Source of the DNA: Guillardia theta CCMP2712
Lineage: Eukaryota; Protista; Cryptophyta
Assembly (NCBI RefSeq): GCF_000315625.1
Contig: NW_005434610.1
Coordinates: 136,790 to 200,789 of the forward strand
Reading direction: 5' to 3'
DNA: 64,000 nt
The position numbers and the translations under genes are program-made. The notes beneath the pieces were generated by a model. That model had not been told where the DNA came from. It made no database searches and was given only the letters and a program-made list of their open reading frames with translations. Below are positions 1-64,000 of this stretch, piece after piece; within the stretch, counting starts at the first letter, position 1, and each line of letters starts with the position of its first letter.

Positions 1-2048
1 GCGCATGGAAATCAAAAGACCTCCTGACTATCCTGACGGAAGATCGCACTCTTTTCTTCATTCTCCATTTCTCTGAAGTCGTTGACAAGCGGATCAAAGA
101 TCTTCAACTCCCCATGTGGGTCGGGTCTCATGACAACAACGTTTCCCTTGCATGAGGTTGTAAGGACAAAAGCTTCGCAGATCTGCCGTCATACCTCCAT
201 CACGCTATCCCTCGCCACTTCTCTCGATTCCATGAAGGGGAAAACCTTCATAACAACCTCTGCGATCTCCTGCCCGCTGCTTCCATCACCAACAACATGC
301 ACGTGCTCCTATACAACCAGGTCACTCCTTGGGGGCAGGAAGGCACCAGCACCGACCTCTCCGAACATCCTCACACCCAAGTTGAAGTACAAGGAAGCAG
401 TTGGCAGCGAGGCAACGGCCCTGAGGTACCCAGTATGCCCGTCCACCAAGACTTGCGGCCTCAACTTCCCACTCGCCACCAACGGCTGCATCGGCAGCCT
501 CACGATCTTGTTGTTCGAGAGCCCCACGAGCAAACTGCCATGACCGTCGTAATCCAGTCGGCTGGCGTACAGGGGGAGCAGGACGTTGGGGTTGAGAGGG
601 ACAGGGCAGACGTCTACCGCAGACTTGGCAGCGTTCGCCTTCCACCCCCTAGCTACCAGCTGGTCCACGACGTCCGCAAGGTTCGCCTCGAACATCTTCT
701 CCCATGCAAAGTCTCGCAGCATCTTCTTCCTACTCCCCCGATCGATCGGCTTGCTCGGGTCAACCTTCCACCCACAGATGTGCCCCTCCACGTCCGAGGA
801 CACCAGCAGCCCCTTGTGGCACCCCATGGACTCTGCGAGAGCATCAGGATGCAAGTAGCTCACGCACTTGACTGCTCTCCCCGCATGCCCCATCCAGTAC
901 CTCGACCCTCTCCCCGCAGCGATCTTGGCCGACCTGTTTCCTACGAACTCAAGGTTCCAGTCCCCTGCCTCCTCCTTCTGTTGAAAGAAACACAAATGAC
1001 CGTCCGGCCACCCGCAGACCAGGGAGGAGCCGCACGCTGAGTCAGGGTCAGGGACAACCGCTATGCACTCCACCATGCTCTCCTCCATCGGCCGCACTCC
1101 GACCAGCCACCTGACTCCCTCCACATCCTTGGAGAACTGACTGTTCAGCATCGGGTGCTCCCAAACCTTGATCTCCTTGTTGCCGCATGCCGCGAAGCCG
1201 CACACCGTAGGCGCCATGTGGAGGATGGTCGCCTTGCCCACCTGCCCCTTGAAGAGGACGGAAGGAGGGTCGTCTTGCCATCGGTAGCAGGCGAACCTGT
1301 GGAGCTCGTCGTCCCCGATGCACATTATGTATTGCCCGTCCGCGCTGAAGGAGAGAGCAACGATGCGGAATTCACAGAAGCCGGACATGACAGCTTCCGG
1401 CACGCAGGAGGAGGAGGAGGAGGAGGAGAAGACTTTCATGGGAGACCACACGGCGACGGAAGGGTTCATGGAACCATGGGACGAAACCTGTCCCGTAGCA
1501 ACCAGTGTCCTCTGCGCATTTACTGCCATGGAGCAGATCTCCCCGTCATGAAAGATGAAGAATTTCTGCTTCCTCTCTTCGATGTCCATCACCACACCTA
1601 TGGAGGACGTGAAGTATGCTATCTTCATCCCGTCCACCACTCCTCCCTCGTTCGCCACGAAGAAGAGGTTGTTCCTCGACGGCGCCATGCGCGTCTCCGG
1701 GCTGTGGTCGTTGTGGAGCCATGCGTAGCCGTCGTGCCCGTGGTACCCGTACACCCACTCGAGCTCGAGCTCGTTCTCCGGGGGAGCATGGTGCCCCGGA
1801 CTCTCCCGCCATCTCTCATCAGGGAACACCTGCGTCTTGCAGAAGGTGTACTTCTCTCCCACAGCCGGGTCCTCCTCCTGCTTCTTCTTGTGAGGGAGGA
1901 GATCGTCCTTAGGGAAGGAGGAGAAGGAGAGGCTGCTCTTGAGGCTCGTTGCCCTCTCCCTCGTGCTGACGATCCTCGAGCGAGCTGCTGCTGTCAGCTT
2001 CGAAGGATCGTAGAGGCCGGCAGGCGCCCCTGTCCTTCCCTTGTTCAT
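1..2048 (-). CDS. EML/EMAP-like WD40 (HELP-motif) microtubule-associated protein; 3' part runs off the window
   Basis: ORF 309-2048 has the HELP-like motif ELELEWVYGYHGHD...RNNLFF followed by WD40-type repeats (HDGEICSMAVN..LVATGQ, ALSFSADGQY, GHTGYLRAVA). The frame resumes after an AG acceptor near 309. Confidence 0.75.
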
Positions 2049-2620
2049 GGCGAATCGAGACCGAAGGAGGGAGCGACTACCAGGCTAGTGCTCCTTCCTT
2101 CTCTCCCTCCCTCCCTCCTTCCTCCTTCCCTCCCTCCCTCCTTCCCTCCCTCCCTCCCTCCCTCCCATCCTTCCGATACCCGGCATTTCGAGGCTCTACG
2201 GGCTTTCCGGAGGGACTGAAAAACAGGGAGGAGGCTGGGGAGGAGGCGGAAGGATGGGGGCAGAGTGGGGAGGGATGGGAGCGAGAGGAAGGAGAAGGGG
2301 CATCGAGGAAACGATGAGAAGAAGGAAGGTCAGAGGAAGGGATAGAAGCTCGACAACAAAGGCGATGATTGTTGTACCATGAGGTAATTGCAAGAAACGT
2401 TCGTTTTCGAAGCTATTTCACTGTTTGCACAACGACACTGCACAAGAGCTTCTACAAGTGGAGCTCCTGAAGCCGCCACTTGCCCTCATGATCCCACCCT
2501 TACTTCCCCAGCATACATCACAAAACCTCGCCGCCATCTTTTGGTGAGCATTTCTCTATTTACACCATCACAAACATATATACAAGAATCCCATCAGACG
2601 CGTGCCGATCCGCCCGCCCC

Positions 2621-3057
2621 TCACACGAGGATGCTCGCTGTCTCCCAGTCAACTTCGATCGGGATGCTGCCGGAGCCCAGGGCAAGGAAGGCGTACGTTA
2701 GAGGAGCCAGCATGAGGAGAAACCCTGCGCGCCAACGTCAGTCCGCTCCATTCTCCTCATCGCGTCCTCACCAAGGATGGGGAGGAGACAAGTCTGCAGA
2801 TTGTCAGGCTCCATAGCGGTCTCGCTCACAGCAACAGCTTCCCGCTCCTCGAACAGGTTGTTCTGCTTCAGCACCACCCGACCCTCCGGCCTCAGGGTCA
2901 TCGTGTCCCTCATCGTAAAGCCGCCATGGCTCCAGCGCTTCATGTCGCTCCTCCGCAGCTGCAGGCTGCATGCTGGCAGCGCCATGAAGCCGTCAACGCT
3001 TCCCATCATGTCTCCAGCTAAAGAAGCGAAACAGAACACAAAACACCATCTGTTCAT
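2621..3057 (-). CDS. Small plastid-targeted single-TM hypothetical protein (2 exons; intron 2725-2771)
   Basis: MNRWCFVFCFASLAG..VDG-F signal plus transit-like peptide. A GTGAG..CTGAC..CAG 47-nt intron joins LLPILG to FLLMLAPLTYAFLALGSGSIPIEVDWETASILV*. Confidence 0.55.
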
Positions 3058-4080
3058 CTTGCTTCTAGCAATGCTCGTCTTCACAGAGATCTTGCAGGAA
3101 CTGATGTTTGTAAGAGCTTGTCGAATACCTTCACACACTACCCTGCAAGAAAACCAGTGAGGGGTGATCAACAGAAGCTGTCTTTGCAGAGCAGCAAAAA
3201 ATCTGCTCTTGCAGAGCAAGATGCGGAACAAAAGGGAACCAGCGCGTTGAACATTTGTGTCGCATGCAGCAACAACATCAAGTAGCGATCGATTGGCATT
3301 CGATATCACCTTCACAGTAACTAACTAAAGCGTCACATTGGATGACAGAGTGTTGCTCTATCGCACTCGCTACAACATGATAGCAATACGGCAGCAAGTA
3401 GCGAATCGTATCAAAGTCATTGCGATAACGAGCAAGAATGTCCAAATGAGGTTTGTAGGAGTAAGCGTCTGAAGCAGGTAGTAACAAACAGCAGAGCGCG
3501 ATCTTGGAAAGAAAAGAATAGCAGAAAGAGAGTGCAAGAGCAGGAGTAGGAAGGAACAGGGATAAGAGAAGGGCAAGGGAAGGGCAACAGAAAGTGCGAA
3601 AGACAAGAGGCTGAAACAGAGACTGAAGATAGACAGGAGTGAGAGACTTGGAATGAGTTGAAACTTCGGGGTCTACAAAGAGGAACGGCTGGCCATCGGA
3701 AACAAGGAGACTTGGGGAGGACATGTGAAGTCCAGGGCAAGCAGGAATGCAAGATCGAACATGTCCATAAAGGGAGAGGAAGGAATGAGGAGGAGGAGTA
3801 CAAAGACGGGATCTATGTGCTCAAGTGGTGGGATGGGGAACGAAAGGGGGCGATGGGCAGTTGAGATGTTGCATGTGCTTTCGTGGATGCGATCTCCCCA
3901 AAATCGGGGAAAGAGACGTTTTCACCAGATATTGGTGCTAAATGCAAAATATGCTTCAAAATTATCAAACTTGTTTTCAAATTTGATTATTATAGTATCA
4001 GGATTTTAATTAGGCTTTGAAAGACCCCTTCGTGGTATGCTGCCTCATAAGCCTTTGGTCTCATTTTACTCTTGTCAGCC

Positions 4081-4530
4081 CACCCACCCTACCCATTCTT
4101 GTTGGAGAACCTTTTGAGGACCCCAAACATTAGTTACCCCACCCCCACATTATAGTGTAATTACCCTCTAAGTCGTGCTGAAAATTTACGGTATAAATAC
4201 CCCCACCCTGATCGCCATTAAATTTCCTCTGAGTACCGGTAACAGACACCCTATTACGAATGTTGGATACCTATAAAACATAGGGAAACAAAGGGGTAGG
4301 GGGGTCCAGCTATACAACGTACCTGTAAATTCGGGGTAGGGGTAGGCTGAAATCACGGGTTAATATGATTGAGAAAAATAGGGTAGGGGTAATAAGACCA
4401 GGGGACCTTTGCATGGAGCATAGAGGGGTACTAATAAATATACTACGGGTACATTTGAGATGCAAGAAGAGGGTAGTAGGTGTTTGGATTGAGTACCGGT
4501 TAATCTATAGAAATCGAAGGTGGTGGGGTA
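4081..4530. promoter_or_regulatory. Bidirectional TACCCC/GGGGTA motif cluster (putative divergent promoter)
   Basis: C-strand copies at 4081-4210 and G-strand copies at 4290-4530. The same pattern recurs upstream of other genes. Confidence 0.4.
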
Positions 4531-5108
4531 ATGCCGGTCAACGGTATGCAGGTGAGTGGATGGAGTTGGAACGGGGAGGGGAGGGGAGGGGAGAAGGACA
4601 GGCAATCAATGGAGTATGGATCTGAGAGTAGAGCCGTTTGAGTGTTGCTGGAGATTGCACATGCTATGTGAAACAAAAGCCCTGATGATGTGAAGTTTTA
4701 TCCTGATGTCCCTACTTGATAGCAAACACTAGAATGGAAATTGTGGCGAGGAGGACATGAGATGTCTTACCGACACTGCACCAACTCTAACGACTCAAGA
4801 TTCCGCATTCAATCATCCTCTAGGGGCTCCAGAGACCGCCAGGTAATATCTCCTCCCCTCCCCTCCGTCCCTCCTTCATCCATCAACCCACCCACCCACC
4901 TCTCCATCTATCTATCCCTCCCTCCTTCCTGTCTGGCGATCTGAGATGCCCGAGCAGGACATAGGATCAGGTGGTACTTACCTCTGGCGACCTTCGCATG
5001 CACGAGCAGAACCTGAGCCCGTGCTGTTGTTCAACTGCTTTCCGAAGCGAGTAGATGGTCTGCGGGAACCAGAAACAAGGAGAGGCAGATCCGCAGCAAG
5101 TTTGAAGA

Positions 5109-5686
5109 ATGAGAGCGGGCGATGGACACGAAGAGACCTGGCTAGCAGAGATGATGCAAGGTCTGTTGTCCTCCCCACAAGACCTCTCATTTGATGTTTC
5201 CTTTGTCAAACTTTCAGATCTTCGATTGCAAGCTTTCAGCGATCACACAGGTAGATCTCCTCCTCCTCCTCCTCCTCCTCCTCCTCCTCCCCCTCCCTTC
5301 AGCTCACTTCGCCATATAATGGCAGAAATTCTTCATGCACCTCTCTCTCGTCCCCTGTTACATTCGCCGCTTCTGCTCCTGTATTGGTTTTTAAGTGGTG
5401 TAGCAGAAATCTCATGGAGTTTGTAGCCAGTGCAAAGCGCAAGGGCATGACAGAAGAGTCTCTAACTGTTCTCAGAGAAGAGGTGAACGAAATTTGCGCT
5501 CCCTGCTGCACATACTTCTCATCCTCGCATCTTCCAGATCCAAGAGATCGGCAAGGCTTTACAAAAACTGAATCAGGTGCACAGAAAGTCCTAAGTCTTC
5601 CTATGGGAAAGTTTTTGAAGACAACCAAAGTCAACTTCAAGGTTTCAGCATTTTTATCATGGTTCGAACGACCTCTCGGCCCGTAA
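5109..5686 (+). CDS. Possible hypothetical protein (exon structure unresolved)
   Basis: Open frame LTSPYNG...FERPLGP* follows a (CCT)n-CAG acceptor and ends 39 bp from the nucleoporin stop. No recognisable domain. Confidence 0.3.
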
Positions 5687-5725
5687 CAACAGCACATGTC
5701 CTAGACGAGCTTCAACCTTTCCCCT

Positions 5726-8700
5726 TCAGTGCTTCTTAGCTGACCTTCGAGCTTTCACTATTTTCCGCTGCGGCACTCCGTCATCCTGACTAGGAGCTCC
5801 ACCCCCGAAACCCCCTTGCGGCGCTCCTCCTCCAAACCCTTGACCCCCGCTGCTCCCGAAGGCGGCAGGTGCCTGCTGCTGCTGTGCTCCTGCCCCGAAC
5901 GTGAAGGGAGCGGCAGCTGACCCAAAGGCTGCCCCACCTCCGAAGGAAGGAGCAGAAGACCCGAACGACGATGCCCCAAAGGCCGAAGAACTTGCGCCAA
6001 ACGGCGACGGAGCTCCCCCACCGAACGGCTGCTGCGACCCACCAAATGCCGGAGCCGAGGCGTTGAAAGCGCTCTGCCCTCCTCCAAAAGTGAAGGTAGA
6101 AGACGATGCTCCGAAGGCTCCAGTAGATCCGAAGGCCGACCCCCCGCCTGTGCTGCCGAAGGGAGGAGCTGCCGGGTTGCCAAACGCCGAGCCGGTCGAG
6201 CCGAACCCTCCGCCACCGAAGGCAGGAGTGGAGGTTGTGCCTGACCCTGTGCTTCCGAAGCCAGAGGGCGCGCTGCTGCCTCCGAAAGTGAACGGCGTGC
6301 CAGCAGCTCCGAAAGCTGAACCCGTCGGTGCCCCGAACGTGAAGGGTTGGCCAGCCGCCGAGGATGGAGCTTCGTCTGACATCATCCCTTCATTGCTAGA
6401 ACCAGCCTTGGCAGCGTCAGCTGCTGCGCTCGAGTTGCCTGCTCCGAATGTGAACGGAGCGTTAGTGCCACCTGTTGACCCAAAGGCTGGGGCGCTCGAC
6501 CCAAAGGCTGGGGCGCTCGACCCAAAGGCTGGGGCGCTCGACCCAAAGGCTGGGGCGCTCGACCCAAAGGCTGGGGCGCTCGACCCAAAGGCTGGGGCGC
6601 TCGACCCAAAGGCTGGGGCGCTCGACCCAGAGGCTGGGGCGCTCGACCCAGAGGCTGGGGTGCTGGACCCGAAAGATGTGGGAGCACTCGAGCCGAAAGC
6701 AAAAACGCTTCCAGTCGACGCGATCTTATCGCCCGCGGCAGAGGATGCAGCTGGAGTGCTGCCGAAAGAAAACGTGGCTGGAGCTGCACTGCCTGTCGAA
6801 GACCCGAAGGCGAAGACTGAGGACGAGGCCGAACTGGCCGCGGACTCTTGAGTCGCAGGCGTACTTCCGAAGGAGAAGACGGCTGGAGTTTGACTGGTCG
6901 ATGTGGAAGATTGAGACGAGCTGGCGCTGGACCCTCCGAACACGAAGGCAGACTTGGACTGTGGTTCCGACGCGCTGGCTGACGTTGGGGGAGCAGCCAC
7001 ATTCGAGCTTCCAAAAGTGAAGACACTGCTGGAGCCTGATTCTGACTTCGGTGCATCCGAGCTCGCCGCACTGGAGTTGCCAAATGTAAACACGCTGCTT
7101 GATGAAGCACTTTGTGTTTCTGCAGATTTCAAGGGAGCTGCACCAAACGAAGGCGTGGTTGAAAAAGAGGAGGACGAGGATGCACCAAATGAGAAAGTCA
7201 GTGGGGCTGAACCGCTTGGAGCTGGGGCAGAAGTCTTTGCTGGCTCACTTCCGAAGCTAAAAGTAGGAGGCTTTGTAGATTCAGAAGGCGCCGAGTCCGT
7301 CTTTGCTGGATCGCTACTTGCTCCCTTGCTATCGCCGCGCTCCTGCTTGTCCTCCTCGTCGATCTCTTTTGACCCTGTCGACTCAAAGCCCACGTCCACC
7401 TTCTTCGTCGGCCACTGGAAGGTCGTAGGTACCCCGCTCTTCCTTGCCATCTCCTCGTACGCCTTCCGCCTCTCTGCCGCTTTCTTTGCTGCATCTCCGT
7501 CTGCATCCTTGCTCGCTGCTCCGCCATCTTCCGCCTTTGACACCTTGCTGTCCTCCTTCTTTTCGTCAGTGCTGCTCTTGCTCGCTCCAAACGTAAAACC
7601 CCCACTTGACGACTTCTCGCCGCTGGAAGCTCCGCTCGACCCAAACGTGAAACCTGGTCCGGCCGCCGTAGATGTCGTAGTCTCAGTCGCCTTGGCACCG
7701 AAACTGAATGTCGAGGACCCTCCTGTAGACGCCGAGGTCGATCCAAAGCCAAACGAGAAGCCTGATGAGCCGCCTCCTGCCGCTGGCTTCGAGCTGGAGG
7801 CTGACCCGAACGTAAAACCTGAGCCGCTGCCTCCTGTACCAAAGCTGAGGCCACTGCTCGATCCCGCATTCGACGTCCCGAACGTGAAGCCCGATGATGC
7901 GCTGCCTCCTGCCGCCTTCTCTCCGCCGGTGGCTCCGGGCTTAGGAGCTTCACAGGACATGCACTTGTCCTTGGCCTCTGCGTTGTTCATCGTCAAGCAC
8001 TCTGTGCATCTCCACTGCCCAGGCTTTGGCTTGAACAATTCCGATAAAGGAACTTGTCCACCGTTTGAGTTTTGGCTACTTTCAGCAGACTTTGATGTGT
8101 CCTTGCTATCGCCGCGCTCCTGCTTGTCCTCCTCGTCGATCTCTTTTGACCCTGTCGACTCAAAGCCCACGTCCACCTTCTTCGTCGGCCACTGGAAGGT
8201 CGTAGGTACCCCGCTCTTCCTTGCCATCTCCTCGTACGCCTTCCGCCTCTCTGCCGCTTTCTTTGCTGCATCTCCGTCTGCATCCTTGCTCGCTGCTCCG
8301 CCATCTTCCGCCTTTGACACCTTGCTGTCCTCCTTCTTTTCGTCAGTGCTGCTCTTGCTCGCTCCAAACGTAAAACCCCCACTTGACGACTTCTCGCCGC
8401 TGGAAGCTCCGCTCGACCCAAACGTGAAACCTGGTCCGGCCGCCGTAGTCTCAGTCGCCTTGGCACCGAAACTGAATGTCGAGGACCCTCCTGTAGACGC
8501 CGAGGTCGATCCAAAGTCAAACGAGAAGCCTGATGAGCCGCCTCCTGCCGCTGGCTTCGAGCTGGAGGCTGACCCGAACGTAAAACCTGAGCCGCTGCCT
8601 CCTGTACCAAAGCTGAGGCCACTGCTCGATCCCGCATTCGACGTCCCGAACGTGAAGCCCGATCCTGCCGCCTTCTCTCCGCCGGTGGCTCCGGGCTTAG

Positions 8701-11064
8701 GAGCTTCACAGGACATGCACTTGTCCTTGGCCTCTGCGTTGTTCATCGTCAAGCACTCTGTGCATCTCCACTGCCCAGGCTTTGGCTTGAACAATTCCGA
8801 TAGAGGAACGAAGGAACTTCCGGAATCATTCTGAGGAGCAGCAGTTGACGAACTTGTCTTGGGATGACCGTTTGCACCGGTCGACACATCGACTTGATCT
8901 TGTCCAGGTTCAGAGAAGGAGTATTTGGTGCCTGATAGCATCCTTCCCATTGGCTGACTTTGCAGTTCCAAACTTTCCGGCTCAGTGAAGTTAAACTTGC
9001 TTTGGCTTGCATGGACATTTCGCTTTGGCATATCTCCATCTTTCATTGCATAACCTCGGCTCTCTGACATAGAATGTTCATTAGCAGCGGCCTTGGCACT
9101 GGCATCAGGCGAATTTCGTGCTTCAACAGCCCAGGCCGAACTGAAAAATCGAGAAGAAGGAGCGGACCTGTGTTCGAGCCAAAGTGAGTTCCTGTGCAAC
9201 AGGAAGTTGATTGCAAAACGAAACAGCAATACCTTGAGTCGGAGGCTGGAGTACTAGTATCCTTGATAATCTCCAATATTCTTTTCACAGTTTGAGTTGG
9301 TTGATGTGACAGCCTTCGTCGTTGTGTGGGTCGCGTCCTGACTTCGTTCACATCGTCTAGTTGAAATTCGTTCAACGGATTCAGCTCAAGCACACCAATA
9401 AATATACCTTTGCTCGGATGTCTATCGTTCGGTGCAGGGCTGGGCTCCGGTGCAAAACTCTCCCTGTTGCGCTTAGTGCCCACATCTGTCATGTAGGAAC
9501 CTTGGCGATTGGCCGAGAAGGAGGGGGTTGAATATGCCGAAGGTATTCGAGGAACACTACTATGAAACGTAACATTCGACCTATTCTTTGCAGCCATTGA
9601 AGAATCGGGCGGACGGAAGCTTGCATTAGTTCTCTCTGGCAACAAACGCGCCGAAGGAGACAACGCAGCTGTAATCGGTGCCAACGCCCTCTCCGCATAC
9701 TCCTTCGCCGACATTCGGCTTGAGCGCGATACAGAATGATTGCCAATGGGGGATTCGGTGAGAAATGTTGAAGAAAGAGTCTTTTCGTCGTTGCTATTAT
9801 TCGTGATGACCATCATTGAGGTGTTGTTGATGGTTGAGTTGTTGGCATTCATGGTCTTGTTTTGCATGTAAGGGCTTGAAACGTTCAGAAACGATGCCTC
9901 TCCAAGTCCACCCATAATTTGAGATGATCCAGTCAGTCGTGAGAAGTTGTTTGAATGGTATGATGTGTCTGGCTGCGAGCTCTGTAATGAACAAAATCGG
10001 TACAGAGAACCAACGAAAAGACGCTCTTACCATCATGCTATTCTTGGCAGTTTTTGTCCGCATGACTGCGATGCGAAAGGCTGAGGGTTCTCCATAACCA
10101 TCCAGGTCAGTTCTTTCATTTGAATACTGGAAAGCGAAGAATAAATCATCCAAAGCAAAGCAGGAGGCAAAAATGTATCTACCACATAGTGCTTGTTCAC
10201 AAGGTTCGCAAATTTTTGAGCTAATTGCCTTTTGCGAGCTCGTTGCTGGCTCCCCATGCGACTGACAGTCATGGCTACCTTCAAGGGGTCCATAGAGTGA
10301 ACAGGTCTTGGCCTGACGATAGAAGGTGTCACGATGTTGAGCGCCTCCTCATTACCAAGTCCAGTCTCGTGATCGTGAGACTCAGTCCTGCTGTCACGAC
10401 TAGTGTTCACTTGAGCAAACAAGTTAACAGGACGTGAAGGTTGCCGTTCAGCATCTGCTTGAATCTCATCGTGGAGGAACCGTGAGTCGGAAAGAGATTC
10501 TGAAGTGCTGTGCTGCACATTGTGGTTCCGTCCCAACATATCAGCAAATGCCTGCAGCGATGGGTCTCGATTTTGTCCAGCTTGGTAATGAGACATCGAG
10601 GGTCTAAATTTTGAACTCTCTGTGTGCTCTTCAGACCTGGACACAAATAATTATTGGAGCCCCACATGAGGGCAAAGATACTCACATAATCACTACTTCT
10701 TCGGCGAAGTCTTCATCATCATCTTGAGGCTCTGAATGAGCCTCTGACTTCCTCCATGGAGAAAGCCATGATAGTGCTCCTGATATCAGTCTACCGGGTG
10801 TGCGAAGAAGGCTTCCTCCCTGAATGGGCATTAACACAACAATGAGGGGTGAAAGGAATCTGGACAAAAAAAGGTGACGGAGAAGGAACTAGAAGGAACA
10901 AAGGGAAGTGTTGGGGGAGTCGCAAGTAGCGAGAAGCTAGACATGGCAACGAGCAGCCCTACCTTTTGAGTGCCTGATGTCGTTGGAGAAACAGCTTCAC
11001 TTTCTCGAGGTCGATCGTATGGACCTGGCCGATGTTTCTTGGCTTCATGCTTGATGGCTGGCAT
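5726..11064 (-). CDS. NUP153: Nuclear-basket FG nucleoporin, Nup1/Nup136/Nup153-like, with two RanBP2-type zinc fingers (multi-exon)
   Basis: N-terminal HRPGPYDRP, two WRCTECLTMN..CMSCEAPKP fingers, many FxFG/PAFG repeats and C-terminal RKIVKARR basic tail. First intron is 10820-10962. Confidence 0.8.
6477..6670 (-). repeat. 21-bp coding tandem repeat (APAFGSS) x ~9
   Basis: GACCCAAAGGCTGGGGCGCTC repeated on the + strand. Confidence 0.95.
7324..8809. repeat. Near-identical direct duplication inside the nucleoporin exon (7324-8053 and 8101-8809)
   Basis: Both copies start CCTTGCTATCGCCGCGCTCC and differ by two small in-frame indels and a few substitutions. Confidence 0.95.
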
Positions 11065-12217
11065 GCTGCTCTGAATTCCAAGAACGCTAGCACCCCGCCG
11101 TATCAAGAAGCTCGAACGATTTTCACTGAAAATGCAGATTCATTCAGTTTGGCGTAAATCATTGTCAAAATACAATATCATGATCAGATGTGCATCAGAG
11201 ATGGTATAGTTGTTTCCATGACATCAGGCGTACTGCCACACACCATGGTTGCAGTCTGCACATAAGACAACAGCAGAAACATGGGAAATAACAACTGGTA
11301 TCGAAGAAACACTGCTATCAGTAGACGAGAACATCCCTTCAGTCAACAGCATACACTAGCCCTTCTGGCCTTCTAGAAGAAATTTCTATTTCTGTCCTGC
11401 TTGTCCTCTCTCCATCATGGCTCTTCGTCAATTGTTATAGTTGACATCAAAAGCAACACACTCCCTGACGGCTCCATGCAACAACCTCCACCCCACACCC
11501 TCTATCTGAACTCTCCCCTCCCCTCCTCCCCTCCGTTCTCCTCGCGCTATACCCGCCATTGCCCTCTGTGCCTATCACCCAAATATTGGCGAATCAAAAC
11601 ATTACTAAACTACTAAGATATGCGCCAATATTTTAGTACCAATACGCCAACTCTTTTGTACAAGCAAGCCACAAGTTATTCACAAAAACTAATTTAATAT
11701 GTAGTATTTCTAATATATATGATTATTTCAATACATAATTATATAAATTTATAGAGAATAAGATCCAATGCATGCGTACAGGGCTTGAAATCATTACCGA
11801 TTGTGCCAAGATGAAGTACAACCGATAAATATAATTTTAGTATTATTTATATATATTGTATTGGTGTTCTGTATCAAGAAAACTTTTATAAGTAATCTTA
11901 TACAGAATATTGTACCATAGGAAACACAAGTATCAAAAAGGAATGGGTGAAAGAGCACGAGGCAACATACGTTACATATATTCGAAAGAATAACGGAAAT
12001 TGTGCCGGGTACGGCAGTGCTGAGTACGGCCCGGCCGTGCGCCGGGCGTTCAACTTGTCACACACTACTTCGGACGGCAGTGTGAGAACCAACCCTCAGG
12101 GGGCCTGTGCTCGGGCAACCTGGCGCCGCCGGAAGTTGTACAGTACTCAGTGACGGTCGGAACGGAGGCTTTCGGGCCGCCGAACAAGTTTGATGCTGTC
12201 CGATCGTACATTCACAT

Positions 12218-12270
12218 TTACTCAAAGTTAAGTTAAAAATCAGTACGAGGACCATCAGCCTGAGGAGAGT
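12218..12270 (+). repeat. Dispersed 35-bp motif TTACTCAAAGTTAAGTTAAAAATCAGTACGAGGAC, copy 1
   Basis: Identical to 25184-25218. An interrupted third copy lies at 25531-25591. Confidence 0.9.
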
Positions 12271-12753
12271 ACGGTAGTAAACTGAGTACCACTACTGTGA
12301 GTCAGTATCCACTAGAAGTGGCCGGCCCCTGATAATTTGACTAAAAGATATGTTCTGAAATAATTTCATTATAATTTGGCGGTATCTAAGTGTTATAATC
12401 ACTCTATAATAAAAAGTTTTGATATTATTAAAACTCTATAGAGATTAGTACTGACAGTACACAAGAATTAAAAATCCACACATAAAGGAGAGAGGCACTA
12501 CCCACCATCCTGATGATGGGGAAAGCAGGGGGTGTGGTGAAAGATGGGTGTAGCGGATAGGGGGTGTAGGACCAGGAATCAAGGTCGAACATCTATTGGG
12601 GTAGTCAAGTAGGGGTACTTTATTGATTGAAAATATTGAAACATAGGGGGTAGGGTAATATTTGATGCTGGTGAGCATACGATGTGGTGGGGTAGGAATG
12701 GGTGTGGGGACTTTTATGGGTGGGTTGGGGAGATCGAAGGTACAGGAGCCATT

Positions 12754-14134
12754 ATGCGGAGAAGCCTTCTGGTCGGTATGGCAGCGGCGCTCGCGTCAGC
12801 GTCAGGAACACTCGGTAAGAGGCGGGGGGAAGGGGGGAGGGGGATGTACTTGTGCAACGCAGGGAGACACTGGTGCAAAGTTGAGTAGAGGAAACGTGTA
12901 CCGTGCCGTGCAAATGGTGGTCAATGTTGTCTGCAGGGATCTGATGTTTGCTCCGTGTGGTAGCAGTAATAGTATACATGCCGCCCTCGTTTGTTGTGGT
13001 GGTTCAAAATCTCATCTTTGATGAAAATCCTATGGTGATCATGTTCGTGATGTCGAGGAATGGGCATTTTGTACACAGATTGGCTGGGACGAGGGGGGGG
13101 GGGGGGGGATGGGTTCAATAACCACTAGCGGGGCTGTGTCAAGAATTGCGCTTGCGATGAGACGAGTCTTTTGACTTCTTCGGTGCAGCTTTCGCCCCAG
13201 CCTTGCCGTCTGCAACCGTCTCAAGAAATGCGCAGACAAGCGCTTGCAGCCTGAAGGTACTGACGTGCACAGGAACACTTGTTCGATACTGATTGTTGGT
13301 GAAGATGGGTTTGTTCGACGGGTTGTTCGGTGGAGGAAACAAGAACGAACCTCCCCCATCCCAGGCTGCTGTGCCTTCGGAGAGGCTCGCGCCGATCAAG
13401 GGGAAGACCATCGTTACTTTCATGCCTAGCAACCAGCAGGTCTACGCTCGTCCAGGTGCGAGCCTCCGTGTAGTCAGCACTGATCATGAACTTACTTATG
13501 CTGGATATCATAGGCGAGCGCCTTGGAGATGTCGCGCAGAGAGCTGGCATCAACGTTCCGTAAGCATCACGATCTTGACGACCTCTTATCGGTGACTCGT
13601 CGTCACAGGTATGGCTGCCGTGAGGGCGTCTGCGGCACTTGCGAGGCAAAGATGCGTCAGCCCACCGGACAGATCAACGAAGTTCGCGTCTGCAGAGATA
13701 TCGTGCCCAAGACGAACTTGGACTCTCCTGATCGGTACGAAGCAGGAGTCTCCTCCTGCTTGTTTCTCGATCTAACAGCAAACGCAGGGAGAAGATGTGG
13801 GGAGATCTCCGTGGAGGAAAGAAGTCAGTCAGTGAACTCCGTGGAACTCCGGAGGAGATTACCGTCACCTTGCAGGTAACTTGTTATGCTTCCTCCTTCT
13901 CAGAGCTCCTCTGACACCGTATCTTTCGTAGAATCCAAATCTTGCTTTGAAAAGGCAGCAGTCCTGGGAGCAGATCAAGGATCAGGCAAAGCAGAAGGTA
14001 CTGCATTCGCTTGCCCTTGCAAACCTGACTATGACCTGTAGACCAAGGATTGGCTTGATCCTAACTACCAGGCTCCAAGCAAGCGCAACGGTGGGATCCC
14101 TCCCCCACCATCCGGCCCCAAGAAGTGGTTTTAG
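12754..14134 (+). CDS. Plastid-targeted 2Fe-2S ferredoxin-domain protein (multi-exon)
   Basis: Spliced N-terminus MRRSLLVGMAAALASASGTL-AFAPALPSATVSRNAQTSACSLK-MGLFDGLFGG. 2Fe-2S motif YGCREGVCGTC...RVC; ends GPKKWF*. Confidence 0.8.
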
Positions 14135-14249
14135 ATGAGCGATCCAACCATTTCTCGATCCCCCTCTTGCTATTCTTTGTAGAGTCGCAGGAAATGATTG
14201 TAATTTTTGGGATGAAATTTTGTTCACTCTCGGTGCTTGGCGCATGTCG

Positions 14250-14680
14250 GACGGTTCGGCCCGCGGGGCCCGGGTCTGCCTGGGTCTTTCTAGGCCTCCG
14301 TCTGCCGCAGTGCCTGGATCGTCTTTCTGTCACGTCTTTCAAGGCTAGTAGGCTGGCGCGGCCCCTGGCAGGTACTACGGTAGGCTCAGCCGCTGGCCGG
14401 GCCCGTCTGCCACCGTAATGGCACGGTGTTTTGCCGCCAGGCCGGACGGCCCTGGCACTGATGACCCAAGGGTCCGATCACTGGCTGCCCGGCCGCGCCG
14501 CCGGGCCAGCCGCCGCCAGCGGCCTCGGAGCCGCCGGGCCAGACTCAGAGCCGCCGGGCCAGCGCGGCCGCCGGGCCGGGCCGCTCTGCCGGGCCTCTGC
14601 CGCAGCTCTGCCGGGCCAGTGCCTGGGCCAGTGCCGGGCCTTGCCCCGGCTCTGGTCTGCCAGAAAACGCGGTCACCATG
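14250..14680. repeat. GC/palindrome-rich intergenic patch (GCCGCCGGGCCAG-type units)
   Basis: Very high GC with dense CCGG/GGCC/CCCGGG; similar patches at ~12000-12330, 21650-21910, 25000-25760 and 33560-33785. Confidence 0.7.
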
Positions 14681-14982
14681 GCATTCATGCGTGCATGGTC
14701 GCAATCGAGGTAAGGCAACGAGTATGAGGGTGTGGGGAGGAGGAGACGGAGGAGAGTGAGGAGAGGAAGAGGAAGAGGGAAGTAGAAGCAGCTCAGAATC
14801 AGAATCGGAGTCTCATGACTTGTTTGAGATGGCGCTGCCTCATGAACGCATGCTCGAGTCTGTCGAGCGATGGGACTCGGAGCACGTGACGGGGCTGTGA
14901 TGGTGTTCTTTGGGAGTTCTTGCCGTCTTCTGATGTTGTTATCATCGCAGCTGCTTCAAGATTTCAATGAGGTGACAACAAG

Positions 14983-17900
14983 ATGAGAGGACTGGCTTCT
15001 TTCCGCATCGTCGCTGTGAAAGTGTTGGGTAGATCCTTCAAAACTCCTCTGTACGGCTGGTTGGAACGCAACCATGGTCAGAGGAGACACCTGGCTTCTT
15101 ATACAGATCCGGCATCTGATCCGATCAAGTCAGGCATTGACAAAGATTTGAGTGGAAGTTCGGAGCAGGCCTCGAAAGCTCGCGATGATCCTGAACAATC
15201 GCAGTATCAGAAAAAAACGCAGCTTGAGCATGTTCTCCTCAGGCCTGACGTGTACGTCGGGTCCATGGAGCAAGTTACGAAGCAGATGTTGGTGTATGAT
15301 GTCAAATCGAGCTCGGTGCGACTCCGATCCATCTCTTACATCCCTGGCTTGTTGAAAATCTTCGACGAGATCCTGGTCAATGCGGCGGATAACAAGCAAA
15401 GGGACGTAGCGACCAAGCAGATCAAAGTCAAGTTTGACAAGAAGAATGCAACCGTGCAAGTCTACAACGACGGAAAAGGGATTCCTGTGTGCCGGCATGC
15501 AAAGTATGATGACGTGTATATCCCCGAGCTGGTGATGGGAAACTTGCTGGCAGGATCAAACTTTGACGATACCAAGACTCGCCTTGCAGGGGGCAGACAC
15601 GGCTACGGGGCTAAGCTCACCAATATCTTCAGCTCCGTCTTCACTATCGAGACTGTCGATTCTTCTCGGGCTCTCCTGTACAGACAGACTTGGCGAAACA
15701 ACATGACAACCTGCGAACCTCCGACAATAGAAAAGTTGACAGGAAAGGCGGAGGATTATACCAAAGTGACTTTCACGATTGATCTGAAAAGATTCGGGAA
15801 GAAGTCTTTGGACGATGACACGATAGCTTTGTGGGCAAGAAGGGTGGTGGATGTTGCTGGCTGCAACAATGGCTTGAAGTGCTGGATCAACGGCACCTTG
15901 GTCAAGGTTCGAAGTTTCCAAGACCTCATGCTCCTTTACCGCTCTGCGCTCACGCAGGAGAAAGGAGCAGAAGGCGCAAAGGCAGTAGAGGTGATTGAGG
16001 ATAATTCGGGGAGGTGGAAGGTCGCAGTCGGGAGTGCGGTCAATAACTCGTCCAGCGAGCTTTCGATGAGCTTTGTGAACAGCGTGTGGACTTCAAGAGG
16101 CGGTACCCACCTGAAGCACGTACAGGATCTCTTCATAAAATATGTCGCAACGGTCCTCAACAATAAGTACAAGGACCTTGACGTCAACGAAAGGACGATC
16201 AGGAACAACATGTGGATCGGTGTTGCCGCTCTTATTGAGAACCCCTCGTTCGACACGCAAGGCAAGGAGCTGCTCGTCACCCCCACAGAGAAGTGCGCTT
16301 TCTGTTTTCCACACCCACGGGGTTGAGTTTGGCCCGCCAGGTTTGGATCGGAGTTCAAAGTCTCCAGGAAAAAGATGGAGGAAGTCGTTCAAAAGACGGA
16401 GATCGTTGAAAGAATCGTCAAGGCAATCGCATTCAGCTCCGCTTTTTGGTCTGACTTGGTTTGCAGGTGTTGGAAGGAAAGCTAGTGAAGGACTTGGACA
16501 AGAGCTCAAAGACGGTGAGGATGACAAATAGGATGACGACTGTGATGATCATGATAACCATCATGATTTCCCCCAATAAGCTTGTCTGGTGCTGATCAAC
16601 ATGTTGTGAAGATGGGAGCTTGGTCGCAAAAGCGCCTCCTTCTACCGAAGCTCGAAGATGCAAACTGGGCAGGGACAGCCAAGTCAAGGGAATGCACTCT
16701 CATTCTGACTGAGGGAGACAGCGCAAAGGTTGTGGATATGGGTAAGAGGAGGAGGAACTGAAGGGTGGAACAGGCACTTGCAGTCAGCGGGCTTTCGGTG
16801 TTGGGCAGAGACAGGTTCGAAGTCTGAGATCATGCAGGCATGAGTTGCGTGGGATTGTAATCGTCTCAAACAGATACGGTGTGTTTCCTCTCAAAGGAAA
16901 GCTGATCAACGTTCGTGAAGCAACTAACTTACAAGTGAATCGAGAGTTTGGTTGGGTTGGGAATGAGAAGACTTGCCCAGGTGAAGAACAACACTGAGCT
17001 TGCAGCTATCAAGGCTATCCTCGGACTTCAGAACTCGGCGACTTACGACTTGGACAAGAAGGAGAGCTCTGCGTTTCCGCTCAGATACGGCAAAGTCATG
17101 TTAATGACGGACCAAGACCATGACGGGTCTCACATCAAGGGGTTGTTCATCAACATGGTCCGTGAGCCGTTCCCCGACTGTGAGGGGAGGTGACTGATGT
17201 GACGAACAGATACATGCGTACTGGCCTGAGCTGCTGAGATCCAACCAGTTCTTGTTCGAGTTCGTGACTCCGATCGTCAAGGTTTACACGGGAAGCCAAG
17301 ATTTGAGAAAGACCAACAAAGCTTACAAGACCTTCTTCACTCAGATTGGTGGACTTGATGCATGACTGCTACTTGGGATGCTGAATCTAGATGCTCTCAC
17401 CTATGCAGAATTCAAGCAGTGGTGGGACTCGTTGCAGGACAAAGATAGGAATAAGTTTCACATTAAGGTTGAAACTTTTGCTGTTCGTGATGTACAATCT
17501 CACATCGTTGGTCAAGTACTACAAAGGTTTGGGAACAAACACGGCGCAAGAAGGGAAGGAATATTTCAGCAACCTGGAAGTGAGATCCACAGTCTGTCTG
17601 TTGTGACCTGACCCGACCATGATAGTCACATCGATTGAGCTTTGTGTACGATGGAAAGCAAGACGACAACTCAATCACCTTGGCGTTCTCCAAGGTTTTT
17701 AAAGCTCTTTCGAACGAGTGGATGATGGTGAAACATGAAGGATGCGGACGAGAGGAAGAAATGGATTCAAGATCATGCAGACAGGTGGAGCTGAAAGCTC
17801 ATGAAGGAGGGTTGTTCTGTTCGTTCCATGGTGACTCGTGTGCTTGCTAGCGTTGTTAAGGACTTCATCGACCACAGCAAAGACAAACTCTCATTCACAG

Positions 17901-19055
17901 ATTTTGTATACAAAGAACTTGTCCAGTACAGGTAAGAAGAACTCATTTGTCATGGAGCGATTATCTTGCTATGGTTGTGAATGGATTTGACTTTGCGATT
18001 CTCAGCTACGCCAGCTTGCAACGGGCCATTCCTTCGCTCATCGACGGATGCAAACCCTCTCAACGCAAGATCTTGTACGCTTGCTTCAAGCGCAAGTTGA
18101 ACAAGGAGATCAAGGTGCAGGAGAATTGCAGGATGACACTGATGATGATAACAACGATGATGATAATGATGATCACGATGATGATCACGACTTTGATAAT
18201 TACGATGATGATAATGATGATGATAATGATGACGACGACGACGACGACGAAGACGACGACGACGACGACGATTGAGAAGTAGATGATGATAATCTGCAGG
18301 TTGCACAGCTTGCTGGTTACATCTCTGAGCACACAGCATATCATCATGGAGAAAACTCTCTTCACAGTGCCATTGGTGAGATGTGAGGAAGCTGGAGAGA
18401 GGAGGAGGAGGAGGAGGAGGAGGAGGAGGAGGAGGAGGAGGAGGAGGAGGAGGAGGAGGAGGAGGAGGAGGAGGAGGAGGAGGAGGAGGAGGAGGAGACA
18501 GCGTGTGAGTGCAAATAACCAATGATGGCATCAGTCAAGATGGCCCAGCGATTCGTCGGCTCAAACAATCTGCCCCTCCTCTACCCATCCGGTCAGTTCG
18601 GTACAAGACTGCAGGCAATCCTTGCCATCTCCTCCTCCTCCATTTGTTGACGGGAAGACGACAGGGAGGAGAGGACGCGGCCAGTCCGAGATATATCTTC
18701 ACTTCCCTCAACAGCTACACGCGCATGATCTTTCCCGAGGAGGATGACTTGCTGTTGATCCCGCAGTCTGAGGATGGATTGGAGATTGAGCCGAGATATT
18801 ACATCCCGATCATCCCGATGACGCTGGTCAACGGAGCTCAGGTAGAGGAGGGGAGGGAAGAAACATGCGAAAATGGGAGGCCGAGGAGGGACCGGGCAGG
18901 GATTCGATGTGATAAAAGGAGGCAGAGCCTGTTGAAAGAGAATGAAATGAGGAAGACGGTGTAAGAAGGGAAATGATGTCCAGGAGGGAGGATGGCGCGC
19001 CGGAGCAGGTGCAGGTGCAGGTGCAGGTGCAGGAGGAGTAGGAGCAGGTGCAGCT

Positions 19056-19092
<37 letters not shown>

Positions 19093-20795
19093 AATGCTTG
19101 TGGGTTCTCACACAAGGTTCGCAGGGGATCGGGACGGGGTGGTCCACCTCAATTCCCTCCTACAACCCGTTCGAGATCATCACCATCCTGCGCTCGATGA
19201 TCCGCGAGTCGAAGGGGGGCGGGGGAGGGCAGGAGAGCTTGAGGAAGAGCAGGGAACTAGTACCATGGTACGCCGGGTTCAAGGGGACAATCCAGAAGCA
19301 CAAAGACGGGGAGAGGTTCACCTGCTCCGGCTGTTTTGAGGTGGAGGACACGAATCCGCTGCGGATCCGGGTGACGGAGCTCCCCATCGGGATGTGGACG
19401 GAAGACTTCCAGGACCACCTCAACCGGCTCTCGGACAAGACGGAGGACAGAGCTGCGATGATCTCCTCCTACACCACCAACAACTCGGAGGCAGTCATCG
19501 ACACGACGATCACGTTCACGGAGGATGCAGAGAAGAAGCTGATGGAGAGTGGGAAGCTGAACAAGCAGGAGCTGATGAAGGTGCTCAAATTGATCAATCC
19601 CATCAGCCTCGGCAACATGGTCCTGTTCGCTGCTGACGGCAAGATCAAGCAATACTACAACCCTCTTGATATCCTCGCCGATTACTTTCCCGAGAGGATG
19701 AGGCTGTATGAACGCAGGAAGCAGATGCAGGAAGCTCGTCTTGCTGCTCAGGCCATGCGCTTTACCAATCAGGTGGGTCCGATCCTCGTCCCCCTCTCTC
19801 CTTCGACCTCCCCTTTATCCATCCATCTCCCCTTCAAACCCCCTCCCTCTCTTCTTGCTCTCTTTCTGCAGCTCTCTCTACCTCCCTCCCTCCCTCTGCT
19901 CTTCTTGCCGGTTTCTGCCGCTCGTCCTCCCCCTATTGCGTCCTGCAGCTGCAATCCCCGTTCCGCGCTGCTCCTCCTCCTCCGCCAACCTCACTCATGC
20001 ACCAGTATCGCTTTCTCGGAGCGGTGGCCAGCGGGGAATTCAAGTTCGAGGGCAAGTCGAAGGATGAGCTTGAAAAGGAGCTGAAGGAAAAAGGTCAGAA
20101 CGAGCCAGTCCTGGTCTCCTCCTCATCATCCTCATCCTCATCCTCATCATCCTTCTCCTCCTTCTCCTTCTCCTTCTCCTTCTCCTTCTACTACTACTAC
20201 TGCTACTGCTACTACTACTACTCCTCCTTCTATTACTACTCCTCATCCTCATTCCTTTTGCAGGGTTCAACACACAGGAAGAAATTGAGAAGGTCTTCAC
20301 TGAGAAGAAGCATGTTGCAGCGCCCAAGTCAGAAGGAGCCTCGCTCGAGTATGTGTATGCTTCCTCTACCATTCTGCATGTTCACTTCGATGGCGCAGGG
20401 CGGAGGAGGAAGAGGAAGAGGAGTTAAAGGAGAGCAACAATGGGTCTGATGACCTCGCTGTCTCCCCTACACTCACAAGGGTATTGGACAGGTTCGCATA
20501 TCTGCTGCAGATGCCAATGTGGAGCGCAACGAGAGAGCGGAGGGAGAAGCTGAAGAAGCAGGTAAGCTCGACAGGAGGTGAACTCCGCTCCTGATCCGCT
20601 CGACCAGGTGGATCAGGTAGAAGGCGAGCTCAAGCGTTTGAAGGGTGAGAGCAAACAGTTCATTCCTCTGCCCTCCTCCTCTACATCCTCTCCCTCCTTC
20701 TCACTCCTTCTTCCTTAGGGATCTCGCCGGAGGACATCTGGCTTGCTGAACTCGATGCCCTCGAAACGAAACTTGGGACTGTGATTGAATCATAA
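14983..20795 (+). CDS. TOP2: Eukaryote-type DNA topoisomerase IIA, probably organelle (mitochondrion)-targeted, lacking the C-terminal domain; many introns
   Basis: YQKKTQLEHVLLRPD, FDEILVNAADN, GGRHGYGAKLTN, LILTEGDSAK, PLKGKLINV, MTDQDHDGSHIKG, YYKGLGT, DGCKPSQRK, YHHGE, AASPRYIF and GIGTGWST motifs; ends DIWLAELDALE..IES*. Confidence 0.95.
18125..18497. repeat. Intronic (GAT/GAC)n and (GAG)n microsatellites in TOP2, flanking a short exon
   Basis: Seen directly; they flank the VAQLAGYISEHTAYHHGE exon. Confidence 0.9.
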
Positions 20796-20840
20796 CATTA
20801 GTCACTTCTTTCAAGCCTGTTTGGCCCCTGACTGCACTGC

Positions 20841-21499
20841 TTAAGGAGCCGTCACGTCGATCTCAACTTTGGCCTGATATGCATCTTCCTTCTCCCATGA
20901 GCGTCTGACAGCACATCATATCATCATCAGTGTCATCACCACAGACAGACATCCCGTTATCACAACCTGTAGGCCAAGTCTACCACTTGAGTTCCAACAC
21001 TCTTGGCGTCCAACACGAAGACTTGCTTGCCGCCAGCGCCAGGCATCTGAGTGCTTGGAGGGATGAAGTCACTGCTCTTCTTCTGCCATGGCACCATCGA
21101 CGTCAAGAACGGCTGCGCTGCAATCATGCATGGAAAACATTTTCACCTCTAGACCGCTCCCCATCGACTTGATCACCCACATGTAGCCCGTCTGGGGAGA
21201 TGGTCAGCTAAGAATCGCCCTCCTCCTTTTACGACACTTACACTCGGAGTTGAATTCATCTCTATCCTCACGGTTCCATCCTTCAGAACGCTCTACACAC
21301 CAAGTTAGGAGGAACGCAGATACGAACAAACTCAACAAACAGTGCGGTAGTCTGTCTTCTGCTGGTCTATCTGTACAGTTGCTTGGGAGGTAGGAGGAGC
21401 TCCTGATGTTCCTTGTCCTGTCACTCCTCCTGCATTCATAAGAGCCGCCGCTAGTAGCAGCAGCGTCGCTGACATGGCAGCTCTCTGTAGCGGTGCCAT
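20841..21499 (-). CDS. Secreted chagasin-family (I42) cysteine protease inhibitor (multi-exon)
   Basis: Signal peptide MSATLLLLAAALMNAG. Exons read ..PQTGYMW.., MPGAGGKQVFVLDAKSVGTQVVDLAYR-RSWE, matching the chagasin NPxTGYxW / GAGG / YxRPWE loops. Confidence 0.75.
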
Positions 21500-22325
21500 C
21501 TCCTGCAAGTGGTCGTGGTTCTGGGAGGGTGGGGTGGGGTACATGAAGTACCCCTACATCTCCCTTACCCACATAGGGATGAATGGGGTGGTAGATCGAT
21601 TTTGATGCGATTCAGATGTGGCTCATCCCCGCTCTGACCTCTCCGAACTGTGCACGCCGAGCCCGCCCAGGAGTCTGAAGGCCGCAGCACTCGCCGAGTG
21701 CTGCGGGAGTGCCGGGTCACTCCGCCGGTTCCCGGCGCCATAGATGCCCAGACATTACATGCGCTGCTGCTCCTTGATCCTCGTGCCCCTGCCAGACTGA
21801 GATATTCGATCCTTTACTCAAAGCCCGATCTCAGTTTGCCGCCGCGGCACAGTGACTGCCGCTATTAGTAAGTTGTTGACGTTGCCAGTACCGCCGGTAA
21901 CGGCGGTACATTGTTACTTGCAATACTGAGAAGTTTGGCATTTGCACTCAGTTTCTCTGTTGTGACTCTTAAATTTCAACTTGCCTTCACTCTCCCCGGG
22001 GTGCTCCATCAGTTCTTGTTGCTCCCTCTCAGTGAAGGTTGTTCTCTTTCTCAGTCAGTTCTGCTTTCCATGCTTGATGCCCTCAGGACTTCTTGTCATC
22101 TTCACAACAACTCACCATCGCACATGGCAGCACTTCTCAATAGTGCAAGGAGTTGATTCATTTGTACAACTGCCATCTTTCAAAGGTTTATTACAAAAAT
22201 CGAATGCAAGGTGAACATCAGCTGGAGAAGACGAGCGAGTGAAAGAGACTGAGAGGGTCCACCTCAGCCTTGACAGCTCCAGCTCCGCGCTACCTTCGAC
22301 GTCCCTTGCTCATAGCTCTCTCCTC

Positions 22326-24515
22326 TTAGTTCCTCATGCTCGCTCCTTTGTCTGCAGTGAGACGGGCTCGGATGTTCACCTGCATGCACCTCGACCCTCC
22401 GCTCTTGCTCCCTCCCTCCTTGTCTTCTTCCTCCGACATGAACGACTTCCTCGAGGCAAACACAAGCCCCTGCCCCGGCCGCAGCTCCAGGATCCTCTCC
22501 CAGTCCTCCTGCACCAGCGGCAGCTTCGCCGCCAAGTAATGGTACCAGTCGTGGGAGTGGAAGCGATGGAGGACGGCGAAGGAGATCAGTTCCAGCAGCT
22601 CGGGCGCCAGCGTGCTGGGGTTCTGAGTGCTGACAGCCAGCCGCATGTTGTCATGGCGCATGAGGCGGGCGATGTTGACAATCGACTGGCTGAGGCCGTC
22701 GGACTCCACCCCTTGCATGTACTTGTGCGCCTCGTCGAGCACGAGGAGCTTCCCGGTCACGTGACCTCCCAGCGTCCTGAACTGCTCGACGAGGATCTGG
22801 AAGATGCTGTTGGCCTCTGCTGACGTCAGCATAGGGTCGGTCAAGTCCACGATGACGAGCTTTCCTGGTTTGCAGGCGTCTTGCAGGTCCGAGGACGTGC
22901 GAGCGAGCGAGGTGTTGACGGAGCTCTCCTGGACGATGGACTGCAGCAGTTGAATCCTCTGAGCCAGCGGACCAGCTTGAGTGGTAAGCTTGCACTCGCT
23001 CTGAAGCTGCTTGAGCAGCTCGGCGAGGGACATGCTGCTGTTGTTCCGCTGGTTCGAGCGCAGGAGTTGCGTCATCATTGAGACGTAGAGCTGATTGTCC
23101 TCCTCCTTCAACCGCATGATCCTCTTGATATGATCGCTCGTCAGTCTGTTCCACTTGAACAGCAGCGGCTTCACTGTCACTCCCTTCCCGTAGTACTGCT
23201 GGCGCTGCTTGTAGTAGCAGGGAGATACCAGGACGACCACGTCCTTCAAGTTCAGCTCACAAGGAGCTCCTGTCTTGCTGTTGGCTCGCAGCATCTGCTC
23301 TAGCATCGTGTTGGGGCTCATCAGCCCTGTCGCCTCCACCTTGGCTTGAGGGTTCGTGTCGTAGTGCAGGACCAGAGTGGTCATGGGCTTGTTCAAGTTA
23401 ACGACCTTGGAGGAGGGGAACGGAAGCATGCATGCTTCCAACACGCAGCCGATCGTGTGGCTCTTTCCTCCTCCTTGTACTCCCACGGCAGCCATGCAGA
23501 AGGGCTCGGAAGTGTTGAGGTACACTGGCTTCCTCCTCCCTTCCCGGTCCACGCGCGAACCAAGGAGCGCGTACTCCTCCCAGTGCCTTGCTGCCAACTC
23601 GTCTCCAATGCAGTAGCCTCGGAAGGGATCCTCGTGCTCTTCATGCTTGTAGTCCCCCAAGAAGTACTCCTCCACATCCTCGTCGAAGGAGAAGTTGACC
23701 CTGAAGACGCTTGTCGCCTGCTCTGTGCTCGATGACGACCGTGACGAACTGGAGTCCGAACCCCCGTCTCCGTCCTCGAGCACGAAGCATCCCCTCTTCC
23801 AACTGTCGTCTTCCGAAGCGCTCGACATGTTTCTGTACGCGTTCAGCAGCATGGCGGCTCCATACGCTGCCTTGCGATGGAGGTCCTGCCCGAGAGGCCG
23901 GCTCCTCCACAGTCCCATCCAGTGCTGAGGGAAGAGAAGGGGCTTCCTGATCCCGCACCATTCCTGGATCACCTTGGAGAAGCTCGTGCGGGGATGCGGA
24001 GGAGTTTCCTTCAGGAACGAGTAGGCCGCATGGAGGTCAAGGAGGCTGGTGGTCTTGACCCTACACATCTGATACAGCGCCTTCATGGTCTCTGTCCCGT
24101 TGTAAGCGACTTTGATGACCTTCTCGTCGGCCATCAGGCTTGACAAGCCGTTTGAGAGCATGTCGGGGCAAGACATGACGTCGAAGACGAAGGAGGTGTT
24201 CTCGTCGATGCCGACTGCTATCACGCTCACGTACCCGTTTGCCCTCAGCTCACCGTGGCAGGAGACAGCCACAGCCCCGATGGTCTCACCGCACGCTCGG
24301 ATCCGTTGCATGGCCAGGTCGAAGCAGGAGCCAAGATCAACGAGGTAAACGTACTGCACAGGAGGAGCTGTTGTATCCGACGACGATCCCTCAGGAACAT
24401 GGATATAGGAGAACGTGAGGGACGGTTGGTTTGCTTGTTCTGCAACTTTAATGTCAAGCTTATCTTCGAACGCAGAGATAATGTCAAGATGCTGACCAAC
24501 TGATGCAATCGACAT
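22326..24515 (-). CDS. Intronless fusion: degenerate EXD1/Egalitarian-like 3'-5' exonuclease domain + HerA/FtsK-like P-loop ATPase
   Basis: N-terminal part has AVAVSCHG..FVFDV..GLSSLM.DEKVIKV..LLDLHAA..WRSRPL. C-terminal part has Walker A GVQGGGKS, Walker B LLVLDEAHKY and AVSTQNP. Confidence 0.8.
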   Translation of the reverse strand: MSIASVGQHLDIISAFEDKLDIKVAEQANQPSLTFSYIHVPEGSSSDTTAPPVQYVYLVDLGSCFDLAMQRIRACGETIGAVAVSCHGELRANGYVSVIAVGIDENTSFVFDVMSCPDMLSNGLSSLMADEKVIKVAYNGTETMKALYQMCRVKTTSLLDLHAAYSFLKETPPHPRTSFSKVIQEWCGIRKPLLFPQHWMGLWRSRPLGQDLHRKAAYGAAMLLNAYRNMSSASEDDSWKRGCFVLEDGDGGSDSSSSRSSSSTEQATSVFRVNFSFDEDVEEYFLGDYKHEEHEDPFRGYCIGDELAARHWEEYALLGSRVDREGRRKPVYLNTSEPFCMAAVGVQGGGKSHTIGCVLEACMLPFPSSKVVNLNKPMTTLVLHYDTNPQAKVEATGLMSPNTMLEQMLRANSKTGAPCELNLKDVVVLVSPCYYKQRQQYYGKGVTVKPLLFKWNRLTSDHIKRIMRLKEEDNQLYVSMMTQLLRSNQRNNSSMSLAELLKQLQSECKLTTQAGPLAQRIQLLQSIVQESSVNTSLARTSSDLQDACKPGKLVIVDLTDPMLTSAEANSIFQILVEQFRTLGGHVTGKLLVLDEAHKYMQGVESDGLSQSIVNIARLMRHDNMRLAVSTQNPSTLAPELLELISFAVLHRFHSHDWYHYLAAKLPLVQEDWERILELRPGQGLVFASRKSFMSEEEDKEGGSKSGGSRCMQVNIRARLTADKGASMRN

Positions 24516-24999
24516 GATGCGATCTCAAGCGAAAGTCTTGTATTGAACTTTTTTTTTGTTTTTGTGGAAGAGGCTGTTTCGTTTGCTCTGTAGGAACAAA
24601 AGAGCAGCAAGTACAGGAGAAAAGGGAGTAGCTGATTCAAGAAGACGACGGGGAAAGAGATTGGGAGAGGAGGAGGAGGAGGAGGGAGACGGGTTAGGCT
24701 GGCGGCGTGGCTGGAGTTCGAGGGGAACGTTTCCCTTTTACTTCAAGGGGGGGGCGGGGGGCAAGGCTACAAAAATCCTCAAGGTTACGAAAGGGTGGGT
24801 ACTTCGATATAGAAACAGGGGGTGATACAACAAAGCGAATTATTACAAGGGGTGGGGTGGTACTAGAAGGCGAGAAGGTAGGTGATCAATAGACAAACAG
24901 GGGGTAGTAGAGATGACCGGTTGGTGTTTCAATGGGCCAACAGGGGGTCCAATCAGTAGTAAGAAGGGGTACTCCTGTACTAGTGAAGATCCTCTGCGT

Positions 25000-25760
25000 C
25001 CGCACTCGCGGTCCGCCGAGTCACGGTCATCCGGGATCACATCGGATGCCTCATGATTCTCAGCTCTTGAGCTCGGCGGCGGGCCCGTACGGTCCCGTCC
25101 CCGGGGCCCGGCCGGGCCCCTCAGCCGGGGGTTGAGACTCTGAGAGGTGAGCCTATGATCTCGGATCCGCCCGGCTTTTCAAGTTACTCAAAGTTAAGTT
25201 AAAAATCAGTACGAGGACAATCAGGAGAGTCGAGGAGGCTTGACCCTGACACTGTCGCACAGGCCAACGTGACGGCGAGACTGAGAGAAAAGACAGCGAG
25301 AACCAAACCCAACTTCCCGGGCCGCAGGCTGCCGACTGCGGCAGCCTCCGTGTCCCCCAAACTTAACTGATACGGCTTTACTTAACTGCGGATAATCATG
25401 ATACGATCATCGCACTGCTACGCCGGGTATGCTCACGGCGGCACTGCGCGGCACTGCCGGGCGTCTGCCCGGGGGCCCGGCACAGTGGCCTGGGATCAAC
25501 GGCCCGGTTTGCCGCGAGTCTACGGAAGTTAAAGTTACCCGGTTGAAGTTAAAAATCAGCCCGGTCGCTGTACGGTACTACGAGGACAATCTCTTTTACT
25601 CAGTGCCAGTGACTGCTTGGGACTCCCGAGTCGAGGCACTGCAGTCGGCGCAAACCAGGCTTTGCCTTCACTCAACTTGAAGCCGCGTAGTACTGTACAC
25701 CCCGGGCCCGGTCACCCGGTGAGCCGGGCCCGGTCCATCCTGGGTCACGTCCCGGATAAG
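25000..25760. repeat. GC/palindrome-rich patch containing copies 2 and 3 of the 35-bp motif and a 9-bp-stem hairpin
   Basis: Motif at 25184-25230 and 25531-25591; AGGCTGCCG-ACTG-CGGCAGCCT at 25326-25347. Confidence 0.8.
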
Positions 25761-25776
25761 CGGGTGAAGGGTCGCC

Positions 25777-27385
25777 ATGCTGATCGGGGATAAGGCATGG
25801 TGGAGGCTTGCAGGAGCTGCAGGAGGAGGAGCTATTCTTCTTCTCCTGCTAACCATCACAAGTAAGTCTCTTGCCAGATTGATACCTGCCATCTGCTACT
25901 TCCTCTTCTTCCTCTTCTTCTGTAAGTGTCAAAAGAAGATTTGATTCACAGGTAAACTCGCAGGTACTTCGCAGAGCCGGGAGAGCATGTTGCAAGCGTC
26001 AGCAAGACGTGTGCGCAGAGCTCAGATCAGGGCTATGTTAGGTGTGACAGAAATATAGTACTGCACTGTTGTCTGATTGATCATGGGCTAGGTAACCGTC
26101 CGAACCGTTTGCACCATCTGCAATCTCTGAAGCGAAATGCTTTGAATGAACTTCAAGGTCTTTCCTTATCCGATCTTTCCTGCTATTTGCTGAATCATGT
26201 AAAGATGCTCTGTCGACTGGTGAAGTCGTGAACTTCTTTATGAAGAGTCAAACAAACGGAACCACGGTCTCCATCGATTTTGCTTCTGCTATGTAAGGAT
26301 TGAAGATGGATTATTCCTTGTTTGCAGTCGAGTTCTTCTTCTTCAAATGCCTCTAACAGCTCAGATCCATGTTCAAATGGAACTGATTGCTCAAAGGTGT
26401 TGAAGACATTTTCCAGGTTCATTCTCTCGTTAACTCGTGAGTGCAGATTTTCATTCCAAAGGAAGTTGCTTTCGAGTGCGGAGGACAAGATAACGCAGAT
26501 ACTTGCGTCACCTTGGTAGAATCCTGCACAGATAAGGCTGACGCATATCTTTCTGCTGTCTACAAGGTTTGTTCGTTGGATTGATAGCTCATGCCGTCGG
26601 TGTTGACCTTGCTCATAGAATGATCCGTTCCGGGCGACTGAGCTGCGAAAGGACTTGAATTGCCAATGCTTTGTCAGCAACGGTTGCTCTCCATCATGTA
26701 ACGTAGCGCTCTACATGGTATGGGCCACTGGGACTGGTGTTCAGTGTCCTGCGAGACCCCCAGTGTACTTGGAGTCGATCGGGGCCTTCCAGGTATCTGC
26801 ATTTCGCAAACTTGATGCATGCAGTTCTCATGAAGTTCATGAACTAGTACGGCGACCCCATGGTATCCAATGTGATGCCGTCGGACATCAGCTACGATTA
26901 TTTCCCTGAATATCCCAACCCTGCTGGTTTGCGACTATGGCACCCTTCAGTGTTATCAGAGATTGACCATTCAGTGCAGGCCATGTCTTTGATGTGTCTG
27001 GGGTTCGTGAGCAGTATAGAAAGGATCCCCGGACGTCTTATCGGTCTGTTCTGACGCGCCTGGTGTACCTTTATGACCCTTCGATGTGATTCAGGTATCC
27101 TTCCAGCTACAAATACTACCCTTGGTATTACTACGATGAGGACATTTACAGTCCAAGGTATGTTTGCAAAGTTTACTTCATCTACAAAGCTCATTCGCGA
27201 TATGTAGCTACTGGTCATACGGCTATCCTGCCTCTACTGACCCCCTTCTTGATTACGACCAGGTGAGTCCAACCATGACTTGTTGGACAAGGTTACGATT
27301 TCTAACTGCTGCAATGCAGATGACTGTGCCATCTTCTGGGAACTATTTCTACGACCCGTACTCTGGCCGTGTATATATGTATTGA
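25777..27385 (+). CDS. Hypothetical N-anchored Tyr/Pro-rich protein with many small exons
   Basis: MLIGDKAWWRLAGAAGGGAILLLLLTIT followed by a GTAAG donor. Later exon-like blocks are GVQCPARPP, YDYFPEYPNP, YKYYPWYYYDE and GNYFYDPYSGRVYMY*. Confidence 0.5.
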
Positions 27386-27544
27386 AATGATGATACATCA
27401 TCCTGTGTGAAATTCGTGTCAACCGGATTTGTACATCAAAGTCCTTCTATGTTGCAGATTTTCTGGCGTTCCATTTATTACAAGAAAGGAAATCTCGATG
27501 GATCAGTGAAGAGACGTGAAAGAAAACCCCGCCATCATGCTGAC

Positions 27545-28433
27545 TTAGCAAGTCGGCTGACCCCAAACACCTCCGGTTGCCAGACGGGTGCCGGCTCTGC
27601 CGTGACCCTTGCGAGGCCTGCTCTGTTTCCACCGCAACTTCAGTCAGGCCACCTGGACAGCTTTCGAGTGAAATTCGACTCACCTTGCCGAAGCTCTTTG
27701 CCGACCTCTTGCCCTTGGTGGTCCGCTTGTCTCCTCTTCCGTCCATGGTTGTGAGGGTCTCAGCGGTCTGGAGCACGGGAGTTGCCATCTGGCCAGGGGC
27801 GAGCAGGCAGACCGGTCCAGCGCTTCTCAGTCTGACGTCCTGCAGCGAGGTAAATGGAGGGACTCCATGCCATGAGGGGGCTCACGCTCTTAGGAAGGAC
27901 TGAGCCAGGGGCGAAAGCAGCCGAAACTGGGGCAAAGTCAAAGAGATCCAAAGGTGCCTCATAGAGTTCAAATCTTGTATGCACAAGTTTGATTTGTTTG
28001 CTCTGATTTCTAGAAGAACTCAGATAAAGACATGCTTGCGTCTCTTGTCCCTCTCCAATCCCTGTCAATTTTTTCTGTGCTGATTTGCTTCCTGTTTGCT
28101 CTATCACTCACAGTTTGTCTGCTGCCTGAATGTCTTGCCAGAAGTTGCTCTTGCACCACATGCGCCCACCATGACATTGCTTAAGATCTTTCAACTACTG
28201 TTACACTCTCCCATCATCCCATCAATGGTTCTCTCATCCCACAACTTGAACTGCACTCGTCACCCCAATCTGCTCTCCCCTCCTCTCCTGAGCTTCCCTT
28301 TCCCCATCTCATCGCATCTCCTCCTCTCTCTCTCTTCACAGCCTACTCCTCCTTCCCTTCACCCTGCTCCCATCCTCCTCCTCCTCCTCTCTTCACCTGC
28401 AATTGCGCTCATCATCACCATTTTCTTCAGCAT
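27545..28433 (-). CDS. PSRP4: Plastid small-subunit ribosomal protein bTHX/PSRP4 (4 exons: 28433-28397, 27926-27886, 27839-27684, 27622-27545)
   Basis: Phases match exactly, giving MLKKMVMMSAIAVSA-AFAP.. presequence then GRGDKRTTKGKRSAKSFGKSRPRK, the Thx-family signature. Confidence 0.85.
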
Positions 28434-28835
28434 CGCGGCCGCTCCGTGTGGCCTCCCCCACAACCCTGACCCTCCCCCACCCTCTCACCTCAAACCCCCA
28501 CCCACATGTGCGCATCACCTACCCTACACAAATCACAGTCCTCCAGGAGAACCCCTTGTATATCTACAGGTACCCCTTATTATATGGTGAAATATTACCG
28601 GTACTATGAAGTTCTTGTCTGCACGACACCCACTTGTTGTGCATGTCTCAGTACCCCTACCACCACGTTGGAAGTACCCCGGCCTTGTCATTGGAGCAGT
28701 TCCTTGACCCCTCCCCCAATTTTCGCCACCGGTGCATACTAGGGAGCTTACGGGGGTGTTGTCATAAAGCACCCCTCTGTGGAACGGAACTCCCTCCTGC
28801 TTGCCACATGACAGAATTGCGCACAGGAGGGGATA

Positions 28836-29054
28836 GGATGGGAGAGAGAGGATGGGAGAGAGAGGATGGGAGAGAGAGGATGGGAGAGAGAGGATGGGAG
28901 AGAGAGGATGGGAGAGAGAGGATGGGAGAGAGAGGATGGGAGAGAGAGGATGGGAGAGAGAGGATGGGAGAGAGAGGATGGGAGAGAGAGGATGGGAGAG
29001 AGAGGATGGGAGAGAGAGGATGGGAGAGAGAGGATGGGAGAGAGAGGATGGGAG
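28836..29054. repeat. 14-bp minisatellite (GGATGGGAGAGAGA) x ~15
   Basis: Perfect tandem array. Confidence 0.95.
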
Positions 29055-29119
29055 AAATGGGAAGAGGAGGGTGGGAAAAGGATCTGTGTCGTTGGACATG
29101 AATATATTTCGGTACACTT

Positions 29120-31633
29120 CTACTCCCCAGTCTCCCCAGACACCTTCGTCCTACTCTCCTCCAGCGCTCGTCCGATCGTGCGCTTCCTCTGGGTCTTCCT
29201 GAGCACTGCGGCGAAACAGTATTAGCAGAACAAAACGGCTTTCAATCCTCACCTCTCATCCCCACTCTCCGCTTCTCCGGAGATCTTTCGGATGTACTTG
29301 TACACCGTGATGTAGGACAAGTCTTGATACTTCTTCTTACATCTCGACTCCTCCCATGCGTCAGGGCCATAGATGTCCTCAACGATCTTCTTGTACGCGA
29401 CATCGAAGCAGCTCTGGTAGTTGTCGATGGTGACCTCCTGCCCCTCCTCAAGCTCTCCTCCTTCCCTCGCCATCTTCTCCAGCTTCTCCATGACTTTCCT
29501 GGCCTTGCTCACGTTCTTGCGCATGTTCCTGTTGCCAAGGTCCGACGGCTTCAGCTGCTTGAGAGGTCCGATGCTTTTCCTCACTCCGTTCTCCACCAAG
29601 TGCTCCCCGACGTGCCATCGCTGCCACACGTTCTTACAGTCGACCTTCTGCGCGAACTTGTAGTCCTGCGGCACCATGTGTACCTGCCCGTCATCCCACA
29701 CGAACACGTCCCCTTGCATGGACGACTGGGAGTCATGCCCGCCGGGATCACCAACGGTCGATGCAATGTTGTCCTCAACCCTCCTGTTGCTGTTGCTGTC
29801 GCAAGTGTCGTGCCCTCGCATGGCGATCTTGATGCTCTCCCGCACGTCGGCCTTGAGCGATTCAAGATCGTCCAGGGGCAGGTGCTCGTTGGCCCTTCCC
29901 TTGATTTTCTCCGCCACCTGATCCAGGATCTTGTCGGGTAGCTGGTTCAGTGCATAGTGCAGCTGGTTCTGGACCTCCACGATCTCCTTCCTGAACCTTC
30001 TGTTCTCCGCCAAGACGTGGTAGTACGGAGGGATCCCGGTGGATTTCATGCCGCAATCTTCGCATCTCATCGAGCCAGCCACGATTTCCGCCCTGAGAGA
30101 TCTGAGGTACTCCATGGTTCTTGTCCCCTGCAGACCGAACATCGGGGCACCCCACAGGATGTGATCGGTTCCAAACCATTCCTGCAAGGTATCGATGTGA
30201 TACACGATGTTGGCAAGGAAAACAGGCACGCATCTCTTGAAGCTGTCCGGGAAGCTCTCGTACCCATGGACAAACTTGTGTAGTCCGACTCCCCTGACCT
30301 TCTCCAGTCCTTTCTCGCTGAAATGAGGAGGCAGGTTGTCAAACGAGTCTGACATGACGTCGTTGCCCGCCAGGATCCTCCCGCAATACTGATCGTTGCT
30401 TCCTGCCTCGGTGATATACCCGTCCCTCGAGTTCCCAACTTTCCAACTTCCACGTATGAGGACGGAGGGTTCCGATGGGCCCCCGGGGATCGAGAGAAGG
30501 TGGGCTACGCTGCCCTTTCTGAAGCTTTGAGCTCCTGCACACCAACATCAATGACTTGATATCAGATCGAACGTACTGCACCCACCGAAATCCTTGCTAT
30601 CTCCGCCATCCATACACGACAAAACCCTCTGCAACACTTTGCTGAATCTTTGCTTTTGATCGTTCCCTGGGAAGAACTTTGTGCTGTTCCCGTATCCTCG
30701 GGGTTGCGCGATGGTGTACAGCGCGAGTGCCAAGATGGGGCAGGTGTGAGGCTGGTGAGGAGCGGCAAAAACGTGCCTGACCTGTTGAGAGATCATATCT
30801 ACACTGTTGCCAGCATCATCGTTCTTGGACTTCACGATGGTCAGCACCAGACTGTCGTTGCGCCAGTCGAAATGTTCCATGTGAAGCTCATCAAGGGTCT
30901 CACTTCGACAGCAGCAGTTCCAGAGGAAGGTCGCCGCCGCGTAACCGAACAATCCAGTGGCGCCATGCTCTCGATTCTTCTCCTTGGGCCTCCATGCTAT
31001 CATCTCTTTGCAGATCGCGACGTATCCTTTCACTTGCAGGACGCTGTTGCCTTCCTGTGCTCGCACCTGCTCTGCTCTTGCCCCACCGATGCTCTCTGCA
31101 TGCTTCTGTATCATGTCGTCCAAGTTTTGATCCAGCGTCTTCCCGGTCTCCTCGACACCGACGGCCGTGAAACTGACGTTGCGCTCCATGTAGTAGTGCT
31201 TCAGCGCGCTCTTGTACCCTTGCACTGATCCTATGGACAGAAGTTTCTGGTTGGCAGCAGGCGCATCCCCTCCTGCTTGAGCCTGACCTGCTCCTCCTGC
31301 CGCTGAATCGCTTGACTCGCTGCTGTTCCCCTCCTCCTCCCCAGCCTTCCTCTTCCGCTTCCTTCCTCTCGACATGCTCTTGCTCGTCATGAGATGCTCA
31401 AAAGTTTCCTTCACACAAGTCCAAGTAAGAGGAAGCCTCACGTTCCCTCCCTCATCCAGGAGGTCCCGGTAAGCCTCCTTCTTCCCTTCCTTCGCCTTCC
31501 GCTTCATCATGTTGACCAGCCTCAGCACTTTGTAGCGATAGACTTTCTGCGTGCTTTCTGCCGTCCGGTGCCCCTTCATGGTGCCCTGCGCATCAGCCAT
31601 GCTCGAATCTTGTCCCCTCACATCATCCTGCAT
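29120..31633 (-). CDS. Crypton-type tyrosine recombinase (CryptonS-like), intact after splicing intron 30535-30585; probable second short intron near 29200-29252
   Basis: GYKSALKHYY, WNCCCRSET (R), KSKND (K), CPILALALY, GAQSFRKG (HxxR with H>Q), RGSWKVG (W), RDGYI (Y), DQYCGR and LPPHF. C-terminal W..H.VP.DY.F..W.RW..G..PL..L..D domain. Confidence 0.85.
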
Positions 31634-32014
31634 GATCACCTGAGCGACTTCGCTCCCGTCTGCTTGCGAACTGATCGTCGGGCAGAAGGGAAGGGAGGGG
31701 AGAGGTAAGGGGAGAGGTAAGGGGAGAGGTAAGGGGAGAGGTAAGGGGAGAGGAGAGAAGGAGAAAGGAAGAGAACAGAGATAAGGGAGACAGGGAGAGG
31801 AGAGAGGAAGAGGAGGGGAGGAGGAGGAGGAGGGGAGGAGGAGGAGGGGACTTCCGAGGAGGAGGGGAGGAGGAGGGAGGGTTTGGGATTTTGAGAACGC
31901 GGGGTCTTTGCAAAGTTCTTGACCGAGTTCGCCTCAGCATGCGGTCGGAGGCGGGGGAGCGGGAGGGAAAGGAGAGGTAGCAGGATCGGGACTGTGCCGA
32001 CAGAGCTAGTGGAC

Positions 32015-32747
32015 ATGCCGTCAAGCTCACTCGTCGTCTCGGAGAGGCTTCGCTCTCTGCTCCTCTTGCCGCTCCTCGCCATCGCGCTCCTGGCGGGAGA
32101 GTCGTCAGGCTACTCAACCAGCTCCATCGCGTCCCGTCTGGTTGCCCTACAGCCAGCATTGGACACGAGCAAGATCACGAGGATCGCGGACTTCGCTGCA
32201 GCTGCCTACTTCCCCGACAACAAGTTCCAGTCATGGTCCAACGACAGGAAGCTGGTGATGCCGACGACGTTCACCGACGCGGCTTCCGAGACCAGGGGAT
32301 ACTTAGGAGTCGACGAGGAGGGAGGGCGTGTGGTGCTGTCCTTCAGAGGATCGGGGACGCTCAAGAACTTCTTGACAAACTTGAACTTCCAGTTGATCCC
32401 CTTCGACCACCCTTGTGTTAGCGTCCCGGACATTCGGGTGTGAGTTCGCTGCTTCGTGTTCATGTCGCGCCGTCTGACCTGCTCACCCTCCCGCAAGTCA
32501 CCGAGGGTTCTCGACGGTCTCTCTCCGACTCTATGAGTCTCAGCTCAAGGACAAGATCCTTCATCTCACAGAGAAGTATCCTGACTTTGACCTGACGGTC
32601 ACAGGTGTCACCTCTCCCTCCTTCCCTGCTGTTGCTCCTCGAACTTTCTTCTGCTGCGGCCCCCGCTTCTCACCCTCCTCGTCCTCTTCCTCTTCCTCTT
32701 CCTCTTCCTCTTCCTCTTCCTCTTCCTCTTCCTCTTCCTCTTCCTCT

Positions 32748-32804
<57 letters not shown>

Positions 32805-33442
32805 CTCCTTATCCCATTGAAATGATTCCGTTGCAGGACATTCTCTTGGAGGAGGCGTCGCCATCCTGACATCGTATCTGCTCGCACACGATTCTAAACT
32901 TTCGCCTTCTTTGATCACCTTCGGAGCACCGCTTGTTGGTAAGACGCCCCAAAATACGCTCCTCTCCCGCTTACACAGCCTACCTTTCTTCCAACAGCTG
33001 CTTCTCTCCTCCTCCTCCTCCTCCTCCTCCTCCTCCTCCTCCTCCTCCTCCTCCTCCTCCTCCTCCTCTGCTATTCTCTCGCTTCTCGTGTCAAACCTGC
33101 CCTCAGCTCTTTAGCTTCATGGGCTCCTTGCATCATCGCACCGTCCTTGCGATCTACTCTGCTCGAACTTACCTTGTCCTCCCCATAGGCAACCAGCAGT
33201 TTGCCGACGCTCATGCTCTGTGTGTCCCAGAGATTCTTCATGTGGTTCACGACGCAGATCCCATCCTCTACAACAACGAGCCCCTGTGGAGGGACAACGG
33301 GTTCGTGCGGTCAGGACAGGTCTTGAACTGCTCCCCTCAGTCCTTCGAAGCACCACAGCCCTCGGAAGGATTCCGCGTTCCTCCTTGGAACCTGGTCGAC
33401 CACTTGTGGTACATGGGACGGTATATGGGCCCTCAGCTCTAG
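32015..33442 (+). CDS. Secreted class 3 lipase (multi-exon)
   Basis: Signal peptide; VVLSFRGS, HRGF, TVTG-HSLGG nucleophile elbow, TFGAPLVG-N, VVHDADPI and DHLWYMG. Confidence 0.9.
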
Positions 33443-33843
33443 TCTTATTCCATCGCTTTTCTTCGCCTTGAAGTAGCTCCCTGTTGAAGTTTATCCCTGT
33501 CGTTAGGTACTAGTCTGAGTATATGAACGCTACATTTAGCCTCTGATCGGATTCAGGCATGCTGCGGCAGTAGTAACGCTGTGCCGCCAGTAAGCCGCAC
33601 TGCAGCCCTCTGCGGCACTCTGTTACAACTGAGGGGAGAAGCTGGACAAGATCCACCGTGACTCGAAGTTCAATAGGGCTCCGGCTCGGCAGCCTGGCAC
33701 TGACGGGGTCCGAGTCTCAATCAGGACTCCGGAGAGCCCCGGGCCGGGCCGCCGGGCGACCCCGGCCGGCCCGGGGAGTTCTAGTGTAGGACAAAAGATG
33801 CGATAAGGGTGTCCAGCAGGAGGTAAGAAAGTGGGACAGGAGG

Positions 33844-37374
<3,531 letters not shown>

Positions 37375-37889
37375 TTGCATAATTATAAGCATTATACATA
37401 ATTATATGATAAAAAATAAAAATAAAAAATGACCAGTCGGAGTAAAACAGAGTTGACTAATTTCGGAACGTCATGTCGAGAAGGCGAAGGGGAAGGAGGA
37501 GGGGGGGGAGGAGGAGAAGGGAGGTTGAGGGTAGTGAAGGGAGTTAAGAGTAGGATAAGTAAGAGAAAATGGTCAGAGATAGAGGAGCAAGTGGAAGCAT
37601 GGGAGAAAGTGGGGGAGGACGAAGTAGTTGAACGCAAGTTAGAGGAAGAAGTTGAAGAGGAAGTATGGGGAAAGGAGGAAGGTCCTGCGCTTCTTATGGT
37701 GAACCAGACCAAAGTGCATGCTGAAGTGTCTTACATTTGCGTGTGGTCTTGCTTTACTTGTGGAGAAACTAGAGTTCTTTGCGGAGATCGTTTGACAGCT
37801 TAGCACTCAGGGGGTCTTACTGGAAATCTTGTCGTTTTGCTTTGCATGACTTGTACTCAAGCTCGGGATATTAGCTGACATATGTCACA

Positions 37890-39685
37890 GTGCATGATCA
37901 AGATGAGCAGGACCTGAAGAAGAGGATGGCGTTTGCTGCCGAACCTCCCCGCAAGAGGGACATGAAATATCACGAGGACGACAATAAAGAAGTTCAAGAG
38001 ACTGCTCTGAAGAGAGAGCTTGATGTGTTCGATCTCACAATCATCGGTGTCGGAGGGATCGTGGGAGCTGGGATCTTCGTCCTCTCCGGGCAAGCAGCAG
38101 CCATGTACGCGGGCCCTGCGGTGGTTCTTTCCTTTGCGATCGCAGGAGGGTGTTGTACAATCTACGCTCTGTGCTTTGCCGAGCTCTCCACCATGGTCAC
38201 AGACACTGGGAGTGCGTACACGTACGCTCGTCTCGCCTTCGGGAATTTTGTCGGGTGGATCGTGGGATGGTCGCTGGTGGCAGAGTACTTGTTCTGTGTC
38301 TCTGCTGTCTCGGTGGGATGGAGCGGTTATGCGAGCGAGATCTTTCAGCAGCTGGGAGTTCCTCTGAGCTCCCGATGGAGTACTCCACCCTTAGCCTTCG
38401 ACGAGAACCACAACATCTACTTCACTGGTGCTGTGCTCAACGGCCCTGCTGTCTTCCTCGTCGTCTTCGCCTCCATCATCGTTGGGCTCGGCGTCAGGAT
38501 GTCAGCCATCGTTGCCAAGGTCAGCGTGCTGATCAAGCTGGGGGTGATCGCGACGTTCCTTGCCTGCGGCATGTTCTTCATCCACGGAGAGAACTACAGC
38601 CCCTTCGTTCCCGAGAACAAGGAGGGCGACTTCAAGGACTTCGGGCACTTCGGGTGGTCAGGAGTCTTGAGAGGGTCGAGCATTGTATTCTTTTCCTACG
38701 TCGGTTTCGACGCCATTACTACAGCAGCATCAGAAGCCAAAGATCCGAGCAACGACCTTCCCAACAGCATCTTCTTGAGCCTGGGGATCTCGACTGCGCT
38801 CTACATGCTGGTCCGCTTGCCCTATTCCTCATGCTTCCTGCCCTCTGCCTCCTCCTGCTTCTTTTCTCCTGCCTGCTTCTTGCCTTGAGCGAGCTATTGA
38901 CTCCTCTCTACAGGTCGCCTTCGTCATGTGTGGCCTCGTCTCCTACACAGCCCTGGGAGTTGCCGACCCCATTCTCGTCGCCGTCAAGGCTGCAGGCCCG
39001 GGGCTGTCCTGGCTTGTCCCCCTCATCGCCGTCGCCGTTGTAGTCGGGCTGCCTGGGGTTGTGGTGGTGTCGCTCTATGCTGTGACCCGCGTGCTCTACG
39101 TCATGGCGCTTGACGGAATGCTCCCTCGGCAGTTCCAGGAGGTCAACGAGACCTTCAGCTCCCCGATGTTCAGCACGGGCTTTGCTGGAGTGCTTGCTGC
39201 CATCATCGCTGCCTTGTTCCCCATCTCGGCCATCGCTGAGTTTGTTTCCATTGGCACCCTGCTGGCCTTTGCTGTCATCTGCTATGCTGTCGTCTCCTTG
39301 AGGGAGAAACGCCCCGACATGCCGCGCAACTATCGCGTAATCCTCCTCCCCTCTCCTTCCCCCTTCTTCGTGCGTCCGCCTGACCTTTGTCGTCAGGTAC
39401 CTTTCTCACCCTACCTGCCTTATGCAGGCATGGTCATCGCTGTTTCTCAGGTTTGACCTCCTGCCACCCTCCATCGCTCCTTCTGCACGTTCCTCTTGCA
39501 CGTTTGCTCCTCTTCTCTCTCATTTTCCCTTGAACTTCCTGTCGTGACTTGCGCAAAAGATCCTCTTCCTCCCCTGGATGGCGTGGGTGCGGATGTTGTT
39601 CTGGATCTTGATGGGCCTCGTCATCTGGTACTTCTATGGAAACCGTGTGGAGGAGAAGCCATACTCCTACGATCGGGTAGAGTAA
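37890..39685 (+). CDS. APC-superfamily (CAT-like) amino acid permease; start codon uncertain
   Basis: LKRELDVFDLTIIGVGGIVGAGIFV, AGPAVVLSF, GSAYTY, FFSYVGFD, MALDGMLP and VSIGTLLAF; many TM helices. Confidence 0.9.
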
Positions 39686-39847
39686 GATATCAGAGCGAGT
39701 GCAAACAAAATCTTGGGGCTGAAACAAGGGAGAGGTGAGTAGGAAGGCGAGAGGCAAAGGGATACAGAGCATGAGCAGCGAAGCGTGAGCAGCGCATGCC
39801 TTGATACCTAGTCTCTTCCTCCGCTTGCTCCATCCCCTTCAGCTCCC

Positions 39848-42800
39848 TTACCAATGCTGGACCCCTCGAATGAAGAGCTGCTTCAGCTTGCTCATCAGCT
39901 TCCAGTCCTCACTAGTCATCTCCTCCGCGAAGTGATCTTTCATTGCCTGTATCCCGTCCCGGGTGATCTTGCTGTAAAGTTTCACCTTGTGATCGAACTG
40001 CCGCCCATAGAGGATGTGTGACTGCTGGTCGTTGCTGGGCTCGATCTTCACTGCGACGCTCATCCCGACCTTCGCCACCTTCACCTCCTTGTGGTTGTTC
40101 TGGATGGACGTCACTTTGCCGATCTCTAGAAAGTTGAGCTCAGGAATGCAGAGAGGCGTTCCAACCTGCCAGATGACAGTTGAGTCTGAGCCGCGAGGAG
40201 GGGGGGGGGGGGGGGAAGGGGGGAAGGGTCAGGTGAGGGCGAGGAAGAAGAGGGAGAGAGCTAAATGTGAGCTTGATCAGTGGGAGGCATGAGGGAGAGG
40301 CAAGAATCAGTGAGGCAGGAGAAGAGGTAGCAGGGCAGGGGGAGAAGGAGGTACAAGAGGAGGGAACATGAGACGGGGAGCAGGGGAGCTAGAATGGAGT
40401 ACCTTGAGCGAACCCTCCTTCACCTCACAACCGAGAATGATCGGATTTCTCTTGTTGAACACGTTCTTTGGGATGATACTGAGGATCACAGGGAAGACGG
40501 CGACGCCATTGGAGTACAGCTGGACAGGTTGTCATGCACGGAGCGGGTGCGGGGTGACTTGACCTGCTCCCTCTTTGCCGCCTTCTTCTCCTCCATGAAA
40601 CTCTTGAACTGATCGAAGAGATGGTAGATGATGTTCGCTGTAAAGATCTTGATTCCAGCCTTCTTTGCAAGCGCCTCTGCCTCAGGCACAATCTGCTCGC
40701 TGTCAGCTCCGTTGCTTCCGCTTCCTCCTGCTCACCTTCACATCGAAGGCCAAGATCATGGCCAGGTCTGGCGCTCGTTCGAGCATTGCACTGCATGAGA
40801 TTGAGAGGAAGCAAACGCATAGATGTCGATCACAAGTGACAAGAACAAGAGGACGCGACAAGACATAGCAGTCGCATCAAACACCCACCACGATGTTCAA
40901 CTCTCCCACATCATCTCAACAAGGGACAAGATCTTTCCAACCTGGCTCGGATGACATCTTTCTTGTGCACGGGCCCGATGTTGATGGAGGCAACAGGAAT
41001 GCTCGAGTTGTGCAGGAAGTCCAAAAGTGCCTCCAGAGCTCCCAAGGTCGATGCCTTGGAAAATGTCAGTCTGATAACTCCTTCCTCCTCCTCCTCCTCC
41101 CTCCATCTGCTTGCCAACCACCTCCCTTCACCTTACTCTTTACCCCCCCCCACCCCCCCCCATTCTTCTCCCAACTCCTTTCTCTTCACTCCCTCCTCTT
41201 CACTCTCCCCTCCTCTGCCCTTCCTCGCATGTTACCTGGACATGAACACCTTTCCCGGACTTGTCCACGTCTTTCTTCAGCTCCTCAAGGTCTTCCATCA
41301 CCGAGCTGGGAAATGTCAATCGCCGCCAACAGTACCCTCCTCCCACCTCTTGAGCTCCTCTATATCATCTTCCTTCTCCAGTCTGAGCAGCGACGTTCCT
41401 GAGAGCGAATCAAGACTAAGACGTCTCCTCGCCCTTGTCACCTGCTACTGCTCCTTCCAGACCGCTCGCTGCAATCTTCACGCCCATGGCGGCCTGCAGA
41501 CTTGATGTCACGGGCGGGAGAGCGACGGCCATGCTTGCCTCTATGCTCTTGTGGTGGACATACTCGTTCTTCACGCGCAGTTCTTTCATAGGGTGAGGAG
41601 TGAGGAGAGTCCTGATGGTCGTGACGATTGGGCCCTGCATGCCGCAAACCACAATCGTGTCGCCCTCGTGCAGCTCTCCATGGACTGCCGAAACGACCGG
41701 CGTCAGCATCTGACACTCGAGGAGGGGAAGGAACCAAGGATAATATCGAGCGTGGTCCCGAAGCCTTCCGTCACTTTGACCTTTGGTGAAACTTCAGTGG
41801 GGAGGAAGAGGAGGAGAGGAGGAGAAGCAGAAGTGAGAGGAAGCGAAGGGAGTTGCCAGGACGAGCAGCGGAAGGCGATGAGCAGACCTCAAGAACCGTC
41901 GCCTCAAGAGCTTCGCTGAGCATCAATCTGAAGGGAACGTTCAGCGAAGAAGGGACGGTGAGTGGGAATATCGACCTGTCGACCAACATCTTCTGGGTCA
42001 ACTGGATGCCGAGGAGGAGGAGATCAGGGACGCCTTCACCGGTGATCGCCGATGTTGGAACCACCGAGACCACCTGCGACAAGCAGAAGTGAATATGCAC
42101 GCGCAACCAAATCAATCTGTTTGTGACTAGGAGAAATTGATGGCAATCGCCAGTTCTTACTTTTCTTGGGTTCTTGTTCTCGTAGTAGAGATCAGCATTC
42201 AATCCCTGGCTAGCTATCTCTCCCTTCATTGGGTGTTACCATCCACTGAGTATCCGTACTTCAATCACCTTAATCCCTTGCCACCTGCTTTCAAACTCTC
42301 TGACTGTATGGCTCTTCTGCTTGGCTAGCGTATCCTGTCGATGAAGCGATATTACAATGAAAGGTTGGCTCCAGCAGGACAAGCAGCACCTGTATCGGAG
42401 AATCTTTGTTCGGCTGCCAATCATAGCATCTGATCTCGAGTTACAACGTCTTTGAGTGTTCAAGAACATGGAATGACCGATCGATCTTGTTCAAGGCGAC
42501 AAGAAAAGGGCACCTCCTCCTCTTCAACAGCTGCAGAAATTCAGCACGGAAATCTCCGACACGCCTTCCCAGTCACCTGCAGAGATTCGATCGTCTGGGG
42601 CTCCAGCCCGTGCATGATGTCGACAACGAGGACGCAGATGTCGCAGATCGAAGTTCCTCGTGACCGGAGGTTGCTGAACGATTCGTGTCCGGGGGTATCG
42701 ATCACCAGCAGCCCGGGAATCTTGTAGTCGACCTTAACAGAATGGGACACCTGATCCGTGAGCTTGCGCAGGTTTGTCATGGGGAAGAACGTCGCGCCAA

Positions 42801-43559
42801 TCTGCTGTGTGATCCCTCCCGCCTCTCCCTCTTGCACGTTGGTCTTCCTTACTTTGTCCAACAACTTTGTCTTTCCGGTGTCCACATGTCCCAGTACACA
42901 GAGGATGGGCGACCTCAATCTGGCAAGATTCGTCAGAGAGCTGAGAGAGGCGAACAAGATCATCGAGAACAGTCCTTTCACCTGTCTTTGCTTCTCGCTT
43001 GCTTCGCGTCTTCCTTCCTTTGCAAACGATCCTGCTTCGCTGCTTCGATTCTTGCCAGCAGTGCCTCGTCGACCTGCGCACTTTCCTCCTCGTCGCTCTC
43101 CTCCTCCTCGCCTTCTTGCTTCCTCCTCCGCTTCTCTTCCTCTTGTTTCCTGGCTGCCAGCAATTCCTCTGGTATCTTGTACTTGTCGTCTGTATTGAGA
43201 TACTGGATGTCCTGTGTCAATTCCTCCAGGTCGACCGCCTCTTCCGCCTCCTGCGTGTTCGCTCCTGCCACGTCCTGATCGTCACTGTCGTCTGATGAAA
43301 CATAGCTCGATGTCCCCAGCTCCGACGAGCTCTCCCCTTTTGCTGCTCCTCCCCGCAACCGCAGTCGCGCCGAAGATGAAAGCTGTGAAAAGTCGTTCAA
43401 GAAACGCTGCGAGGTCGACCCTGAGGAGACGATTCGAGGAAGATGGATGCCAACCTTGTGCTGCGAACTCTCAAGAAGCGTTGTGCATCCAACAAGCAGC
43501 AAGATTGCAACGGAAACGTAAAACTTGCTGTGCGCGTCCACGGCGAATTCCCGAAACAT
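39848..43559 (-). CDS. eIF5B: Eukaryote-type translation initiation factor eIF5B with bipartite (signal + transit) presequence, probably periplastid-targeted
   Basis: [81 protein letters not shown] and [10 protein letters not shown]-terminal hydrophobic signal followed by ..ARLRLRGG. Confidence 0.93.
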
Positions 43560-44589
43560 ATTAATCGAACTATGTGGAGGAAAACTCTGGGAACTCGGAG
43601 ACCGGCTGAACCATCAGACGCTGCGAGCAAGATCAGGTTGCAAGAATGAACACCATCGATGAAAGAGCTTCAATCCACTCTCTCTTCAACTTCTATCAAG
43701 AATGTGTGGGAGCACCAACTCAAACGGGTTAGAGATAGCGGTCGTGAATCAATGACTTTCGGCTTTCGTCACCCCAAGACTAAGAGCATTTTGTCTTCCA
43801 GAGCATCAAAAAGCCGTCCCTCATGTACTGTCTCCTTTCTACCATATCTTTCATGCATCGAAAGTACATGATCACTTGGCCCCCGTATCGCCCTCAGCAA
43901 TCATTCCATCCCTCTCTGGAGTTCTTCACTTTCATGCTCATCCCCTTTCTCTAGCACTGTTCAAAGGACATCTTTCATCCTAATCCTTATTCTCCTCCTC
44001 CTCCTCCTCCTCCTCCTCCTCTCGTAACGGCGATCGCATTTCATCGATCCTCATAGCGACCGCCCCCGCAAGTACCCCCACCCCCTCTGACCAGTTTCAG
44101 CCAACAAAATCTTTCCTACCCCACTTTGAGTTAATCCACCTACCACTACCACCAACGACATTACTATTGAGCACCCGTCCTAGACTACCCATAGATACAA
44201 TATACCCCACCACTTTGTATCCACCCCAGCTTTCTCCCCACCCCGTCTCCTGTAGGGAATTCTGGTGAAATGCAAGGGTGCTTCGAGCTATTGCCTGCTA
44301 CTCCCCCCACCCACCCCCACCCCACCCTCCTGATGAGGTAGGCTAAGCGTTTCACGCCAGGCCCAGAGGTCCAGATGTCCAGATCCCGTGGTACTAACTT
44401 TACTCAATAAATTTGAAATCATCTGGACCAATGGCATAAAAGAGAATTATATTTCCAAAGGTCGAGATGGTGAACCGTTGTGGTCGAGTTTGTCAGCAGG
44501 GTGATTGCACCCTCATACCCATGCTTCCCGCCCTTCCCTTCCTGCCTTGCTGTGTACCCCGTGCGGACTCCAGTGATGAAGCTCGAGTT

Positions 44590-45400
44590 TGCCATTAGCT
44601 CGAGCTAATGGCAAACTTGAGTACCTTGAGTACCTTGAATCCCTGTCGCATGATGACGAAAGTATTCTGGAGACATGGACACGTTGTGAGATGCTTCTGT
44701 TGATGTGCAATGTGACGGGCAATGACGAGAAAGCGCCTGAACTGGGGGGAATGGGTGGAGACCCTATTGGACAAGGAAGTCATTCTTCGCCTTTAACGTG
44801 CAGGCCGTGTGTGATGCCAATCGAAAGGGTGCAGCCCTAGCAAGAGATGGCAGAAACATTGGAAATGGAATGTATATAGTTGGAGATGCAGCATACAAAG
44901 GAATTCCTGGAATAATCACTCCTTTTGATGGATCAAAGCTCCCAATTTGGCAAGACAGTTATAATTTTCATCAATCTCAAATCCGGACTAACATTGAGTG
45001 CGCATTCGGAATGTTGAGGAACAGATGGGGAGTGTTCTGGCGTGGATTACGCACAGACTCACTGGAAATTGCAAGCACTAGTGTGAGTGTATGTTTGCAA
45101 TTGCACAATTTTATATTAGACATGGATGGAACAGATGCCGATCCTCTTGAGGAAATTATTGTAGAATAGGAGTACTGCTCCCCCGTGCCATGCCAGGACA
45201 GATTGTCAGAACAGCATCGACCTATCTTGAATGAAAACGGTGGTCCAGCTGATTTTTGGTCGAGTTCTCCCATCAACGCCATGGTTACTGACGAGTTTGA
45301 CAGTGTCAGTATCAGGAACAGTCTAGTTGAAACACTGCAAAACATGCAGATACCAAGACCATCCTGGAATCAAAGGCCGCCGCCAGATTCTTCGATGTAA
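44590..45400 (+). pseudogene. Harbinger (DDE_Tnp_4-like) transposase pseudogene
   Basis: YWTRKSFFAFNVQAVCDANRK, YIVGDAAY and YNFHQSQIRTNIECAFGMLRNRWG are present. The GAIDG and PGSxHD segments are missing, there is a frameshift near 44760 and an in-frame TAG at 45167-45169. Confidence 0.85.
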
Positions 45401-45436
45401 AAGGTCATTACTGGATCATTCAGAGAAATAAATTTT

Positions 45437-46111
45437 TTATGTCATACCTTGCATAGACGCAGCAGCTAATGCATTACGTCTCGCTCTGATTTCTTGAAGA
45501 GAAATTTTGATTTGCGATATTTCATCCTTGAGGGTCTCAGCAATCACATGGTCAACATTAGAGCCATATGACTGCAACTGATTGGTGATATTTAACAGGT
45601 CGTTACGTCGAAGACTCTCCTGCTTGCCCAACTCTGTTATCTGTCTCTCTGTCTCCGTTTGTTTCAGACGATTCACCACTTGCTGAGATGTTGTGTCGTC
45701 ATCGTCGTGTTTCACAGAGATGTTCTTTTGAAGAACGTTTTCCTTCTTGGAGGAAGATTTGCCGAACTGAAAGTCTTCCCTTGAAGGCTTTGAACGATAC
45801 CTCTTGCGAACCAAATGACCTTTGTCATTACCGGACATATCCTTCATGAGTGGCTGATCAAGTGGATATCCACAATCATCCTTAGGTGATTCAGGAGAGG
45901 TACCAATGGCAGCAGATTGACTGCAATGCTCTGGCAAGCCCTTACCATCATCATTGATAGCAAAACTTCAACCAACATGACGAGCACAAACGATGGTGAC
46001 ATACATGTGCAGAGCAGAAACGATGGTGAGATACATGTGCAATCATGGAACCGGCAGGGTCGATTGGTTGGCAACATTGCGCACAGACAGTGAACCCTCT
46101 GCCTGACATGA
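45437..46111 (-). pseudogene. Transposon ORF2 remnant: Cys/His-rich N-terminus + coiled-coil C-terminus
   Basis: CAQC..HVC..CSSC is joined to ORF 45437-45937 by an apparent 1-nt frameshift near 45962; there is a local 30-bp duplication. Confidence 0.55.
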
Positions 46112-46969
46112 AGTTCTGCGCGGCCGTACCGATACCGGCCAAAGCCAGGTAGGGGAAGGGCCGGACATCAAATGTACCTAGTCCAAGCTCCGCACTATGC
46201 CGTAATACATATCTAGGTATTTAGACGATGGCTAACCTTGCCTATACCACCCAACCTAAACGACGGGCTCGGGCGGGAAACGACCGTGACTGGATCGTGA
46301 TAATTTCATATTTAAAAATATGTATATTTGAAATTTATTTGAAACAGGTTCTGGGGATCTGGACCTCTGGGCCTGGCGTGAAACGGGGTCAGCAGAAGTC
46401 AGGATAGGTGGGTAGTTGTAAACCAGGGGGGTAGGGTTATATTCCTAGAAGGAAGGGTTCTTTTTGAGAATGTAGGGTGGGGTACTGTACCGCTGAATCT
46501 GACTGTTAAATGGGTGGGTACTGACATGGAGTTTTTTGGGTAGGGGTGATCAATGGGAGCGTGAGGAAGGGCAGAGCGCGGGAAATGTCGGATTCTGCGA
46601 AAATCAGGTGAAGAGAAGAGAGGAAATGGAAGGGGGAAGGGATAGAAGTGAAGGAGAAGATAGGGGCAGAAGGAATGGCGGACGGGAAGGTAGGACGGCA
46701 AGGTAGGACGGGGGAGAGGAGGAGAGAGGACAGGTTCAAGTCAAGCTGACAAGAACGAAGAAGTTGGACAGCAACAGATTTCAGCAGATGATAGCTTCAC
46801 GAGAATAGTCGAAGGGCGAGAGAAACAGATTTTTGAGCAAAGCACATGGGATCTGGGAATGGAGATTGATCAAGCTTATGGAATCAGAACGGAATAGCCG
46901 TGGGGTTGTGAAGCAGGACAAGATGAGAAGCAGATTATGAAGGGCTATGATGCCTAAGTTGATGATCTC

Positions 46970-49900
46970 ATGGAGATTTGCTTCATGCCACCACGACATT
47001 GTGTGACTTCCTACTTTGACAGCCCAAAATTTCTGAATTTTGCTACTCCGACATTTCGTGGGATCTGTTCCAGACTCCATTTTCCCCTTGTCGGGGAAAG
47101 GAAATCCGACAAAAAAGCTATGGAAGAGGAATGTGGTAGAGAAGAGGTTGAAATGACACCCGACTGTAACTCGTGTGTTTCTGCCGTCGGAAACCATGAA
47201 CAGTCTCGTCAACACAAGTCAGATGTAGCGATGGAGGACAGTACTCTGAACAACAGTGTTTCTGTATCCTTGAGGTTTGAGAATATGGTTGTCAGTCCTC
47301 CAACACAGATCAAAGACAAACGCAAGAGACGACGTCCTGGAGCGCGGGACCTCGACCTTTTCACTCTGACTGACAAGTCAAAGAAGGCTCGTGGATCACC
47401 TTCCTTACGTGAAAGAAGAGAATGTGAAACATCTACAGAAGATTCGAAAAGCATGGATCCTGCTAACATGATGGAATCTCCATGTGTCAACAACCCAGTA
47501 TCGAATTCGAGGGTTAAGCTCAAATTTGGAATCGAGGACCTTGTGCTTCATGAGAATTGTAGCATGGACTTTAGTGACGAGAGCCCGGAGAAAAAATTGA
47601 TTTGCATCAAATTCAAGAGCGAAGAACAGATCCATTTCTTTTATGTGTATGGTTTTGCAGTGACTCCGGATTTGTATGCTCAAGATTCATATTTTGTTAC
47701 TGATGGCAAAAGAGTTTTTGCAATTTTTCTACATCCCAACAAAAGAATTACAGACAAGAATCTTGTAGTTTTTGCAGACGACTCTTGGGCAATTCTGAAG
47801 GTAACAGACTTCTTGATAGAACCTATGCAACCTCCATTGCCATCTCCAGCCAAGCTCAGAACCAGACAAACCAGACAAAGTCAGGATCTCTGTTCACTAC
47901 TTCGCGGATGCGTGGTACTTCCACGTTTTCAATCTTTCGTTTTCTCGTGTTGCCAGGGAGAACAAGCAACTATTTTGTACAGATTCAAAGATCAATGGAA
48001 GAAGGTGATCATTGACAAAAAGGAAAAGAGGAGTTCTTACTTCGTCGTTCTGGAAGATGGAAGCAAAACTAAAGTCAGAATGCTAGAATCAAAATACTTG
48101 AATGCGTCGGATCTTGGCACGAAGTTGAAAAGCAAACATGGAGTGGATGATGACATGGGACGATGGTTCGCAGTGTTCAACTTGTCATCAGTACTGCAAA
48201 ATCCCTCCTTTTTTGATTTCGATGTTCGAGGAGAGTCTCAGTCTCTTGTAAAACTTGAAGAACCTGATGATTCAGATGTTTCTGGTGCAGCATTCGCATC
48301 AGAATCTGACGTGGAATTTCAATCACCTCCTAGATCTGCTCAAGGAAAAAGGAGAGTAAGTCGAAAACATCATGGACGTGATAACAAAATTTCAAAACTC
48401 CAGGAAGAGATCACTCCAACTCCCGATGAAGGCTTATACGAGATTGTTGAGTTTTTTGAAGAAACCGATGCTGCGGAAGTATCAGAATCTAGAACGGACC
48501 TGATGGAATTCGACGAATCTCCGATAGAAAATCGCAAACCAGATTTTGCATCAGTGCCGTACATGTCGGACATTCCACCTGAAAGGCCTCAATCTCCTTG
48601 TCAACACGACGCAAACGTGTTAACAGAATCACAAGAGATCGGACCGGCAGTCAATGATCAAGAATCATTGAAAATCAATCATGAAGTCGAGCATTCAATC
48701 AAAGAGGATCATCAAAGTCCATTGGAAGACGATAATCAAAACGTTCTGGAAGATGATCGTGTTGGAATATTGGACGATGAAACTGACACAATACCGGGAG
48801 GGGATTATCCAAGTGTATCACAGAATGATGATGCAATGGTGTTAGAAAGGACAGGAGCTGTACCGGAGAAGTATGGAGAAGCTTCATCTGAAAACAAGAC
48901 ACAAGCTGTATGTGAGAACAACAATGGAAATGTTCTGAAGAACCAAGAAGAAACTGTTAATCTTTTGAGGAACCAAGACGAAACTGTATTCGTCAATGAC
49001 AAAACTCAAGAAGTCGAAAGTGAGAAAACGCAGCAAACTGCATTGGAGGAGACAGCTGACAATGTATCAGAGCAGTTGCAACAAGGGGTATCGGGCAAAC
49101 CAGAGACTGTAACAGACATGACACAAAATATTTCATTGGAGAACACGCAGGAACCCATATCGCTGAGTGCGCAGGAAACTGTATTGAAGAACGAAATGCA
49201 GACTGTATTGGCGAAAACACAAGAGACTGCATCGGATAGAACAGAAGAGAAGCAAGAATCTGGATTGGAGAAGATACAAGAATGTGTATCGCAGAACATC
49301 GAGGATAACGTGCAAATCGAAGACAACAACCAGCACGATGAAAAAGTTGAAATGTTCTGTAAACCAGAATGTGTCTCGGAGAACAACGAAGAAAAGGAAA
49401 TGAGGAACAATGATGAGATTGTATTTGAGATGCCACTCGAGACAATGATAGATGAGAACGAAGAAACGGTTCATCGAAACAACGATGTGATGGAGAACAA
49501 AAATGATTGTGATTTCAAGGAAAAGGAAGAACATTCGTGCGACGATAAGTCTATGGAAATACTAGAGGATGAAGCACCCGAAAACACACATGCGATGGCG
49601 TGCGATGCAAACCTGGATGAAGAGCCCGCACACAAGAAGATGTCTGTAAGGGACGAATTGTTGATTTATCCTGTGGACCAGCGATTTCTCAACGAAGTGG
49701 AAAAACAGTTCGACTTAACGAGAATGGTTGGTTCGGGAACTTTTGGGGAGGTTTATGAGGCGTACGATAGGGTGAATCATCGCAAAGTTGCAATCAAACG
49801 ATTGTTTCCCTATCAGACTCTTGATGCCCACAAGAAGGAGGCTGGGTTCATATCAAGCCTGAATGGCAAACCCAACATTGTACAGCTTCAATACAGCCCG

Positions 49901-51162
49901 CCGTTAGCGCCTGATGGAATCATCCTCGTCGAAGAGCAGCAGGCTTTGCTATTCGAATTCTTCGAGCATGACAATCCTTCGGATTACGTCAAGGACTTAA
50001 CGATCAAAGAGATCAGCCATTACATGAAGAATCTGTTTGTAGCCCTACGATCCGTCCATTCCCTCGGGATCATACATCGAGATGTGAAGCTCAACAACTT
50101 TCTCTACGACAGGAAGAACAAGAAGTACTTGCTGGTAGACTTCGGGCTGGCAGAGAAGAAAATCCCCAAGGGCACTATGGGTGCTTCAAGGCCAAAAGAA
50201 CAGGTTCAGCCCTCTGGCCGCAGGGCGACGTCAGAAACGGCGAGTAAGAGCGGCCATCCGACGAAGAGCAACGGCTACATCCTGAGCTCTGACGTCTCGA
50301 CCGCGAGCTCTCGCACCTCTCGGCCTCAGAAGGAGAAGGAGAGGATAGAGATGGCGCAGCAGATGGCCAAGAGGCGCATGATGAGCGGCAGGAAGACCAA
50401 GGACGCGCAGACGGTGAGCAGCTCCAGAGTCAAGCTCGAACTCCCCGCCAACCGCGGAGGGACTCGAGGGTACAGAGCTCCTGAGGTCGTGATGGGCAGT
50501 CAGCACCAGACGACGGCAGTCGACGTGTGGAGCGCTGGAGTGATTCTGCTGAACCTGCTGTGCCGCAAGACCCACTTCCAGTGGTTTCGGCATGACAATG
50601 ACAACCTGGCGACCATGGAGATCTACGGGTAAGCGCTGCCTTGACAGTCTGTTGTTGGGTAGCCTGACTGTGTTGTAGTCTTCGGCTGTATATTAAGACC
50701 ATGGACGCTGTGTGGAGGCAGAATTATGGGTATACGGGTCAGTACAGGGACAAGATGAGGGACGTGATCAAAGATTTCAACCTCGACGTTGAGGTGATCC
50801 CGCTGTAGTTGTTGATGCTTGTTGAGTTGTTGATGTGCCTGATGATGATAGAGATGACGACGAGATTGCAATAGTTAGTGGAGGAGGAGGAGGAGGAGGA
50901 GGAGGAGGAGGAGGTAGCTAACATCGTCTTCTAGTTCGGAGAGTTCGAACAGTATTTTAACTACGCTCGCGGCTTGAAGCAGACTTGGCGAACCTTATGC
51001 AGTGCCTTGAGCACAGAAGAAGGATGCAAGGACTGGCTGGAGGTGGAGGAGAAGCATCCCATGTGGGACTTTCTCAACCGCTGCCTCGACATCGACCCCC
51101 GTACGAGGATCACAGCACAAGACGCGCTGAAGCATCCCTTCCTTACTGGTGCTATGAAGTAA
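46970..51162 (+). CDS. CDC7: CDC7-like Ser/Thr kinase with ~900-aa N-terminal extension
   Basis: GSGTFGEVY, VAIKRL, FFEHD, HRDVKLNNFLY, LVDFGLAE, a kinase insert, ANRGGTRGYRAPEV, QTTAVDVWSAG and RITAQDALKHPF. Confidence 0.8.
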
Positions 51163-51651
51163 ACCATGAAGTATGTCTGTAGCTTCTCCTCCTGCTCCTC
51201 TGCCATCCCAATTCCTCCTCCCTATTCTCACTCTGCTCTTCACGCTAAAACTCCTGTGACTATACAACTATTTCTTCTACCCGCTTACCCACCTCCTCTA
51301 ACCCTTCCCTCCTGGTCCTCTTTCCTTGTCCTCCCTCCTTTTCCTCTCTCCTCCTCTCTTCTCCTCCTCCTCCTCACTACTCTCCTACACCATTCCTTTC
51401 AGCAGCATGGCGGCATTCAAACGCTCATCGACGCCACCGATTTTCAACAGCCGATCACACAGCAACGAGATGCGTCAGGCCAGCCCCTCCAATCCTGTTC
51501 CTCCCGATTCCCTGCCCGATTCCTGGCCCCCATTTGCCTCAGCATTTGCGTCCCTCCTCCTCCTCCCTCCACCGCTTAGGCTATGTCCTTCGACTGCACC
51601 TCATCAGATTAAGGTGCTCACGCCACACTGCCAAGTTGAGATCGTCTGCAT

Positions 51652-52443
51652 NNNNNNNNNNNNNNNNNNNNNNNNNNNNNNNNNNNNNNNNNNNNNNNNN
51701 NNNNNNNNNNNNNNNNNNNNNNNNNNNNNNNNNNNNNNNNNNNNNNNNNNNNNNNNNNNNNNNNNNNNNNNNNNNNNNNNNNNNNNNNNNNNNNNNNNNN
51801 NNNNNNNNNNNNNNNNNNNNNNNNNNNNNNNNNNNNNNNNNNNNNNNNNNNNNNNNNNNNNNNNNNNNNNNNNNNNNNNNNNNNNNNNNNNNNNNNNNNN
51901 NNNNNNNNNNNNNNNNNNNNNNNNNNNNNNNNNNNNNNNNNNNNNNNNNNNNNNNNNNNNNNNNNNNNNNNNNNNNNNNNNNNNNNNNNNNNNNNNNNNN
52001 NNNNNNNNNNNNNNNNNNNNNNNNNNNNNNNNNNNNNNNNNNNNNNNNNNNNNNNNNNNNNNNNNNNNNNNNNNNNNNNNNNNNNNNNNNNNNNNNNNNN
52101 NNNNNNNNNNNNNNNNNNNNNNNNNNNNNNNNNNNNNNNNNNNNNNNNNNNNNNNNNNNNNNNNNNNNNNNNNNNNNNNNNNNNNNNNNNNNNNNNNNNN
52201 NNNNNNNNNNNNNNNNNNNNNNNNNNNNNNNNNNNNNNNNNNNNNNNNNNNNNNNNNNNNNNNNNNNNNNNNNNNNNNNNNNNNNNNNNNNNNNNNNNNN
52301 NNNNNNNNNNNNNNNNNNNNNNNNNNNNNNNNNNNNNNNNNNNNNNNNNNNNNNNNNNNNNNNNNNNNNNNNNNNNNNNNNNNNNNNNNNNNNNNNNNNN
52401 NNNNNNNNNNNNNNNNNNNNNNNNNNNNNNNNNNNNNNNNNNN
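51652..52443. other. Assembly gap (N run)
   Basis: Run of N. Confidence 1.
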
Positions 52444-52539
52444 CCTCACTCAGTCTCGTTATCATTCACGGATCCCCTCCTCCTCTCTCTCTCCCTCCTC
52501 TCCCTCTTCTGTCTGTTACCTTCCCTCCTTCTTCACTCC

Positions 52540-55444
<2,905 letters not shown>

Positions 55445-55459
55445 CGACGAGCAGGGGGA

Positions 55460-55564
55460 TCATCCCTCCATGGAGTTGTCTTGAGCAGAGATGACACAAG
55501 CAGAAATGTTGATGAGATGCCTGCAGACCATCATCACCACCATCATCACTATCACCATCATCAT

Positions 55565-55596
<32 letters not shown>

Positions 55597-56539
55597 AACC
55601 CCCGCCCCCTCATCGACTACTCACCTCGCTGTCATCCCCTCGTTGTTGTACGAGTCCAGGCATCCTCCATGTTGCATCAGAAATTCAAGTACCTGACACA
55701 AAAATGAACGCCCCCTTCCTCCCTCTCCTCCCATCCTCCTCCCNNNNNNNNNNNNNNNNNNNNNNNNNNNNNNNNNNNNNNNNNNNNNNNNNNNNNNNNN
55801 NNNNNNNNNNNNNNNNNNNNNNNNNNNNNNNNNNNNNNNNNNNTCTCCCTCCCTCCCTTCCCCTCCAATCCCTCCTGCCCTCACTCCGTCTCTCCCCTCC
55901 TCCATCCCGTTCACTCACCGTTGCGGAGGCCAGGTGCAGTGGAGTATGCAGTAGGGCATCGCGCGCGTTCACATCGGCCCCGCTGCTCACCGCTCTCTCC
56001 ACCTCACTCAGATTCTCCGCTATCACCGCAGCCACCAGTTGCTTGTTCACATGCTTCTTCCCCTTCTCTCCTCCTCCTCCTCCTCCTCCTCCTGAGCCTC
56101 CCTGCTGCAGGCACCCTCTAACATGGAGCTGCTCGCACGAGCTCCTTGACAGGTGCACCGCTGCCCTCTGCTGCCATACTGCTACAGGAGCAGGCACACA
56201 CACAGTCTCTTCCTCCTCCTCCGCGGGCTTCGCCGGTGTGACTCGCCTCTTCCCTGTAGAATCGTCTCAGAGCCACATCGCTTTCTCGGAGGAGGAAGGG
56301 GATAGCAGGGGGATAGGATAAGGGCCAAGAAGAGGGCGGAGTGCAGAACGACAGGTGAGCGGCGAGGGGAAGGGGAAGGGAGAAGGGGACAAGGAGGGGG
56401 GGGAGAAAGGGAAGAGGAGGGAGGAAGAGTGTTGAAAACTCTACCTACTCTCCCGTTAGCAGGACGATGAGCTGCTCTGTCTCGCGTGTCATTCTCAATT
56501 TTCTTTTCACCTGGCATCTCTTTCAGCAAAGAAAATCAC

Positions 56540-56570
<31 letters not shown>

Positions 56571-57895
56571 TTTGCTCCTCTCCTATGCTCACCATTTTCA
56601 CCCTCTCCTCGCAGATTGCTGCGCAGCGATCGACCAGCATTTGCCTCCTTCATCAAGGCATCCTTCTCAAACACCAGCGCGCTATCGCTCTTCCTCTCCT
56701 TCCTCTTCTCCTTCAGCTCGTGCTGCTGCTGCGGCTCCTCCTCCTTCTCCTGCTTCTCCTCCTGCTTCTCCTCCTGCTTCTCCTCCTGCTTCTCCTCCTT
56801 CACATTCCGCAGGTTCTTCAAGTGGCCCCTCTTGAAGCAGAACAGCAGGCCCTTGCTCCGATGGAAACATGTCGAGCAGCACTTTGGGGGGTTTCCCTCC
56901 TGCGTGAGGAACAGATGCCCCTCCTCAAGGCAGTGCTCCAGCTTCAAACTCAACGCGCTGCACTTCTTGCACATGCTCAGGGAGACCTTGCCGCCCTTGG
57001 AGGCTGCAGGTGTGTCCTCTGCTCCTCCTGCTGCTGGGGCTGCTGCTGGGGCTGCTTCTGCTGGTGTAACAGCTGCCGCCGTCGCCGCTTCCGTTGCTGC
57101 TGCTGCTGTTGCTGCTGCTGTTGCTGTTGCTGCTGCTGCTGCCGCCGCCGCCGCCGCCTGCTGGCGTTCCTCTTTGACTGCCTGGTGCCGCTCCTCCTTG
57201 GCAGCCTCAGCATCCGCAGCCTTAGCTCGCTTGTTGCTGGGGGGATCACGAGGGAGCGGAGAGGGCATGCTCCCAAGGCTCTTGCTCCGCTTCCCAGTCG
57301 CTGACTTGGGAGCAGGAGAGTCTTTGGCGGAAGCCTGCTGGGCGTTGGCCTCTTCTTCCCTCTCCCTGCTGAGAAAGTGTGAGAGGAGGAGGCGGAGGAG
57401 AAGGAGGCGGAGGAGGAGGAAGAGGAGGAGGGAGAAGGGGAAAGGAAAGAGGAAACGGCTGAGGCGGAGGATTAGGATACCTTGTGCTTGCATTCTCGAC
57501 CTCAACCTGGCAGGAAGGGTCACCCAACAGCACAAGGGGCGAACGAATTGGCGCAGACCTTCTCGGGATTGTAAAACTCAGTCTGCTTCCTCTCCCTGCC
57601 AATAGTGTATCACAACATATCCATGTTGCCTTGTAATGACTGCACCTCCTCTGCCGCTCGAAGGGGATCACCAGCTCCTGATCATAGATCCCTTGACCTT
57701 GGCCCTTCCCCTTGACCTCGGCAGTAGCTCCACCGTCTCCTTGGTCGTTCGGCTGGAGGGAGGAATAGGACGAGGACGAGGACGACGAGAAAGAGGAGGA
57801 GGAGGAGGAAGGAGAAGATGGAGGAGAAGGTGAATTTCGGCATCACAGCTCAAGCACAGTACCTTCTTCTGCTTCTTTCCGGCAGGCGGGGCCAT
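55460..57895 (-). CDS. Ankyrin-repeat protein with Cys/His motifs and Ala/Glu-rich linkers; start uncertain, spans a gap
   Basis: GADVNARDALLHTPLHLA and LEFLMQHGG..NNEGMTA; CKKC..C..GH and CSTC..C..GH motifs. Confidence 0.6.
55744..55843. other. Assembly gap (100 N)
   Basis: Run of N. Confidence 1.
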
Positions 57896-59078
57896 CGTGC
57901 GCACCAAGTCCCCCTCGACTCTCCCCCTGCAGTCAAAGTAGACGGGTCAGCTGATAAGGTCCCCTGCTGCCCGGAGGATCGACCATGACGATTCCTCTGT
58001 TGTCCTTGTCACGTTACTCTTGCCTGGATCCTGTTGCTGTCTCCTCTTCCTCACATCTTCATGCTCCCTGCTTTCTTGTTCCCAACTACCTTGTTCCTTC
58101 CTCCTGCCATGTTGTCTCCCTAGCCTTTGCTTTTAGCTTCTCTCCTCTTCCGCCGGCTGCACCGTCATTCGTCCTACTTGCTTTGCTTCCTTTCCCCCCT
58201 TCACAATCACTTTCCTTTCACTGCTCTTGCATTCCTCTCATCGCTCTCTGTCCATTCGGCAAGCCTCCTCTGTCCTGCCCTTCTCGCCAGCTCCTCTAAT
58301 CGCCACTCCTCTCCTGTTGTCTGCCCTCTGCTCTGCTCTGCTCGTCACATCACAGGCGCTCTTCTGTCTCCAGTACGACTTCCTCTCATCTCATCTTCGA
58401 CTTGTCTCCTCCCTCCTCTCTCCTCTCCTCCCTGCCCTCCCTCCCGTCATCACCAACACCATGTTTGCATGTTTCGGCTTTCTTCCGCCAATCCGGGGGT
58501 AGGGGTCCTTTCTTACAAAAATCGAATACAGATGGAGGGGTACTTTTACTCATGAAAGTGGGTGGGGTATGCTAATGGTCATATTGAAGGGGTGGGCGGG
58601 CATTTGGAAGTTGGATAGGAAAATGCAGATCATAACATGGCGAGGAGGGAGAAGCGAAAGATTAGGAGGAAGACTAAGCAGAGGAAGAGGAAGAAAGAAA
58701 GGATGGGAGGAGGAGGAGGAGGAGGAGGAGGAGGAAATGAAGTGGGATGAGTATGGGTGGGAACAGCGGAGGATGAAGGAGGGCGAGTACAGAAGAGGGA
58801 AGGGGGGAGCGGTAGGTTGTAGTCAGGTCAAGAACTGATAGGATAGCACAGAAGCAAGATCATCATGGTTCGGACCTTGGAGGGAAGCAAAGACAAGATG
58901 CAGGACAACTTGCTTTGAAGCTTGGTAGATAGAGGAGACGTAACGGGAGAGTATACGATTCAGTGCAACGACAGCGTAGAGGTCGGAGTTAGTGCGTTGC
59001 CAGGGGCTCGCATGTATCAATGTGCATCCAACTTAGCGTCTCGGCAGCAGAGTCGCATGCTCTCGAGGGACATCCCAC

Positions 59079-60974
59079 ATGGTTGGAGCTGAACGTGTGA
59101 TGTGCAGTGCATGTTTCCAGGAGCATGAGGGTATGGAGCCGTCAAACAGAGCTCCCAGCACCACAGGCAAGTCCATCGAGGACTACTACGAGATAGGAAG
59201 CAGGTTGACCCAGGAGTCAGTGGGTGCGAATGCAGAGGTCCTGAGGGCGGTGAGGAGGTCGGACGGCAAACATTTCGCTGTCAAAGTCCTGCGTGTCGGG
59301 CACACCAGGGAGGACAGGTCGCAGATCCGAGCGCTGCAGTCGGTGAACCATGTCGGGATCATCAAGCTGGAAGACTGGTTCGAGACCTCGACGTCTCTCT
59401 ACCTGGTCATGGAGCTCGCTCTCGGCGGCGAGCTCTTCACGAGGATCCAGCACAGGGGGAGGCTCAGTGAGCGGGAGGCTGCGGCAGTGGTCAAGCAGAT
59501 GCTCGAGGCGATAGGCCACATGCACTCGAGGGGGTTGGTACACTGCGACTTGAAGCCCGAGAACATCCTCTATGCCGACATGTCGGAGAACAGCCCCCTC
59601 AAGATCGCCGACTTCGGCTTCGCCCAGTTCTTGCCGGGGAGGCTGGAGAAGCTGAAGCAGACCCTGGGCGGGACTCCGAGCTACACGGCTCCTGAGATTC
59701 TGGTGGGCCAGCCGTATGACGGGAAAGTGGACATGTGGAGCCTGGGGGTCATCCTGTACATCCTCCTCAGCGGGATCAAACCTTTTAAGGTCTCCGGGCG
59801 CACTCCCGAGGAGCTCCGGGCCGCCGTGAGCACCGTGCTGAGAGGGGAGTACACGTTTGTGGAGCCTCACTTCACCAATGTATCAGCTGAGGCCAAGGAT
59901 CTCATCGCAAGGCTGCTGGTCGTGGACCCGAAGCAGAGGCTGAGCTGGGATCAGGCGCTGGCCCACCAGTGGATCACCGGGCTGGCTCAAGACACGCCTC
60001 TCGGGGCCCAGTACATCGAGGAGTTGTCGCGATTCAACCAGGGAAGAGGCCTGTCCTCGCACGCGCTCGCCGGGATGGTTTCCAGGATCTCTCAGCCTGA
60101 CGCCATCGCTGCGATGAGCAGCGCAGACCCGGCGAGCCTGGCGTGCATCTTGCAGGAGGGAAGCATACAGCCGCTGATCTCGCTGTCCTACTCAAAGTCT
60201 GCCGACGACTGCAAGAACGCCTGCAACGCCATGGCGAACCTTGCTCTCAAGGAGGAGTTCCAGTTTAAGATCGTGTCGGAGGGAGGGATCCGCCGTCTCA
60301 ATGAGATGGCGTTCGAGGCCGCCACCAACGAGATCAAGTTCTTCGTCGCCCTCGCCATGGCGCGCATCGCCAAGAATGCCCAGCTCCGGCTGGATATGGT
60401 GCTGGCCGAGGAGGGCTCGCTCTACAAGACGCATGAGGCTCTGATCCGCCTCGCTCTGCCCCCACCTCAGAACTCAGAGAGGGTACAGACGCAGGCAGCA
60501 GAAGCTCTGGGGCTGCTGCTCTTAGAGGAAAACCTTCACTGCACTCTCGTGCACGCCGGGGTCCTCCCTGTGATCATGCGGCAGGCCAATCCTTCCCAAC
60601 AGTCCGACTTCCGTCGCACAGCCCTGCACGCCTTGAGAGGGCTTTCTATCGCGTCGTTGAGGAACCAAGCGTCAGGTTGCGTCCAGATTTCCCAGCTGGA
60701 GAGCGAAGTCCGCAAGTTGGCCGAGATGGCACAGGCAGACGCTGCTCTGCGCTTAGGACTCGCATGCTTCGGCCTCATGTTGAAGAAGGAGAAGATCGAC
60801 GCCACTTGGTCGCTTGCTAGCCCCACCTACTCCACGATGATCGAGAGAATCACTTTCAGTGATGACTCGAAGGTTCGCGCCGGGCTGAAACTTCCCAAAC
60901 TGGATCCCATAGATCCGCTAGAGGTCCATGAGCACCATGTTCAACCTCATTCCCACCATTCGTCGTCTCGGTAA
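59079..60974 (+). CDS. Intronless CAMK-group kinase fused to Armadillo-like repeats
   Basis: FAVK, LYLVMELALGGELF, HCDLKPEN, IADFGFA, YTAPE, DMWSLG and VSAEAKDLI. C-terminal ARM-like units EGSIQPLISL..ACNAMANLA and EGGIRRL..ALAMARIA. Confidence 0.85.
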   Translation: MVGAERVMCSACFQEHEGMEPSNRAPSTTGKSIEDYYEIGSRLTQESVGANAEVLRAVRRSDGKHFAVKVLRVGHTREDRSQIRALQSVNHVGIIKLEDWFETSTSLYLVMELALGGELFTRIQHRGRLSEREAAAVVKQMLEAIGHMHSRGLVHCDLKPENILYADMSENSPLKIADFGFAQFLPGRLEKLKQTLGGTPSYTAPEILVGQPYDGKVDMWSLGVILYILLSGIKPFKVSGRTPEELRAAVSTVLRGEYTFVEPHFTNVSAEAKDLIARLLVVDPKQRLSWDQALAHQWITGLAQDTPLGAQYIEELSRFNQGRGLSSHALAGMVSRISQPDAIAAMSSADPASLACILQEGSIQPLISLSYSKSADDCKNACNAMANLALKEEFQFKIVSEGGIRRLNEMAFEAATNEIKFFVALAMARIAKNAQLRLDMVLAEEGSLYKTHEALIRLALPPPQNSERVQTQAAEALGLLLLEENLHCTLVHAGVLPVIMRQANPSQQSDFRRTALHALRGLSIASLRNQASGCVQISQLESEVRKLAEMAQADAALRLGLACFGLMLKKEKIDATWSLASPTYSTMIERITFSDDSKVRAGLKLPKLDPIDPLEVHEHHVQPHSHHSSSR

Positions 60975-60989
60975 TCGCATGACTCGCCC

Positions 60990-62627
60990 TGGCATGCCCG
61001 CTGACGTGTTTCTGCCTGCAGGAAGGAGTCGGAGGTAAAGCTCTCCGTGCTAGCTCGCTGCCAATCTGCCGCCTTGACTTTGAGCTCTTTAGAGGAGAGA
61101 AGAGGAGGAGTTTGCATCGCTAGGAGGAGCTGAGAACGGGGGGTTGGAAGAGGAGATTCAGTCATGCATACAGCACCTCCTGGAGGCGCAGAAACTGCTG
61201 CACCTGGTGACTGGGAGGTCAGTTTCCTTTGTGGTTCCTCCTTGCCTCCGGGTGAGAATGGCTCCAGGTCTCCTCCGAGGACTTGGCTGGAGGACTGCGA
61301 CTCCTTGGAGGTCTGGGGGGAGGGAGGCGTCGAGGGACAGTAAGCCCTTATCTCCTAGGCTCACTCGGATCCCTTCAACCCTCCGCTCCGCGAACCTCCG
61401 CAAGGTCAGTCAGTGGTGTCCGAAGGCAGAGAGTTGGTAGATGACGAGATCGCAGACGAGATTCAGCTGAGCGAGCCCTACTACCAGGCGGTGAGGAAGC
61501 AGCGCAAGAGCTCAGTGCGGCTCTGACGGATGGCAGGATGTGCTGGAGGTAGAGGAGGGAGAGGAGAACTATCTGGTGCAGCCATCGGAGGAGGATCGAG
61601 CTCTGCTGGACTCGGTGAACAAAGGGGAGAGGAGAAAGAGGCGTCTGAGCTCTCTGTAGATGCTGAAGCAGCTGGCGCTGGATAGAGGGATCATTGCCGA
61701 CGTACTCTCGAGGGCAAAGGGGTGATACCCCCGTCCCTTGACCTTCCAGCTGGGATGTTGATAGTTCTTTCAGAGCTCGGGGAGCAGACAAGGCTCAGAA
61801 GCTGATCCATGCGATCGGAGACACCATCCAACTGATAGCAGGTGATGGTTGATGCTGCCTTACAAGTGCCATATCTGACGCCAGGCGGCTTTCAGACACT
61901 CTTGGAATTCACTACTAAGAAATTCATTTTTCCTTTTCTTTGTACATAAAGTTCAAAGCAGTTCACATCGATGAACTTGAATCCTCGGCCATTGGATTGC
62001 GAGCGTCACAGGAGCTCAACCTCCGTTCATGTCTGCTTCTAGCAAGACTCTCGGGAGGCAATTTTATCTACCGTAGAGGACTTGGCGTTCACCTACATCA
62101 TATCTGATGAGACTTCTTTCAACAAAACACAACGTTTTCACCGATGTATAGATATAAGTGTCTGAAGTCTGAATCCTGCCCTCGTCTTCGTACTTGTTCA
62201 GATCTTCCCCGAATGAATTCCGCGTTTCTACCACGTTGGCGAGCCAGTTTGCAACTGTACAAGGTTGTCACAATCTCGTTCAATCATCCCAGTAAATTCT
62301 TTTGAGCAAAAACGTGTTTTCTTTGTCTAACATTCAATGCTGCAAGAATACAACACTTGAATTCTTTAGATTTTTGACTGTCCACCTACCTACCTGCCTC
62401 TCTGCATCCTACCCTGTCCCCTCCCTGACCCTCTGTCTCACTCACCCCCTGTCTCTCCTCTCCTCCGAGGACCTCCTTCGCTCCCTCTCATCGATGTATC
62501 CTGTTTCCAGCCTCTCTCCTCTCTCCCTTCTCCTCCTCTTCCTCTCCCCTCCCCTCCTTGTCTTACCCAAAGGAGCTGCAACAGCTCCCACCACGGCGAT
62601 CGCCGGCACAATCAGCGGGATGGGCAT
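60990..62627 (-). CDS. Hypothetical multi-exon protein; 3' end approximate
   Basis: Exon 1 MPIPLIVPAIAVVGAVAAPL with GTAAG donor splices in phase to VANWLANVVETRNSFGEDLNKYEDEG. Downstream exons are unresolved. Confidence 0.4.
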
Positions 62628-62924
62628 CTCCGCCGCCTCCTCGACTCAGATTGACCTTTTTCTTTCATCATAATTACTCAATAAATTTTATTGAATGTTT
62701 TCATAAAAACTTTGTAAGATAGAAATAAGTCAATATTTTATGTACCAGCCTCGTAATAAACAGAGAGAGCCAATGAAGTTGAATTTAAGTTGAGTAATAA
62801 ATTGCTCTTGTTTGACTTTTTTTTCGACAACCGGCGTCTCCTTCACATGCTAGGGGGGAAGGGAGGGAGGGGAGAGGAGGAGAGGAGGGAGGAAGAAAGT
62901 GGAGAGAGAAGAAGGGAGGGTGGA

Positions 62925-63050
62925 AGAGAGAGCAGGAGAGAGCAGGAGAGAGCAGGAGAGAGCAGGAGAGAGCAGGAGAGAGCAGGAGAGAGCAGGAGAG
63001 AGCAGGAGAGAGCAGGAGAGAGCAGGAGAGAGCAGGAGAGAGCAGGAGAC
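62925..63050. repeat. 10-bp tandem repeat (GAGAGCAGGA)n
   Basis: Perfect tandem array. Confidence 0.95.
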
Positions 63051-63295
63051 AACAGGGACAACAGGAGACAACAGGAGAGTGAGACGAAAGTAGAGTGAGT
63101 TCAAAACAATCCCATCCCAGGATTTCATCGAATATAAGTGAATAGGAGGATACGTTAGCAATTGGAGAGTAGAAGTCTGGAGTTGATCGGAGGTTGAAGC
63201 AGAATATTTAAGCCGAATGAAGGAGAACGAAGCAGAAATCTTTCTTTCGTCTTCACTTTGATGATTTGACAGTCAACAGGAACATTCGCTTCAGA

Positions 63296-64000
63296 ATGGC
63301 TGGCATGAGCTTCAGTGCTGCCATGCAGTTTGCCTCATTCTTGGCGTTCTGCCTCTTCCTGTGTTCTGCTCCTGCTGCTGGCTTGTCACAGTTCGACCCG
63401 GCGAGCTGCAACCAGACGAATCCTTGCTGGTGTGTGCGACGTCACAGCTGTTCCCTCCTCACCCGTGTGCACAGCACGTCAGCAGATGTTGTGACAGCTC
63501 TGATAGGATCGGCTTCAAAAAGCTTCTGCAAGATAGAGTGAGATCTTATCAGCTCTCTTCTCGTCCCTTGTCATGCACCCTCACCACATCAACAGGTATC
63601 CAGTCAGGAACGAAGAGAATTGGGACATCGAGCTGGTCAGGAAGAAGAACAGAGCGGCGATTAGCAAGCTAGCCGATCTCGAGGCGCTGGGATGCAGTCA
63701 TGAACCATGCAAAGGTTGGGCTGGCACTCGTGCCAACAAGTCAGGGGCAGATGCTCATGGTGTTGTATAGGGTATGTGTGTGCTGAACAGTTCCCCCGGT
63801 GCTTCTACGTGGATGAAAAGTCACAGGCAGTCGGCTGAGTTGCTTTCGTCCACATGACCCGTTGACGTCAGGGTGAGTTTCGTTTCGAGACTTGTCGAGA
63901 GACGTGCCAGGACTGCTACAGCACGTGCAAGGTCGACACGAGGTTGGAAACGCCGGATCCCGTCCGATCTCGTTTGACATGCCTGTCAGCGCTCAATGTC
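63296..64000 (+). CDS. Secreted hypothetical protein, 5' part
   Basis: Signal peptide MAGMSF..FLAFCLFLCSAPAAG; Cys-containing exon blocks. Confidence 0.45.

What the first reader, a model, noticed from the sequence alone, without database searches (positions are those of the whole stretch)
22326..24515. Dead EXD1-like exonuclease fused to a HerA/FtsK-like ATPase: candidate eukaryotic nucleic-acid sensing or defence module
Seen: a single-exon 729-aa ORF among intron-rich neighbours. The N-terminal domain follows the DnaQ/EXD1 pattern, but the acidic catalytic positions appear replaced (DCEG>SCHG, HDxxxD>YNGTET, YAAxD>KAAYG). The ATPase motifs (GVQGGGKS, LDEAH, STQxP) are intact. Known: inactive EXD1/Egalitarian domains act as RNA-binding adaptors in small-RNA and transport pathways, and HerA-type ring ATPases pair with nucleases or effectors in prokaryotic repair and anti-phage systems. 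Inference: an RNA/DNA-end-binding sensor coupled to an oligomeric translocase, possibly antiviral or anti-transposon, acquired by retroposition or transfer. I know of no characterised protein with this architecture.
Basis: partly seen in the sequence, partly recalled or inferred. Interest (0 to 1): 0.75.

Follow-up and report, generated by a model that had tools for sequence, protein, structure and literature searches.

The report
Dead exonuclease fused to HerA-type ATPase
The alga Guillardia theta has one intact gene that joins a catalytically dead, Egalitarian/EXD1-like exonuclease domain to an apparently active HerA-type ring ATPase. The ATPase belongs to a large, untested protist family that usually carries other RNA-binding domains in that position.

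Summary
Window 22326-24515 (-) is a complete 729-aa single-exon ORF.

- **N-terminal domain (about 53-233):** it matches the 3'-5' exonuclease family PF01612 above Pfam's cut-off. Its best solved relative is Drosophila Egalitarian. All five DEDDy catalytic positions are replaced (S85, H87, T143, K215, G219).
- **C-terminal domain (300-729):** it folds confidently (pLDDT >90) as a HerA/FtsK ATPase (Z 27.8 to Sulfolobus HerA). It lacks HerA's HAS barrel. Walker A, Walker B, a likely arginine finger and STQ are intact.

1. The ATPase family is not new. It is the eukaryotic 'clade-6' HerA/FtsK group noted in silico by Krishnan et al. 2024 (PMC10853773). The query has both of that group's marks, the helical insert and the C-terminal RxRhsxDsGx[ST] tail.
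2. The gene is single-copy in G. theta. It has a transcribed Hanusia phi orthologue and nests inside a eukaryotic clade, so recent transfer or retroposition is not supported.
3. The exonuclease fusion was found only in these two cryptophytes. Relatives carry LOTUS, dsRNA zinc fingers or SAP instead.

Best reading: a non-catalytic nucleic-acid (probably structured-RNA) binding adaptor on a ring ATPase. A defence role is plausible but untested.

The parts
22326..24515 (-). Complete single-exon ORF, 729 aa plus stop codon
   Evidence: An in-frame TGA lies four codons upstream of the ATG. The orthologue P0001 aligns from the same Met.
23817..24359 (-). DEDDy (DnaQ-like, RNase D / EXD1 / Egalitarian-type) exonuclease-homology domain, residues about 53-233, catalytically dead
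   Evidence: PF01612 above cut-off. Egalitarian is the best PDB sequence match. 25 of 30 ESM Atlas hits carry PF01612. All Foldseek hits of a low-confidence model are DEDDy exonucleases.
24246..24269 (-). ExoI motif position, AVSCHGEL (residues 83-90). Catalytic D is S85 and catalytic E is H87.
   Evidence: Alignments. Hanusia has ACHG.
24075..24119 (-). ExoII motif position, KVAYNGTET (within residues 133-147). Catalytic D is T143.
   Evidence: T143 is also T in Hanusia.
23850..23882 (-). ExoIII motif position, RKAAYGAAM (within residues 212-222). Y is K215 and D is G219.
   Evidence: MAFFT with G. theta paralogues L002 and L004. Hanusia has K and R. This part of the alignment is the least certain.
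23718..23786 (-). Ser-rich, low-complexity linker (residues 244-266), predicted disordered
   Evidence: Its length differs between Guillardia and Hanusia.
22329..23618 (-). HerA/FtsK-superfamily P-loop ATPase core, residues 300-729 ('clade-6', Mad8-like), without a HAS barrel
   Evidence: AF2 pLDDT >90. Foldseek top hits are all HerA. VIA Z 27.8 to 4d2i_A, model 304-728 against chain 114-473, and DndH-C 7es4 at Z 23.9. PADLOC mad8 at E 2.9e-17.
23454..23489 (-). Walker A, AVGVQGGGKSHT (residues 343-354)
   Evidence: Invariant G345, Q347, G348, G350, K351, S352 and H353 in 44 homologues.
22866..23153 (-). Helical insert in the P-loop domain (residues about 455-550; helices 460-466, 476-490, 497-507, 511-527)
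   Evidence: Secondary structure of the model. It corresponds to the '4-helical insert' of PMC10853773.
22722..22754 (-). Walker B, GKLLVLDEAHK (residues 588-598)
   Evidence: Invariant D594, E595, A596 and H597.
22614..22676 (-). Candidate arginine finger(s) R617 and R620, and sensor-like STQ 629-631
   Evidence: R617 and R620 are invariant; S629, T630 and Q631 are nearly invariant. Assigning them as finger and sensor is inference from their spacing after Walker B in HerA.
22338..22385 (-). C-terminal signature MQVNIRARLTADKGAS (residues 711-726), which fits hxhxxRxRhsxDsGx[ST]
   Evidence: Regex and family survey: 112 of 179 members with a complete C-end match a strict pattern. The motif is defined in PMC10853773.

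Best explanation
This is a vertically inherited cellular gene of Guillardia/Hanusia-type cryptophytes. Its product has two working parts.

(1) The N-terminal exonuclease-homology domain has lost the whole DEDDy metal-binding and catalytic set. It most likely serves as a non-catalytic nucleic-acid-binding adaptor, probably for structured or double-stranded RNA, as the homologous domain does in Drosophila Egalitarian.

(2) The C-terminal HerA/FtsK-type ATPase has complete Walker A, Walker B and arginine-finger residues. It most likely assembles into a ring, as its solved relatives do, and uses ATP to translocate or remodel the bound nucleic acid or ribonucleoprotein. Its invariant C-terminal tail (RxRhsxDsGxS) probably docks a partner or a neighbouring subunit.

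The exonuclease-like domain occupies the position where most relatives carry a LOTUS domain, so it is probably a lineage-specific swap of one RNA-binding sensor for another.

Shown here: the domain identities, the dead catalytic positions, the intact ATPase motifs, single copy, conservation in Hanusia, and the family context. Inferred: RNA as ligand, ring assembly, translocation, and any immune role.
For: - **Gene is real and conserved.** It is a complete ORF. The Hanusia phi transcript-derived orthologue is 74% identical overall. Identity by region is 63% in the exonuclease domain, 82% in the ATPase and 36% over the first 39 residues.
- **N-domain homology.** It rests on PF01612, Egalitarian, T. 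brucei RNase D, the ESM Atlas and Foldseek.
- **Catalytic loss.** All five catalytic positions are replaced in both species.
- **Egalitarian precedent.** LOTUS-like domains plus the ExoHD form an RNA stem-loop pocket. The catalytic residues lie about 15 A from the RNA and are dispensable (PMC13186709).
- **ATPase.** pLDDT is above 90, with Z 27.8 to HerA and Z 23.9 to DndH-C. The motifs are invariant.
- **Family size.** 3023 representatives score at E<=1e-3 and 929 at E<=1e-30.
- **N-termini of 182 members.** LOTUS in 13, zf-met/zf-C2H2_jaz in 3, SAP in 1, WW in 1. PF01612 occurs only in the two cryptophytes.
- **Phylogeny.** The cryptophyte pair nests in a 97%-supported clade rich in LOTUS-type N-termini.
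- **Bacterial relatives are defence components.** These are Mad8 and giant proteins next to a PDC-M21C-like gene.
Against: - No experiment exists on any member of the family.
- All characterised FtsK/HerA ATPases act on double-stranded DNA, not RNA.
- The N-domain could not be folded with confidence (pLDDT 41-55). Its basic RNA-binding patches could therefore not be compared with Egalitarian's, and no XAD-like helical module follows it.
- One family member carries a SAP (DNA-binding) domain.
- Most members have N-termini with no recognisable domain.
- PMC10853773 interprets the eukaryotic clade as belonging to 'novel genomic elements', not to cellular RNA biology.
Confidence: 0.5

Rival explanations
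1. It is a eukaryotic immune sensor-motor descended from bacterial defence ATPases (Mad8 / DndH-type). The dead exonuclease domain recognises viral or transposon RNA or DNA ends. The ring ATPase then activates or scaffolds an effector recruited by the C-terminal tail, as HerA does for Sir2, DUF4297 or NurA. This is a more specific form of the best explanation.
For: - The closest prokaryotic relatives are defence-system ATPases: PADLOC mad8 at E 2.9e-17 and the MAD7-MAD8 module required for defence.
- Giant bacterial proteins with this C-terminal domain sit next to a PDC-M21C-like gene.
- Structural neighbours include Sir2-HerA, DUF4297-HerA and TdpAB.
- Variable N-terminal sensor-like domains are typical of conflict systems.
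Against: - It is single-copy, with no paralogue expansion.
- The core is strongly conserved (82% with Hanusia) rather than diversifying.
- No effector domain is fused, and eukaryotic genomes offer no operon partner to inspect.
- No infection or expression data exist.
Confidence: 0.2
2. It is a component, active or domesticated, of a mobile 'genomic element', as proposed for eukaryotic clade-6 HerA/FtsK proteins. In that case the ATPase pumps or packages element DNA.
For: - PMC10853773 describes the clade as part of novel genomic elements, with function 'such as mobility'.
- Superfamily members include conjugation (VirB4, TrwB) and virus-packaging ATPases.
- Many environmental homologues, like this one, are single uninterrupted ORFs.
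- A Crypton-like recombinase was noted about 5 kb away by another reader. I did not test any link to it.
Against: - It is single-copy in an 87-Mb genome by both protein and profile search.
- No terminal inverted or direct repeats flank the gene.
- The neighbour is topoisomerase II.
- An orthologue is retained in another genus.
- No relatives were found in IMG/VR. NCLDV A32-type ATPases are only weak structural matches.
Confidence: 0.1
3. It is a DNA-directed enzyme in repair, recombination or chromosome handling. The exonuclease-like domain holds 3' DNA ends as WRN-type domains do, and the ATPase translocates double-stranded DNA like HerA in HerA-NurA.
For: - Every characterised HerA/FtsK relative moves double-stranded DNA. 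The top structural hits are HerA-NurA complexes.
- A SAP-domain member exists.
- WRN and EXD2 exonuclease domains appear among the fold matches.
Against: - The nearest sequence relatives of the N-domain are RNA-binding or RNA-processing proteins: Egalitarian and T. brucei RNase D.
- The commonest alternative N-domains are LOTUS and the dsRNA zinc fingers zf-met/zf-C2H2_jaz.
- No nuclease activity can be supplied by the dead domain, and the HAS barrel that docks NurA is absent.
Confidence: 0.12
4. The N-domain is purely a protein-protein or oligomerisation module. EXD1 acts as a dimeric adaptor in this way. Here the domain would replace the missing HAS barrel to organise the ring or dock a partner, and would bind no nucleic acid.
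For: - The HAS barrel, which mediates ring assembly and partner docking in HerA, is absent.
- EXD1 (5fis) is among the fold matches. That EXD1 acts as a dimeric adaptor in the piRNA machinery is my recollection and was not checked here.
- LOTUS domains also bind proteins, namely DEAD-box helicases (cited in PMC13186709).
Against: - The Egalitarian ExoHD, the closest relative, does contact RNA.
- A long disordered Ser-rich linker separates the domain from the ATPase. That suits a tethered sensor better than a ring-forming collar.
Confidence: 0.08

Closest known systems
Eukaryotic 'clade-6' HerA/FtsK ATPases (Krishnan, Burroughs, Iyer & Aravind, NAR 2024, PMC10853773)
   Same: The ATPase core has the helical insert and the terminal hxhxxRxRhsxDsGx[ST] signature. 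The bacterial relatives are the same (DndH-type C-terminal domains). The patchy spread across eukaryotes matches (stramenopiles and others).
   Different: That paper reports N-terminal wHTH-derived extensions and states there are no fusions to nuclease domains. This protein carries an inactive 3'-5' exonuclease domain. Cryptophytes are not listed in the paper. Here the gene behaves as a single-copy cellular gene, not an element.
Drosophila Egalitarian exonuclease-homology domain (PDB 9uju, 9rvy; PMC13186709) and EXD1
   Same: It is the best sequence and fold relative of residues about 75-170. It is an exonuclease fold used non-catalytically as an RNA-binding surface. Egalitarian also contains LOTUS-like domains, the module that relatives of this protein carry instead.
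   Different: Egalitarian keeps its DCEG and HD motifs, whereas here all five catalytic positions are replaced. There is no XAD, no BicD- or dynein-binding part, and a HerA-type ATPase is attached.
Archaeal and bacterial HerA (HerA-NurA; Sir2-HerA, DUF4297-HerA, TdpAB defence complexes)
   Same: It shares the RecA-like core with a helical bundle, Walker A and B, and an arginine about 22-25 residues after Walker B. Z is 20-28 over about 330 aligned residues.
   Different: Sequence identity is only 12-20%. There is no HAS barrel and no partner nuclease or effector gene. It has its own insert and C-terminal tail, and it is eukaryotic.
Mad8 of the MADS anti-phage system, and the C-terminal domain of DndH-like giant proteins
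   Same: These are the closest prokaryotic sequence relatives: PADLOC mad8 at E 2.9e-17, 27-28% identity over residues 313-728, and a similar C-terminal tail.
   Different: Those proteins work within multi-gene defence operons or as domains of 1500-1700-aa proteins. No such context exists here.

Membership tests
DEDDy / DnaQ-like 3'-5' exonuclease superfamily (Pfam PF01612) | Sequence match to the family model above the curated cut-off | tested here: met
   26.7 bits against a cut-off of 23.6, E 5.8e-6, residues 94-229. It was also found by the genome-wide family search.
DEDDy / DnaQ-like 3'-5' exonuclease superfamily (Pfam PF01612) | RNase H-like alpha/beta DnaQ fold | tested here: inconclusive
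   Both AF2 models of this domain have low confidence (pLDDT 30-60, 41). The order of secondary-structure elements fits the fold. All Foldseek hits of the weak model are DEDDy exonucleases.
DEDDy / DnaQ-like 3'-5' exonuclease superfamily (Pfam PF01612) | Catalytic pentad D, E (ExoI), D (ExoII), Y, D (ExoIII) | tested here: not met
   The positions hold S85, H87, T143, K215 and G219. Hanusia has A, H, T, K and R. It is a homologue by descent, not an active exonuclease of this mechanism.
Egalitarian / EXD1-type non-catalytic exonuclease-homology domains | Closest sequence relationship to Egalitarian/EXD1 rather than to active RNase D, Rrp6 or WRN | tested here: met
   Egalitarian scores E 3.4e-7 (2.7e-9 by profile). 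The next hit is T. brucei RNase D at 0.057 (0.0013 by profile).
Egalitarian / EXD1-type non-catalytic exonuclease-homology domains | Accompanying XAD helical module, LOTUS-like domains and adaptor partners | tested here: not met
   After the ExoIII helix comes a disordered Ser-rich linker. Pfam finds no LOTUS in the query.
Egalitarian / EXD1-type non-catalytic exonuclease-homology domains | RNA binding through basic surface patches | not testable with these tools
   This needs a confident structure or a binding assay.
FtsK/HerA superfamily of P-loop ATPases | Walker A, Walker B (hhhhDEAH), conserved arginine after Walker B, and a sensor residue | tested here: met
   The motifs are GVQGGGKS 345-352, LVLDEAH 591-597, R617/R620 and STQ 629-631, invariant or nearly so in 44 homologues.
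FtsK/HerA superfamily of P-loop ATPases | Structural match of the ATPase core | tested here: met
   Z is 27.8 to 4d2i_A, 24.7 to VirB4, 23.9 to DndH-C, 19 to TrwB and 17 to FtsK. The Foldseek top 50 are all HerA.
Canonical HerA (HerA-NurA type) | N-terminal HAS barrel | tested here: not met
   Model residues 304-728 align to chain residues 114-473 of Sulfolobus HerA. Nothing matches the barrel.
Canonical HerA (HerA-NurA type) | Hexameric ring and partner nuclease or effector | not testable with these tools
   No multimer modelling was available, and a eukaryotic locus gives no operon evidence.
Eukaryotic clade-6 HerA/FtsK (PMC10853773) | Four-helix insert in the P-loop domain | tested here: met
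   Helices 460-466, 476-490, 497-507 and 511-527 lie between core strands 447-451 and 553-557.
Eukaryotic clade-6 HerA/FtsK (PMC10853773) | C-terminal extension with the hxhxxRxRhsxDsGx[ST] motif | tested here: met
   MQVNIRARLTADKGAS lies at 711-726. R716, R718, T720, D722 and G724 are nearly invariant.
Eukaryotic clade-6 HerA/FtsK (PMC10853773) | N-terminal wHTH-derived extension and no nuclease-domain fusion | tested here: not met
   The query has a PF01612 domain instead. Relatives have LOTUS, which is a winged helix.
MADS Mad8 | Match to the Mad8 model within an eight-gene mad operon | tested here: not met
   The sequence matches at E 2.9e-17, but this is a eukaryotic gene with no operon. 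It resembles Mad8 and is not a member of that system.

The most novel reading that the evidence does not exclude
This protist family may be the first RNA-directed branch of the FtsK/HerA ring ATPases. It would be a eukaryotic sensor-motor inherited from bacterial defence ATPases (Mad8 / DndH type). Interchangeable N-terminal RNA readers would aim a ring ATPase at viral, transposon or otherwise aberrant structured RNA. Those readers are LOTUS in most lineages, dsRNA zinc fingers in some diatoms, and an Egalitarian-type dead exonuclease in cryptophytes. The invariant C-terminal tail would recruit the effector.
Probability: 0.18. Interest if true: 0.85.

Novelty: new variant of a known kind. Interest (0 to 1): 0.55.

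Why it matters
HerA/FtsK ATPases are central to prokaryotic DNA segregation, repair, conjugation and several anti-phage systems. They have almost no characterised role in eukaryotic cells.

This locus belongs to a large eukaryotic branch: 929 clusters at 50% identity score at E<=1e-30. No member has been studied at the bench.

- **Swapped N-termini.** The N-terminal position is filled by a LOTUS domain, dsRNA-type zinc fingers or an Egalitarian-type dead exonuclease. These are the kinds of modules that animal germline and mRNA-transport proteins use to read RNA.
- **A testable hypothesis.** The swapping suggests that these motors are aimed at RNA. The cryptophyte fusion is the only case found where a nuclease-fold domain is attached, contrary to the published description of the clade.
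- **If defence-related.** It would add another bacterial immune module retained in eukaryotes.
- **If not defence-related.** It would still define a new class of RNA- or RNP-linked ring ATPase.

Tried and rejected
- **Relatives of the N-domain.** Word-based searches found only the Hanusia orthologue or nothing. No paralogue of this domain exists among the ten PF01612 loci of the G. theta genome. A jackhmmer run against the N-termini of 154 family members found only Hanusia.
- **Folding the N-domain.** It was tried twice, once full-length with 44 sequences and once alone with 5 sequences including canonical paralogues. Both gave low confidence, so no surface or RNA-patch analysis was possible.
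- **Viral origin.** IMG/VR held no relatives. In BFVD the best matches are phage HerA-like proteins, and NCLDV A32 packaging ATPases are weak. Rejected.
- **Recent bacterial transfer.** Only two GTDB loci were found, and 1 of 301 sampled Alphaproteobacteria has the gene. The bacterial copy L012 nests among eukaryotes. If anything, the direction is eukaryote to bacterium, or the contig is mis-binned.
- **Mobile element.** No flanking repeats and single copy.
- **More cryptophyte fusions in JGI metagenomes.** 483 relatives were found. None of the 80 loci kept covers the exonuclease domain.
- **Literature.** Searches on locus tags of homologues returned nothing. The held supplement of PMC10853773 has no mention of Guillardia, Acanthamoeba or OST-HTH. 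PMC521647 (Iyer et al. 2004) is not held.
- **Other points.** No spliced model was needed because the gene is a single exon. Some metagenome contigs came from human-gut samples. They are gene-dense bacterial DNA, not human DNA, and were used only for ORF maps and family scans.
Full report
**Organism and ORF**

The window comes from the cryptophyte alga Guillardia theta. Earlier notes of this scan say so, and the best protein match is from the sister genus Hanusia phi. At 22326-24515 on the minus strand there is an uninterrupted ORF of 729 codons. An in-frame TGA lies four codons upstream of the ATG. The Hanusia protein P0001 comes from a transcriptome. It aligns from exactly this methionine to the last residue at 74% identity, and its extra 84 N-terminal residues are unrelated read-through. 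The single-exon gene model is therefore complete, and the orthologue is expressed in a related alga. Identity is uneven: 36% over residues 1-39, 63% over 40-250, 69% over 251-299 and 82% over 300-729. Both folded parts are thus conserved.

**N-terminal domain**

- Pfam places residues 94-229 in PF01612, the 3'-5' exonuclease family, at 26.7 bits against a cut-off of 23.6.
- Against all PDB sequences the best match is the exonuclease-homology domain of Drosophila Egalitarian, at E 3.4e-7 for the single sequence and 2.7e-9 for a two-species profile. T. brucei RNase D follows.
- In the ESM Atlas, 25 of 30 feature neighbours are PF01612 proteins.
- AlphaFold could not fold this domain confidently, because only two close sequences exist (pLDDT 30-60, 41). 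The order of strands and helices fits the DnaQ fold. Every Foldseek match of the weak model is a DEDDy exonuclease: RNase D, Egalitarian, EXD2, Rrp6, EXD1, WRN, Nibbler.
- I treat the fold as very likely but not structurally proven.

**Catalytic positions**

The HMMER alignments to Egalitarian and a MAFFT alignment with canonical G. theta paralogues (L002 Rrp6-like, L004 EXD1-like) agree. In ExoI, DxE is S85 and H87. In ExoII, D is T143. In ExoIII, Y is K215 and D is G219. Hanusia has A, H, T, K and R at the same places. The loss is therefore old and fixed. The ExoIII alignment is the least secure of the three. 'Dead' refers to the DEDDy two-metal mechanism only.

**C-terminal domain**

- Residues 296-726 fold with pLDDT above 90.
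- The top Foldseek matches in the PDB are all HerA proteins: HerA-NurA, Sir2-HerA, DUF4297-HerA and TdpAB.
- The second-look aligner gives Z 27.8 to Sulfolobus HerA, with model 304-728 against chain 114-473. It gives Z 24.7 to VirB4, 23.9 to the C-terminal domain of DndH over that whole chain, about 19 to TrwB and about 17 to FtsK.
- The ATPase is thus a HerA/FtsK-superfamily core with its helical bundle, but without HerA's N-terminal HAS barrel.
- Walker A (GVQGGGKS), Walker B (LVLDEAH), R617/R620 and STQ 629-631 are invariant or nearly so in 44 homologues. This speaks for an active, oligomeric enzyme.
- By sequence the strongest named match is PADLOC's Mad8 model, at E 2.9e-17 over residues 323-689. 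MAD7-MAD8 is one of two ATPase-associated modules (described in that paper as an ATPase-nuclease module), both required for efficient defence by the Pseudomonas MADS anti-phage system (PMC13662399).

**The family**

- The word-based search returned 45-54% identical proteins covering the ATPase part. They come from Acanthamoeba, Ectocarpus, several diatoms and many environmental eukaryotes, plus a 28% identical fungal protein.
- A profile search of 1.84 billion representatives found 3023 members at E<=1e-3 and 929 at E<=1e-30. They include a 1620-aa protein of the choanoflagellate Mylnosiga.
- The family has no Pfam model of its own, but it is not unknown. Krishnan, Burroughs, Iyer and Aravind (NAR 2024, PMC10853773) describe 'clade-6' HerA/FtsK domains 'widespread in fungi ... 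and other eukaryotes'. They mark the clade by a four-helix insert and a C-terminal extension with the signature hxhxxRxRhsxDsGx[ST], which some bacterial DndH proteins also captured.
- The query has both marks: the helices between residues 460 and 527 and MQVNIRARLTADKGAS at 711-726.
- Matching that paper, the metagenome scan found hundreds of 27-28% identical copies forming the C-terminal domain of 1500-1700-aa bacterial proteins. These hit Mad8 at 1e-31 to 1e-46 and are followed by a PDC-M21C-like gene.

**What is new here**

- The paper states that eukaryotic members have wHTH-derived N-terminal extensions and no fusion to nuclease domains.
- Among 182 members scanned, I find LOTUS/OST-HTH (a winged helix) in 13, zf-met/zf-C2H2_jaz in 3, SAP in 1 and WW in 1. 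The zf-C2H2_jaz model is described by Pfam as double-stranded-RNA-binding. PF01612 occurs only in Guillardia and Hanusia.
- Iterated searches of the query's N-domain against all family N-termini find only Hanusia.
- None of the 80 best metagenome loci kept, out of 483 relatives found, covers the exonuclease domain.
- On a tree of 170 ATPase cores, the cryptophyte pair (support 100) lies inside a 97%-supported clade of 81 rows. That clade holds 29 of the members whose N-termini cluster with the LOTUS-bearing ones.
- The simplest reading is that a cryptophyte ancestor exchanged a LOTUS-type N-terminus for a dead exonuclease-homology domain.
- The 2026 structures of Egalitarian-BicD-RNA show that Egalitarian itself is built of LOTUS-like domains followed by the exonuclease-homology domain. 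Together these form the pocket for RNA stem-loops. The putative catalytic residues lie about 15 A from the RNA and are dispensable (PMC13186709).
- The two kinds of N-terminus seen in this ATPase family are therefore the two RNA-reading modules of one well-studied RNA adaptor. This is my main argument for RNA as the ligand. It is an inference, not a test.

**Origin and genomic behaviour**

- Both a protein search and a profile search find a single copy in the 87-Mb assembly. There is no paralogue expansion.
- No terminal repeats flank the gene. The gene on one side is a multi-exon topoisomerase II.
- IMG/VR holds no relative, and giant-virus packaging ATPases are only weak fold matches.
- In GTDB genomes only two loci were found. 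One is a Sphingomonadales MAG contig with truly bacterial neighbours (RimK, FadB-like). It is the only hit among 301 sampled Alphaproteobacteria, and it nests among eukaryotic sequences.
- None of this supports recent transfer or retroposition into Guillardia. The intron-less state is shared by many environmental homologues and is not informative by itself.

**Mechanism**

I commit to the following, at about 0.5. The dead exonuclease-homology domain is tethered by a disordered Ser-rich linker and binds nucleic acid, most likely structured RNA. The C-terminal domain forms a ring ATPase that translocates or remodels that substrate or its protein complex. The invariant C-terminal tail contacts a partner or a neighbouring subunit.

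The domain identities, the dead site, the intact ATPase motifs and the family context are shown. The ligand, the ring and the activity are inferred.

A defence role is a narrower version of this reading, at about 0.2. It draws on the bacterial relatives being defence ATPases, and single copy and strong conservation count against it. The rivals are a mobile-element function, a DNA-repair-type function, and a purely protein-binding N-domain. They are listed with the tests that would separate them.

**Verdict**

The ATPase family is already on record computationally. The cryptophyte fusion to a dead Egalitarian-type exonuclease is a new architecture within it. Nothing in the family has been tested experimentally.

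**Limits**

- The N-domain structure is unresolved.
- The exact protein is not in the 15-billion-sequence collection, and no G. theta entry appeared among the homologues. The public annotation may lack the gene or model it differently.

Noticed in passing
window 14983-20449 (+): Several ORF pieces carry DNA_gyraseB/HATPase_c and DNA_topoisoIV domains. This looks like a multi-exon topoisomerase II gene next to the finding.
   Followed up: partly
L012:108-2372 (+) (Sphingomonadales MAG contig JANOKA010000099.1): A bacterial contig with RimK, FadB-like and Zn-protease neighbours encodes a member of the otherwise eukaryotic ATPase clade. The match is 39% identical over query residues 310-722 by tblastn, and up to 56% identical to the eukaryotic member P0200. 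It nests among eukaryotic sequences on the tree and is the only hit in 301 sampled Alphaproteobacteria. It may be a eukaryote-to-bacterium transfer or a mis-binned contig.
   Followed up: partly
L033-L095, e.g. L045:338-5167 (+) and L045:5167-5829 (+): Gut, rumen and soil metagenome contigs hold giant 1500-1700-aa bacterial ORFs. Their last roughly 390 residues are a Mad8-like ATPase with the same C-terminal tail. Each is followed by a roughly 220-aa gene that matches the PADLOC candidate PDC-M21C. No DndH model of PADLOC matched them at E 1e-5.
   Followed up: partly
P0074 (Mylnosiga fluctuans, 1620 aa): A choanoflagellate family member has about 1070 residues N-terminal to the ATPase core with no Pfam domain at E<=0.01.
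   Followed up: no
window 22326-24515 (-): The exact 729-aa sequence is absent from the 15-billion-protein collection, and no G. theta protein appeared among the homologues. The public gene model may be missing or different.
   Followed up: partly
window 24644-24760: A CT-rich, low-complexity tract (runs of CCT and poly-C) lies just upstream of the gene's 5' end. It is also the source of the only, spurious, inverted-repeat hit.
   Followed up: no
L009, L010, L011 (G000 contigs C131, C137, C114): Three similar short ORFs of 172-182 aa give weak PF01612 matches, with an intact DIET-type ExoI motif visible in the two aligned (L009, L010). They look like a small paralogous group of DnaQ-type exonucleases in G. 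theta, unrelated to the finding's N-domain.
   Followed up: no

Follow-up and report, generated by a model that had tools for sequence, protein, structure and literature searches.

A cytosolic-type eIF5B of Guillardia theta with an LRGG-ended leader, a probable cutting or sorting mark of periplastid proteins

In a 64,000-nucleotide stretch of the Guillardia theta CCMP2712 genome (contig NW_005434610.1, positions 136,790 to 200,789; hereafter, the window), we found a cytosolic-type translation initiation factor, eIF5B, that begins with a presumed import leader ending in LRLRGG, the last six residues of ubiquitin. The final four of these residues, LRGG, are invariant among the orthologues of this protein, and LRLRGG recurs in the same position, after a signal-like N-terminus, in many otherwise unrelated genes of this alga (22 of 35 sites against a baseline of 6%, p about 1e-18). 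We propose that LRGG at the end of a leader is probably a previously undescribed cutting or sorting site of proteins bound for the periplastid compartment (PPC). The motif bears on periplastid-versus-stromal sorting and on leader removal in complex plastids, as well as on the SELMA deubiquitinase of cryptophytes, and because it is short, conserved and readily mutated, these sorting and processing questions are directly testable. It also offers a way to mark the periplastid proteome at the sequence level, independently of uncertain predictions of signal-peptidase sites. With such a leader, eIF5B would join EF-1alpha and several aminoacyl-tRNA synthetases among the nucleus-encoded parts of the relict endosymbiont’s protein synthesis.

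A leader-bearing eIF5B gene and its transcript

The gene lies on the minus strand of the window, and its structure was read from contigs of three public runs (X1, X2 and X4) over positions 39500–44200. Its features, in window coordinates, are as follows.

39807..43622, minus strand: extent of the transcript of the leader-bearing eIF5B gene; 16 or more exons, with many introns 41–55 nt long; from spliced contigs of X1, X2 and X4
43570..43614, minus strand: upstream ORF in the 5′ UTR; ATG at 43614–43612, 14 sense codons and TAG, with the main ORF in another frame; inside the X1 contig that reaches 43622
43557..43559, minus strand: eIF5B start codon ATG; first in-frame start after a stop, inside the mRNA
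43473..43523, minus strand: hydrophobic core of the presumed ER signal peptide; residues 13–29, by hydropathy
43365..43472, minus strand: transit-peptide-like spacer; residues 30–65, Ser/Arg-rich, net charge +2, unconserved
43347..43364, minus strand: LRLRGG; residues 66–71, equal to ubiquitin residues 71–76, with LRGG as conserved core
42982..43346, minus strand: remainder of exon 1 from the presumed mature N-terminus; conserved Ser/acid patch ESSxxL..TSSxVSSDxS, followed by charged K/E/R sequence
42920..42981, minus strand: intron 1, 62 nt; joint 42919/42982 in X1, X2 and X4
42577..42919, minus strand: exon 2, start of the GTPase domain; Pfam GTP_EFTU, E = 3.8e-24; borders from spliced contigs
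39848..42530, minus strand: remaining part of the G domain, with domain II, IF-2 and domain IV; stop codon, 39848–39850; from Pfam, with exon borders incomplete by three joints

The X2 contig (2459 nt) spans 39807–43598 and one X1 contig extends upstream to 43622, placing the eIF5B start codon inside the mRNA; the 5′ extent of the transcript is that of Logan contigs only, since raw RNA-seq run X14 yielded 53 reads, mostly at repeats, too few to map the transcription start. The contigs contain 15 listed small introns with GT..AG-type ends, and splicing of intron 1 joins exon 1 in frame to the exon that opens the GTPase domain. Exon 1, read directly from the minus strand, comprises 193 codons from the ATG (ORF 42978–43559). 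Inspection of the translated exon found no second methionine, and therefore no downstream start within exon 1 would keep the full G domain. A start of translation downstream of the leader, which the first-pass annotation had named as a ground for refutation, is thereby excluded within this exon.

Domains were searched in the exon pieces singly and in the public model P0016 (GUITHDRAFT_75289, 629 aa) rather than in a joined spliced protein. Exon 2 holds the P-loop motif GHVDxGKT and the DTPGH motif (IDTPGHESF), and P0016 matched GTP_EFTU (6.2e-36), PF03144 (domain II, 1.5e-7), PF11987 (IF-2, 7.6e-20) and PF14578 (domain IV, 2.8e-14), its closest named relatives being annotated as ‘translation initiation factor 5B’. 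The gene therefore encodes a complete eIF5B with all four domains, of the cytosolic type that the first-pass annotation of this DNA had named.

Public gene models miss such leaders, and GUITHDRAFT_75289 is an example. It begins at an ATG within intron 1, which leaves out exon 1 with its 193 residues and the leader, so that proteome-wide targeting predictions based on the catalogue are blind to the leader of eIF5B. The same model apparently keeps a 45-nt intron (41492–41536) that is spliced out in the contigs, giving it 15 extra residues relative to the paralogue. Two further features of the locus were recorded. Raw RNA reads pile up at 40128–40284 within the 237-nt intron 40164–40400, with an A>G difference at 40216 and loose ends, and this pile-up probably stems from a repeat or a different transcript. 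A fragment of a PIF/Harbinger-type DDE transposase (44798–45169, plus strand; DDE_Tnp_4, E = 3e-11) is found in a stretch of lower GC content about 1.2 kb upstream of the eIF5B start.

Layout of the leader

The best 10-residue hydropathy window of the leader covers residues 15–24 (mean Kyte-Doolittle 2.91), and judged by hydropathy the first 71 residues are presumed to be an import leader with an ER signal peptide. Of the signal plus transit-like region claimed earlier, the extension itself stands, being transcribed and having the layout of Guillardia PPC leaders, while the signal part is presumed from hydropathy. The published rule for PPC leaders asks for a signal peptide together with a transit-like region whose first residue is non-aromatic (Gould et al. 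2006 as summarised in PMC4494062). In eIF5B this +1 residue is ambiguous because several signal-peptidase sites fit the -3/-1 rule: cuts after C25, T26 or S31 would leave T, T or S, and a cut after T27 would leave Leu, which counts as a stromal signal (PMC4494062).

A spacer of 36 residues with a net charge of +2 separates the hydrophobic segment from LRLRGG. The hexapeptide has the codons ctg cgg ttg cgg gga gga at 43364–43347, where the first-pass annotation had placed the end of the presequence, and its identity with the C-terminus of ubiquitin is exact. The acidic character described for the region that follows is likewise borne out, the 40 residues after GG carrying a net charge of -10. 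GG occupies residues 70–71 of a protein of ~800 residues and hence is not near the C-terminus. Read as a protease site, L68-R69-G70-G71 followed by A72 would place LRGG at P4–P1 with a non-proline P1′. No Pfam family matched exon 1, and no beta-grasp (ubiquitin) fold was found ahead of LRLRGG.

We defined a class of LRGG-ended leaders as a methionine with a hydrophobic stretch, a D/E/K-poor spacer of 13–47 residues, [x][x]LRGG, and then normal or acidic composition. The eIF5B leader fits this class in each part, from the methionine and hydrophobic stretch through the spacer to LRLRGG and the change of composition. The layout is also that of the bipartite periplastid leaders of cryptophytes and diatoms, which combine a hydrophobic signal, a slightly positive Ser/Ala/Arg-rich spacer and cytosolic-type cargo, and of which the GFP-tested examples share the ending described here. 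The published rule differs in that it concerns the first transit-like residue only; none of the papers searched mentions LRGG at the far end or the agent of leader removal in the PPC.

LRGG is the conserved unit

Orthologues were gathered by a full HMMER search with exon 1, which led to one relative in Tara Oceans metagenomes, and by a word search from that relative, which led to the rest, including Rhodomonas salina. Across nine aligned orthologues (26–42% identity), the only invariant columns within the first 80 residues are L68, R69, G70 and G71; the junction reads LRLRGG, GRLRGG (six times), RRLRGG or LSLRGG, and a tenth fragment, P0014, carries GRLRGG. Upstream of LRGG the leaders vary in length and cannot be aligned with each other; a hydrophobic segment is present in the corresponding position. 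Downstream, S84, S85, V87, S88 and S92 are invariant in the Ser/acid patch that follows the motif. The conserved unit is thus LRGG, corresponding to P4–P1 of ubiquitin.

Recurrence of LRLRGG across the genome

A loose DNA pattern for LRLRGG had 353 matches in the genome against 255 for a reversed-string control, and its TTR-first subset had 80 against 38. The pattern for the reversed peptide GGRLRL had 193 matches, and among the listed ones only about one in three encodes the exact peptide, by an estimate made by eye. Among 56 sampled sites of the LRLRGG pattern, 43 had exact LRLRGG in an open frame, none of them being ubiquitin itself (0/43). At 22 of these 43 sites the motif lies 29–70 residues (once 109) after an in-frame methionine and hydrophobic stretch, a count that becomes 25 when three cases just below the threshold are included. 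Counting LRLRGG after signal peptides genome-wide had been suggested as a check of the first-pass reading, and when open frames of 60 aa or more are considered, the share is 22/35; the same methionine and hydrophobic-stretch test is passed by 6.0% of open-frame positions drawn at random from this DNA (binomial p = 8.5e-19). Extrapolation from the two samples, weighted, gives a rough figure of 150–200 genes with LRLRGG-ended leaders, to which variants of the LSLRGG type would add.

Each of the six motif positions uses at least four different codons across the leaders, and BLASTP among the sampled leaders found none that resembles another. These two observations together indicate that selection acts on the peptide, independently in many genes; on the same grounds we rejected descent of the motif from a common leader exon or a DNA repeat. 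In the 25 sampled leaders the spacers are 13–47 residues long, share the composition of the eIF5B spacer and are rich in S, A, G, L, R and P (S 15%, A 10%, G 9%, R 8%), and D, E and K together make up 10% of the residues before the motif against 24% of the 20 residues after it. Proline occurs at P1′ in none of the 25.

Could LRLRGG in eIF5B simply be a hexapeptide that arose by chance in a presequence rich in Arg, Leu, Gly and Ser? The motif was noticed after the fact, and one or two copies of a given hexapeptide are expected, by our estimate, in a proteome of this size. Against this stand the strong enrichment in leader context across the genome and the invariance of LRGG at a junction whose upstream sequence is otherwise unalignable in nine orthologues, with GRLRGG in the tenth, and we consider a chance origin in eIF5B very improbable. 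As a property of leader ends in this genome, LRLRGG is not due to chance.

A separate repeat was encountered in these searches. An identical 17-mer, TTGAGTCTTAGAGGTGG, which encodes LSLRGG, occurs at five or more places (C8:1171620, C14:11657, C161:109967, C222:1396 and C576:1391; loci L044 and L050), and its copies share the context ...RLSLRGGQEAERSCGPQGGKEEEINEVD. It resembles a dispersed repeat more than an import leader.

Link to the periplastid compartment

Reference proteins of G. theta were taken from the ASAFind 2.0 supplement (PMC12136025, supplementary file 19). Six of them, ugg-t, EF-1alpha, 14-3-3, RRM1, CyP and Ubc8, are PPC proteins localised with GFP (Gould et al. 2006 evidence, per PMC12136025), and all six carry xLRGG at the end of the leader (MSLRGG, IPLRGG and, four times, LRLRGG). 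Cdc48, assigned to the PPC by BLAST, carries MRLRGG. The motif is common but not universal, since 7 of 15 G. theta entries with a signal in the published PPC set (PMC12136025) are without it. Among 22 cryptophyte plastid leaders of the same source with Phe or Tyr at +1, none has LRGG and one has VRGG; the sole LRLRGG sequence in the cryptophyte plastid set belongs to an FBPase paralogue that has no aromatic residue at +1. The difference between 6/6 GFP-localised PPC proteins and 0/22 stromal-type leaders (Fisher’s test, about 3e-6) agrees with the enrichment in periplastid proteins that the first-pass reading would lead one to expect.

By analogy with these proteins, we infer that eIF5B resides in the PPC, and a ribosome-dependent GTPase with such a leader would be useful only there. 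Routing to the secretory pathway and ER or to the stroma, where the motif would be a pro-peptide site in eIF5B and the other LRLRGG proteins, seems improbable. The signal peptide is judged by hydropathy, one of the possible signal-peptidase cuts would leave the stromal +1 Leu (PMC4494062), and some of the sampled LRLRGG proteins are without known function, all of which would leave room for such a route. It sits poorly, however, with the absence from the ER lumen and the stroma of the 80S ribosomes on which eIF5B and EF-1alpha act, and with the partition of the motif between GFP-tested periplastid proteins and stromal-type leaders.

The periplastid ubiquitin precursor gt_155024 consists of a signal, a degenerate ubiquitin-like domain ending in CLRVRGG, and ubiquitin ending in LRLRGG-SY, and must be cut behind two GG sites within the compartment. 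From this architecture it follows that a ubiquitin-tail hydrolase must act in the PPC.

Leader endings of a similar kind were seen in the diatom Thalassiosira pseudonana, in sCdc48 (SARGG), sCdc48-2 (IGRGG), sDer1-1 (DLRGG), sSec14 (QIRGG) and TrxH (SLRGG). This amounts to about 5 of 23 signal-bearing entries with xRGG, compared with fewer than one expected by chance, in a count made after the fact.

Proposed processing of the leader

We propose that the leader takes eIF5B across the ERAD-derived SELMA translocon into the PPC, the site of the nucleomorph-derived 80S ribosomes, where a ubiquitin-tail-specific cysteine protease of the deubiquitinase (DUB) type, in or at the compartment, would cut directly after GG. 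The cut would remove the leader and release eIF5B beginning at A72, and its early timing may prevent the protein from continuing into the stroma. The steps that we infer are cleavage after GG, the protease class and the role in retention, and on balance we lean towards this explanation as a whole.

For the most part, the ubiquitin tail is recognised by enzymes acting at G76, in the active sites of E1 and of DUBs. Papain-like viral DUBs cut LXGG or LRGG peptides without a ubiquitin fold. Because known readers of the tail act at this glycine, because a linear LXGG suffices for the viral enzymes, and because import uses ubiquitin machinery derived from ERAD, DUB-type cleavage after GG seems to us the most economical reading of the motif. 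The junction in EF-1alpha (locus L023, gt_84077) fits it as well: there LRLRGG stands directly before the canonical N-terminus minus its methionine, so that the motif adjoins canonical residue G2.

Two known systems resemble the proposed one most closely. Deubiquitinases cut ubiquitin precursors after LRLRGG, and in polyubiquitin, in fusions of ubiquitin with ribosomal proteins and in gt_155024 the identical hexapeptide lies directly upstream of the released protein, with any P1′ residue except proline, the residue also missing at P1′ of the leaders. The leaders differ from these precursors in lacking the ubiquitin fold, for which they have just the short unconserved spacer, and in that their cargo is the C-terminal part and the ‘ubiquitin side’ is disposable. 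Papain-like viral proteases such as coronavirus PLpro, which recognise linear LXGG or LRGG at P4–P1 without the fold, provide a precedent for tail mimicry that directs cleavage; there both enzyme and substrate are viral, whereas here the candidate principle belongs to a cellular import pathway.

Most cellular DUBs draw most of their affinity from the ubiquitin fold, and the absence of this fold upstream of the eIF5B motif, where there is a 36-residue spacer only, argues against DUB cleavage. LRGG might then be functional in PPC leaders without being a DUB site, either as a recognition or retention signal for SELMA or a PPC component, or as a site for another peptidase, for example one in the ER lumen. 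We regard this as possible rather than probable. Conservation, recurrence and the link to the PPC speak for a function and not for a mechanism, and cryptophytes are not represented in the ptDUP clade of SELMA deubiquitinases (PMC12412216). A related case is the ubiquitin-like protein PUBL of Toxoplasma, another organism that uses SELMA, in which RGG lies at the junction of a plastid-import presequence and the mature domain; its authors discussed RGG as a potential DUB site, and it proved to be neither cut nor required. PUBL is, however, a single protein and itself ubiquitin-like, unlike the many unrelated cargoes on which the leader motif is found and conserved in G. theta.

The arrangement of a signal peptide, 13–47 residues, a short motif and an acidic region also resembles the leaders with PEXEL in Plasmodium and RxLR-dEER in oomycetes, where a short motif some 15–50 residues after the signal peptide serves as a processing and sorting mark. 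Plasmepsin V acts on PEXEL, and RxLR effectors are trimmed by a protease. Sequence, destination and (aspartic) protease are different in those systems, and LRLRGG fits neither the RxLxE/Q/D consensus nor the spacing of RxLR; we rejected a motif of the PEXEL/RxLR type for this reason. A role other than DUB cleavage must further accommodate the facts that the conserved residues are exactly P4–P1 of ubiquitin, often with all six residues of the tail, in a pathway that uses ubiquitin machinery, that the known readers of the tail are enzymes acting at G76, and that in EF-1alpha the motif adjoins the first conserved residue, as is expected of a cleavage point.

If a DUB-type protease does act after GG, one candidate is a protein with a Zn-finger and a Ufm1-peptidase (UfSP) domain, Gt2_270, which together with its orthologues is encoded in all four sequenced cryptophyte nucleomorphs (PMC6559170). 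A broader generalization, which we put forward tentatively and judge slightly more apt to fail than to hold, is that PPC proteins lose their leaders to a ubiquitin-tail-specific protease reading linear LRGG, a ‘transit peptidase’ recruited from the ubiquitin system that powers SELMA. Such a protease could decide between PPC and stroma, and the rule may predate the split between cryptophytes and diatoms, given that several periplastid leaders of Thalassiosira end in xRGG. In the searchable literature we found no paper linking LRLRGG, RLRGG or LRGG with Guillardia, transit peptides or the periplastid compartment, where an unindexed mention in older papers is possible, and the combination of diglycine and periplastid led to the apicoplast PUBL work only.

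Other eIF5B loci and the nucleomorph factor

The first-pass annotation had inferred host control of symbiont 80S translation. That the host supplies a factor missing from the symbiont is doubtful, because a review lists eIF5B among the initiation factors encoded by the nucleomorph (PMC3388326). The nucleomorph protein was absent among the listed protein matches; if the review is correct, the imported copy would supplement the resident one or be replacing it, rather than filling a gap.

Searching the 87.1-Mb genome (669 contigs) identified two eIF5B loci besides the gene in the window, on contigs 9 and 28. The contig 9 protein has a long K/E-rich N-terminus, beginning MGYGGMPRKKKDDIDWD, without a signal, and shares 43% identity with the window protein across domains II–IV; on the strength of this divergence and the signal-less N-terminus, the window gene is an old, separate, leader-bearing paralogue. 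The contig 28 locus (L040, G000:C28:309000-318999, about 5098–7733, minus strand) is a relative of the one on contig 9. In its final long open frame there is only a weak IF-2 match (4.8e-6) and no recognisable domain IV, and the locus may be a divergent or truncated paralogue. In the host-type protein of contig 9 (L039, G000:C9:940000-949999, ORF 3548–5128, plus strand), a tRNA-binding OB domain is inserted in the N-terminal region (Pfam tRNA_bind, E = 4e-13), an unusual fusion for eIF5B.
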